42,288 nucleotides of DNA from a virus. Its lineage: Duplodnaviria; Caudoviricetes. The notes under the pieces were generated by a model. It searched no databases and was not told the DNA's origin. It saw only the letters and a program-made list of their open reading frames with translations. Of the stretch, positions 1 to 42,288 are shown piece after piece (within the stretch, counting starts at the first letter, position 1; each line of letters starts with the position of its first letter). Position numbers and translations under genes: made by a program. The DNA lies in IMG/VR virus record IMGVR_UViG_3300046707_000144, positions 1-42,288 of that record; one strand, written 5' to 3'.

Positions 1-127
1 AGAACCGATAGCGCACGCCGTAGACCGGACCGGATGGCCCCCCGGTCCGTGGGACCGTGAACCGCGAGACCTGTACAGGTTTCACGCGCACGGCTTCCCC
101 GCCATCATGGGACGCGCGGCCATGGGG
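1..127 (+). repeat. Terminal direct repeat, left copy (assembly overlap)
   Basis: Identical to 42162-42288; 127 bp equals a common assembler k-mer. Confidence 0.95.
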
Positions 128-520
128 CATTGGTGCGGGTACATCGCAGTCCCCGCGGGCCATCCCTGGTATCTCAGCGAGCGCGGTTCGGACACCTTCC
201 GCGACGTCCGCGTGCACGGGGATATCACCTATGCCGACGAATGCGCGGGCGTGATCTGCCATGTGCCGCGCCCCGGTGAGCCTGACAGCGTGTGGTGGGT
301 AGGCTTCGATTGCGGCCACATATGGGACCTATCCCCGCGCATGCTGGCAGTCGAAGGCATGCTAGCGGGCTTGGACGATATCCCGGAAGCAGCGCGCGAG
401 GCTTTCCGCAAGGCATGGCGCCCGATCGGGGAGATTCACCAGTACAAAACCGCGGGCTACGTCCGCGCAGAAGTGTTCGAGCTGGCGCGGCAAGCAAGGG
501 AAGCGGGGGCGCATGCATGA
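2..520 (+). CDS. Conserved phage hypothetical protein, 3' part (true start ATG 42151 across the junction)
   Basis: Frame continuous from 42151 (MNEPEPIAHAVDRTGWPPGPWDREP...); GHWCGY..VP.GHP, VHGDITY and WWVGFDCGH motifs typical of a widespread phage family. Confidence 0.8.
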   Translation, partial: EPIAHAVDRTGWPPGPWDREPRDLYRFHAHGFPAIMGRAAMGHWCGYIAVPAGHPWYLSERGSDTFRDVRVHGDITYADECAGVICHVPRPGEPDSVWWVGFDCGHIWDLSPRMLAVEGMLAGLDDIPEAAREAFRKAWRPIGEIHQYKTAGYVRAEVFELARQAREAGAHA

Positions 521-837
521 CTGACAACGATAATGGGTGTTGCTTGACCCTGGCCAACGCGAGCGATCCGAAGTTCGTGAGCCAATCGGCCATGTGCGCG
601 AACGTGATCGCCAGCTGGCTTGTGCAGGCTGGCCATGTCTGCGGACACGTAACCCTTGCGTTGCTCGCGCTATCCGCGTCTGCAGCCGCGGGCGAGCCAG
701 GCACGTCCGAAGCGGAGTTTGTAGAGGTGGCGCGCCGCCTATTCGCCTGGCACCGCGCGAACCCTGACGACATGGCGGTAGTGGTCCCCGTGGATCCGGA
801 CGCGGTGCACGTCCCCGCTAGCGCAGTGCGGCACTAG
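517..837 (+). CDS. Small helical protein, member of the in-genome paralog family
   Basis: ATGA overlap with upstream stop; C-terminal TLALLALSASAAAGEPGTSEAEFVEVARRLF signature. Confidence 0.7.
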   Translation: MTDNDNGCCLTLANASDPKFVSQSAMCANVIASWLVQAGHVCGHVTLALLALSASAAAGEPGTSEAEFVEVARRLFAWHRANPDDMAVVVPVDPDAVHVPASAVRH

Positions 838-1415
838 CCAGAAAAGCGCGCGAGCATGACCAGCCATTCTGCGAACCGGACCGGGGTACGCCTGCGCATG
901 GCTGCACTGCAGATCAGGATCCCCGGGGGTGCGAGTCCACGCGGGCGCCCGTTGCGCAGCGTGCGGCTTGCGGAGATCCAGTGCGTAGGCTCGCGCCTCG
1001 CGGGACGGATCACCATGCTGCGCGGCACACCCACCAAGTAGAGCCACGTTGGCTTACGTGCCGCATGTCCCCAATCCACTTGGTTGACCGCGAGTGTCCA
1101 CCCGCCGTGCTTGTCCGGTGGCTCTCCTGGCAAGGGTAGCCCCGCGTGCGTCCACAGCTTCGAATGGCTCGGGTGCTCTAGGACTCCGCCCCATTGCCGC
1201 ACTTGCGCGAGTGCAAGCGGGGCTAGGTCCGCTTCACTCTGATTCTGGCAAAGATGGCGCAAGCGTCCCCATGGTCCGCACGGTGGGTGCGCGACCACGG
1301 GAAGCGGGCCCGGATAGTTGCGCGCGTCCCGGGTTTCATCCCAGCAATCTACGCCCGCGAGGGTGGGATAGGGACCAAGCGGATCGATGTAGAGCGCGGC
1401 AACGTAGGGACGCAC
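834..1415 (-). CDS. Minimal DNA cytosine-C5 methyltransferase-like protein
   Basis: VVAHPPC (motif IV-like), GGVLEHP (motif VI-like), RKPTWLY; only 193 aa, no obvious target-recognition domain. Confidence 0.6.
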   Translation of the reverse strand: MRPYVAALYIDPLGPYPTLAGVDCWDETRDARNYPGPLPVVAHPPCGPWGRLRHLCQNQSEADLAPLALAQVRQWGGVLEHPSHSKLWTHAGLPLPGEPPDKHGGWTLAVNQVDWGHAARKPTWLYLVGVPRSMVIRPARREPTHWISASRTLRNGRPRGLAPPGILICSAAMRRRTPVRFAEWLVMLARFSG

Positions 1416-1780
1416 TAGCTTAGGCTCGCGCGCTGGCGCACGGTGATCTCCACCCCGTACTCGGGTTGCGGACGTTGATCGTAGGTGTAGCGGACTAGGC
1501 GCCTATGCTTGTCGTCCACGCCAACGAACGCGGCCACCGCGTCCCGTACCCCTTTGAGCGCGCTCACTACCCCATCGTCGTCAAGCTCGCGGGGCGCTAG
1601 GCGCACTAGGTGGACGTCCCACGGGCGCGCTTCACTCGGCGCGGGGATCGTCCAGTCCTGTTCGTATAGGGCTTCTGTCACCGCGTCCCGCGCCTCCTGC
1701 GTCTTGGCGTTCCGGGCGCGCCAGTGCATGCGGACATTGGTCACGTTGTAGGTGCGAAGGTTGGGGACAAGGATCCGCAT
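1415..1780 (-). CDS. RusA-like Holliday junction resolvase/endonuclease
   Basis: RELDDDGVVSALKGVRDAV...GVDD matches the RusA D..K...D...DD pattern; typical size and position. Confidence 0.65.
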   Translation of the reverse strand: MRILVPNLRTYNVTNVRMHWRARNAKTQEARDAVTEALYEQDWTIPAPSEARPWDVHLVRLAPRELDDDGVVSALKGVRDAVAAFVGVDDKHRRLVRYTYDQRPQPEYGVEITVRQRASLS

Positions 1781-1784
1781 GGGA

Positions 1785-1895
1785 TCACCACTCGCCCCCG
1801 TCCCGGTCCCTACGCCAGCGCTCTAGGATGAACGCAGCGGCCCCGATGTAGAACCCCGCGACAACGCCCGCGGCAATCCATTGCAGCACACTCAT
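1785..1895 (-). CDS. 36-aa single-pass membrane protein (not in ORF track)
   Basis: MSVLQWIAAGVVAGFYIGAAAFILERWRRDRDGGEW; ATGA-coupled to the upstream gene and fills the gap. Confidence 0.6.
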   Translation of the reverse strand: MSVLQWIAAGVVAGFYIGAAAFILERWRRDRDGGEW

Positions 1896-2122
1896 GCGGC
1901 ATCCTTGCGTGGGCGTCCCGGTCCAGACTGGATCGAGGGGTCCGCACCTGGCGGCGCGAGCTTGCTCAGCACCCCCGCTAGCGCGCGCTCGTACTTCGCA
2001 ACCGCTGTCCAGAAACGGACACTGTGATCGTTCATCTCCGTTGCGTGCGCGTTCAGGTGATTCTCAATCTGGCGCGCCTTCTCACGGCGCATGTTGATCT
2101 CGTGTCTGGTAGCTAGGTCCAT
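1892..2122 (-). CDS. Hypothetical protein with C-terminal AT-hook-like GRPRK
   Basis: ATG 2122 preceded by GAAGGGAG; coupled to the next gene. Confidence 0.65.
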   Translation of the reverse strand: MDLATRHEINMRREKARQIENHLNAHATEMNDHSVRFWTAVAKYERALAGVLSKLAPPGADPSIQSGPGRPRKDAA

Positions 2123-2147
2123 GACTATCGATCTCCCTTCTTTTCTC

Positions 2148-2177
2148 GGTTCCGAACCGGTTCCGAACCGGTTCCGG
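2148..2177. repeat. 11-bp tandem near-palindromic repeats (GGTTCCGAACC x2.7), iteron-like
   Basis: ggttccgaacc-ggttccgaacc-ggttccgg immediately after the primase-helicase stop. Confidence 0.7.
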
Positions 2178-4073
2178 TTATTCAGGATCGGGACGCGTAA
2201 CGAGCCAGATCCCGCCCTGTAGTTCGCGCAACTCCCCCGATGCGCGCATGTCCGCGATGGCCTGCAATGCAGCCGCTTTCGCAGCGCCCGCGGCGAACAC
2301 AACTTCATTCCCCGTCATGGGACGGACAGCGTTTTCCAGCACCGCGCGGACCTTTTGCAGGGGCGTAAGTTTTCCGGGGCGCTTTGCCGCGATCTGTTCG
2401 GGCTTGGGGCGCGTGACTTCCGCCAGCTCTGCCGTTGCCAAGTCCAGGCGCACGCGGAACGTGGGGCGCTCGCCACCAAGCCGATTCTTGGCTACCTCGA
2501 TGTCAAAGTCTGCAGTCGCCTCTGTGAACGGAACGCGCGTCATGCCAAGGAGCACACTTGCTCCGTATTCGATGGCGCTCGATTCCTTGCTCGCACCTAG
2601 CGCGCTGGTCTTTTCCCCCGTGTACCCACCGCGATTCATCTCCGACAGTGCGACCACCACCGCACCGCGTTGGGCGATGCGCTTGCAGACCAGCACTACC
2701 GCGTCCATGCGTTCGCGGGGCTTGTCGAAGGCCTGCGCCGCCGCGCAGCGCACGGTTTGCAGACTGTCCACGATCAAGATCCCGCCCGGTCCCCCGCGCG
2801 CCTCGTGCAGGCATTCCGCCGCATCTTCTAGGGTGAGACTGGCCAGGTCCGGATCCATCACAACGAACCGGTGGCCGCGCATGCGGTCCACAAAGCCCGC
2901 GCGTGTGGCCTCGCCAATGTCTGAATCCTCCTCTAGCCCCTCGCGGTGAAAGCCGAACATCTGGCCAATGCGCATGGCGATCCCGCTCGCAGGCTCATCG
3001 GCTGCGAGGTACAGCACGGTTTCCGCCTGCCACTCGAACGTGCGCGCAAGGTTGACTGCGAGCGTGGTTTTCGCCGCACCTGGCGCGCCACTAACGACGA
3101 TGAAGCGCCCGCGAGGAAAGCCCCCGCGCGTGCACCTATCAAGCTCGGGGAAGCCCGTTGTTAGACGGGGGCCTAGTGGACGCAGCAGATCGGGGATCGC
3201 GTCTGCAAGAAGGCGCCAGCGTGGTTCGGGTGGGGCGGTGACGCGCGCTAGCTCGGTACGCATGGCTTCCGCGAACGTGTCCGGGTTGCGGATGTAGAGC
3301 GAGCTAGGATCCTTGGCGGTACCGGGGCAGTGGAATGTGATCACCTCCCCTTCAAAGCCGATTTCCGCGAGGTGCGCGCGCGTGAGCTGGACGAACTTCT
3401 CCCCCGCGCTGTCAGTCTCCTGGACGATGAGAAGGCGCGCGAGCCCCCGCACGTGTTCGAGCCGCAAGATGCTTGCGCTTGTCGCGCCTGGAATGCCAAT
3501 GGCTGGAAACCCCGCATAGAGCAGGGTCCACACGTCCGATTCACCCTCAACAACGAACGCGTACCCCTCCGCGTCTGCAAGCGCCCCGCGGTCCGGCATG
3601 TATGGGATCAGGCTGTCACCCGGTCCCCACGATGAGCCTTCTTTCGCGACCAATGCCGAGCGGTACCGCGTCCTATGCGCCGCCCCCTCGCGGGTGGGAT
3701 AGGGGATCTCGACTCGTGAACCCCATCCACCCGTTGCCGTGGTGCAGTGAAAGCCCGCGAGGAATGATGCGGGGATATGCTTGTGCGCCGCGAGATCTTC
3801 CAAGGTGAGGTAACGCGGTTCGTTGCGTTTGAGCTGCACAACGTCCGCGCCGCGCGGGGGTTCGGTGAAAAGGTCAGTCATGCGGACCCCGAGCTTTTCC
3901 GCGACTGACTCCGCAGTGCAGCCCGCGAAGCAGTGCAGCAAGATCCCCCGCTCGCTTGTGGTCACGCTTAGCGAGGGGCCGCGATCGTCGTGGGCTGGAC
4001 ATTGTGCGAGGTAGCCCCGTGCGTTCTTACGAACGCGCTTCAATCGTTCCAGAACCAGATCGATCGTCACCAT
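2178..4073 (-). CDS. Bifunctional DNA primase-helicase (CHC2 Zn finger, Toprim, DnaB-like helicase, C-terminal winged helix)
   Basis: CPAHDD..PSL and HCFAGC Zn finger; VVEGESD Toprim; GAPGAAKT Walker A; LIVDSLQ Walker B; VAKNR; GAGG RBS before ATG 4073. Confidence 0.9.
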   Translation of the reverse strand: MVTIDLVLERLKRVRKNARGYLAQCPAHDDRGPSLSVTTSERGILLHCFAGCTAESVAEKLGVRMTDLFTEPPRGADVVQLKRNEPRYLTLEDLAAHKHIPASFLAGFHCTTATGGWGSRVEIPYPTREGAAHRTRYRSALVAKEGSSWGPGDSLIPYMPDRGALADAEGYAFVVEGESDVWTLLYAGFPAIGIPGATSASILRLEHVRGLARLLIVQETDSAGEKFVQLTRAHLAEIGFEGEVITFHCPGTAKDPSSLYIRNPDTFAEAMRTELARVTAPPEPRWRLLADAIPDLLRPLGPRLTTGFPELDRCTRGGFPRGRFIVVSGAPGAAKTTLAVNLARTFEWQAETVLYLAADEPASGIAMRIGQMFGFHREGLEEDSDIGEATRAGFVDRMRGHRFVVMDPDLASLTLEDAAECLHEARGGPGGILIVDSLQTVRCAAAQAFDKPRERMDAVVLVCKRIAQRGAVVVALSEMNRGGYTGEKTSALGASKESSAIEYGASVLLGMTRVPFTEATADFDIEVAKNRLGGERPTFRVRLDLATAELAEVTRPKPEQIAAKRPGKLTPLQKVRAVLENAVRPMTGNEVVFAAGAAKAAALQAIADMRASGELRELQGGIWLVTRPDPE

Positions 4074-4830
4074 TGGCGGCATCCTCGAACATGGGGAGGG
4101 TGGTTCGAAGTTGCGGGGTTTCCGCGAACAGCGCGGGCGTGTACCGCTTGGCCAGGAGAGCCGCGCCGATCTCGTAGTGCTTGGGATCGAGTTCTGCGCC
4201 CACGCTATGGCGCCCCTCGATTCGTGCTGCGCGCAGTAGCGTTGCCGCGCCCGCGCATGGGTCGCACACGAGCTGCCCGGGCCGCGAGTAGTCCCGCACA
4301 AGCGAGCGCAGAAGCCAAAGCGGTTTACCGCCGATCACCTTGCGTTTTGCGCCCGGTTCGGTGGCTTGCCCCGCGGGCAGAATGTACGCACCTGGCAGGG
4401 TCCCCCACCGCGCGAACTCTTTTACACGCGGGCGCGCAACGATGATCCACGTGGACCACTGCGAAGGGCCGTCCCCCGCGAGGCGTACGCGTGAACCAGG
4501 CGCTACGTAAGCGAGCGGGCTGAACACGTACCGCCCTTGCGCCTCAAGTGCCGCGCACCAAATGGGCGCCAGTACATGATCGGTGATGGATACGAACCAG
4601 CCGCGCGTACGCTTGGACCATGACGCGACGAAATCGAACACGTCCGCATCGTCCCAATGCGCGTAGTGCAGCTCCGCGCGGTAGTTCGGATGCCCCGATC
4701 CGGTGAATCCGTTTCCATCGCGGTGCGCAGCGTGGGTGCGCTCGGAATAGGGCGCATCGACAATCAGGCAATCAGGCTCAACATCCGCAAGCGTGTCTTG
4801 CCAGGTACCTTGCCGAAAGTCCGCTTTCAT
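4027..4830 (-). CDS. DNA N6-adenine/N4-cytosine methyltransferase (beta-class motif order)
   Basis: IVDAPY catalytic motif, KPLWLL, VCDPCAGAAT SAM-binding motif, GAELD. Confidence 0.8.
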   Translation of the reverse strand: MKADFRQGTWQDTLADVEPDCLIVDAPYSERTHAAHRDGNGFTGSGHPNYRAELHYAHWDDADVFDFVASWSKRTRGWFVSITDHVLAPIWCAALEAQGRYVFSPLAYVAPGSRVRLAGDGPSQWSTWIIVARPRVKEFARWGTLPGAYILPAGQATEPGAKRKVIGGKPLWLLRSLVRDYSRPGQLVCDPCAGAATLLRAARIEGRHSVGAELDPKHYEIGAALLAKRYTPALFAETPQLRTTLPMFEDAANGDDRSGSGTIEARS

Positions 4831-5039
4831 GTTCCGCGCACCCGCGCAAGAATCAGCGAACCGATCTCGGTCTGCAGTCCCTCCATCGTGTCAAAGGACT
4901 TGGTCTGTACTTCGGGCGTACCGTCGCCAAAGTCCAGCACCGCGTACCACATGCCGCCATGCCGGAAGCGACACACGCGCAAGGCGCAAAGCACCCGCGC
5001 GCCCCCCTCGTCCAGGGGGAACACAGAAACGTGTTCCAT
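4827..5039 (-). CDS. Hypothetical protein
   Basis: GGAGGG RBS; ATGA overlap with the MTase. Confidence 0.65.
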   Translation of the reverse strand: MEHVSVFPLDEGGARVLCALRVCRFRHGGMWYAVLDFGDGTPEVQTKSFDTMEGLQTEIGSLILARVRGT

Positions 5040-5067
5040 GGCCTATCCCCTCCGCGCGGTGCGCGGC

Positions 5068-5325
5068 TTACGCGACTTTCGAAATCGGCGCGCCGTTCAG
5101 CGCAGAAACGCTTGTGTTGAGCGCGCCCGCGATTCGCGAAAGCGTCCGCCCGTAAGCCAGGTGTTGACCGCGCTCCAGGTTGTAGAGGTGGTCCGCGCTA
5201 ATCCCCGCGTCCCCAGCAACCTTCGTGATCCCCTTGCCTAGCGCGCGGCGTCTGGCTCGAATGCGCGCCCCTACTTCGCGGGCGTGCTGCTTCTGCTCGT
5301 CAGTCCGGCGCGGGCTAGCTGGCAT
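5068..5325 (-). CDS. Cro-like XRE helix-turn-helix regulator
   Basis: VGARIRARRRALG...VAGDAGISADHLYNLERG; divergent from the cI-like gene. Confidence 0.85.
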   Translation of the reverse strand: MPASPRRTDEQKQHAREVGARIRARRRALGKGITKVAGDAGISADHLYNLERGQHLAYGRTLSRIAGALNTSVSALNGAPISKVA

Positions 5326-5332
5326 GGGCGGG

Positions 5333-5379
5333 AAAATATACCCATAGGGGCCCAAGTCAAGGCATATCCGTATGAGTCC
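5333..5379 (-). promoter_or_regulatory. Leftward lytic promoter (TTGACT-16-TATTTT, leaderless) with two operator-like sites
   Basis: -35 at 5360-5355, -10 at 5338-5333, 7 nt before ATG 5325; TACCCATAGGGGCCC 5339-5353 and TATCCGTATGAGTCC 5365-5379. Confidence 0.6.
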
Positions 5380-5470
5380 CTACACCTCCCCCTGTCCTAG
5401 GACTAGGCAAGTTGACCGATTGGCCAGTCATTTCTAAAGGTGCGTTCACTAGGCTTGCAGTTGCCATTTC

Positions 5471-5989
5471 ATGAAGAGTCGTCAAAACTCTCGGCTCGTG
5501 CCAAGCCATCGAATAACGCAGCCACCATGGACCGAACCCGCAAAACGATTGCGCGATGCGTTCGAGGATTCCGGAATGTCGCAGGCGCGCGTAGCTCAAA
5601 AGGCGAAAGTTGATCCCGCAACATTCGGGGACATGCTCCGCGGAATCCGCTCGCCTAGGCCCGAAAGCCTCCGCGCAATCTGCAAAGCGCTTGGGGTAAA
5701 CCCGAGCTTCATCAAGACCGGTGTAGGGGAACGCTACGCGCGTGCGGATGGCCAGCCCGCAATAGTGCAAGCGCCAAACACCGGAATTGAAAGATGGCTT
5801 GCAACGCAGCAAGGGGTGTCCCTGGACGAACAGGCATGGCTTAGAGCCGTTCCATGGCCCGATCCGCACATCCAGTATCACGATCTGGTGTACATAACTG
5901 TGCTCCAGGCCTTTCGCAATATGCGAGAACAAGCACGATCCCTCACGATCGCTGCCAGCAATGGCAAGCCGGATGGACACGCCCGCTAG
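5471..5989 (+). CDS. CI-like XRE repressor (no S24 peptidase domain seen)
   Basis: RLRDAFEDSGMSQARVAQKAKV...RGIRSP...ICKALGVNPSFI; divergent from cro. Confidence 0.85.
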   Translation: MKSRQNSRLVPSHRITQPPWTEPAKRLRDAFEDSGMSQARVAQKAKVDPATFGDMLRGIRSPRPESLRAICKALGVNPSFIKTGVGERYARADGQPAIVQAPNTGIERWLATQQGVSLDEQAWLRAVPWPDPHIQYHDLVYITVLQAFRNMREQARSLTIAASNGKPDGHAR

Positions 5990-6074
5990 CCCGCTTGCGC
6001 CTGCGCCAGATCGTTGCTCTAGTCCAAATGCGCGTGTAGCGTAGCCGTTCGTTTGCGTGCGCACGTGGGGGAGA

Positions 6075-6329
6075 ATGCTGCGTACCCAGCGTTGGGGGGC
6101 TATGCCGTATCGGCTTGTTTTGGTGGTTCGCAATTCGCCACCGCTAGAGCACTTGATTCGCCAAGTTCAGTTTCGGGGCGGGTTGCTGCATGGGGCCAAA
6201 ATGGTCGGAACACGAGCCTATTTGGATCTCGAGATTGGAGACCTAGAATTGGACGCTCTCTCTGATGATTTCTTATTGGCCGATCTCGAAACGGAATACG
6301 TACCGTTACTCGCGCAATCAGTAGCCTAG
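6075..6329 (+). CDS. Hypothetical protein, possibly ACT-like fold
   Basis: RLVLVVRNSPPLEHLIRQVQFRGG beta-alpha pattern; start could also be 6102. Confidence 0.55.
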   Translation: MLRTQRWGAMPYRLVLVVRNSPPLEHLIRQVQFRGGLLHGAKMVGTRAYLDLEIGDLELDALSDDFLLADLETEYVPLLAQSVA

Positions 6330-6386
6330 TGTTGTCGACTCGTTTTCGTAGGCCGACCTAGCCGATCCAAGTCCAGCCAAATCCAG

Positions 6387-6415
6387 TTGCGTCCATATGG
6401 ACATGCCTGTACGCT
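6387..6415 (+). promoter_or_regulatory. Rightward early promoter TTGCGT-17-TACGCT with palindromic operator GTCCATATGGAC
   Basis: -10 ends 7 nt before ATG 6423; perfect 12-bp palindrome at 6391-6402. Confidence 0.65.
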
Positions 6416-6422
6416 GGCGCCC

Positions 6423-6716
6423 ATGCAATGGGAACCAACTGAGATTGAAGCGCACGCCCCGCGAGGGACGTATTTGCTGTATCGGGTGGGTGACTTCTGG
6501 GTTGCCAAGTTCCGCCCCGGTGGGCCCGGGGAGCACGTTGGGCGCGGAACCACGATCGACCCCTCGGAAGGCAACTGGTCTGCAGCCGCCCCCGCACAAG
6601 CCGCATGCGCCATCCACAAGGGCCGCATGGACCGGGGCGACACCCCCGAGCAAGCCGCGGAGTGGGTCCGCAGACATTGCGACTACCTGACCGCTGCGAT
6701 GGCCGGTGTCCCGTGA
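6423..6716 (+). CDS. Hypothetical protein
   Basis: First gene after the promoter; GTGA overlap with the next gene. Confidence 0.65.
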   Translation: MQWEPTEIEAHAPRGTYLLYRVGDFWVAKFRPGGPGEHVGRGTTIDPSEGNWSAAAPAQAACAIHKGRMDRGDTPEQAAEWVRRHCDYLTAAMAGVP

Positions 6717-7438
6717 GTGGACACACTTACCAGACACCCGAGGAAGCTGGCTTTTTCCGCGAGGATGAAGACAAGCCCGCGTTGTGCACATTCTGTGGAT
6801 TCATGGTCGAGCCTGAGGAACGCAAGGCGCACGATCGGGAGTGCGGCCACGACGCTTGGCTAGCCTCGCGAATGGAACGCATCGGGGCGTCTGAAGTTGG
6901 ATGCTTGTTTGACGCGAACGAGTACGAGACGCGCGAACGTCTGATCGGGCGCAAGGTTGGACTCTACCCCTACCAAGACATTGGAGAGGGTGGGGACCAT
7001 GCCAGTGCAGCCGAGCCATGGGTGATCACGCGCGCGCGGAAAAAATTCGCATGGGACATCGTCCGCGCGCCGCAGAGTCAGCTTTCTGATCTGGTCTGCA
7101 CACGCTTGGGTGCCACGCCGGACGCGTACGTCAAAACCCCTTGGGGCCACGCGGTGGCGCAGATCAAAGTAGCGAGCTGCAAGCCCTACGAGCTGGTCAA
7201 GAAGTACGGACACCAGCCCCCGCTTATGTATCAGCTCCAGGTACAGGCTGAGATGGCTGTTACCGGGTGCAAGCTCGGGTGTCTGCTCGTCATGCACACA
7301 ATGGGCGGACTTCTCTTGCGCGCGTATCCGATCGCGCGGCACGAGGGGGTGATTGAGCGGATCCGCTACGAAGTGGATCGCACGTGGGCTGAGATTGAAA
7401 CCGAACGTCAGGCAAGGGGTTACTACAATGAGCGTTGA
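6713..7438 (+). CDS. YqaJ/lambda-exonuclease-like recombination nuclease with N-terminal Zn-finger-like segment
   Basis: WLASR...IGASE, GATPD, QIK, YQLQVQ motifs; CTFC...H...C at the N-terminus. Confidence 0.85.
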   Translation: MSGHTYQTPEEAGFFREDEDKPALCTFCGFMVEPEERKAHDRECGHDAWLASRMERIGASEVGCLFDANEYETRERLIGRKVGLYPYQDIGEGGDHASAAEPWVITRARKKFAWDIVRAPQSQLSDLVCTRLGATPDAYVKTPWGHAVAQIKVASCKPYELVKKYGHQPPLMYQLQVQAEMAVTGCKLGCLLVMHTMGGLLLRAYPIARHEGVIERIRYEVDRTWAEIETERQARGYYNER

Positions 7439-8477
7439 GCAAAGTGAAAAGGTCACTGAGTTGTTTTCGGCCCTAGTCGCGTTCAGCGCAGAAGTAGAAC
7501 AACCGGTCAAGAATGCGCGAAACGACCACTTCGGAAACACGTTTGCAGATCTGCGCCAAGTGTTGGCCGCGGTGCGCCCCGTGCTCATCAAGCACGGCTT
7601 GACCGTGGTGCAGTTGCCCGCGGCAAGTGAGAGGGGGATCGGGCTGTGCACACAGATCTGTCATGCGCCGAGCGGACAATGGATTCGCGCTACGGTGGGG
7701 TTCCCGGTGGAGAAAACGACCCCGCAAGCGGCGGCGAGCGCGATTACCTACGCGCGTCGGTATGGCCTGATGGCAGCGCTAGGCCTCGCGGCTGAAGATG
7801 ATGACGGGGAAGCTGCAATGGGGCGTGACACCCGCATTCAGCGTCGCGACACCCGCGACGGGCCCCCGATAGTGGCAATGAACCCGCACCCCGCCGACCG
7901 TGAGCAGCCACGCGCGGACAACGAACAACGCGAGACGCGCAGCGCAGCACGCGCTGCAGTGCGGCGCGCCAACGCAGCCGCGGGCGGTAGCGTTCGCACG
8001 ATGGACGATATCGCGAACATGGGGCGTCCCGAAGCAGCGCCGCCAGCGCCGCCAGCGCCGCCAGCGCCCGCGCCTTCCGCGGTGAAGCCACCGCAGCACC
8101 GGGGCGCTACCATCTCGCAGCTCCGTAGCGCTCGCCCCTCGCGGCCCGTCGCAGTGCCGAACGCCCCGCGCCCCGTGCCCAACCCGCGCGCAGTCACCGG
8201 CTACAACGAAATGGCGAACACCATTCACGCCATGACCCCGGTCAAGCTCACCGGGGAACTGGACGAGTACAATCTACTCATCCCCCCGGGACGTCCCCCG
8301 AAGTTCACGAGCGGTGAGAACCAGGGCCGTGCGTATTCGGAGGTGACGATCGACACCTTGCGCGCCATGGCCGAATCGCGCGGCTTCCTCGCGAGCGCGC
8401 CCCCGCTCAATAAGCTTTGGGTGGCCTATCTGATCGCCCGAATCGACGCGAACACTCGCGCCGCAAATACGCCATAA
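7428..8477 (+). CDS. erf: ERF-family single-strand annealing protein with Pro/Ala-rich linker
   Basis: KNARNDHFGNTFADL and PQAAASAITYARRYGL...GLAAEDDDG. Confidence 0.88.
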   Translation: MSVEQSEKVTELFSALVAFSAEVEQPVKNARNDHFGNTFADLRQVLAAVRPVLIKHGLTVVQLPAASERGIGLCTQICHAPSGQWIRATVGFPVEKTTPQAAASAITYARRYGLMAALGLAAEDDDGEAAMGRDTRIQRRDTRDGPPIVAMNPHPADREQPRADNEQRETRSAARAAVRRANAAAGGSVRTMDDIANMGRPEAAPPAPPAPPAPAPSAVKPPQHRGATISQLRSARPSRPVAVPNAPRPVPNPRAVTGYNEMANTIHAMTPVKLTGELDEYNLLIPPGRPPKFTSGENQGRAYSEVTIDTLRAMAESRGFLASAPPLNKLWVAYLIARIDANTRAANTP

Positions 8478-8491
8478 CCAGGAGACGCCAA

Positions 8492-8803
8492 ATGTCAGCG
8501 AACGGCAAGCGATGGGATCTGATCGTCAGCAGCAAGATCGAGGGAAGCGACAAGCAACGCTATACGCGCGTTGGCATCGTGTTCATGAATGAAGAAAAGG
8601 GATCGCTCGCGATCAAGCTGGATCCAGGGGTAGCGATCGTGTCCACGCCGGGTGTGTATATCAACGGGTTCCTACCTCGCGAGCCCGGGACCTATGCACC
8701 GCCCGCGGCGCCCGCTGGCGGTGGCTATCAGCAACGTCCGCCCGCTGGCGGTGGCTATCAGCAACGCGCGCCGCAAGGGAACGACGACAACATCCCATTC
8801 TGA
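8492..8803 (+). CDS. Small SSB-like protein
   Basis: AGGAG RBS; beta-rich core, Gly/Gln linker with duplicated PAGGGYQQR, acidic DDNIPF tail. Confidence 0.65.
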   Translation: MSANGKRWDLIVSSKIEGSDKQRYTRVGIVFMNEEKGSLAIKLDPGVAIVSTPGVYINGFLPREPGTYAPPAAPAGGGYQQRPPAGGGYQQRAPQGNDDNIPF

Positions 8804-8836
8804 ATGACGGGCCCGCGCATTGGTGCGTGGGTGTGT

Positions 8837-8872
8837 CCCCGTCCGGAATCCCTGTTCCGGACGGGGTTTTTT
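8837..8872 (+). terminator. Intrinsic terminator
   Basis: CCCCGTCCGGAA-6 nt loop-TTCCGGACGGGG followed by T6. Confidence 0.85.
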
Positions 8873-8906
8873 AGACCCGAAGATGGAACGCATAGGAACA
8901 AGCACC

Positions 8907-9119
8907 ATGGAACGAGCCATCAATAAAGAGGAACTGTGGCTGCACACGAAACAGGCCGCAGAGTTTCTCGGGATCACGCAAGGGGCGCTTAGACACCATG
9001 TCGCGCGCGGGAACATCGTTCCCGATCACCGCGCGCGCCGCGGTGGCGGCATGCAAAGCAATCAGTTTTCGCTCGCTACTTTGCGCGCGTTTCGGAGCGG
9101 CCAACATGCACACGCCTAG
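8907..9119 (+). CDS. xis: Excisionase-like HTH protein
   Basis: WLHTKQAAEFLGITQGALRHHVARG; directly upstream of the integrase; start could be 8883. Confidence 0.75.
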   Translation: MERAINKEELWLHTKQAAEFLGITQGALRHHVARGNIVPDHRARRGGGMQSNQFSLATLRAFRSGQHAHA

Positions 9120-10404
9120 CGTGTTCGATCTGAAAAAGATCGGGCTCGATAAGAAAAGCGGATTGCTGCGGTACAGTGCGCGCATCGTTGTCACGGACGA
9201 TGTCACGAAAAAGCGCATCGTGGATACGATAGCGTCCAAGATCCTGGCCAACTCGATTCAGGAAGCCCGCGAGGGGGCGGCCAAGATCGCGGCGCAGAAG
9301 TGCCAGGCGATCGCTGGCGTCGCCACCGACCCCACCACTCGCGGGCAAGCCGTGACGGTTGCTGCAGCGTGGGACGCGTGGACTGACACAGTGAAGCGCG
9401 CGGGCTCGCGCCGCACCTATCGGTCGATAGGCCGATCCCGAGTAAAGCCGGACATGGGGCAGCAATCGCTGCATGCGGTTACGTCCGCGCAGTGGGGCGC
9501 ATGGCTCGAACGCTTGCGCAAGTCGACACGCATCAACTACGCGAACGGCATTCGCAGTGCGATCCAATCGCTTTACGCATGGGCGATCAAAAACCAGATT
9601 GGGCGCGTCACCGCGAACCCGATCAACGAATCGAACGCATTCGGCGCACGCCTCAAAGTGGACGATCCCGAAGCGCTTCGGAAGCGACTCAAGGCGGCGC
9701 GCGAAGATGCGTCACGCAAGCACCTCGAACCGGAGGAACTTGCGCGCATGCTCGCGGTGTATCAGCGCACGTTCCCGCAAACCTATCTGCTGTGGATCAT
9801 TCTGTGCTGCTCCGCGGTGCGCTTTGCGGAGGCGTGCGTGCTGGAGCGGGACGCGTTCGATTTCAAGAATCCCAAGTTGCCCCGGTTGCACGTCTACCAA
9901 ACCTTGAGCGCTGGCGAGTTGGCACCACCCAAGGGGAACGTAGACCGCTGGATCGATCTCCCGCCGCTACTCGTCCCGCTCATTCGCGCACACATCGCAA
10001 AGCAGCGCGGCGCGACGCAAGCCTATGGCGGCGAGCCGCACACGTTCCTGTTTCCGCGGCTGCAATCCTCGCGGGGCTCAAACGTCCCCGTGGTCAGCTA
10101 CGACACCCTCCACCGACACGTCACGGAAAGCAAAGCCAAGGCAGGCGTGGCAACGGCCAACGCCACGCACCTTGCGCGGCACACCGCGGCCCTACTGCTC
10201 TCCACGCTTCCGGGAAGCGCCGCCCAGCGCCAGCTAGGGCACGCGACGCTAGAGCAGACCCTAGCCTACGGAGCGAACCCCAAGGGGCTTGTGGGGCAAG
10301 CGATGGAGAAGAGCATGGGCGCACTACTTCCCACGGGTGACGTGATCCCCATTTCCGCGGCCAGTGGGAGATTTTATGGGAGATCCGGCAAATCTGGCCG
10401 GTGA
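9106..10404 (+). CDS. int: Tyrosine integrase
   Basis: Catalytic R (AVRFAE), K (PPKG), HLARH, LGH and Y (TLAY); GGAG RBS. Confidence 0.92.
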   Translation: MHTPSVFDLKKIGLDKKSGLLRYSARIVVTDDVTKKRIVDTIASKILANSIQEAREGAAKIAAQKCQAIAGVATDPTTRGQAVTVAAAWDAWTDTVKRAGSRRTYRSIGRSRVKPDMGQQSLHAVTSAQWGAWLERLRKSTRINYANGIRSAIQSLYAWAIKNQIGRVTANPINESNAFGARLKVDDPEALRKRLKAAREDASRKHLEPEELARMLAVYQRTFPQTYLLWIILCCSAVRFAEACVLERDAFDFKNPKLPRLHVYQTLSAGELAPPKGNVDRWIDLPPLLVPLIRAHIAKQRGATQAYGGEPHTFLFPRLQSSRGSNVPVVSYDTLHRHVTESKAKAGVATANATHLARHTAALLLSTLPGSAAQRQLGHATLEQTLAYGANPKGLVGQAMEKSMGALLPTGDVIPISAASGRFYGRSGKSGR

Positions 10405-10616
10405 GACCCCGCTTTTTACGGCGTTTTTGGGGTGCTGACCCCTACATCGGTGAAAATGCCGAACTCACGCGGACGCGGACAATCTAGGAACGCAAAGGGG
10501 CGTTTGGGGCTTGCAAACAAGGGGTTTCGACAAAACGGGCCATTGTTCCAGTGTGACCCCCAAAAGCCCGCAAAATCCCACTGAGAAACCCGCCCAGTGG
10601 GAGATCCCAGTGGGAG
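10361..10616. other. Putative attP region with integrase arm-type repeats
   Basis: CCAGTGGGAGAT at 10361 and 10594, CCAGTGGGAG at 10607, partial TGGGAGAT at 10377, inverted ATCCCACTG at 10575, flanking a non-coding centre. Confidence 0.7.
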
Positions 10617-10662
10617 TTTTTTCCTCCCACGCGCGGGGGTGTCCAGGCCTTGGGACGCCTCG

Positions 10663-10854
10663 CTAAAGGCATCGGCAACGTCCCCCCGCCAGCTCTAGCG
10701 CCGCGCCGCCATCCGGGCATTGCAGCTGCGAGCACACCAGCCGAGGCGCTTCCCTCGCGGGCGGTGGACCGATCGAAAAGGTGTGCGTCACGGTCAAGGT
10801 GCAGGCGCCCGCGAGGAGTAGCAGCCAGCCGAGCGCGCTACCCCTCAAGCGCAC
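10663..10854 (-). CDS. Small Cys-rich putative lipoprotein
   Basis: Basic N-terminus, hydrophobic stretch, LAGAC lipobox-like motif, four further Cys. Confidence 0.55.
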   Translation of the reverse strand: MRLRGSALGWLLLLAGACTLTVTHTFSIGPPPAREAPRLVCSQLQCPDGGAALELAGGRCRCL

Positions 10855-11311
10855 GCCGCACCGCCCGGGCCCGGGCTGCCCCTAGCTCCGCAACGCGCTC
10901 CGCATCGGACCACGTCCCGGTGTCCCGGACGTCGAGCAACGCGGTGATCTGCGGTGGCAAAAGGTTGTTATCTCGTGGGCGGCCAATGGTCACTAGTCCC
11001 GCACCTGGCGGTAGGGCGGTCCCGTGGATCGTGGTCCCAAGGTGCGCGTCAACTTCGGGGACCGCTGGCAGCTCTAGAGCAGCCTGGCCACCCACCACGA
11101 TCGCGGGCTGGATCGTGTCGGTAGTGAGCACGGGGAAACCGTGCGTGGCTGGATCGTGCACCGTGCCCGACACGTCTACCCCATCTTTGAAGATGCGGCA
11201 CTGTCGCGGCGTAGGGTTGCCCGCGGAGTCGCGCAAGCCGTTGGCTTGGTCGAGTGCAACGCGGATGGCTTCGAGCTGTGGCGCGGGGGCAACGTGGTAT
11301 CGCTTGGTCAT
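10838..11311 (-). CDS. Hypothetical protein (tail-associated position)
   Basis: ATGA-coupled to the upstream repeat protein. Confidence 0.7.
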   Translation of the reverse strand: MTKRYHVAPAPQLEAIRVALDQANGLRDSAGNPTPRQCRIFKDGVDVSGTVHDPATHGFPVLTTDTIQPAIVVGGQAALELPAVPEVDAHLGTTIHGTALPPGAGLVTIGRPRDNNLLPPQITALLDVRDTGTWSDAERVAELGAARARAVRRALEG

Positions 11312-13551
11312 GGCGTGATCCCAGTGGTGGCTAGGTAGTAATTTTGGATCGTGGTTCGTTGTGCGGGGGTCACGCCCGCGGTGACGATGAGATCGCGCCA
11401 CCGACCGATATACGGCAACGTGAATCCACTGTTGCTCCCAATGCGCAACGTGTGGCCAGGCGCGCCCGCTTCGGGGACGGACGCGTACGCGCCGGAGGTG
11501 ATCGTGGTTCCCTTGGCGCGCAGATCAAACTGCGGGCTGCGAGCGGTCCCGTGCGAAAGCTCGCGGTAGGTCGGGACGTTCGCCGCAATGGCGCCAACCG
11601 ATGAATCAGGGTAGACGCTTGCTCCGGTTTTCTCGACGCTGCTACGCAGGTCCGCGGTAACCGAGTAACAGGCAATCCCGCGGACACCCGCTGACGATGT
11701 GGTGCACACAAGCGAATGCACGCCCGCGGCGGTTGTCGCTGTGAAGCAATCGAACAAGCTTAGCCCGGAGCCATCGTGCACAAACTCAAAAGCCAGCGGG
11801 GGGCGGTTGCTCACGTACGTCTCAGCGCCCGTGAATGTCGCGCACCTGGCGCCAGCATAGTCGGCGTGCGCCGCGGGGATCGCCACTTGGGCCGCGCTTG
11901 TCGATTGCGCGAGCAAATGCGTAACGTCGCTGAAATCGATCCAGCCCGCAACCTTCAAAGTCACGCCGTCTACTGCATAGTAGTCGGCAGTGAATACGGG
12001 CTTGCCCGCTGCGATTGCGATCACCTCATTGATCGGGGGTAGCGGGATCCCGCAGTCCGAATAAATGTATTGGTCAACCGTGACCAGCCCCGCGGGGTCA
12101 AGGTCGGGGAACCACATTAAGTGACGCATGCGGTTGCTGGACACCAGGCTAGAGCGCCCCACCGTGAGCGGCCTAGCGGACGCAGATCCATCCATGGACA
12201 CCGTGAGCGCGCCGGACGTTTCCGCGCCGCCATTCGAAGCGCGGAGGTAAACGGTTGTCGGGGTGCGTCGATAGCGGGTTAGGAAACCCACGTCCACAGC
12301 AACACCCGCCCGGTTGAGCGTTGTCACCACCGCGGGGCTTACCCGCGGGCGCACGTCCGCGTAGTTGGGGTTCCCAGTGATGAGATACCGGGCAATCGAT
12401 GCGGGTAGCTCGGAACCGTTGCCGGTTTCCCACAAGCACTGAGTTGCCGTCGCGACAGTGCAAAAGGTGTCGTATGAATATCCGGTTTCAGCTTGCAACG
12501 TGCCCCAATACGCCACGCTTCGATTCGACACATAATAGACGTCCCCGACCATGCTCACGCATCGCTGGTTTGCGTAGCTCGGGTGAGGCGCGGGGACCGC
12601 GGCTTGGTTCGCACTCACTGGTTGCGAAACCGTGTGCGCGGGATCGTTCCAGTCGATCAGTGCTGCCAGTTTTGAGCTGACACCGTCTACCGCATAGTAG
12701 TCTGCAGTGAATACGGGCCGACCTGCTGCGAGCGCCCGAACTTGCTGGAACATGCTACCGAGTCCGGTTTGCAGCTCGATAAACTTTCGAACCACTTCGA
12801 TCTCGGTCGCAGACAGCACGCGGTGCCAGCTGTACACCGCGCGCAATCGCATGTTGCTCATAGAGTCGAGCACAGGCGTTGCGCCCAAGTGCGTAGGCGA
12901 TGGCGGATCGGCCGGGTTGGGTGCCGTGGTACTACCAGAAACGAAAACGATCGTTCCTTTTCTCAGTGTCCACTTGGGGGACGCCGCTTCGCTATACGTC
13001 CACATGCTAACCGCGCCAGCGTCGATCGGGTTGTCGTATGGGTTAGCGAGTGAATTCCAGTTCGCTGGCAGCAACACACGCAAGTTGCCGGATGTCCCAT
13101 TGCCGCCGAAATAAAAGATCGCGGTCGCTTGCGCACCGTTGCCGTCAGCTAGAAAAATGTTGTTCGTCGCGGACGTTGCGAGTGGCACCCAAACCGCGCA
13201 CTCCGTGACCCCGGATCCATCATGCCGATACTTGCCCAAAGCCGCGGGGCGGTTGCTGGCGTAGTACTCCGTGCCAGTCCACACCGTGCTGCGCGCGCCA
13301 CCGAAAGCAAGATCCGCGTTTGGCAGTGGCACTTGTGCGGCGGGTGTTGCCTGGCTCCAAAGATTGGTCGGATCCACCACGTTGACAAAGGATCCGATCT
13401 TCGCGCCTGCCGGATTGTAGTTGTCCGCGTCAAGCCACACGTCTGCAGACGTAAAGAGCGCGCGGAAGGCAGACACGATCGCCTCCGACGCGGATTGCGA
13501 TTGCGTCTGATTCGCGTTCCTACGTTCGCGCCATGGCCAGCGACGGGACAT
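11308..13551 (-). CDS. Putative receptor-binding/tail protein with three tandem ConA/LamG-like domains
   Basis: Three ~240-aa homologous units (WLDADNY/FTADYY...SQ...Q...P...YxSNR); located at the end of the virion operon. Confidence 0.7.
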   Translation of the reverse strand: MSRRWPWRERRNANQTQSQSASEAIVSAFRALFTSADVWLDADNYNPAGAKIGSFVNVVDPTNLWSQATPAAQVPLPNADLAFGGARSTVWTGTEYYASNRPAALGKYRHDGSGVTECAVWVPLATSATNNIFLADGNGAQATAIFYFGGNGTSGNLRVLLPANWNSLANPYDNPIDAGAVSMWTYSEAASPKWTLRKGTIVFVSGSTTAPNPADPPSPTHLGATPVLDSMSNMRLRAVYSWHRVLSATEIEVVRKFIELQTGLGSMFQQVRALAAGRPVFTADYYAVDGVSSKLAALIDWNDPAHTVSQPVSANQAAVPAPHPSYANQRCVSMVGDVYYVSNRSVAYWGTLQAETGYSYDTFCTVATATQCLWETGNGSELPASIARYLITGNPNYADVRPRVSPAVVTTLNRAGVAVDVGFLTRYRRTPTTVYLRASNGGAETSGALTVSMDGSASARPLTVGRSSLVSSNRMRHLMWFPDLDPAGLVTVDQYIYSDCGIPLPPINEVIAIAAGKPVFTADYYAVDGVTLKVAGWIDFSDVTHLLAQSTSAAQVAIPAAHADYAGARCATFTGAETYVSNRPPLAFEFVHDGSGLSLFDCFTATTAAGVHSLVCTTSSAGVRGIACYSVTADLRSSVEKTGASVYPDSSVGAIAANVPTYRELSHGTARSPQFDLRAKGTTITSGAYASVPEAGAPGHTLRIGSNSGFTLPYIGRWRDLIVTAGVTPAQRTTIQNYYLATTGITP

Positions 13552-13554
13552 TGC

Positions 13555-13932
13555 TTATACCTCACTCACGAACATCTCAATAAACCCGCCCCCCGCACTA
13601 CCAATCAGAACTAGGTGCGTGGTGTCCCCGTCTAGAATCCCCTCCAGCTTGTCGCCAGGGGTGAGCGTGGGTGCCGCGCCAGCGCTTGGCGCAAGGGGTG
13701 TGGACACTTGGTTACGGACGATCACCGTGGACGAAATGCCACCGGCGATCTGCACGTCCGATCCCACCGCGCCCACGTACGCGGCGCGGATAAACTTGCC
13801 CCGCATGTCTTCGCCGATTGGGATGGCCTGCGATGCGGTGGTTACCCCGATGCGGAAGTTTCCGCGCCAGGATGCAACCGCGCTCGGGAACCGTAGCGCC
13901 GCGTCCCTTGCTTCAATGCTTCCACCGGACAT
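13555..13932 (-). CDS. Hypothetical virion-operon protein (beta-rich)
   Basis: Tight operon packing. Confidence 0.7.
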   Translation of the reverse strand: MSGGSIEARDAALRFPSAVASWRGNFRIGVTTASQAIPIGEDMRGKFIRAAYVGAVGSDVQIAGGISSTVIVRNQVSTPLAPSAGAAPTLTPGDKLEGILDGDTTHLVLIGSAGGGFIEMFVSEV

Positions 13933-13934
13933 AA

Positions 13935-15206
13935 CTAATTCTCCTGGTTCTGGACCGCTTCGAGCTGACCCCGAACGCGCGTCGCATACTCGGGGTGCAT
14001 CATTTGCATTTGGTAGTTGATCGATTTGATGCGGTCCTGATCGCCACTCGACACCGCGGCGGTTAGGCGCGCTTCATCCTCCGGAGGGAGTCCGGTGTTG
14101 CCGCCATGCAGCACGCTCTCTAGCGCCCACGTCATGGCCGCATCGTTCGAGGGGACTTGCGCCCGCTCACTCACGGCGGACGCTGCAGACTGTCCAGCCC
14201 AACGCAGGCCACCGCTTACGATGGGCGCGGTACGCGCTGCGATCGCTGGCGCATGCGCGAGCATGGCGCCCGAAATGTTCTTTGCGCCCCCCGCACCAAG
14301 CGCGCCCAGTGCCGCGCCCGTTTTCCAGTCGCCGCCCGCGGCTTTCGTCACGAGTCCGCCCGCGACTGCACCGCCCAAGCCCCGCTTGGCAACATCGCCC
14401 AAACCACCCAAAGCGCCGCTTTCTGCAGCGGGCGCGGGCTTGAGTCCGCTAAGCCACTTGGACGCCACCGCATCGTCAACGGTGCCCAACACCGCGGCAT
14501 CGTCCGCGCGTTGCGCTGCAGCCTGGCTAGTGGGCGCGAGCCAATCGGGAAGGTACCCCTTTACAGCGCGCGCCGCATCGTCAGAGTACCCGCCGACAAC
14601 GCCCACCGCATCGTCAACCGAGCTGGCCGCGGGCTTGAGTGCAGACCCAAGCGCGCCGAGTCCGGACGTGACACCCTTGGCAAGCCCCGCACCCGCGCCA
14701 CTCATGAGCGCGCCGATTCCGCCACTCTGCAAGCGCTCCTTGATCCCGCCCTCATTCAGAAGCGCGCCAGACAGTCCGCCAACCGCAGCTTGGCCCGCGA
14801 GGGTAGAGCCCCCGAGATACGCCGCGGGGACTGCCATCGTCACGTTGCCAGCGAGCTTCGCCCCGCGCGTGCTCATCGTGTCTGGAATCGAGTCAATGAA
14901 GCCCTTGCCCGCAACGGTGGCACCCTCGGGACGTGCATACTCCGTGTGGTCTGCAGCCCAGTTGCCTAGGCGCTCCCCGAGCCTGGAATGCGTCGGGGAT
15001 AGCCCGCGAGCGTAGGAGACTAGGACATCCTCCCATGACGCTTCGGGGCTGGACGCGTCATCCTCTTCTGTCAGCGCTTGCAGCTGATACCTATCGTCCC
15101 CATTCGCGGGAGTCTGATCACCGGACTCAGCGGGAGGCGTCGGGTTTTCCGCCGGGGTTTCCCCATCCTCCGAAAGTACGGGCAACGCGAATCGGTCCTT
15201 AGACAT
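13935..15206 (-). CDS. Putative internal virion/ejection protein, Gly/Ala-rich with hydrophobic segments
   Basis: Position after the tail nozzle; helical low-complexity composition. Confidence 0.65.
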   Translation of the reverse strand: MSKDRFALPVLSEDGETPAENPTPPAESGDQTPANGDDRYQLQALTEEDDASSPEASWEDVLVSYARGLSPTHSRLGERLGNWAADHTEYARPEGATVAGKGFIDSIPDTMSTRGAKLAGNVTMAVPAAYLGGSTLAGQAAVGGLSGALLNEGGIKERLQSGGIGALMSGAGAGLAKGVTSGLGALGSALKPAASSVDDAVGVVGGYSDDAARAVKGYLPDWLAPTSQAAAQRADDAAVLGTVDDAVASKWLSGLKPAPAAESGALGGLGDVAKRGLGGAVAGGLVTKAAGGDWKTGAALGALGAGGAKNISGAMLAHAPAIAARTAPIVSGGLRWAGQSAASAVSERAQVPSNDAAMTWALESVLHGGNTGLPPEDEARLTAAVSSGDQDRIKSINYQMQMMHPEYATRVRGQLEAVQNQEN

Positions 15207-15209
15207 GAC

Positions 15210-16724
15210 CTATTCCCCGATCCCTTTGTAGTACTTCCGCAAGGTCTCGACGCGGCCCGCGTACGCGCTGGAAAGCTTGTTTAGCCAGCGCGTGAGAGTC
15301 TTCGGACTCTTGCCGAACCCTTGTCCCGTTTCGTTATAGATGCGCTGCATTTCCTGGTTTGATACAGACGCGCCGGACCGATCCTTGATGATTACGTTCT
15401 GCAGCGCCGCGAGCGCGGCCACCGCGTTCTGTGCTTTCGGGTTGCCCGCAAGGGCGGTGTTTCGGATCATGCCTCCGAAGTTGTTCCCGGACATGGAATC
15501 GGGAAGGTTGACGATGAGCGCCTTCTCAGTCGGCGTGAGTGAGCCCCACGCACTGATCGCCTCATTCAGCGATTGGTGCTGACTCTTCATCCACGTTTCT
15601 TCTTTCACCCGATCGTCAACGTTCGTCCCCTGTACAGAAGCGCTCTTACCGGGCGCATCCTGGTTTGTGGCTTCCGCTCGACTCGTCCCGAGCATTTCGC
15701 CCACAAGCTTTTTAGGGTCTCGACGCGCCGCGAGTTGCGCCGCGGCAAGTGACTGCTTTGCGATTTGCAGCGCTTGCGGATCCACCGTGGACTCGTCCAG
15801 CGTCCCGGTGCGCAACGCGGTAGCCATCTCAGCAGTGAACGGTTTCCCGCCGACACCGCTTGCCTTGATCGCCACAGTCTGATCGATCGCGTTTTCAAGC
15901 TCCGCTTTCGCGTCGCCACCAAGCCCCGCGCCGCCACCGCTCCCGCTTTTCTTGCGGTGGTCTACCGAGTACCGGCGATCCGCGCTGGTTTGCGCGGCAA
16001 TGTCGCGACGCAGGCCAAATTCATCCTCCCACTTCCGCCCCATCATCTCGCGGGTCAAGTCGCGATCTTTGTCCCGTTCCTCAAACTCACGCTCCCGGAG
16101 CTGCATGGACCCAAGGTTGTTGAGCATGCCAACCGCCTGCGAATCCTTGCGCATGTTCGCGGCTACCTCGGGATCGATCCCAAGGTATTGGTGCAAAAGC
16201 TCCGCGGTTGCCTGATCGACATACCCGTGCTTGTCCGCCTGCTCCGCGTCTCGCATGAGTGCGGACGCTAGGTTGTCGTCATAGCCCCGCTGCGCGCGCC
16301 CCGCGTCCGTAGTACCGCCCGAAATGCCCGCACCAATCGCCCCAAGCCACTTGTGCAGGTTGCTTGGACGATCCCCGTGTGCCTTGCGGAATGCGCTCTC
16401 ATACATGCCGGGTTCTGCAGACGCGGGACCTTTGCCCCTCGCGGCAATCACCTCCGTAATGCGTGCGCGCGCCGCAGCCTTTGCCGCTTCAGTCGCCCCC
16501 TCCGCTTCCATCTTCGCGGTTTCGTCCGCGATCAGCGCATCAACTTCACTCTCGGGGCTATCGATTGCGGTGGCTTCCGGTTGTGGACCATTCGCAGGAT
16601 CCAGCAAGTCGAGATCGGAGATCTCACCCGCTGGCGCTGCGCTACCGGAGATCTCGATCGGTTCGATCGTGGCCGGCTCGCCCAACAACTCGCGATAGAC
16701 ATCGTCATCGTTGGGGCGCTTCAT
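15210..16724 (-). CDS. Putative internal virion/ejection protein
   Basis: Helical, charged; SGASVSNQE motif near the C-terminus as seen in podophage ejection proteins. Confidence 0.65.
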   Translation of the reverse strand: MKRPNDDDVYRELLGEPATIEPIEISGSAAPAGEISDLDLLDPANGPQPEATAIDSPESEVDALIADETAKMEAEGATEAAKAAARARITEVIAARGKGPASAEPGMYESAFRKAHGDRPSNLHKWLGAIGAGISGGTTDAGRAQRGYDDNLASALMRDAEQADKHGYVDQATAELLHQYLGIDPEVAANMRKDSQAVGMLNNLGSMQLREREFEERDKDRDLTREMMGRKWEDEFGLRRDIAAQTSADRRYSVDHRKKSGSGGGAGLGGDAKAELENAIDQTVAIKASGVGGKPFTAEMATALRTGTLDESTVDPQALQIAKQSLAAAQLAARRDPKKLVGEMLGTSRAEATNQDAPGKSASVQGTNVDDRVKEETWMKSQHQSLNEAISAWGSLTPTEKALIVNLPDSMSGNNFGGMIRNTALAGNPKAQNAVAALAALQNVIIKDRSGASVSNQEMQRIYNETGQGFGKSPKTLTRWLNKLSSAYAGRVETLRKYYKGIGE

Positions 16725-17821
16725 TTCTTTTTATCCTTGTCCCCGCCACTTCCGCCACCGCCTCCGTACACGCTCGTCACAACGTCCGCTGCCATCTTGA
16801 TTGGACCGCTGATCGATTGGCCCGCTGCAGCCTGCGTACCGCCCGTGTACCCGGTGCGCGCTTGCGTCGCCTGCTGCACACCCGGAGTCTGTCCGGTGAA
16901 TGCCGCGAGGGGGGTGGTGTTGGCGTTGGACTGGCCTGCGTTGAACGCGTTCGCGCCGCCTTGCGCCAAGTCCGTACCTTGCCCATAGCCATACTGCTGA
17001 TCGTTGCGCGCGTTGTTCTGCTGATTCTGCGCCACCCCGATTTTGGACAGCAGCGATTGCAAGTCCCACTGATTGCGACTCGCTTGCGTGTTTGCGTAGC
17101 CTTGGCGCATCCAGTCCGCGTTACTGTTCGCGGCTTGCTGCATCATGCTGGCATTGTTCTGCACAAACTGGTTTTGCTGGTTCTGCAGACCCGCGGTGGC
17201 TTGCTGGCCGCCCATAAGCGCGTCAAGCGCCCGCTGTTCACTGTCCGCGCTGGTCTGCAAGTCCGCGCCCGAAAGCCTGCCCGCGGCCCCTTGCTGCGCG
17301 CCAAGTAGCGCCGCAATCTCCGCGCCGCCCCCACCCATGCCGCGCTCCGCTAGATCTTGCTGCGCTGCGGACGTTTGGCCCTGGATCAGGTTCTCAGCTT
17401 CCGCGCGGTTCTTTGCGCGTGCGGCGCGATCGCGCGCGGTGAGTCCGCCCTGATTGTACAGGCCGAACATCTCGTTAATGGCTTGCTTCTGCGCACCCTC
17501 CGCATTGGGGTCTGCAGACGTGCCATATTGCAACGCGTCCGCGCTGGTGATCTCGCGTTGCTGGAGCGCTGGATCCAGCCAGCCCATGTCATTGCCAAAA
17601 CGCGCCTCGATCGGGTCCTGCGCAGCGGGGGCTTTGGGATCGCCATAATCGATATTGTCGAAGTTGACGCCAGACAAATCGGGGACAACGCCATACCCGC
17701 TCACGTCTGTAAGCGGATCGGGATCGCGCTCCGTGACTTTCTCGCGTCCCGCGCCAGTCGTACCCTTGCTAATACGGACTGGATCAAGACGCGCGCCCGG
17801 TGATGTCCTACCCCCCGCCAT
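16721..17821 (-). CDS. Putative DNA ejection/pilot protein (Gln/Ala/Gly-rich)
   Basis: LAERGMGGGG motif and Q/N-rich helices; position in operon. Confidence 0.65.
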   Translation of the reverse strand: MAGGRTSPGARLDPVRISKGTTGAGREKVTERDPDPLTDVSGYGVVPDLSGVNFDNIDYGDPKAPAAQDPIEARFGNDMGWLDPALQQREITSADALQYGTSADPNAEGAQKQAINEMFGLYNQGGLTARDRAARAKNRAEAENLIQGQTSAAQQDLAERGMGGGGAEIAALLGAQQGAAGRLSGADLQTSADSEQRALDALMGGQQATAGLQNQQNQFVQNNASMMQQAANSNADWMRQGYANTQASRNQWDLQSLLSKIGVAQNQQNNARNDQQYGYGQGTDLAQGGANAFNAGQSNANTTPLAAFTGQTPGVQQATQARTGYTGGTQAAAGQSISGPIKMAADVVTSVYGGGGGSGGDKDKKK

Positions 17822-18524
17822 TTGGAGTCACCTGTCTGGCGCCTGCGCGCCGTTGAATCTCAGCCAAAACCTCCGGCTTCTTGATGTCCTTGATCATCAA
17901 TCCGCCCTGAAGTTCCTTGGCAATCTCAGCCATCAAGCGCCGCCCCTGATCACTGTCCGGGCCCACGCCCAGTTCTTTCATGATCGCCTTGGACGTGGGT
18001 CCGCTCTTATTCGTGCGGAACAGACCATCGCTCGTGAACTTGAAACCCGCGGCTTGCAGCTGCTTCATTTGATCCGCGTTCAGTCCGCCCGCGGTGTCTG
18101 CCTTGAAAGCAGCCTGCGAAAGGTCCGGCTTCGAAATCTGGCGCGTGAATGGTTGCACCGCCCATGGCGTGGATTGCTGGATCTGCTGCTCTTTCGCGAG
18201 CAACTGATCCATGTTCCCAAAGCGTTGATCGGACCGTTGCTGCGCTTGCGCCTGCATTTGAGGTGCGCCGCGTCTGGTTCCTTGGATTGCAGACGCGTTG
18301 TCACCGCTCACGAATGAGTTGAGAAACGCGTCCGCGATCGGACTCTCGGAACGCTGATAAGGCGCAACGTGGTCCGATGCATATTCAGGCTTCCAATCAG
18401 CCTGCTGCGCCATGAAAACGGAGCGCTCGCGATCTTCTTTGGCCGCGGTTTGCGCCTTCTTGGCCGCTTCCAACTGCAGACGCGCCTGCTTCCCTTTTGC
18501 GATGCCTTCCGCCAAACCAACCAT
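17808..18524 (-). CDS. Putative internal virion protein
   Basis: Operon position; helical composition. Confidence 0.6.
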   Translation of the reverse strand: MVGLAEGIAKGKQARLQLEAAKKAQTAAKEDRERSVFMAQQADWKPEYASDHVAPYQRSESPIADAFLNSFVSGDNASAIQGTRRGAPQMQAQAQQRSDQRFGNMDQLLAKEQQIQQSTPWAVQPFTRQISKPDLSQAAFKADTAGGLNADQMKQLQAAGFKFTSDGLFRTNKSGPTSKAIMKELGVGPDSDQGRRLMAEIAKELQGGLMIKDIKKPEVLAEIQRRAGARQVTPNGGG

Positions 18525-18526
18525 GG

Positions 18527-18901
18527 CTAGCTCCGTTCCCCGACCAAGTAAGTCAGCGCATAGACGTCACCCGCGATAAGGCCCGCGGGTTCGTACACAG
18601 AAATTGTTTGGGTGGGCGCGTCCCACAAAAACCCAAGCGAACCGGTTACCCGCGGCGCTACTTGTCCGATCTTGGTGTGCACCGGGGTCACGTTGACCAA
18701 GACAACCGCGACGGGAAGCGCGCCAATACCCACCGCGATCTTGGCCATAGGATCGCCCGCTGCGGTGTAGCGCTCGACAAGCGCCCAATGCGCGGTCAGC
18801 TTGGTTGTGAGCGCTTGCAGGGTATCCCGCGCGTTCTCACTGTGCTGCAGCGCGGACGCTTTGGGATCTGCAAGCGCAGTCGTGTGGCGCGGGCCGATCA
18901 T
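18527..18901 (-). CDS. Hypothetical tail-associated protein
   Basis: ATGA-coupled to the nozzle gene. Confidence 0.65.
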   Translation of the reverse strand: MIGPRHTTALADPKASALQHSENARDTLQALTTKLTAHWALVERYTAAGDPMAKIAVGIGALPVAVVLVNVTPVHTKIGQVAPRVTGSLGFLWDAPTQTISVYEPAGLIAGDVYALTYLVGERS

Positions 18902-21900
18902 GGTGCCACCACTTCATTGGGCGAGTCGGGGAGAATGTCCGTAGACTCCCCAAACACCCCCTCAAGGCGCGCGTTGCCGAACGCGTGCGACCACTCGATC
19001 GCCGCGTGCAGATTCCACGCGCGCGCATGTCCGCGAGGGACTAGCGCACTGTTCTGGTACCCCATGGGCGCATCCACGTAACCCTTGGGCGCGTACACCC
19101 GCATATCCTCATAGGCATAGACAGGGTCCATGGATGACTGATAGCCAATGCGAACGTTCGTCCCGCCCACGAATACGGGGAAGGCTGAGATCACCGCGCG
19201 GTAATGCTTCTGCAAGCTCGCTGGCGCGATGAACGCCGCGGGGACCACCCGACACCGCAGCGCACGGAATAGAAAGCCCGCACCTGGCGCGAACGCACCC
19301 GTAGCGGTGGACTTGACGGGGATCACCGCGGTACTGGAGTTTGCAGTCTGAATCCAGACTTGCCCCGCGGCATCGATCAGAATGTCGCCCGCGAAAGTCA
19401 CACCCGGGGACGCGGAAAGCGTGGCTTGATTCAGCGCAGCGTCGAACGATGAGATCGTGACGGCGCGTTCGCGGTCCGCCCGATACTGTGAACTGATCGA
19501 ATTCGCGAGGGGGATATAGTTAGATAGCGCGGTTACCACGCCACCCGGCGAGCCTACCGAGTACACAAGTTTGTCGCTCCGGGAGAAGCGATTGACGGCT
19601 ACGCAATTTGTCTGATCGTATTTCCACGCGGTCCAGGCGCCCGTATTCTGATTGAACACCAGGAGCGGCAACGTTGCACCCGTGAGGAGCGTGTACTCAT
19701 TTTCGCGCTCAAACACCGCAGCGCATGACCCAAGGACTCCGTTTAGTTCGTACAGACCCGAGCTAAGAAAACGGGTCTGGATACCGTCCACGATGGGACG
19801 CAAAATATCGTTGACCGGACCCGAGACCAGCTCAACACCCGCGTCCCCAACGCAGACCACACCCTTGCGGGAAAGAAAGCACCCGCGCCCGAACAGCGGG
19901 CGGACACTATTGGGAAGTACGCAAATCGTGGTGGGATCGAACGGGTCAATGCGCCAAACCCCGTTGACCCCGGTAAGGCGCCAAATGCCATCCTCCTTGA
20001 GTACATAGATCGCGTCCCGCGTGGCTACGAGCCCCAACATCGCGTTTCGCTGGTCTCCTACAAATGCGAAGTTGAGCGCTGGCACGTGTTCGGGTTCGTC
20101 TGTTTTGGACCAATAGATCCCGCCCGGGAAAACGTCTTGCTCCCAAAGCTTCGGAGTACCCAAAAACAGCGGCAAGGGCGGGACGTACTCGGGACCGTGC
20201 GTTGCGCGAATGGTGTACGGGGCAGCTACGGGCGCACGCGTATCGGACACCACGGCAAAGGTGTAATCCTTGGCTTCGGGCGATGGGACGATCTGCGAAA
20301 CAGTGATGAAGTCCGTTCCGCCCAGTGAGTAGACATTGGCGAGCGCCCACGGATAGGCGTAGTTGTTCGTCCCGCCAAACCAAACCGTGTCCCGAAACTC
20401 AACACCGCCCGCTCCCGCGGCTGGCGCGGTAGGTGCCGCGGCAAGGGTCACGTTGACGCCAGCGATGGAAACGATCGTGCTGCGGAAGGTTGCGCCGAAC
20501 GTGGACAGAAACTCCATGCCGGGCTGCAGTCCCACATTCATGGCAGCGCTACCGAGCACAGCTACCGCGCTTCCCGCGGTCAGGGTTGCGGTTGCGAGTC
20601 GAAGGCCGATCCCATTGGCTTGGCCCGCGATGTTGGCGGTAGGGTCCGCGTTGAAACTTAGAACCTGTGTAGCGGGTCCGCGGGTGTTCCCAAAGAACAA
20701 TGCGCCCTTGAACCGCACCACAAGCGCGCACGCGGGCGGTTGATCGTTCGCCTGGATGATTCCACCCCGCGAAGGGGAGGTGTACAGGGTGGCCCCTCGG
20801 GACTCTTGCGGCACGGTATCGAGGAACACGACAAAGCCCGAATCCACGCGGCCCACTAGCTGCATTTCATCGTCAATCGTGGTGCCGATCGGGAAGGCGC
20901 GGGACCTGTAGATCTCCACGTACGGGTAAGGCATAGGCGTTCGCAGCCCACTGATCGTCAGGCTTACCGTACCCATGAGAGTCCCCGCGTCCGCGGGCAT
21001 GGTCACCTCATACGCGGCACTAGGCGCACTGCGCCGAATGAGTCCGGTCGCATCCTGACTGTACCCAACGAGCCGATAATTGACGTGGTACCCTCGCGGG
21101 AACCAAAGCTCCGGGGGATAGTCTTCGGGCAGAACGTCCCCCGGATAGAAGGCCGCCACATGCGCGAACGCTGGCGCGGGACCCACTACCGCATTGAAGT
21201 GGTGCGCGCCAATGTACGTAAGCGGGGGGAGCTGGCTGAAATACCACTTGTTCGTTGCGACAACACCGACCGTGGACAGATCCCCGTTTAGTTTGGTGTC
21301 ATCGTAGATCGCCAGCACGTCCGCAGCGCTAGGCGTACCGGTGCCCCCTGCGAACGCGATCAGGGTGGCGCTGCGCAGCGGTTCGGCCGGTGCGCCCGAA
21401 ATGGCGATGTTTCCCATCGTCAGCACGTCCAGGGGATCGGACGTTGGCGGCGCACCCGCGCCGGAGTTGAGTTGTACCCCGTCCACGTAAAGACGTCCCG
21501 TCCCCGCGCCTTGCGTGAATGTGACCACGTGCGCGCGCGAAACGTCCGAAGGGGGAATCGCAAAGCTGACGTCCGTGGCCACCCCGGCAACGAACCAGCG
21601 CATGCGATAAAAGCCATTGTAGAGGCTGAACTGATAGCCGTTCAGCGTTGCGCCCGTGCCGCGCGTACGGGACACCAGGCACTCCGTACCCGCGGGCATG
21701 GCATCTAGATTGAAATGGATGCTAAACCAGTACGCGGCGGACGGGACGGGACCTTGACCCGCTGGCAGTTGCAAAAGCGTGGTCGCGCTAAAAGAACCAA
21801 GCCCGTCATATTCGTACGGCGCGGGATATCCGTATCCGGGAACGCCCGAAGAGATCACGCTAGCGATAGGCAGTCCCGAGTTTTCCCAAGCTGTCGCGTT

Positions 21901-22263
21901 GGGGAGCAGACGCTTAACTCCAACGCCCGTGGGCTGGTACAGGATGCCGCGCGCTTCTGCCCGCGAGTCGATGTCTCGGCGCAGTCTGGTAAGGTCCGGC
22001 GTAATGGTCGCGCCTCCCGCTTCGCTATGTCGAAAGGGTCCAATCGCGTCCCGTACCAGATAGTCTTTACCGGCATATGAGTACGTGACCAGCTCCGAAC
22101 CATTCAGGTTCGGATCCAGCACTACCCCGTCCCGCGGTTCGATAGAGCGCGGGCGACGGATCACAACGTTCTGCGCTTCCACCAATGCACCGGGGGGCGC
22201 CTTGGATTCGGCGAGGTTGGTAAACAGCCCCTGAAAATCGGAGCGCTCATCCATGGCTGTCAT
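18898..22263 (-). CDS. Tail nozzle/DNA stabilization protein (P22 gp10-like beta-propeller) with inserted lectin-like domain
   Basis: FQGLFTN...PPGALVEAQNV N-terminus; FKGALFFG, IYWSK.DEPE and IYVLKEDGIWRLTG propeller motifs; HVVTFT...LYVDG LamG-like insert. Confidence 0.75.
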   Translation of the reverse strand: MTAMDERSDFQGLFTNLAESKAPPGALVEAQNVVIRRPRSIEPRDGVVLDPNLNGSELVTYSYAGKDYLVRDAIGPFRHSEAGGATITPDLTRLRRDIDSRAEARGILYQPTGVGVKRLLPNATAWENSGLPIASVISSGVPGYGYPAPYEYDGLGSFSATTLLQLPAGQGPVPSAAYWFSIHFNLDAMPAGTECLVSRTRGTGATLNGYQFSLYNGFYRMRWFVAGVATDVSFAIPPSDVSRAHVVTFTQGAGTGRLYVDGVQLNSGAGAPPTSDPLDVLTMGNIAISGAPAEPLRSATLIAFAGGTGTPSAADVLAIYDDTKLNGDLSTVGVVATNKWYFSQLPPLTYIGAHHFNAVVGPAPAFAHVAAFYPGDVLPEDYPPELWFPRGYHVNYRLVGYSQDATGLIRRSAPSAAYEVTMPADAGTLMGTVSLTISGLRTPMPYPYVEIYRSRAFPIGTTIDDEMQLVGRVDSGFVVFLDTVPQESRGATLYTSPSRGGIIQANDQPPACALVVRFKGALFFGNTRGPATQVLSFNADPTANIAGQANGIGLRLATATLTAGSAVAVLGSAAMNVGLQPGMEFLSTFGATFRSTIVSIAGVNVTLAAAPTAPAAGAGGVEFRDTVWFGGTNNYAYPWALANVYSLGGTDFITVSQIVPSPEAKDYTFAVVSDTRAPVAAPYTIRATHGPEYVPPLPLFLGTPKLWEQDVFPGGIYWSKTDEPEHVPALNFAFVGDQRNAMLGLVATRDAIYVLKEDGIWRLTGVNGVWRIDPFDPTTICVLPNSVRPLFGRGCFLSRKGVVCVGDAGVELVSGPVNDILRPIVDGIQTRFLSSGLYELNGVLGSCAAVFERENEYTLLTGATLPLLVFNQNTGAWTAWKYDQTNCVAVNRFSRSDKLVYSVGSPGGVVTALSNYIPLANSISSQYRADRERAVTISSFDAALNQATLSASPGVTFAGDILIDAAGQVWIQTANSSTAVIPVKSTATGAFAPGAGFLFRALRCRVVPAAFIAPASLQKHYRAVISAFPVFVGGTNVRIGYQSSMDPVYAYEDMRVYAPKGYVDAPMGYQNSALVPRGHARAWNLHAAIEWSHAFGNARLEGVFGESTDILPDSPNEVVAP

Positions 22264-23258
22264 ACGCGCCAGCCGCGCCGCACACGCGCACCGCTACGGG
22301 CGACGCTATTGCGGCTGATAACCTTCTCGCGATCGGACTTCACCCGCGGGCTGAGCATGTCCCGCGAGCGCGCCGCTTCGCCTTCCGCGAACGCTTCGTA
22401 CCGCTGCGCTAGCGGGACGTCTCCAATCTCGTTCAGGATATCCATTGCGATGCGCTTGGTCAGCGATACGCGCATTTCAAGCGGCAAGTGGACGAACCGC
22501 GTCACTCCGTACAGGCAGACGATATCGCCAATGGGGCTGAGCAGATTGACGTCTGCAAACGCCTCCGCGCCAAGTGTGATCGTGCTCGAGCCGCTATTGA
22601 CCGCGGTGATCCGCGCTCCATGCAGCTTGAACCGATACGGATAAAACTTGGATACGATGTCTACCCATTGGCCGACCTGGAACACGAACGAAGGGGCGGA
22701 CAACGTGAGCTGCGGACCGCCCACGTTCGTAAGGTTCGTGATTGCCGCAGTGTTTTGGTCCGATGCCGGTACAATCTGGCCATGGCGGCGCAGATAGGTG
22801 ATTTTGATCTTCCCGCCACTGCGGGGCGCAGGCAGGACGCGCACGCGCCCGTCTAGCAGCAAGTAAAAGGACGGGACACCTTGCCCGCTGTCTTCGTTAT
22901 AGAGCCCCTCTTGCCCTAGTGGAATGAGCTGTAGACGCAGGGGCGCGCCGCCATCCGCGCTTTGCCAGGTCACGGAATCGAGCGAGTCCGCTACCGCCAT
23001 GGGTGGGAGCTCAAACTCACTCCCGTCGCTGGTGATCGTTTGCGTGGCAACGTCCCGCGTAAGGAACGCAGCCATGCGCCCGTCCCGCGCGGTGGCGACT
23101 TGGTGCGTAGCCCAGTTCCAGATCGCATCGGTGGCGCGCCGATAGATCACCGCGGGCGTGTAGTCCACGGTCCCCGTTGCCGGAAAGCGGCAAGCCGCGA
23201 ACACCTCTTTTAAGAGATCGTCCGCGGTCCACTGCGCCATGTTGAAGTCAGTAGACAC
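22260..23258 (-). CDS. Head-to-tail adaptor protein
   Basis: Position between the capsid region and the nozzle; ELP..., VRVLPAP...KITY motifs. Confidence 0.65.
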   Translation of the reverse strand: MSTDFNMAQWTADDLLKEVFAACRFPATGTVDYTPAVIYRRATDAIWNWATHQVATARDGRMAAFLTRDVATQTITSDGSEFELPPMAVADSLDSVTWQSADGGAPLRLQLIPLGQEGLYNEDSGQGVPSFYLLLDGRVRVLPAPRSGGKIKITYLRRHGQIVPASDQNTAAITNLTNVGGPQLTLSAPSFVFQVGQWVDIVSKFYPYRFKLHGARITAVNSGSSTITLGAEAFADVNLLSPIGDIVCLYGVTRFVHLPLEMRVSLTKRIAMDILNEIGDVPLAQRYEAFAEGEAARSRDMLSPRVKSDREKVISRNSVARSGARVRRGWRV

Positions 23259-23270
23259 GCGGACTCTCCC

Positions 23271-23546
23271 TTACGCCAGCATGTGGACCGCTTGCTCTAG
23301 TTTGGCGATCGTCGCTTTGAGATCCGCCACAAGCACCTCCGGATCTTCGGCGGGTGGTTCCTCGCCTTCGATCGGTGCGGACGGTTCGCCTAGCTCATCG
23401 TCCATACCTTCGTCCATTTCGTCCCCGGGCCCGGCCATTAATGGCGCGGGCGCTTCGGACTCTCCGGATTCAGGCGCGGACCCGAGCAAGCTATCCACCG
23501 CTGCAGAGTCCGCTGCAGACTCATCCTCGCGTTTGGGTCGAATCAT
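23271..23546 (-). CDS. Acidic hypothetical protein
   Basis: ATGA coupling; Glu/Asp/Pro-rich with a C-terminal helix. Confidence 0.65.
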   Translation of the reverse strand: MIRPKREDESAADSAAVDSLLGSAPESGESEAPAPLMAGPGDEMDEGMDDELGEPSAPIEGEEPPAEDPEVLVADLKATIAKLEQAVHMLA

Positions 23547-24133
23547 GCGCTCGGCTCCAGGTTCGTCAGGAGATGGACAAGCGCCGCGCTAGTGAGCGTG
23601 GGCGCGGTTCCCGCACCTGGCGCAACGATGGCAAAGCTAGGTGCGTTGTCGGTGGTGATCACCGGAGTTGGAGCGAGCCCCGCGGGATAGCGCGGGGTCA
23701 GCTGCACAACGTTGGCAGGCGCGGGCAAGATCTCCGCGAAGTAGTACCCGCCCGCGTTGCTCGCCTTGATCGCAGCCAAGAGAGCCTGCGCTAGCGTGTC
23801 GTTCGTACCGCCGCGATCGAAGTCTCGCCCTTCGATCAGATCGATCGCCTTCCCCAGAATGGTAAAGGTGACCTTTTTCCCAGCCGCGCCACCGACAACA
23901 CAAGTAATCGTCCCCGTCGCACCGAACATGTTCGCCGCATGCTCGGAAATTGTCAGGTACAGATTGCCGGTGTGCGTACCGGAAACCAGGCCATCGATCA
24001 GGTTGTCGATCTGCATGGATGCGCGGCGCGCATGCCGGTAATCCAGCTCCGCGCCGCTCGTGATCTTGTCGCGGATCGAGATGTAGTCCCGATCCTTGAC
24101 CCTCACTAGGATTTGCAGCCAAGTGTCAGCCAT
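23543..24133 (-). CDS. Putative capsid-associated/decoration protein
   Basis: Immediately follows the major capsid gene; beta-rich. Confidence 0.55.
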   Translation of the reverse strand: MADTWLQILVRVKDRDYISIRDKITSGAELDYRHARRASMQIDNLIDGLVSGTHTGNLYLTISEHAANMFGATGTITCVVGGAAGKKVTFTILGKAIDLIEGRDFDRGGTNDTLAQALLAAIKASNAGGYYFAEILPAPANVVQLTPRYPAGLAPTPVITTDNAPSFAIVAPGAGTAPTLTSAALVHLLTNLEPSA

Positions 24134-24142
24134 GGCGGCCCC

Positions 24143-25459
24143 TTAGGTTGCGCTCGAACTAGAGTTGACGATCCCGGTCCACATGATCAATGCGCCGGGC
24201 AGGTCGCAGAAAAACGCGTTGTCCATGTAGATACGCGCCTCGATGCCCGCGGCGTTTTCCAGCTCGCGCAACATGCGGCCAAAGCCGGGCTGTTCGAACG
24301 TGAGATCCGTAGACCCAACGCGCATGCAGTTGCCGTCAGGCAGACCAAAGGCAAGGCCTTGCTTGACGTACTTATTCGGCTTGATCCGCATCTTGCCGGT
24401 TTGGCCTACGTACTCGATCGAGTTGTAGCCCATCGTGACCTTGCCCCCGCCCTTGTCCGTGTGGCGGACTAGAGCGGCCTGATCGTCGGCAAGATCCTGC
24501 CAGGTGTACGGGTTGACGTGGACGTTCAGCGTCCCCTCAAACCCGACGCTGGCGGACTTCGCGGTACCGGCCAAGATCTTCTCAAATGTCAGCTGACCGT
24601 TAACGTTCAGCGTCTGTGGCTTCCACAGATAGTAGCTGGAAACGTTGATACCCCAAAGGAGAGCCGTTGCGCGGCAAGCCCCCTCGATCCCGAGCTGCTC
24701 TTTCTGGAACGCGCCCGCGAATAGGATGATATCGCCAATCGCAGCCGCGGTGACGTTGCCAGCGATGGACGAGAACACCAGCGTACGCGTGAGCGGATTG
24801 AGCGACGTCAGGCGGTAGACGTTGTCGCCCGCGGCATCGGTGCCGAGTGTGTTTTTCTTGGTGGTCGCGGTGGTGTCGTAAAAGTCGTATTCCAGACCTT
24901 CCGACCCTGCCCAAACTCCCGTGCACCAAGAGTCCGTGGTAAGCGTGAGCGTAAGGACGGTACCCGCCGCACTCACGGTCGCGATCTTGCCAAGGTTGGC
25001 GGTTTGCGCCGCACCGCCACCGTACAAGATCCCCAGCTCGCGGAAGTAGCTCGCGGACTTGGTCAGGTTGACGAAAGTGTCTTTCGTCGCGTTGACGAAA
25101 GCCTTTCGATCGCCCTCTTTCGAGCCGGTTCCAGTCATCGCGCGGTTCATGACCGCGTAGGACATGGCGGAACGCAGAAGCAGCTCGTTACCCCGGAGCT
25201 TCGCCTTCTCCGTGACGCGCGCGCGGGGCTTGTTCAGCGCGAACACCGAACCGTCCGCGTTGAACGTTACGCCACCCTCGCGGGTGAGCGTGACTGGCAT
25301 GTGATACTCATCGCCTAGCCGTTCGCCGTTCGTAAATGAGCACTCTTTTGCCAGCTCATCCCCATCCGGGGTCAGATCCGAAACGCGCTTTGCATAGACG
25401 ATCTTGGTAAGGTTCTGGAACCTCCCAAAATCCATATTTTGGCCGAAACCCTGTGTCAT
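24143..25459 (-). CDS. Major capsid protein
   Basis: 438 aa, after portal and scaffold; strong GGAGGT RBS; HK97-like layout with an internal beta insertion. Confidence 0.82.
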   Translation of the reverse strand: MTQGFGQNMDFGRFQNLTKIVYAKRVSDLTPDGDELAKECSFTNGERLGDEYHMPVTLTREGGVTFNADGSVFALNKPRARVTEKAKLRGNELLLRSAMSYAVMNRAMTGTGSKEGDRKAFVNATKDTFVNLTKSASYFRELGILYGGGAAQTANLGKIATVSAAGTVLTLTLTTDSWCTGVWAGSEGLEYDFYDTTATTKKNTLGTDAAGDNVYRLTSLNPLTRTLVFSSIAGNVTAAAIGDIILFAGAFQKEQLGIEGACRATALLWGINVSSYYLWKPQTLNVNGQLTFEKILAGTAKSASVGFEGTLNVHVNPYTWQDLADDQAALVRHTDKGGGKVTMGYNSIEYVGQTGKMRIKPNKYVKQGLAFGLPDGNCMRVGSTDLTFEQPGFGRMLRELENAAGIEARIYMDNAFFCDLPGALIMWTGIVNSSSSAT

Positions 25460-25580
25460 CTGGCACCTCCGAAACGGTTCGCGTTTGCGGAGCCTTTCGA
25501 GGGTGCCAAGGGGAAGCGCGCCGGGTGGGGCGCACGTTCTTAGAGTCTCTTAGTGGCTCAATCGAGCTGAGAAAAGCTCC

Positions 25581-26729
25581 TTACCTACGGCCCTGCAAGA
25601 AATAATTTGGGTCCCGCATGCGCTGTGCATAGGGAACCTGATTCCAGTCCGTTCCCTTCCCGTTTGGTTTGGCGGGAGTACGGACTACGTCCCTAGCGGT
25701 GTTGGCAACCGGGGGCGGTTTACGATCTTGCACGTTGGGCGATTGCAGCGCCCTTGCCGTGGTTACGATCGCGTCCCTCACATCCGCGGGGGTGAGGGGG
25801 CGAAGCTTGCCGATCTCGTTAAGGATGGCCCGCGACATGGTCTGAAATTGCTCCGTGACCTTGGGGAAGCCCGCAAGCTTCATTCCCTCCGCGTAGCCCG
25901 GAGCCAGTAGCTTGCGCTTGGCCGCGGTATTCTCTTCTAGCGCCCGCGCGCGTTCCCAGTCTGCCCGTTCGCGCGCGTGAGCTTCTTCCTTCTCCCGCAC
26001 CGCGGTCATTTGGCGTTCGTGCTCAAAGCGGAGCTTTTCCTCCGGCTTCTCACGCCACTTCTGCAGATATTCCACCGCGTAGATCTTGGCAAACTCGTCC
26101 GCGACTTGCGGCGCGTGTTTCATGCACCAGTCGAGCATACCGCGAGGGTTGGTTAGGAATTGCTGCAGTTGCTGGACAGTGTTTTGTCGTTCCTCTAGCG
26201 CCCGCGAGGCCAGACCGAGCGCCTTTTCCGCGTTGCCGTTGACCTGGCCATACACGCGATCAAAGGTTTCCTTACGGATGAAGCCACGCACCGCGTCCCG
26301 CAGTGAAACCACTTCATCCTCACCGTTGACGCGGATTTTGAGGAACCGATCTTCGGGCAGATCCTTGACGTGGAGCGGCTTTTCTTTGGTGCCTTTGTCC
26401 TTGGGCCCGAATTGCGGCTTTTCCGGTTCGTCCGGTTCCGCTTCCGGTTGCGGCTCGGGATCCGGGGGGCGCGGCGTGTTTGTGGACTCGGTTGGGGGTT
26501 CGTCCGCAAAGTCTGATTCCTCCAGGTCGCTCGGCTGCGGCGTTTCCGGCTTGGGCGCCTTGGCTGGCTTGGCAGGCTTGGGTTTACCCGCGGACGTAGG
26601 CTCGGATCCTTCGTCCGGCGCATCTAGATCGAAGCCGTCGCCAATGCCCGCGAGGATACGATCCGCGGCGGATCCGGACGCGGGACCACTCGGGGCCGCG
26701 GGGCTTGGGGTTACGCTTGGTTCGCTCAT
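25581..26729 (-). CDS. Capsid scaffolding protein
   Basis: Disordered Pro/Glu N-terminus, KIRVNGEDEVVSL motif, coiled coil. Confidence 0.8.
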   Translation of the reverse strand: MSEPSVTPSPAAPSGPASGSAADRILAGIGDGFDLDAPDEGSEPTSAGKPKPAKPAKAPKPETPQPSDLEESDFADEPPTESTNTPRPPDPEPQPEAEPDEPEKPQFGPKDKGTKEKPLHVKDLPEDRFLKIRVNGEDEVVSLRDAVRGFIRKETFDRVYGQVNGNAEKALGLASRALEERQNTVQQLQQFLTNPRGMLDWCMKHAPQVADEFAKIYAVEYLQKWREKPEEKLRFEHERQMTAVREKEEAHARERADWERARALEENTAAKRKLLAPGYAEGMKLAGFPKVTEQFQTMSRAILNEIGKLRPLTPADVRDAIVTTARALQSPNVQDRKPPPVANTARDVVRTPAKPNGKGTDWNQVPYAQRMRDPNYFLQGRR

Positions 26730-28843
26730 ACAGGGGCTCCGGTTGGGTTGCTAGGCATGTTGGGAAGGTTCGGCGCGCCCGTGGGTGGTTCTTGCCCGGG
26801 CGGCATCGGGGGCGGACCGGGGGGCGGCCCTTCTTGGTCCACTGCGTTCGGGGTCTCTTGCGGGGGCGGACCGTTCTGCGGGGGCGCACCCGGCATCATT
26901 TGCGCCTGCATTGCCGCTTGGCCCGTAGCCATGGCTTGCGGCAACGGCTGCACACCGATGGCGGCCAGCATGTCTGGCGACTCGCGGGACATTTGCGACC
27001 ACAGGTTAAAGTGTTCCATCAAGTGGGTATTGATCACGCCCGCTAGGCGCTGGTCATACCGGGCTTTGGTATCCAGCTCCCCGCGGTGTTCCCGGATGTG
27101 CAGGCTGTGGTTATCCCAAAGCACCGCGTGCGGGGTTTCCCCGCGCAGCATCATTTCATTCTCGGCCTTGACGTTCGTCAGCTCGTTGATCGGGCCGCGG
27201 AACACCGGGCTAAGGTTGCCGGTCTCGATGATCTGCAGATACTCCCGCGGATCCTCAATCATTTTGTTCATCAGAAGATTGTCTGCAAGTTCCTTGCGCC
27301 CCGCGATGTTGCGTGAGAGCGCGGACGCTGTCTTGACGGCAACGCGCTGAACGTCTTGCAGATCCTCCGCTTTGAATGACTGCGCGGTCCACTGCTCGTC
27401 TTGCCCCGCGATGGAAACGAGCTGGTCCATCGTTGCCATGCGCTGATAGATGCGCAGAACGAAGGTCCCGATCGCTTCCAGGTTGAACGTATAGGCCCGT
27501 TCATCCGCGCTATTGAACTGGATCGCCATGGACTGCAGAAGCGCCGCCATGGAACCGGAGCTAATGTTTTCGGTCGGGTTGCCGCGGGTAACTGAGTTGA
27601 TCCCGGACAGTTCCTCCATCGCTTGCTTGAGACTGTCCGCAAACCCTGGCAGCTCACCGGGGATTGTCAGCAAGTCGAGCACACTCGGGGGCGGCGCACC
27701 TGGCGGGAACTTGAGGCTGTTCGCGCCCCCGAGATCGCCAGCTTCAAACTCTACCCCTTCTTGGCTGGCTACGTTCGGAACCCCGAACATGTCCACGCGG
27801 GACATGATCGCGGACACGCACGCGGTGAAAGCTTTTTGGATCGGTAGCTGTGTCCAACTGTTCCCGTAGGGGATGCACGTACCGACAAACTCAGCGGGGC
27901 AAATCCGGGTGATTGGCGAAACGTCCCCGTAGGGCATGGGCCCGTCCATCAAGATCAGGTCCGCGTTCGCCCCCGCAACGATCGATAGCCTTCCCTCCGG
28001 GCACGCTTTGGTGGGATTGGCGTAAACGTACAGGACGGGGATTCGGTCGCTTTCCTTGACGTGCTCGACGTCATAGGCCTGGACGCCGCACATAAGCTCA
28101 TCGTCCAGATCATGGTCTGCAATGCGTTCGGCCTTTTCAGGATCAGTTTCAGCAAAGTGCGCCACCCACGCCCAGCGATTCTCCATGCGGCGGAAAATCC
28201 ACCACGTAACGTCTGCATACTCACGCACCTGTTCGTGGCAGCACTCCCATGGCATGAGCACCGCGGCCCAAATGTCCCCGCGTCCGCCCGCTGCAGTGGG
28301 ATCCCAGCCAAGCGCCTGGAACGCAGCCCCGCACACGCCCGCGCCTTCGAATTGATCGTACAGCTTTTGATCGAAGCGCTTGGCGGACATGACGAAGTCC
28401 AGCAAGTTGCGGGTGAGCGAGACTTGGCGCGCTGCTTCCGCGCCACTCGTCCGCGCTTGCGGATCCCACGTTGGCCGATCGGCAGTCACTAGCGCGATTT
28501 GGTGTCTCAACAATCCGCGATAGTGATTGACGATCAACGCGAGGAATTCCCCGTTTTCGCCCGCTTCGAGAAGGGTAACCGCCGGTTCTGCAGACCCCTC
28601 CTCAATCCCATGGTACTGGCGGTAGGCCTGCATCACCGCGCTAGAAACCGGGGTGTTGTTCCGCCACAGATCCCCGAAGTCCCCGAAGCGATCGATCACC
28701 TCTTGCGCGTACGCATCGGAGTAATACGGGCGTTTGAGCCAGAACCGTTCCGAGAAGTCGAACGGCTTAGGCCGCTCGCCCTCCGCAGCGCCCCAATCTG
28801 CGCCGCGTACCAGCGCCTCCGTGGTGACTTGCGCGCCTAGCAT
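26726..28843 (-). CDS. Portal protein (P22-like)
   Basis: 705 aa, after the terminase; MEELSGINSVTRG...SG.A motif; Pro/Gln tail. Confidence 0.87.
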   Translation of the reverse strand: MLGAQVTTEALVRGADWGAAEGERPKPFDFSERFWLKRPYYSDAYAQEVIDRFGDFGDLWRNNTPVSSAVMQAYRQYHGIEEGSAEPAVTLLEAGENGEFLALIVNHYRGLLRHQIALVTADRPTWDPQARTSGAEAARQVSLTRNLLDFVMSAKRFDQKLYDQFEGAGVCGAAFQALGWDPTAAGGRGDIWAAVLMPWECCHEQVREYADVTWWIFRRMENRWAWVAHFAETDPEKAERIADHDLDDELMCGVQAYDVEHVKESDRIPVLYVYANPTKACPEGRLSIVAGANADLILMDGPMPYGDVSPITRICPAEFVGTCIPYGNSWTQLPIQKAFTACVSAIMSRVDMFGVPNVASQEGVEFEAGDLGGANSLKFPPGAPPPSVLDLLTIPGELPGFADSLKQAMEELSGINSVTRGNPTENISSGSMAALLQSMAIQFNSADERAYTFNLEAIGTFVLRIYQRMATMDQLVSIAGQDEQWTAQSFKAEDLQDVQRVAVKTASALSRNIAGRKELADNLLMNKMIEDPREYLQIIETGNLSPVFRGPINELTNVKAENEMMLRGETPHAVLWDNHSLHIREHRGELDTKARYDQRLAGVINTHLMEHFNLWSQMSRESPDMLAAIGVQPLPQAMATGQAAMQAQMMPGAPPQNGPPPQETPNAVDQEGPPPGPPPMPPGQEPPTGAPNLPNMPSNPTGAPV

Positions 28844-29083
28844 TTAGGCCCCCCAACGCGAGCCAGGACGGGCGCGCATCGTTTCGATCTGATTCTTGAG
28901 CGTGGTAACCGTGTGCTCTAGGTCCGCGATACGCAGGCCGGTGCTTGCGTGGTCTACAGACTCAAGCGCTGCGACCCGTGCCGCGATTGCGCGGTTCGAA
29001 TACGCCTGCGAAAGGCGGCGCCCCACATCCCAGATTGCGAGGATTGCGAGCGAGAAAAGCCAAGCCAACGCTAGCTGGTTCAT
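28844..29083 (-). CDS. Small membrane protein (N-terminal TM plus coiled coil)
   Basis: MNQLALAWLFSLAILAIW followed by heptad pattern. Confidence 0.65.
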   Translation of the reverse strand: MNQLALAWLFSLAILAIWDVGRRLSQAYSNRAIAARVAALESVDHASTGLRIADLEHTVTTLKNQIETMRARPGSRWGA

Positions 29084-29379
29084 CACTGCCCCCAAGTGCG
29101 CTTGCGATAGAGCTTGTCCATCGCGGAATGGATCCGGTTCATGCCCCACGACGCGCCGGACGGGCGCGCGTTCGGTTCGAGGTGCACTACCTCGCGGGCA
29201 GTCGCACCCTTGAGTTGCACCGCGTACCACTGTCCGGGGCTCGCGCCGGGGACGAGTGCAAACGCGTTGGGGATCTCAGCGAACGAAGTAACGGAGTCCG
29301 CGTCGTGTCCATTTGGAGTATCGCTTGACGCTGGATTCGCTGTGTCCGCTGAGATTTTCGGATCGGGTCGAGATGACAT
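29083..29379 (-). CDS. Hypothetical protein overlapping the terL 3' end
   Basis: AAGAGGA RBS; stop coupled to the next start. Confidence 0.6.
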   Translation of the reverse strand: MSSRPDPKISADTANPASSDTPNGHDADSVTSFAEIPNAFALVPGASPGQWYAVQLKGATAREVVHLEPNARPSGASWGMNRIHSAMDKLYRKRTWGQ

Positions 29380-30835
29380 GGCGTTCCTCTTTAGGGGCTG
29401 GGTTTCGGCGCGGCTGCACGTTGCGCCACAGGTAGATAAGCGCCGCGATCGCGTCGAAATGACCGAGCGCGCCGCCTTCCCATGCGAACTGTTTACGCGC
29501 CTCGTTTTTCCAGACTCCGTTTTTCAGGTGCTGGACAAGGATTCTGCAGCGCGGGTGAATCTGGATTTTTTTCTGCTGAATCGCGATGCGTAGACCGTTC
29601 ACTTGCTGGTTGAATTCGTCCTTTTGCGTCGCGATAAAGGGGAGCTGGTGTTGCGTGGACAGGTCATAGAGCAGGCGCGGATCGTTGTCGGATACGCGCA
29701 AAAATGGTTGTGGCCGCAGCGTATGATCGGGGCCGCGACGCTGAGACTTCGACCAAAGTACGGTTTCTTTGATCTTCACCGCGGCTGCGACGTCATGGCT
29801 ATTAAGCCGCGGCGCGACCACTTCATCCTCGACCACAAGCACCTGACGATCGAAATCCCAGTACCCGAACAGAACCGCGGTCATATCTTTCCAACCGGGG
29901 TCCATCGCCACATAGCAGTCACGCCAAGTCGGAATCTTCTCGGGTGCGCGGACGATTTCCTTTTCCACGTCCCGAAACTCGGGGACGATGGCCATGGTTT
30001 CGTCTGTTACGTGTTCACAGAAGTATTCGCGTCTGCACGTTACGGATTTCCGCCCGTGCGCAAGCCTGATAAATTCTTCGATCTCGTCCCAGTCGTATTG
30101 ATCGGCTTCTTCGATCGTCCGGATTGCGTGCGCGTTGGTTTTCACCGCGTCGGGAACGAATGCCAACGACCAGTGGTGCGCGGGCGAAATGGGGGGCGTG
30201 GAAGCGCCCACAATGCGCCCATGCTTGCGCCCCAACATTTGCGGGGTGATCACGCTGAGAATGAGGTAATCCAGGTTGTCGAAAAACCCGGCTTCATCCA
30301 GCAAGACCAGATCAACACCCGTCCCGCGCGCGCCGTCCGGGTTGATGTCCAGGCCGATCAGTTCAATCCAAGATCCGGTGTGAAAGCGAAAGGTACCTTC
30401 GGACTTGTGCCAGATTGGACGAATCGCGGGCGGACAGTCCTGGAGCAACTGTTCCATAAGCGGCAACAAGATCTTGCGGACCATGTTGTACATCGGGGCG
30501 CAATAGACGATGCGCCAACCGCTGTGCTGCAAAGCGGCCTGGACTGCGATCGTGCAGCAAAGCAGACTCTTGCCCCACCGGCGCGCGATATCGAATGCGA
30601 ATTGTCGACCCACGCGCGCGGGGCTTTGGTCCCAGTCTCGAAACTGTCTGTATGCCGCTTGCTGGCTCGGGGTGAGGTGGTGAATGATCTCCCCTCGCGA
30701 CCACACGCGCTGTAAGACTGCGCGCCGCCGCATGTCGCAGGCCTGCCAGGGCAACACAGGCGATTCCCATTTGGCGCGTCCAGGGATCACGCCAGGGGTG
30801 AGCGCTAGCCCCTGCATTGCCTCCGCGGGGTTCAA
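29276..30835 (-). CDS. terL: Terminase large subunit
   Basis: RRWGKS Walker A, VLLDEAG Walker B, ASTP, AMDPG nuclease motif, GHFD. Confidence 0.93.
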   Translation of the reverse strand: MNPAEAMQGLALTPGVIPGRAKWESPVLPWQACDMRRRAVLQRVWSRGEIIHHLTPSQQAAYRQFRDWDQSPARVGRQFAFDIARRWGKSLLCCTIAVQAALQHSGWRIVYCAPMYNMVRKILLPLMEQLLQDCPPAIRPIWHKSEGTFRFHTGSWIELIGLDINPDGARGTGVDLVLLDEAGFFDNLDYLILSVITPQMLGRKHGRIVGASTPPISPAHHWSLAFVPDAVKTNAHAIRTIEEADQYDWDEIEEFIRLAHGRKSVTCRREYFCEHVTDETMAIVPEFRDVEKEIVRAPEKIPTWRDCYVAMDPGWKDMTAVLFGYWDFDRQVLVVEDEVVAPRLNSHDVAAAVKIKETVLWSKSQRRGPDHTLRPQPFLRVSDNDPRLLYDLSTQHQLPFIATQKDEFNQQVNGLRIAIQQKKIQIHPRCRILVQHLKNGVWKNEARKQFAWEGGALGHFDAIAALIYLWRNVQPRRNPAPKEERHVISTRSENLSGHSESSVKRYSKWTRRGLRYFVR

Positions 30836-31311
30836 GAGAGCACCCCATCGGGATTTGGGATCTTCATCCCAAGCTCACGTAGATCGTCCAGGGGTGACGA
30901 TGCCAACACCGGGGGCGCGGTCCCGGTCCCGTTGCTCGCGTTGGCTACCGCGGATTCGAGCAAGTCCTTATGCCGGTCCAAAAGCTGAACGATTTTTTCA
31001 ATCGCGTTGTTCGACGCGTTGAATTGTTCCGCCTTGCGCGCCTCGATCGCGTTGACTTTGAGTTGCTCGCAACACCACGCATAGCTGGTGTTGCTGAGTT
31101 GCTCGATTCCCTTCCGCAGCTCCGCGATCCGCGCCTTGATCTCGGGATACCCCTCGAACGCGCGCGCTTTGAGCAACGTGAGCCCCGCGAACGCGCCGGC
31201 TTCTTTAATGGGTTGCTCGCGGGCCCGCGCTCGGCAGTAATCCTCCGCTTGACGATCCGAAAATGGCTCGCCCGGGCTACGTCCGAAGGGAACGCGGTTG
31301 CTTCCGGCCAC
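30832..31311 (-). CDS. terS: Terminase small subunit
   Basis: Directly upstream of terL; HTH-like N-terminus, PEIKARIAEL and oligomerisation helices. Confidence 0.75.
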   Translation of the reverse strand: MAGSNRVPFGRSPGEPFSDRQAEDYCRARAREQPIKEAGAFAGLTLLKARAFEGYPEIKARIAELRKGIEQLSNTSYAWCCEQLKVNAIEARKAEQFNASNNAIEKIVQLLDRHKDLLESAVANASNGTGTAPPVLASSPLDDLRELGMKIPNPDGVLS

Positions 31312-31350
31312 AATGGGCCAGACAATGGCTCCAAATGGCCAGACGTACAA
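31298..31350. promoter_or_regulatory. Overlapping divergent promoters between terS and an XRE gene
   Basis: + strand TTGCTT-17-GACAAT; - strand TTGTAC-17-CATTGT; three AATGG repeats. Confidence 0.5.
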
Positions 31351-31787
31351 GGATTGATAGGGACACGCGGGAACTACGGGCCGCGATCTCGAGTAGGTTG
31401 CGGGAAGCGCGGGAGTTTTCCGGGCTCACGATGCGCGACATGGCCGCAATCCTCGGCATTACATGGGGACGGGTCGCCCATTTCGAGACGGGACGTGATA
31501 TTCCTCGCCTGGATCACGTACTGCGGTGGGTGGTCGCATGTGACCTAGATCCGTCATGGCTGCTCTTGCCGTTCGACAAGCTAAAGGGGCAGATCGCGGC
31601 GGGTTTAGCGGAGGAGGCGGAACGTGAGCAGGCCAGACGCGACCAAGCTGGACAAGGTGGGGCAACGGGTGAAGTACGCGCGGCTTTGCCGGGAAATCAC
31701 GGTGCCTGTGCTCGTGAAGTACCGGAACAGTTGGGCGCCAGCGAGCTGGCAGCCAACCGACGCGATCCAGGCGCTACACGATCGTGA
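31335..31787 (+). CDS. XRE-family HTH regulator
   Basis: RLREAREFSGLTMRDMAAILGITWGRVAHFETGRDIP...DPSWLL. Confidence 0.85.
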   Translation: MARRTRIDRDTRELRAAISSRLREAREFSGLTMRDMAAILGITWGRVAHFETGRDIPRLDHVLRWVVACDLDPSWLLLPFDKLKGQIAAGLAEEAEREQARRDQAGQGGATGEVRAALPGNHGACAREVPEQLGASELAANRRDPGATRS

Positions 31788-32010
31788 ATCGAGCAAGGCC
31801 CCGTATGCGATCGATCTGCTGAACGCGATCGCCGATGTCCTGGACGTACCGCGCGCGTGGCTCCGTGGGGACGTGTCCCCATACCCGCCACCGATCCAGC
31901 CGCTCACGGAAATTGAACGGTTCATGCAGGACGGGAACTTGCGGCGGTACGGGGAGCGCTTCATCCAAAGTCACTGGCGCGGCGCGGCGCATGGGGGGAT
32001 TCGTGTCTAG
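31624..32010 (+). CDS. Diverged XRE-like protein
   Basis: GGAGG RBS; VGQRVKYARL...LNAIADVLDVPRAWL. Confidence 0.65.
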   Translation: MSRPDATKLDKVGQRVKYARLCREITVPVLVKYRNSWAPASWQPTDAIQALHDRESSKAPYAIDLLNAIADVLDVPRAWLRGDVSPYPPPIQPLTEIERFMQDGNLRRYGERFIQSHWRGAAHGGIRV

Positions 32011-32242
32011 CCCGCGAGGGAAGCGCGTCTATTTCGTCTGCATGGAGCGTCCCGGTTTGGTTACAGTCCGGCGCGGACATGTCCAGGGTGGCCGGTTCAC
32101 GCGCGAGCCGGTTGCGTCTGTATTTAGCTCGATTTCCGAAGCGCGGGCGTACGGGACGCGGCTTGGTCTGTTTCGTCTGCTCCGGCGCACCGGGGATCCG
32201 CCGTCGCTTGTGGAAACTTGGTGGCGGACGAAATGGTTTTGA
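31991..32242 (+). CDS. Conserved phage hypothetical protein
   Basis: SEAR...GL.R..R..GDPP.LVETW motif. Confidence 0.6.
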   Translation: MGGFVSSPRGKRVYFVCMERPGLVTVRRGHVQGGRFTREPVASVFSSISEARAYGTRLGLFRLLRRTGDPPSLVETWWRTKWF

Positions 32243-32258
32243 CCGGGTGTCCGTGGTG

Positions 32259-32362
32259 GCATAGGGTCGGCCGACAGCACCCGCGGGCAAGAGTCCGCAT
32301 GCATCCCCCGAGAATTGTAGACGCGCGCGGGTGCTGTTTCGAATTCCCCTGGATCCCTATGC
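32259..32362. ncRNA. Rod-like structured intergenic element
   Basis: Nested perfect stems GCATAGGG/CCCTATGC and ACAGCACCCGCG/CGCGGGTGCTGT. Confidence 0.4.
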
Positions 32363-32384
32363 ATGTCTGGACTAGGGTCCGCCC

Positions 32385-32834
32385 ATGACCGACTGGGAAG
32401 CGGTGATCCGGGACTGCACGCCGCGCACCGCGTGGACGCGCCACCCGTACCGGATCGACATACCCACCGCGATCATGTTCGGCACGTTCATACGGCAAGA
32501 GCCCCGCCACCCACTGCGCGCGATAGTAACTCTCGATCTCATGGACGAGTGGAATGCGGGAACGTGGCTGCATGTCAGCGTGTCCCGGTCCAACCGCCTT
32601 CCCACGTGGGCGGATCTCGTGCTCACGCGTGAGGAAATGGGCTATGGCGATCGTCTGTTTGTGCAGCTTTTGCCGCCCAAATCGCACTGGCTGAACGTGG
32701 CTGGTTTCTGCCTGCACCTGTTTCACCGCGTCGACGCGGAAACCGTGCCGCGGATCCTGTGGGACCAAGAAGGCTGCGACGGGACTGCGTACCGCAAGCC
32801 CGGGACTCTGGACGGCAAGGGGCAAGTGCGATGA
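32385..32834 (+). CDS. Conserved phage protein (WxHVSVS...PTW...CLHL family)
   Basis: WLHVSVSRSNRLPTW, QLLPP..WLN, CLHLF. Confidence 0.75.
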   Translation: MTDWEAVIRDCTPRTAWTRHPYRIDIPTAIMFGTFIRQEPRHPLRAIVTLDLMDEWNAGTWLHVSVSRSNRLPTWADLVLTREEMGYGDRLFVQLLPPKSHWLNVAGFCLHLFHRVDAETVPRILWDQEGCDGTAYRKPGTLDGKGQVR

Positions 32835-33160
32835 GTGAGATCAAGGATGCGATGCGCGAACTGCAGTCGTGTCCCGGCGCGTACGCGGCACTCAAGATGG
32901 CGGTACGCGCGGCTGGCGTGCGTCCTGAGTTCGGGGATTTGGTCGCTGAGACCACCCTAGCCAACATCCAGTTTATGGCCGCGTCGGGGGTTCCCTTGCG
33001 CGCGATCACGCAAGCCGTGGAGGCTGAGTATGCGCGAGCCCGAATCGACAAGCTCAAACACGAGCGACGCGAACGCGGACTCTCCGATCCGCCAGTGCAC
33101 CCACGTACGGAGGCGGACGCTTCCGGTGTTCGAGACGATTCGGATCGAGACGCTGACTAA
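32831..33160 (+). CDS. Small helical protein, paralog family
   Basis: ATGA coupling; MAASGVPLRAITQAVEAEY. Confidence 0.7.
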   Translation: MSEIKDAMRELQSCPGAYAALKMAVRAAGVRPEFGDLVAETTLANIQFMAASGVPLRAITQAVEAEYARARIDKLKHERRERGLSDPPVHPRTEADASGVRDDSDRDAD

Positions 33161-33241
33161 AACGGTCGTTTGCGATCTGTCGTTTGAGTTGTGCGCGTTC
33201 TGTTCCGGGGAGTTGTTCGGAACACTGGTTAGACAATGCTC

Positions 33242-33314
33242 GGGGGGATCGTCTAAGAGGTAAAGACCCGGGCTCTATATCCCGGTAATGCGGGTTCGAC
33301 GCCCGCTCCCTCCA
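33242..33314 (+). tRNA. Atypical tRNA: Ala identity acceptor stem with 8-nt anticodon loop CUCUAUAU
   Basis: Acceptor GGGGGGA/TCCCTCC plus A73, U8, D arm GTCT-AAGAGGTAA-AGAC, anticodon arm CCGGG-CTCTATAT-CCCGG, variable loop TAAT, T arm GCGGG-TTCGACG-CCCGC, followed by CCG. Confidence 0.85.
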
Positions 33315-33325
33315 CCGGAGGCGAC

Positions 33326-33580
33326 ATGGACTTTCACGAATACGAGGAATCAGTCCAGCGCGGCAAAGACGCGGTGGACGTGTGCATACGCTTTTTTCTC
33401 TGGGCGCGTGTGCACATGCCGAATGTGGATGAAGAAACGATCTCGATCGCGGGACTGCTCATTGCGTCGGAAAGCGCAGTGCTGGCAGGGATTGACGTAG
33501 ACACGTTCGAGCGTGGCGCGTCCCAAAGCTTTGCGCAGGCCAGACGGAGACACAATGAACCCCCCGACATCCCCGCTTGA
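33326..33580 (+). CDS. Small helical protein, paralog family
   Basis: GGAGG RBS; AGLLIASESAVLAGIDVDTFERGASQSF. Confidence 0.75.
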   Translation: MDFHEYEESVQRGKDAVDVCIRFFLWARVHMPNVDEETISIAGLLIASESAVLAGIDVDTFERGASQSFAQARRRHNEPPDIPA

Positions 33581-33782
33581 ACCAGGAGACCTAGTCCAGG
33601 GCAACCCCGATGCGTATCGATGGGGACCGGTGGTGATCGTGGTGCAAGAAGTCAGGCCGTGGGGCGTGAAAGGCTATTTCATCACCCACGACAACGCAGG
33701 CGGGGTTTGTCACGCATACGTGCGCGTGCTGCACGGGGAGTATCAGCGCGTTGGACGCGCGGAATGGTGGGACCGAGAATGA
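33555..33782 (+). CDS. Small beta-barrel (SH3-like) hypothetical protein
   Basis: LEPGDLVQ..P...VVQEVRPWGVKGY. Confidence 0.7.
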   Translation: MNPPTSPLEPGDLVQGNPDAYRWGPVVIVVQEVRPWGVKGYFITHDNAGGVCHAYVRVLHGEYQRVGRAEWWDRE

Positions 33783-34060
33783 AGGACGAAAAGCCAGACA
33801 TCGCAGGTGAAGCCATGGAACAAGCCGGGCAAGAGATTGCCGCGTTGCTGTTCCCATACTTTGCGGCGCGCGCATCTTTTGGTGGCCAAGTAGCAGCGGC
33901 TACGGGTGCGCTTTTGGTTGCGACGGGGGCCATGAAAGCGTCCCGTTGTTCGCGGGAAATGTTCCTCTCTATTGCCGGCAAGCTTTGGGATAAAACCGTA
34001 ATCATCACCCCCGAGCAAGCGCTTACCCTGATGGCTGACCGTGGGGAGAAGCAATGCTAA
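33779..34060 (+). CDS. Small helical protein, paralog family
   Basis: ATGA coupling; TGALLVATGAMKASRCSREMFLSIAGKLW. Confidence 0.75.
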   Translation: MKDEKPDIAGEAMEQAGQEIAALLFPYFAARASFGGQVAAATGALLVATGAMKASRCSREMFLSIAGKLWDKTVIITPEQALTLMADRGEKQC

Positions 34061-34320
34061 CCGATCAAGAGATCCAAGCCATGGTGCGCGCCTGCTCGCC
34101 CATGGCGGGAAGGCTCGGGACCGCATGCTTGCCGATCGTCAGAGAGACGGGCGGGGACAAGGATCACGGGTTGCGGTGCGCACTCGGGTTCATCTTGCTC
34201 GGGATCGCTTTCTGCAAGACTGCCCGCGTCTCGCGGGGCGCACTCTTGCAGATTGTGGGTGAAGTTTTCGATCACTCCATGGTGATCGAAAATAAACCCG
34301 GATCCGTCACGGATAGCTGA
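34054..34320 (+). CDS. Small helical protein, paralog family
   Basis: GGGGAG RBS; LGFILLGIAFCKTARVSRGALLQIVGEVF. Confidence 0.75.
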   Translation: MLTDQEIQAMVRACSPMAGRLGTACLPIVRETGGDKDHGLRCALGFILLGIAFCKTARVSRGALLQIVGEVFDHSMVIENKPGSVTDS

Positions 34321-34919
34321 TGGAGCCTCGCAAACGCAGGCACCTGGCCATGGCGCAACGCGCGATCCGCGCGTTTGACTGGTACACGGACGTAGTGGCG
34401 AAAGAACCCCCGCCAACGCCCGCGGTACAGTGCAAGCGCGGGTGTTCTGCATGCTGCTACCAGTTCACGGGTGTGTTGCTCCCGGAAGCCATCGCGATCG
34501 TGGTGCGCCACCGCGCGGTTGTGGATAGCGTGCAATCTAAAATGGCGGCTGATACGTGGCACCTCGGGAAAATCTTTAAGTCGCTCGGGTACGATGAGAC
34601 TACCCCCGCGATTGACCTGGATGAGGAACAGCGCAACGCGATTGCGAATGCGTGGTGGAAGCTTCGCCGTCCTTGCCCCTTTCTGGATGAGGAAAAGGGC
34701 GAATGCAGGGTTTACGATTCGCGGCCCATTGCGTGTCGCAGCTACCACGTGATCTCAGACCCCGAGTTGTGCGGCGCCGCGGAACCCACGGAAGTAACCG
34801 CGTGGCGACCCAAGGTGATCGAAGCGACGGCGAAGATTATCGAAGCGCAAGGCGGGGGCATGATCACGTCCGGCGCGATGGCGGAAATCGTTCTGTACGC
34901 ACTGCGGGAGATGAAGTGA
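34320..34919 (+). CDS. YkgJ-family (CxxCxxCC) Zn/Fe cysteine-cluster protein
   Basis: CKRGCSACC, CPFLD, GECRVYDSRPIACRSY. Confidence 0.9.
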   Translation: MEPRKRRHLAMAQRAIRAFDWYTDVVAKEPPPTPAVQCKRGCSACCYQFTGVLLPEAIAIVVRHRAVVDSVQSKMAADTWHLGKIFKSLGYDETTPAIDLDEEQRNAIANAWWKLRRPCPFLDEEKGECRVYDSRPIACRSYHVISDPELCGAAEPTEVTAWRPKVIEATAKIIEAQGGGMITSGAMAEIVLYALREMK

Positions 34920-35203
34920 TGAGCACAGAAGAGCAAGCCCGCGCAGCACTATCCAAGGGGATAGACGTAATCCTGAAAGATCTCTCCACGGGGCGCGAGC
35001 TACGCCGCGAGATTGCCCGCGCAGTGATTGCGGCCGATGAGATCGGGGACCGAGTGGCCTGTGTCAATCTACTCGCGTGCGCCGCCGCATGCGCCGTGGG
35101 AAACAGTATTCCGCTGGCTACGTTTCGAGTTATGGCCGCGTCGGTATTCGCACTCACGGAGCAAGTGATGATAATGGACGCGGCCAAAGGGGAGAAGAAA
35201 TGA
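34919..35203 (+). CDS. Small helical protein, paralog family
   Basis: TGATG coupling; VNLLACAAACAVGNSIPLATFRVMAASVF. Confidence 0.75.
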   Translation: MSTEEQARAALSKGIDVILKDLSTGRELRREIARAVIAADEIGDRVACVNLLACAAACAVGNSIPLATFRVMAASVFALTEQVMIMDAAKGEKK

Positions 35204-35487
35204 GAACTTGGCCAGTACACGGAACCGCGCTTTGTCTCGCGGTGATGGGACTCTGCGCCACCGCAGATCGTTGGGCGCTTATGCAGCACTACCCCGGAGG
35301 CGATTTCTCCGTGTGGATTCTCGGGGCGATGTACACCATGTTCGTGGGACTGGCGTACGTCCGGGACCTTACGCAGGTGCAGGCAATCCAAGCGGCGAAA
35401 GAAACGATCCAGCACTACGAGCAGACCGTGGACGCGTATCAGAAATATATTCTGGAACTAAAACATAAATGCTCGTCAGAGTCTTAG
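35200..35487 (+). CDS. Membrane protein (2 TM plus coiled coil)
   Basis: ATGA coupling; two hydrophobic segments. Confidence 0.65.
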   Translation: MRTWPVHGTALCLAVMGLCATADRWALMQHYPGGDFSVWILGAMYTMFVGLAYVRDLTQVQAIQAAKETIQHYEQTVDAYQKYILELKHKCSSES

Positions 35488-35651
35488 CGCCCACGTTTAC
35501 CGCGGGTGTTGTTGTTGAGTTTGGGTGGGTAGTCCATACCGCACCCATTTTGCGCTGGGCGCGCGGTCGCACTTGGGAATGGTTCCGAGAAAAGACCTAC
35601 GCGCGTGGATGGAAGCTGGAATTTTATGACGACGACGACAAACCCACCTGA
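35469..35651 (+). CDS. Conserved small phage protein
   Basis: RVLAPTFTAG...TAPILRW..G...RGW. Confidence 0.65.
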   Translation: MLVRVLAPTFTAGVVVEFGWVVHTAPILRWARGRTWEWFREKTYARGWKLEFYDDDDKPT

Positions 35652-35847
35652 GGAAATAAAGCAATGGGCGCGCACGATATCCAAGATGTTCCCGCCCGGA
35701 GTGAATTGGGTAATCGCGATCGCTCCGCAAGATCCGGAGATGGCTCTCACCCCGCTGGTTCTATCGAACCTAACAAGCCACGCGGAGGTGCAGGCGCTAT
35801 TGACTGTTTCCGCGGACAGATCTCGCGCCGAAGCGATCGAAATCTAA
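35626..35847 (+). CDS. Hypothetical protein
   Basis: Operon packing; globular alpha/beta pattern. Confidence 0.6.
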   Translation: MTTTTNPPEEIKQWARTISKMFPPGVNWVIAIAPQDPEMALTPLVLSNLTSHAEVQALLTVSADRSRAEAIEI

Positions 35848-36230
35848 TCGTCGGGATCACCGCTTCCCGCGAGGGACACCCGTTGATTGAGCAGTGGATG
35901 CTGCGCTTTGCGCAAAAGCACGGGACGCCGGACCTTTGGGTACTGGGCGGCGCAATTGGCGGTGACAGACAAGCGGAGGTGATGTGCCTTGACCGGCATT
36001 GGCCGCACGCGGTGCTGTATCCGCTTTATGCGCGGTACGGGCGTGTGGAAGCCCCCAAGCGCCGCAACCTGGACATGGTCGAGATGGTAGCTACCAGCGC
36101 GCGGGGGACGTTCCTCGCGTTCCCCCAACCCAACTCGCGGGGCACGTACCACTGTATGACCGCGGCAACGCATATGCGGGTGCGGCTGTTCGCTGCGCTG
36201 CCAACCCTTGCACCTGGCTGGCGACCATGA
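35844..36230 (+). CDS. SLOG-family (YspA-related/DUF2493-like) protein, start codon unclear
   Basis: IVGITASR, GGAIGGD, YG..AP.RRN.DM, LAFP...SRGT..C motifs. Confidence 0.8.
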   Translation, partial: LIVGITASREGHPLIEQWMLRFAQKHGTPDLWVLGGAIGGDRQAEVMCLDRHWPHAVLYPLYARYGRVEAPKRRNLDMVEMVATSARGTFLAFPQPNSRGTYHCMTAATHMRVRLFAALPTLAPGWRP

Positions 36231-36313
36231 GTGACGACATGCAATGGCTGTACATCGCGCTTGGGATTGCGCTTGGGTGTTGGCTGATATTCGGCCCGCG
36301 AAAGGGGGAGTAG
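36227..36313 (+). CDS. 28-aa membrane peptide
   Basis: MSDDMQWLYIALGIALGCWLIFGPRKGE; ATGA coupling. Confidence 0.55.
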   Translation: MSDDMQWLYIALGIALGCWLIFGPRKGE

Positions 36314-36553
36314 GTGACCAAGCCCGTCTTGCGGCTTGAGGTGACGTTCACCACCGCGCAGCGCAGCGACGGGAAGTGGATCGCGCTCGCCATGTGCAAC
36401 AACGGAATGCGCGCCAAGAGTCCGCCATTCAAGACCCGAGCGCAGGCCAAGACAGAATGCGATCGCATGCTCGCTGCGATGAAAGAACAGTTGCCCCGCG
36501 AGATGGCGCCGCTTGGCTTTGACGTGGAGATCGTCCGCGTCGGGAAAGCCTAG
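36314..36553 (+). CDS. Hypothetical protein
   Basis: GGGGAG RBS; FKTRAQAK motif. Confidence 0.65.
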   Translation: MTKPVLRLEVTFTTAQRSDGKWIALAMCNNGMRAKSPPFKTRAQAKTECDRMLAAMKEQLPREMAPLGFDVEIVRVGKA

Positions 36554-36685
36554 CGCCCCACCGTGCGCCCGGGGGTGAGGCAACCCGGGGAAAGTCGCCC
36601 GTGGCTCCGGCAGACCAGCGGAGCGGGCGACTGCGCAGGCAGACTCTAGCTCCGTGTCTCGTAGGAGTGCCAGCGCTTCCCGTAG

Positions 36686-36859
36686 CTAACCCCGCGCCGC
36701 GCGGGCTAGCAGGCGAACGATGAGCAGACTGCACCTGCGACAAAGCTCTAGCGAGCCATCGCGCATGCACCCGGGCCCGGCGCATCCAGCAAGCGCCAGC
36801 GTTTGCGCATCGTCCAGGTAAGCCCTGCGTTCCCCCGCGCGCAGCACGGCTAGCGCCAT
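36686..36859 (-). CDS. 57-aa Cys4 (Zn-finger-like) protein (not in ORF track)
   Basis: MALAVLRAGERRAYLDDAQTLALAGCAGPGCMRDGSLELCRRCSLLIVRLLARAARG; start overlaps the upstream stop. Confidence 0.45.
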   Translation of the reverse strand: MALAVLRAGERRAYLDDAQTLALAGCAGPGCMRDGSLELCRRCSLLIVRLLARAARG

Positions 36860-37110
36860 TCAGGCCACACCCTAGCGCCCCGCGCGTGGATCCTGCGGTG
36901 TCCCGCCTGATCTTCGGGCGTGAGTACCAAATACTCCCACGCTTCGACATCCGTAGCGAACGGGCCCATGCGTGCGATCTCATCGCTCGCAGCGAACCAG
37001 ACCCGTTCAAACGCAATCGCGGTTACTGGCGCGGGCGGATCCATGCGGAACCGGCGCGAGCAAGCCAGCTTGTGCACTCTCCGCATGCCGCACTCTGGAC
37101 ACCGGCTCAT
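36850..37110 (-). CDS. Hypothetical protein with N-terminal CxxC-H-C Zn finger
   Basis: MSRCPECGMRRVHKLACS; ATGA coupling. Confidence 0.65.
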   Translation of the reverse strand: MSRCPECGMRRVHKLACSRRFRMDPPAPVTAIAFERVWFAASDEIARMGPFATDVEAWEYLVLTPEDQAGHRRIHARGARVWPEWR

Positions 37111-37349
37111 TGGACAGGCTTGCTCCGGTGCCACTCGCACGCGAGATCGTAAAACTCCCCGCACATGCGAATGAAGTCTTCGCGGGGCATGGCGGGCGCG
37201 GTGGTCTCCGCAGCGAAGTAGACCGCGCCTAGCGCCGCCTCCGCTTGGGAAAGGCCCGCGAGGAGGGCGATTCGGGTGGCCAGCTCGTGAATCGTGCGTG
37301 CGAAATGGAGCGCGCGGTCAGGCTGGCCGTTGTCATCGTCGGCGGCCAT
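37107..37349 (-). CDS. Small helical protein, paralog family
   Basis: ALGAVYFAAETTAPAMPREDFIRMCGEFY. Confidence 0.7.
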   Translation of the reverse strand: MAADDDNGQPDRALHFARTIHELATRIALLAGLSQAEAALGAVYFAAETTAPAMPREDFIRMCGEFYDLACEWHRSKPVQ

Positions 37350-37350
37350 C

Positions 37351-37665
37351 TCAGTTCCCCGGGGCTGGGTCGTCGAGACGGATCACGGTGCTTTCGACAT
37401 GCACCGCGCCGCCTGTGGCCAGTCTCATGGTCACACCCATCAGCCACTCAATCCCCTCCTTGGACAGGGGCCCGGGGATCTCATCCTTCCCCTCCGCGAC
37501 CATCAGGCACTCGACTGCGATCACGAGCAAGGCAAGCGCCGTGTCTGGATCGGGCGGCATTTTCCACGCCTGGAGCTGGTCTCGGATCTGGAGCCTGCGC
37601 TGGAAGATGCGATCCATCAAGACTCTGCAATGCGGGCAGTCCGGCCCGTGCGGTTGTTCGTCCAT
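37351..37665 (-). CDS. Small helical protein, possible diverged paralog, with N-terminal HxxxCxxC
   Basis: AAGGGG RBS; TALALLVIAVECL...LSKEGIEWLMGVTM. Confidence 0.65.
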   Translation of the reverse strand: MDEQPHGPDCPHCRVLMDRIFQRRLQIRDQLQAWKMPPDPDTALALLVIAVECLMVAEGKDEIPGPLSKEGIEWLMGVTMRLATGGAVHVESTVIRLDDPAPGN

Positions 37666-37861
37666 GGTCTGCCCCTTGTCTGTAGAAAGCGGGGACGGCG
37701 CAAGCTGCTACCTCCGCGCCGCCCCCTAGAGTCCAGCGCGTTGATACCCGCGCCAGACTCCTGGTGTTTCACGTGCCACATCTTCCCTAGTCCAGTCAAG
37801 TCCCCGTCCCCACGGACTAGACACGCGTCCACCCGAATTCTGGATCTTCTGATCTGCCTTG

Positions 37862-38166
37862 TTTTCTCGGTTCGGAACCACATAGAACCGGTTCCGCGAG
37901 GGGAGACTCTGGAACAGAGCAGACGGAGCTCTCAGCAAGAGCCTGCGCGCGTGACCCACGATGGATCCCCCTTGCGCGTGGTTCGCGATCCGGATTCGGC
38001 GGGACAGGTTCTGGTTTCTGGCGCAACCAGAACCAGCCCCTTGAACCGGCGACACGGGGGAAGCGAAGCCCCCAAGTCCAGGCCGGAACTTGACGCCGGT
38101 TGTGGCGTAGCTGGTTCCGGCGCCCCCGCGCTGGAACCTGCGTTAAGCGCCAGAATCCGGATCTCG
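37862..38166. other. Iteron-rich, multibranch-folding element (candidate replication origin or ncRNA)
   Basis: About ten GGTTC/GAACC copies; TTTTCTCGGTTC shared with 2141-2152; nested inverted repeats. Confidence 0.5.
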
Positions 38167-38263
38167 TCCAGCTCGCTTGGGGGCGTAGCGCAGCATGGCT
38201 AGCCTCGTTTTTCCCGGCGAAACATGGGTGGGTGTCGCTACGCTCTGGGAATCGTTGAAGCAA

Positions 38264-38277
38264 GGGGTACCCCCCCC
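38264..38277. other. Candidate packaging/terminus signal GGGGTACCCC plus C8 run
   Basis: Palindrome in the largest non-coding region, at a strand-switch point. Confidence 0.35.
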
Positions 38278-38959
38278 AAGATAGCCATGCCCTCTTCAGG
38301 CTACCCCCAATCTTCAATGCTTTCGCGCACTTGCGCCCATGCAAGCGTTATCTTGCATGGGCTAGCCCGCGCTGCGCTCCAGCGCTATGGGGCTTCGAGG
38401 CCCCATAGCTGGCCCTGGCTAGTCCAGGGAAACCCCAACAATTCCAGTGCTTTAGCGCGTCAATAGCCTGCGTATAGCCCGCTCTTTTCCCCTTGACTTC
38501 CGGTCCGGCAAACCCTCGCTTCACTCAACCTGCCAGGCCATCCCACGCTGGCTAGCCTGTACACGCGCACAAGGTGGAGGGAGACTGGCTCACTGGGCGT
38601 TCGCTGGATACGCTTGGGCTTCCGAGCTGACACGCTTCGGCCGGAGCTAAACATACCCGCGCGCGACCCACTCAGAACACTGTGGCAGGCTAGCTGTCAA
38701 TAGCTGGCACGGACAAAGTTGTAAGAGCCCGGGATTGCTGCGCTCTTAGTCGTTACACCCCATTACAGCTAGGCGGTGACGATGGCCCATGCTAGGCGGT
38801 TCTCGTCCGTGGGCTGGACGATGCCGCGCGACATAGAACGCGCACGGAGCTAGGCTAGCCCATGGCCGGTGGTGTGCAGTCGTCCGGCCTAGCTTGCCCC
38901 CGAGCCCCATAATCCTGGCGCTGTCAGGACTGCGCAGGCTCGGGGCAAGCGCCTATCGC

Positions 38960-38977
38960 CCATTCCCTCGCGGGTGT
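38960..38977 (+). repeat. 18-bp direct repeat, copy 1
   Basis: CCATTCCCTCGCGGGTGT identical to 39815-39832. Confidence 0.8.
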
Positions 38978-39078
38978 TCCCCAACACCAAGCGAGTTGAT
39001 TGCGTGTGCACTGAATCAAGCTCGGGTTAGGCTTCTCTTGCCCCGGCGCTTTGCCGGGTCCCGAGGAGTCCCGAGCAC

Positions 39079-39534
39079 ATGTTGTTTTCCTACGCCGAGC
39101 ACAAAGCCATGTTGACCGCTGAGATCGCCAAGTTCCCCGCGCTGTTTGGCCTTGCCGCCTTCCCCGGTGAGCTTTTCCGCGTGAGCCGCACTGCCAGCTA
39201 CTTCCGCAACATGGAAGCCAGCGTCCCCACGCTCTACACCGAACGGCTCACCGCGCATGGCTGGAGCGACCACGCAAAGGGAACGCCCAGCGAAGTCCGC
39301 CAGCAAATGACCCCCGCACCGCTCACGATCGCCATGCTGCAGCGGCTTCGCGAGGGAAGCATGCGCCAGGGTGACTACAACACCGCGGCACTGGCCGATC
39401 TCGCGGTGGATGGCTCGCTGAGTTGCGTCTCCCACGAGCTGCTTACCGGGGACGCGCGGCGCCTGGCGCACCTGGATGGCAAGGCCAAGCTCGAAGCGCT
39501 CGCGATCCTCGTCCACCCGCGCACGGAAGCCTAA
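39079..39534 (+). CDS. Hypothetical protein
   Basis: GAGGAG RBS; strong GC3 codon bias. Confidence 0.75.
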   Translation: MLFSYAEHKAMLTAEIAKFPALFGLAAFPGELFRVSRTASYFRNMEASVPTLYTERLTAHGWSDHAKGTPSEVRQQMTPAPLTIAMLQRLREGSMRQGDYNTAALADLAVDGSLSCVSHELLTGDARRLAHLDGKAKLEALAILVHPRTEA

Positions 39535-39535
39535 C

Positions 39536-39757
39536 GTGGACGCGCGAGACCTTCCCCGCTCATTCGGCAAGACTCACGGCGGCAAGCGTCCCGGCGCGGG
39601 CCGCAAAGCCCAGCGCGGGCGCACTACCCGCGCCGTCGCGCTTCTGGACGCGAGCGAAGTCCGAAAGCTGTTCGTGCTCATGCAAGCCCGCGGTGAGAGC
39701 GCAAGTGACGTGCTGCGCGCGGGGCTCGCGGCGCTTGCCGTACCGGCCTGCGAGTGA
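39536..39757 (+). CDS. Ribbon-helix-helix-like DNA-binding protein
   Basis: HGGKRPGAGRK followed by ...GESASDVLRAGL. Confidence 0.65.
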   Translation: MDARDLPRSFGKTHGGKRPGAGRKAQRGRTTRAVALLDASEVRKLFVLMQARGESASDVLRAGLAALAVPACE

Positions 39758-39814
39758 ATGCGTAGCCCGCGGGATTCCCTGCAAGGGGGAACGATGCTTT
39801 TTGACCGCAAGAGA

Positions 39815-39832
39815 CCATTCCCTCGCGGGTGT
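39815..39832 (+). repeat. 18-bp direct repeat, copy 2
   Basis: Identical to 38960-38977. Confidence 0.8.
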
Positions 39833-39866
39833 CGTTCGAAACGCGCCGCTTTCCCACGGGCTACGC

Positions 39867-39896
39867 TTGCACAAGCTAGCTCAAGTCCACTAGCCT
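39867..39896 (+). promoter_or_regulatory. Leaderless-type promoter TTGCAC-18-TAGCCT
   Basis: -10 ends 7 nt before ATG 39904; no SD. Confidence 0.55.
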
Positions 39897-39903
39897 AGTC
39901 CAC

Positions 39904-40191
39904 ATGACTCGTCTGGACGCTATGGCATTGGCGATCGCGGATGCGCACGCGGACGTGATTACGTGCACGCGCGAATACGGGCTAGTCCCGGTGCTGCTCA
40001 CCCTCGAACCAGGCGAGGTGACATGGGAAGATTCCGCGAGGGGGGCGGATATGGCCCAGCTCAACCGCTTGCCCCCCGAGCTTTGGGACACGTATTACCA
40101 GGCCTACGGGGAAACCGCCGTCGCACGCATTCGCCTGTTATCCGACCAATCGGAAGCGCGCACCGCGCGCGGGGAACGGGAGCGCATCTAG
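39904..40191 (+). CDS. Hypothetical protein
   Basis: ORF downstream of the promoter. Confidence 0.7.
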   Translation: MTRLDAMALAIADAHADVITCTREYGLVPVLLTLEPGEVTWEDSARGADMAQLNRLPPELWDTYYQAYGETAVARIRLLSDQSEARTARGERERI

Positions 40192-40210
40192 CGGGCGTTA
40201 GAGTGGTCCT

Positions 40211-40627
40211 ATGCGCCCTCTCACGCCTCGCACCTGGCTGCTCCCCCTAATCCTCGCCACCCTCGCGGGCTGCGCCGTACGCACGCCTGACAGCTGCCAT
40301 AAGCGCTATGTCTTGAACCACCCGAACCGGGACAAGTTCACGATGTGCGTGGTCCGGTACCGCGTGGAAACAAGCACCGCGAACCCTAGCGAGGTGGCTT
40401 GGTACGAACGTAAGCGAGAGGAACAAGCCGAGCATAGGCGGCGCGTCATGGCTGCGATCGGGCGCGGGCTGGCCAAGTCAGAGGAAAGCGAGCCCGAGCC
40501 CGAATCCGCCCCCGAGCGTACCGACTGCTTCCAGCAAGGCCGATACACCACGTGCCAGGCATCCAGTGGCGCGCGAACGCAGTGCTACACATACCCGAAC
40601 GGCCAAATCAGCTGCACAACGCACTAG
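40211..40627 (+). CDS. Putative lipoprotein, Cys-rich C-terminus
   Basis: LLPLILATLAGC lipobox; TDC...TTC...TQC...ISC repeats. Confidence 0.75.
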   Translation: MRPLTPRTWLLPLILATLAGCAVRTPDSCHKRYVLNHPNRDKFTMCVVRYRVETSTANPSEVAWYERKREEQAEHRRRVMAAIGRGLAKSEESEPEPESAPERTDCFQQGRYTTCQASSGARTQCYTYPNGQISCTTH

Positions 40628-40639
40628 CCCGTCCCCACT

Positions 40640-40672
40640 TTGCATGACGCAACGCGAGTTGCATGATGCAAC
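40640..40672. promoter_or_regulatory. Tandem palindromic operator-like sites
   Basis: TTGCATGACGCAAC 40640-40653 and GTTGCATGATGCAAC 40658-40672. Confidence 0.5.
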
Positions 40673-40677
40673 AGGAG

Positions 40678-40707
40678 CCCCCGTGACCCATCACGGGGGT
40701 TTTTTTT
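40678..40707 (+). terminator. Intrinsic terminator
   Basis: CCCCCGTGA-CCCA-TCACGGGGG followed by T8. Confidence 0.88.
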
Positions 40708-40927
40708 GAGCCAATCGCCCGTGGCACACATGCGCCAACGCGTGCCACGCGCGGCGTCTGCAGACTAAGTAAGCTGCAAGCACGCTTGCTTACGCGGTGT
40801 TCCATAGTGTCCGCCTGAACAAATTACTTGCGCCCCCCACCGTGACGCGGGTAAGCCATACGTACCTAGGGGTCTTGAGGGGAAATACCCCGCAAGTCCC
40901 GATGGGGGGAAGGAACCAACCGAAGCT

Positions 40928-41266
40928 ATGGGCGCTGTCAGAAAACTCAAGCCACCCGCGATTCCCGAGGAGGGATCGTACATCCGTACCCACATGCCGC
41001 GCCGCCCGCGGCCAGTCGAGGAACGCGAGGCATGCAAGACGATCGCAGGCAGACGCATTCGACAGTTCCTGCACGAGATTGGCGATGACATCGGATCGGA
41101 GCGCTGGATGGCGGAAGCCTCGCGCCGCGTGGGACTCAACTACACCACCGCGCGATCAATCATCCATGGGTACAAACAGAACGTGGGCCCTGACGTTGTG
41201 GACCAGATCAGCATGGCTACCGGTTGCCCCGTGAGCGTGTTTTACGATCTCGGGGATGAAGAGTGA
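40928..41266 (+). CDS. XRE-like HTH regulator
   Basis: GRRIRQFL...AEASRRVGLNYTTARSIIHG...VDQISMATGCPVSVFY. Confidence 0.7.
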   Translation: MGAVRKLKPPAIPEEGSYIRTHMPRRPRPVEEREACKTIAGRRIRQFLHEIGDDIGSERWMAEASRRVGLNYTTARSIIHGYKQNVGPDVVDQISMATGCPVSVFYDLGDEE

Positions 41267-41805
41267 GCCGGAAGGTAAAAAGCGAACAGATCGACACCGC
41301 CAGGAAACTAGCGATCCTTGCGGAGGTAGAGGGGCGCGCAGAAGGCGTGTCCGTTCCCTCGATTGCCGCAAAGCACGGCGTTTCGACTTCTCTGATTTAC
41401 TACTGGATAGACCGCAAACGCCGCGGGGTTCTGGACGAGAGATCCCCGCCTAAGAAGCAAGGACGCAAAAAGCGGGAGGTGCAGCCTGTTGAGATACAGA
41501 TCGCAGCAGTGCGCGCCGCCATGGCCCGCGGTCCCGGGGAAACCCTCGCGTCCGTGGCTACGACGCATGGCGTTGAACCGGGCTTGCTGGGGAAGTGGAT
41601 ACAGCGCCACGGGCCGCAGCTCGCAGCGCACGCGAATGGACGCGCACCCAAGCGGGGAACGCAGCTCGCGCTGCCAGTCCACGAAATAGCCCCTACTTAT
41701 GTCAATTCATCGGGACCGCTTCCCGATGTGGTGCAAGTGGCTTTGCTACGCAGGAATAACGGCGTACTAAAGTCGCTGATTCACCAGCTTTTGGAGCACC
41801 TATAA
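41263..41805 (+). CDS. Tandem HTH protein resembling IS3-family OrfA/HTH_Tnp_1
   Basis: KLAIL...SVPSIAAKHGVSTSLIYYW and ETLASVATTHGVEPGLLGKW, then LRRNN..LK zipper. Confidence 0.7.
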   Translation: MSRKVKSEQIDTARKLAILAEVEGRAEGVSVPSIAAKHGVSTSLIYYWIDRKRRGVLDERSPPKKQGRKKREVQPVEIQIAAVRAAMARGPGETLASVATTHGVEPGLLGKWIQRHGPQLAAHANGRAPKRGTQLALPVHEIAPTYVNSSGPLPDVVQVALLRRNNGVLKSLIHQLLEHL

Positions 41806-42158
41806 TGCCACGTCCCAAGAAGGCCCCGAGCAACGTCACCGCAACGATCAAGTCCCTTGCCGCTGCGATGGCTCAAGTCAAAACCCAGTTGGACGCTGAC
41901 CCCGATGAGAGCACCGGGGAAGGCGCACGCGTGCACCGCACGCTCCAGGTAGTGCAAACGCGCGCATCGCTTGCGTGCCTTGCCGATGAGCTGGATCGCC
42001 TTGCAAAGCAGACCACAGCCGCAGAAGCCAAGCCGAAAAAGCCCCGCGCGAAGTCCACGCCCACGCTTGGACTGAACGGGGAAGGTCCGGGGCTCGCAGC
42101 TCCCAAGCGCCGCGGGCGCAAGCCCAAGCACATCCTAGAAGCGGTGGCGAATGAATGA
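41805..42158 (+). CDS. Basic helical protein with AT-hook-like KRRGRKPK
   Basis: TAATG coupling; Lys/Pro-rich tail. Confidence 0.7.
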   Translation: MPRPKKAPSNVTATIKSLAAAMAQVKTQLDADPDESTGEGARVHRTLQVVQTRASLACLADELDRLAKQTTAAEAKPKKPRAKSTPTLGLNGEGPGLAAPKRRGRKPKHILEAVANE

Positions 42159-42288
42159 ACCAGAACCGATAGCGCACGCCGTAGACCGGACCGGATGGCC
42201 CCCCGGTCCGTGGGACCGTGAACCGCGAGACCTGTACAGGTTTCACGCGCACGGCTTCCCCGCCATCATGGGACGCGCGGCCATGGGG
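42151..42288 (+). CDS. 5' part of the junction-spanning gene (continues at 2..520)
   Basis: ATG overlaps the upstream stop; frame stays open through the terminal repeat. Confidence 0.8.
   Translation, partial: MNEPEPIAHAVDRTGWPPGPWDREPRDLYRFHAHGFPAIMGRAAMG
42162..42288 (+). repeat. Terminal direct repeat, right copy
   Basis: Identical to 1-127. Confidence 0.95.

Follow-up and report, generated by a model that had tools for sequence, protein, structure and literature searches.

In this study we describe a phage tRNA gene that, judged by its sequence, is real, selected and irregular and specifies an alanine identity, which places it among the known tRNAs whose identity and anticodon disagree. 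The window analysed is a whole virus genome of 42,288 bases with direct terminal repeats and about 62% G+C, and this gene is its sole tRNA according to ARAGORN and Rfam. Three explanations are commonly given for phage tRNAs, namely supplementation, the replacement of cleaved host tRNAs and the suppression of stop codons in recoded genomes; a conserved tRNA that combines an alanine acceptor with a loop for AUA or UAG, in a genome needing neither, lies outside all three of these explanations. Our preferred reading, which we offer tentatively as possible rather than probable, is that the tRNA is charged with alanine and reads the rare isoleucine codon AUA through UAU in the mRNA of the host or of rivals.

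The PHROGs matches in the phage include primase/helicase, RecE- and Erf-like genes, a tyrosine integrase (8998-10404), a major head protein and a terminase, and because of this gene set, the integrase included, the phage is likely temperate. The runs containing it derive from soil and rhizosphere metagenomes, and no host was found (0 of 127 candidates when the terminase profile was searched in the genome collection). A short motif, CCAGTGGGAG(A), was seen by eye three times at the end of the integrase gene and after it (10340-10620), and these repeats are possibly arm-type binding sites of attP; no attP tRNA remnant was seen by eye at 10340-10900. The tRNA gene sits in a cluster of small ORFs on the + strand. 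No + strand sigma-70 promoter was detected upstream of it at the scan threshold, and function searches with the two small ORFs downstream gave no lead. The gene and its surroundings are as follows, L077 being a locus of a related phage that contains a homologous tRNA.

32385..32834, + strand: DUF7694 gene; in L077 its homologue (103 of 145 aligned residues identical) immediately precedes the tRNA
32831..33160, + strand: ORF of 109 amino acids without a family match, missing between the same genes in L077
33242..33314, + strand: tRNA gene from G1 to the discriminator A73, with CCA incompletely encoded (CCG at 33315-33317)
33242..33248, + strand: 5' strand of the acceptor stem, with G3 at 33244
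33251..33267, + strand: D arm of 4 bp (33251-54/33264-67), with a 9-nt loop containing G18 and G19 and with U20 instead of G20
33268..33285, + strand: anticodon arm of five G-C pairs (33268-72/33281-85) abutting the D stem, loop at 33273-33280
33286..33306, + strand: variable loop (4 nt) and T arm (5 bp, 7-nt loop TTCGACG)
33307..33314, + strand: 3' strand of the acceptor stem (33307-33313, with U70 at 33311) and A73 (33314)
33317..33321, + strand: GGAGG, overlapping tRNA position 76 and, to judge from its sequence, the likely ribosome-binding site of the next gene
33326..33782, + strand: two small ORFs (33326-33580 and 33555-33782), found 3' of the tRNA in the window and in L077
11308..31350, - strand: block of virion and packaging genes (terminase, major head protein), 17 genes with zero ATA codons

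The initial annotation had described a cloverleaf with G3.U70, A73, GG in the D loop, a TTCG T loop, no unpaired base 26 and a CCG end, and each of these elements is present in the sequence. The acceptor pairs are G1-C72, G2-C71, G3.U70 (33244/33311) and G4-C69, and the anticodon stem starts right after the D stem, leaving no base 26. The 8-nt anticodon loop, CTCTATAT (33273-80), contains CUA at 33275-77 and UAU at 33276-78. At the 3' end, the G of CCG is also the first base of the next gene's GGAGG, and the homologue encodes CCA. Among the 92 distinct ARAGORN tRNAs in the loci, the D-arm motif recurs only in one tRNA-Glu and one irregular tRNA; a ranking of the nearest tRNAs among the loci is biased by how these were collected and was left out of the argument.

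Both search programs call the gene a tRNA, as the annotation had expected: ARAGORN labels it tRNA-??? (ctat), and its Rfam RF00005 match scores 41.6 bits (E 1.3e-5), above the gathering score of 29. The cloverleaf is also the minimum-energy fold (z -2.1, with 4 of 200 shuffles equally stable), and the five anticodon-stem pairs have pair probabilities of at least 0.93. The length of the loop was confirmed in the contigs of other runs. In 6 of the 8 runs compared (of 11 found), a contig covers the loop with no variant letter, whereas runs X2 and X8 do not cover it; full bridging, with at least 31 letters on each side, was seen in X1, X5 (depth 2.4) and X6 (depth 3.6), where X1 may be the source of the record; the studies behind the runs date from the same year, sampled the same habitat and possibly belong to a single campaign. 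These concordant contigs rule out an assembly error as the origin of the 8-nt loop.

A metagenome scan that specified the anticodon end and the T loop and left the acceptor free returned 55 matches. We kept the 28 (23 distinct) whose 7-bp acceptor closes and whose T stem has at least four pairs; among the 27 dropped are three genes of the compact type with a single acceptor mismatch, a tRNA-Pyl and an initiator-like tRNA. The sole kept match with the same body as the window tRNA is L077:542-617, which has a 9-nt D loop, no base 26, the identical five anticodon-stem pairs, G3.U70, A73, an encoded CCA and an 8-nt anticodon loop, CTCTATAC. This tRNA starts about 10 bases after the upstream stop and is flanked by homologues of the window tRNA's neighbours. 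The two tRNAs are identical at 65 of 76 positions, compared with 42 of 79 four-fold sites in the two flanking genes (Fisher 1.3e-5; 53% identity at silent sites), and the 8-nt loop keeps 7 of its 8 bases (P about 0.05 against silent-site identity). Between them, pair 7-66 is changed on both sides and pair 51-63 on one; pair 10-25 does not form in L077, whose C25 could instead pair with the first base of the variable loop, and 41 of the 42 pair cells are standard. Because the tRNA is more conserved than the flanking silent sites and its odd traits are kept, its anatomy is selected rather than a product of drift, and the comparison supports a tRNA gene with alanine identity under selection. Thus, the anticipated homologue with a conserved G3.U70 exists and keeps A73 and the 8-nt loop as well; an argument from covariation was set aside, as two sequences cannot show it and shuffles reach their score in 235 of 500 cases.

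This conservation bears on two further explanations. A decaying pseudogene of an ordinary tRNA would be in keeping with the lone irregular tRNAs of other soil phages (L063 and L135) and with the lack of the gene in two related phages, but the same irregularities have been kept across diverged silent sites and nearly all pairs are standard, and such decay is highly improbable. A tRNA-shaped processing signal, at which RNase P and RNase Z would cut the operon transcript so that the next gene receives a fresh 5' end, would account for the short distance between the L077 tRNA and the upstream stop, for the ribosome-binding site directly 3' in both phages and for the loss of the encoded CCA in the window. 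However, G3.U70 and the anticodon loop are kept and neither is required for processing, which makes a pure processing role improbable.

Beyond these two members, the searches were negative. In the viral collection, the exact loop with the T arm gave 2 matches, neither a homologue; the D arm with CTCTA gave 12, no tRNA among them; the D-stem end and T arm with a free anticodon arm gave 0; and the anticodon-end pattern gave 7, none with the body of the phage tRNA. The tRNA pattern search of the genome collection returned 0 matches, BLAST of the phage tRNA against phages, plasmids and E. coli yielded T-arm scraps or nothing, and model R1, built from the window and L077 tRNAs, recovered only those two members over 24 records and 99 sources. 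The gene is also absent from 13 phage records, several of them fragments, that were reached via terminase or DUF7694 homology. Because pattern scans demand an exact match, variants with other loops may be missed, and the apparent fixation of the anticodon rests on the window and L077, two sequences that cannot prove it.

AlaRS ignores the anticodon. Its bacterial determinants are G3.U70, G2-C71, G4-C69, A73 and also G20 (PMC9976931, Table 1). Both phage tRNAs carry the entire acceptor set, G3.U70, A73, G2-C71 and G4-C69, and have U (window) or A (L077) in place of G20; the 'complete' alanine identity first claimed therefore stands for the acceptor stem and fails at this position of the bacterial set. 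The anticodon NGC in a 7-nt loop, a trait of bacterial tRNA-Ala, is absent from the phage tRNA. On these features, the tRNA is likely charged with alanine by the host AlaRS. E. coli IleRS charges UAU tRNAs poorly (PMC3575796), and therefore isoleucine is unlikely to compete for it.

The structure fits two registers, UAU (codon AUA) or CUA (UAG), and decides neither alone. In the UAU register the anticodon occupies loop bases 4-6 and is followed by A37, a purine, and a pyrimidine, and base 33 becomes C rather than the near-universal U33. The 4-nt variable loop presumably marks a tRNA-Glu-type body, in which ungapped numbering would make UAU the anticodon; the D-arm motif matched a tRNA-Glu. Two 8-nt loops are known to read the triplet at loop bases 4-6, that of the yeast mt-tRNA-Thr, UUUUAGGU (PMC3113583), and that of SufJ (PMC4238358), and both keep U33.

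In the CUA register the anticodon occupies loop bases 3-5 after U33, with C32.A38, and the stable fold still has 8 nt. This is the basis for regarding the tRNA as a weak alanine-inserting amber suppressor, with U37 and the eighth base unpaired on the 3' side, that would allow low-rate UAG read-through in host or phage. Because U33 directly precedes CUA, the U-turn rule favours this register. With base 26 missing, the D and anticodon stems would form 9 helix layers instead of 10, and the count along the 3' strand would set CUA at the usual height. Two genuine pyl operons (L088 and L105, near pylS-, pylB- and pylC-like genes, one of them with a TAG-split MtmB gene) have a tRNA-Pyl with the 7-nt loop CUCUAUA and U37, and SufA6 carries its extra base 3' of position 37 (PMC3617221), a register that corresponds to the CUA-type reading here. 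At the one loop position where the two phage tRNAs differ (U or C), either base is able to pair with G31. Adopting the bulged 7-nt form would take 6.5 kcal/mol for the window tRNA and 3.9 for that of L077. Alanine-identity CUA tRNAs also appear to be a recurring design, as 22 of the 23 distinct closed cloverleaves from the scan without a specified acceptor carry G3.U70 and A73, although the scan pattern itself set the CUA loop and the likeness is therefore partly circular.

The TAG usage of the phage speaks against this suppressor. When TAG-open frames of the window were compared with 23 stretches of related records, none of the 100 alignments spans a TAG in a coding frame, and those that hold one are antisense or off-frame shadows; the single exception extends beyond the start of a gene in the upstream direction. 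Opening TAG moves the ORF cover of the late block only from 0.83 (code 11) to 0.85; in four phages with ordinary-bodied alanine CUA tRNAs it increases by at least 0.18 in 8 of 9 stretches. The in-frame TAG in late genes that is typical of a TAG-recoded phage is not seen, and recoding of TAG was rejected given the conserved genes without in-frame TAG and the flat late-block cover, as was recoding of TGA, so that the phage uses the standard code; the earlier suggestion of UAG suppression is thus refuted in its genome-wide form. TAG is the stop of 14 of 58 candidate ORFs and ends 4 of the 17 virion-block genes, so the phage does not avoid it as a stop, and long in-frame continuations are no clearer after TAG (4 of 14) than after TAA (4 of 16). 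Two virion-block genes, 15210-16724 and 13935-15206 (- strand), are in frame across TAG plus one codon, so that read-through would fuse both; a programmed fusion was rejected, since in-frame neighbours follow TAA too and no fused homologue was seen. An amber suppressor also leaves the missing AUA of the virion genes unexplained, and we consider it rather unlikely, though a close rival of AUA misreading.

AUA usage leans the other way. None of the 280 Ile codons in the 17 virion-block genes is ATA, which is the only sense codon missing there (after it, the rarest are TTA with 4, TGT with 6 and AGA with 8), and it makes up 10 of 144 Ile codons in 15 other genes of the window. In the late genes of the two closest relatives, which lack the tRNA, the counts are 2 of 182 and 7 of 253, 6 of those 7 sitting in one ORF without a detected counterpart in the window; the difference from the virion block has a Fisher P of 0.014 for the pooled relatives and 0.15 against G001 alone. 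Nine control phage blocks, chosen automatically and not all confirmed as virion genes, contain 38 ATA in 1435, with zero in none, against 0 of 220 for the window's block. A beta-binomial fit puts the chance of zero ATA at 0.03-0.04; scaling to the use of A-ending codons gives 0.001-0.003, and the chance is roughly estimated at 0.06-0.25 if the clade's own rate of 0.5-1% is taken as the null, ATA being one of two codons examined. Because the relatives without the tRNA also use AUA rarely, the signal is modest, and the genome evidence leans modestly to AUA over UAG.

Other readings of AUA that the initial annotation had raised found no counterpart in the genes. The flanking genes of the tRNA carry four ATA codons, and homologues at the three checked have mostly I, L, V or M. 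As these positions include those of the DUF7694 gene, AUA is not reassigned in the phage's own genes, and reassignment to alanine was rejected (the terminase has no ATA). An 8-nt anticodon loop, such as the phage tRNA has, is a trait of +1 frameshift suppressors, and in the sufD pattern the inserted base lies on the 5' side of the anticodon (PMC4238358), so that a natural suppressor with the four-base anticodon CUAU acting on AUA-G was considered. However, the virion block is free of ATA, and although 13 of 28 ATA codons precede G in the 41 candidate ORFs outside it, no +1 frame joining the next gene was seen and, as judged from frame lengths, none of these ORFs needs such a shift. Quadruplet reading of AUAG was accordingly not borne out, and we regard it as most improbable.

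If the preferred reading, an alanine-charged tRNA misreading AUA, is correct, the tRNA would be transcribed together with the flanking + strand genes, trimmed at its 3' end, completed with CCA, charged by the host AlaRS via its acceptor stem and delivered to the ribosome by EF-Tu. There, a 3'-stacked reading would use loop bases 4-6 as the anticodon, with the extra base on its 5' side, and alanine would be inserted at some AUA codons, causing a low-level, codon-selective mistranslation that is heaviest in AUA-rich genes. In a presumed G+C-rich host, AUA would be concentrated in acquired A+T-rich genes, such as those of defence islands and rival elements, and the AUA-free virion genes of the phage would escape. 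That the tRNA is a codon-selective mistranslation weapon against host defence genes and rival elements, and that the phage purged AUA from its virion genes for immunity, is a more doubtful extension. Several observations count against AUA reading. The ATA codons in the flanking genes imply that the tRNA would strike its own operon, only two members of the tRNA type were found, and six allo-tRNA(UAU) bodies were inactive as suppressors (PMC5389517). On B. subtilis ribosomes unmodified UAU can favour AUA over AUG (PMC3919564), which is a point for AUA reading; on E. coli ribosomes UAU fails to distinguish them (PMC3575796). Misreading of AUG is a real objection, with 143 ATG in the virion block, and such misreading is weak on the former ribosomes but not on the latter.

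Alternatively, the tRNA may be a charged mimic that does not decode, its odd loop barring it from the ribosome, and may serve as bait for anticodon nucleases or tRNA-modifying toxins or as a sink for AlaRS or EF-Tu. The anticodon arm is one helix layer short and neither register fits cleanly, and irregular soil tRNAs that are charged but not translating have been reported near toxin-antitoxin genes (PMC5389517). The compact alanine CUA elements discussed below likewise precede intact ORFs with no TAG to read. Phage tRNAs countering tRNA-cleaving defences have been reported (for example, PMC11464382), but in the available part of that literature they substitute for the cleaved host tRNA rather than act as bait. 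In addition, the loop of the phage tRNA is nearly fixed (7 of 8 bases, as above) and no partner gene was identified around it, and we judge a decoy to be fairly unlikely, on a par with the amber suppressor and likewise a close rival of the preferred reading.

If AUA misreading is true, the tRNA would be a case of a virus that uses deliberate mistranslation and protects itself by avoiding the codon. Whichever reading holds, it offers a natural test of which anticodon the ribosome chooses in an 8-nt loop without base 26. In the literature searched, which includes few subscription papers, no report of a phage tRNA with G3.U70 and an 8-nt loop was found; the type may be among the irregular 7/5 tRNAs in the supplements of PMC5389517.

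The loci yielded other irregular tRNA-like genes. A related phage (L063:5403-5477, G002) has a lone irregular tRNA-like gene with a CAU loop preceded by C33, a bulged acceptor and no G3.U70, about 2.5 kb upstream of the terminase and below the Rfam threshold, and L135:1498-1573 (- strand, G004) is a lone phage tRNA with an AAA anticodon and G73. L082:306-384 combines an initiator-like body with an 8-nt loop, GCTCTATA, in an apparent tRNA cluster, and may represent an amber initiator or else an error in the sequence. An acceptor-like stem with a T arm and no D or anticodon arm was seen by eye in an A+T-rich phage of 169 kb (L001, about 2975-3031, - strand), possibly a minihelix or part of a two-piece RNA. 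At L078:3977-4135 (the same in L087 and L101), a compact alanine CUA element directly precedes a Glu-type body that is irregular, with UAC in its loop and a degenerate T loop, so that the two form an irregular tRNA pair.

The compact elements (21 distinct) resemble the phage tRNA in G3.U70, A73 and the anticodon end GGG-CUCUA-N-A-UCC, but have a tiny D arm and a 7-nt loop with a stem bulge, neither of which the phage tRNA has. Model R1 scores the compact class at about 27-42 bits, no higher than ordinary tRNAs, against 103-106 for its two members; membership of the phage tRNA in this class was therefore rejected on anatomy and scores. In seven loci (L054, L066, L072, L081, L089, L096 and L112) a compact gene immediately precedes an intact IS1-type DDE transposase ORF, and three more (L067, L074 and L097) are included by likeness; of the 30 loci scanned, 7 gave the Pfam match to this transposase, and the ORF contains no TAG. 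Other compact genes stand before an HExxH peptidase-like ORF (L055, L057, L073 and L115) or a small ORF (L068 and L091). A compact CUA gene with its transposase may form a tRNA-headed insertion element; no paper on such elements, or on compact alanine CUA elements, was found in the literature searched.

The tRNA-Pyl genes of L088 and L105 share with the phage tRNA an anticodon end in which GGG/CCC closes CUCUAUA, but have G3-C70, G73, a compact D arm and pyl neighbours, none of which applies to the phage tRNA. G73 is a general feature of tRNA-Pyl and was also observed in L088. M. barkeri tRNA-Pyl lacks G19, and A37 is named an identity element for it (PMC7609411); both loci have U37 instead. 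The phage tRNA has A73, G18 and G19, and no pylS, pylB, pylC or pylD was found among 61 ORFs (PHROGs) and 30 ORFs (Pfam) of the phage window, in agreement with the initial view that it lacks tRNA-Pyl hallmarks.

The amber suppressor tRNAs of TAG-recoded phages (10.1101/2021.08.26.457843) are likewise phage tRNAs, and CUA is a possible anticodon here too; they have a 7-nt loop with A37 and serve genomes with TAG as a sense codon, whereas the phage genome has no sense TAG. Ordinary-bodied CUA tRNAs with G3.U70 and A73 were found at L018/L019:1470-1545, L029:1471-1545, L048:1470-1545, L053:1471-1545 and L049, and four of these phages look TAG-recoded by ORF cover. The alanine-identity forms L018, L029, L048 and L053 share G3.U70 and A73 with the phage tRNA, U70 and A73 having been prescribed by the pattern that found all five.

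Yeast mitochondrial tRNA-Thr(UAG), SufJ and SufA6 keep base 26, unlike the phage tRNA. Their 8-nt loops still decode a triplet, as that of the phage tRNA would, but the first serves a full codon reassignment, the other two are laboratory mutants, and all keep U33 (PMC3113583, PMC4238358, PMC3617221). An 8-nt-loop tRNA of unknown use has also been described in an algal mitochondrion (PMC4824035). The tRNA-ProX of Streptomyces and Kitasatospora (PMC10404621, PMC11415595) likewise occurs naturally and would deliberately mistranslate a sense codon; it has a proline identity, is chromosomal and adjoins a ProRS isoform, whereas the phage tRNA has an alanine identity, is phage-borne and has no synthetase gene near it among the ORFs scanned (PHROGs, Pfam).

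Finally, the allo-tRNAs (PMC5389517) are alike in that the identity set disagrees with the anticodon and in their soil origin; their G3:U70 amber variants insert alanine, and UAU is the commonest anticodon of the irregular ones. Their acceptor/T stems are 8/4 or 9/3 and their variable arm is long, in contrast to the 7/5 stems, 4-nt variable loop and missing base 26 of the phage tRNA, and the distinction from allo-tRNAs drawn at the outset is thus upheld.
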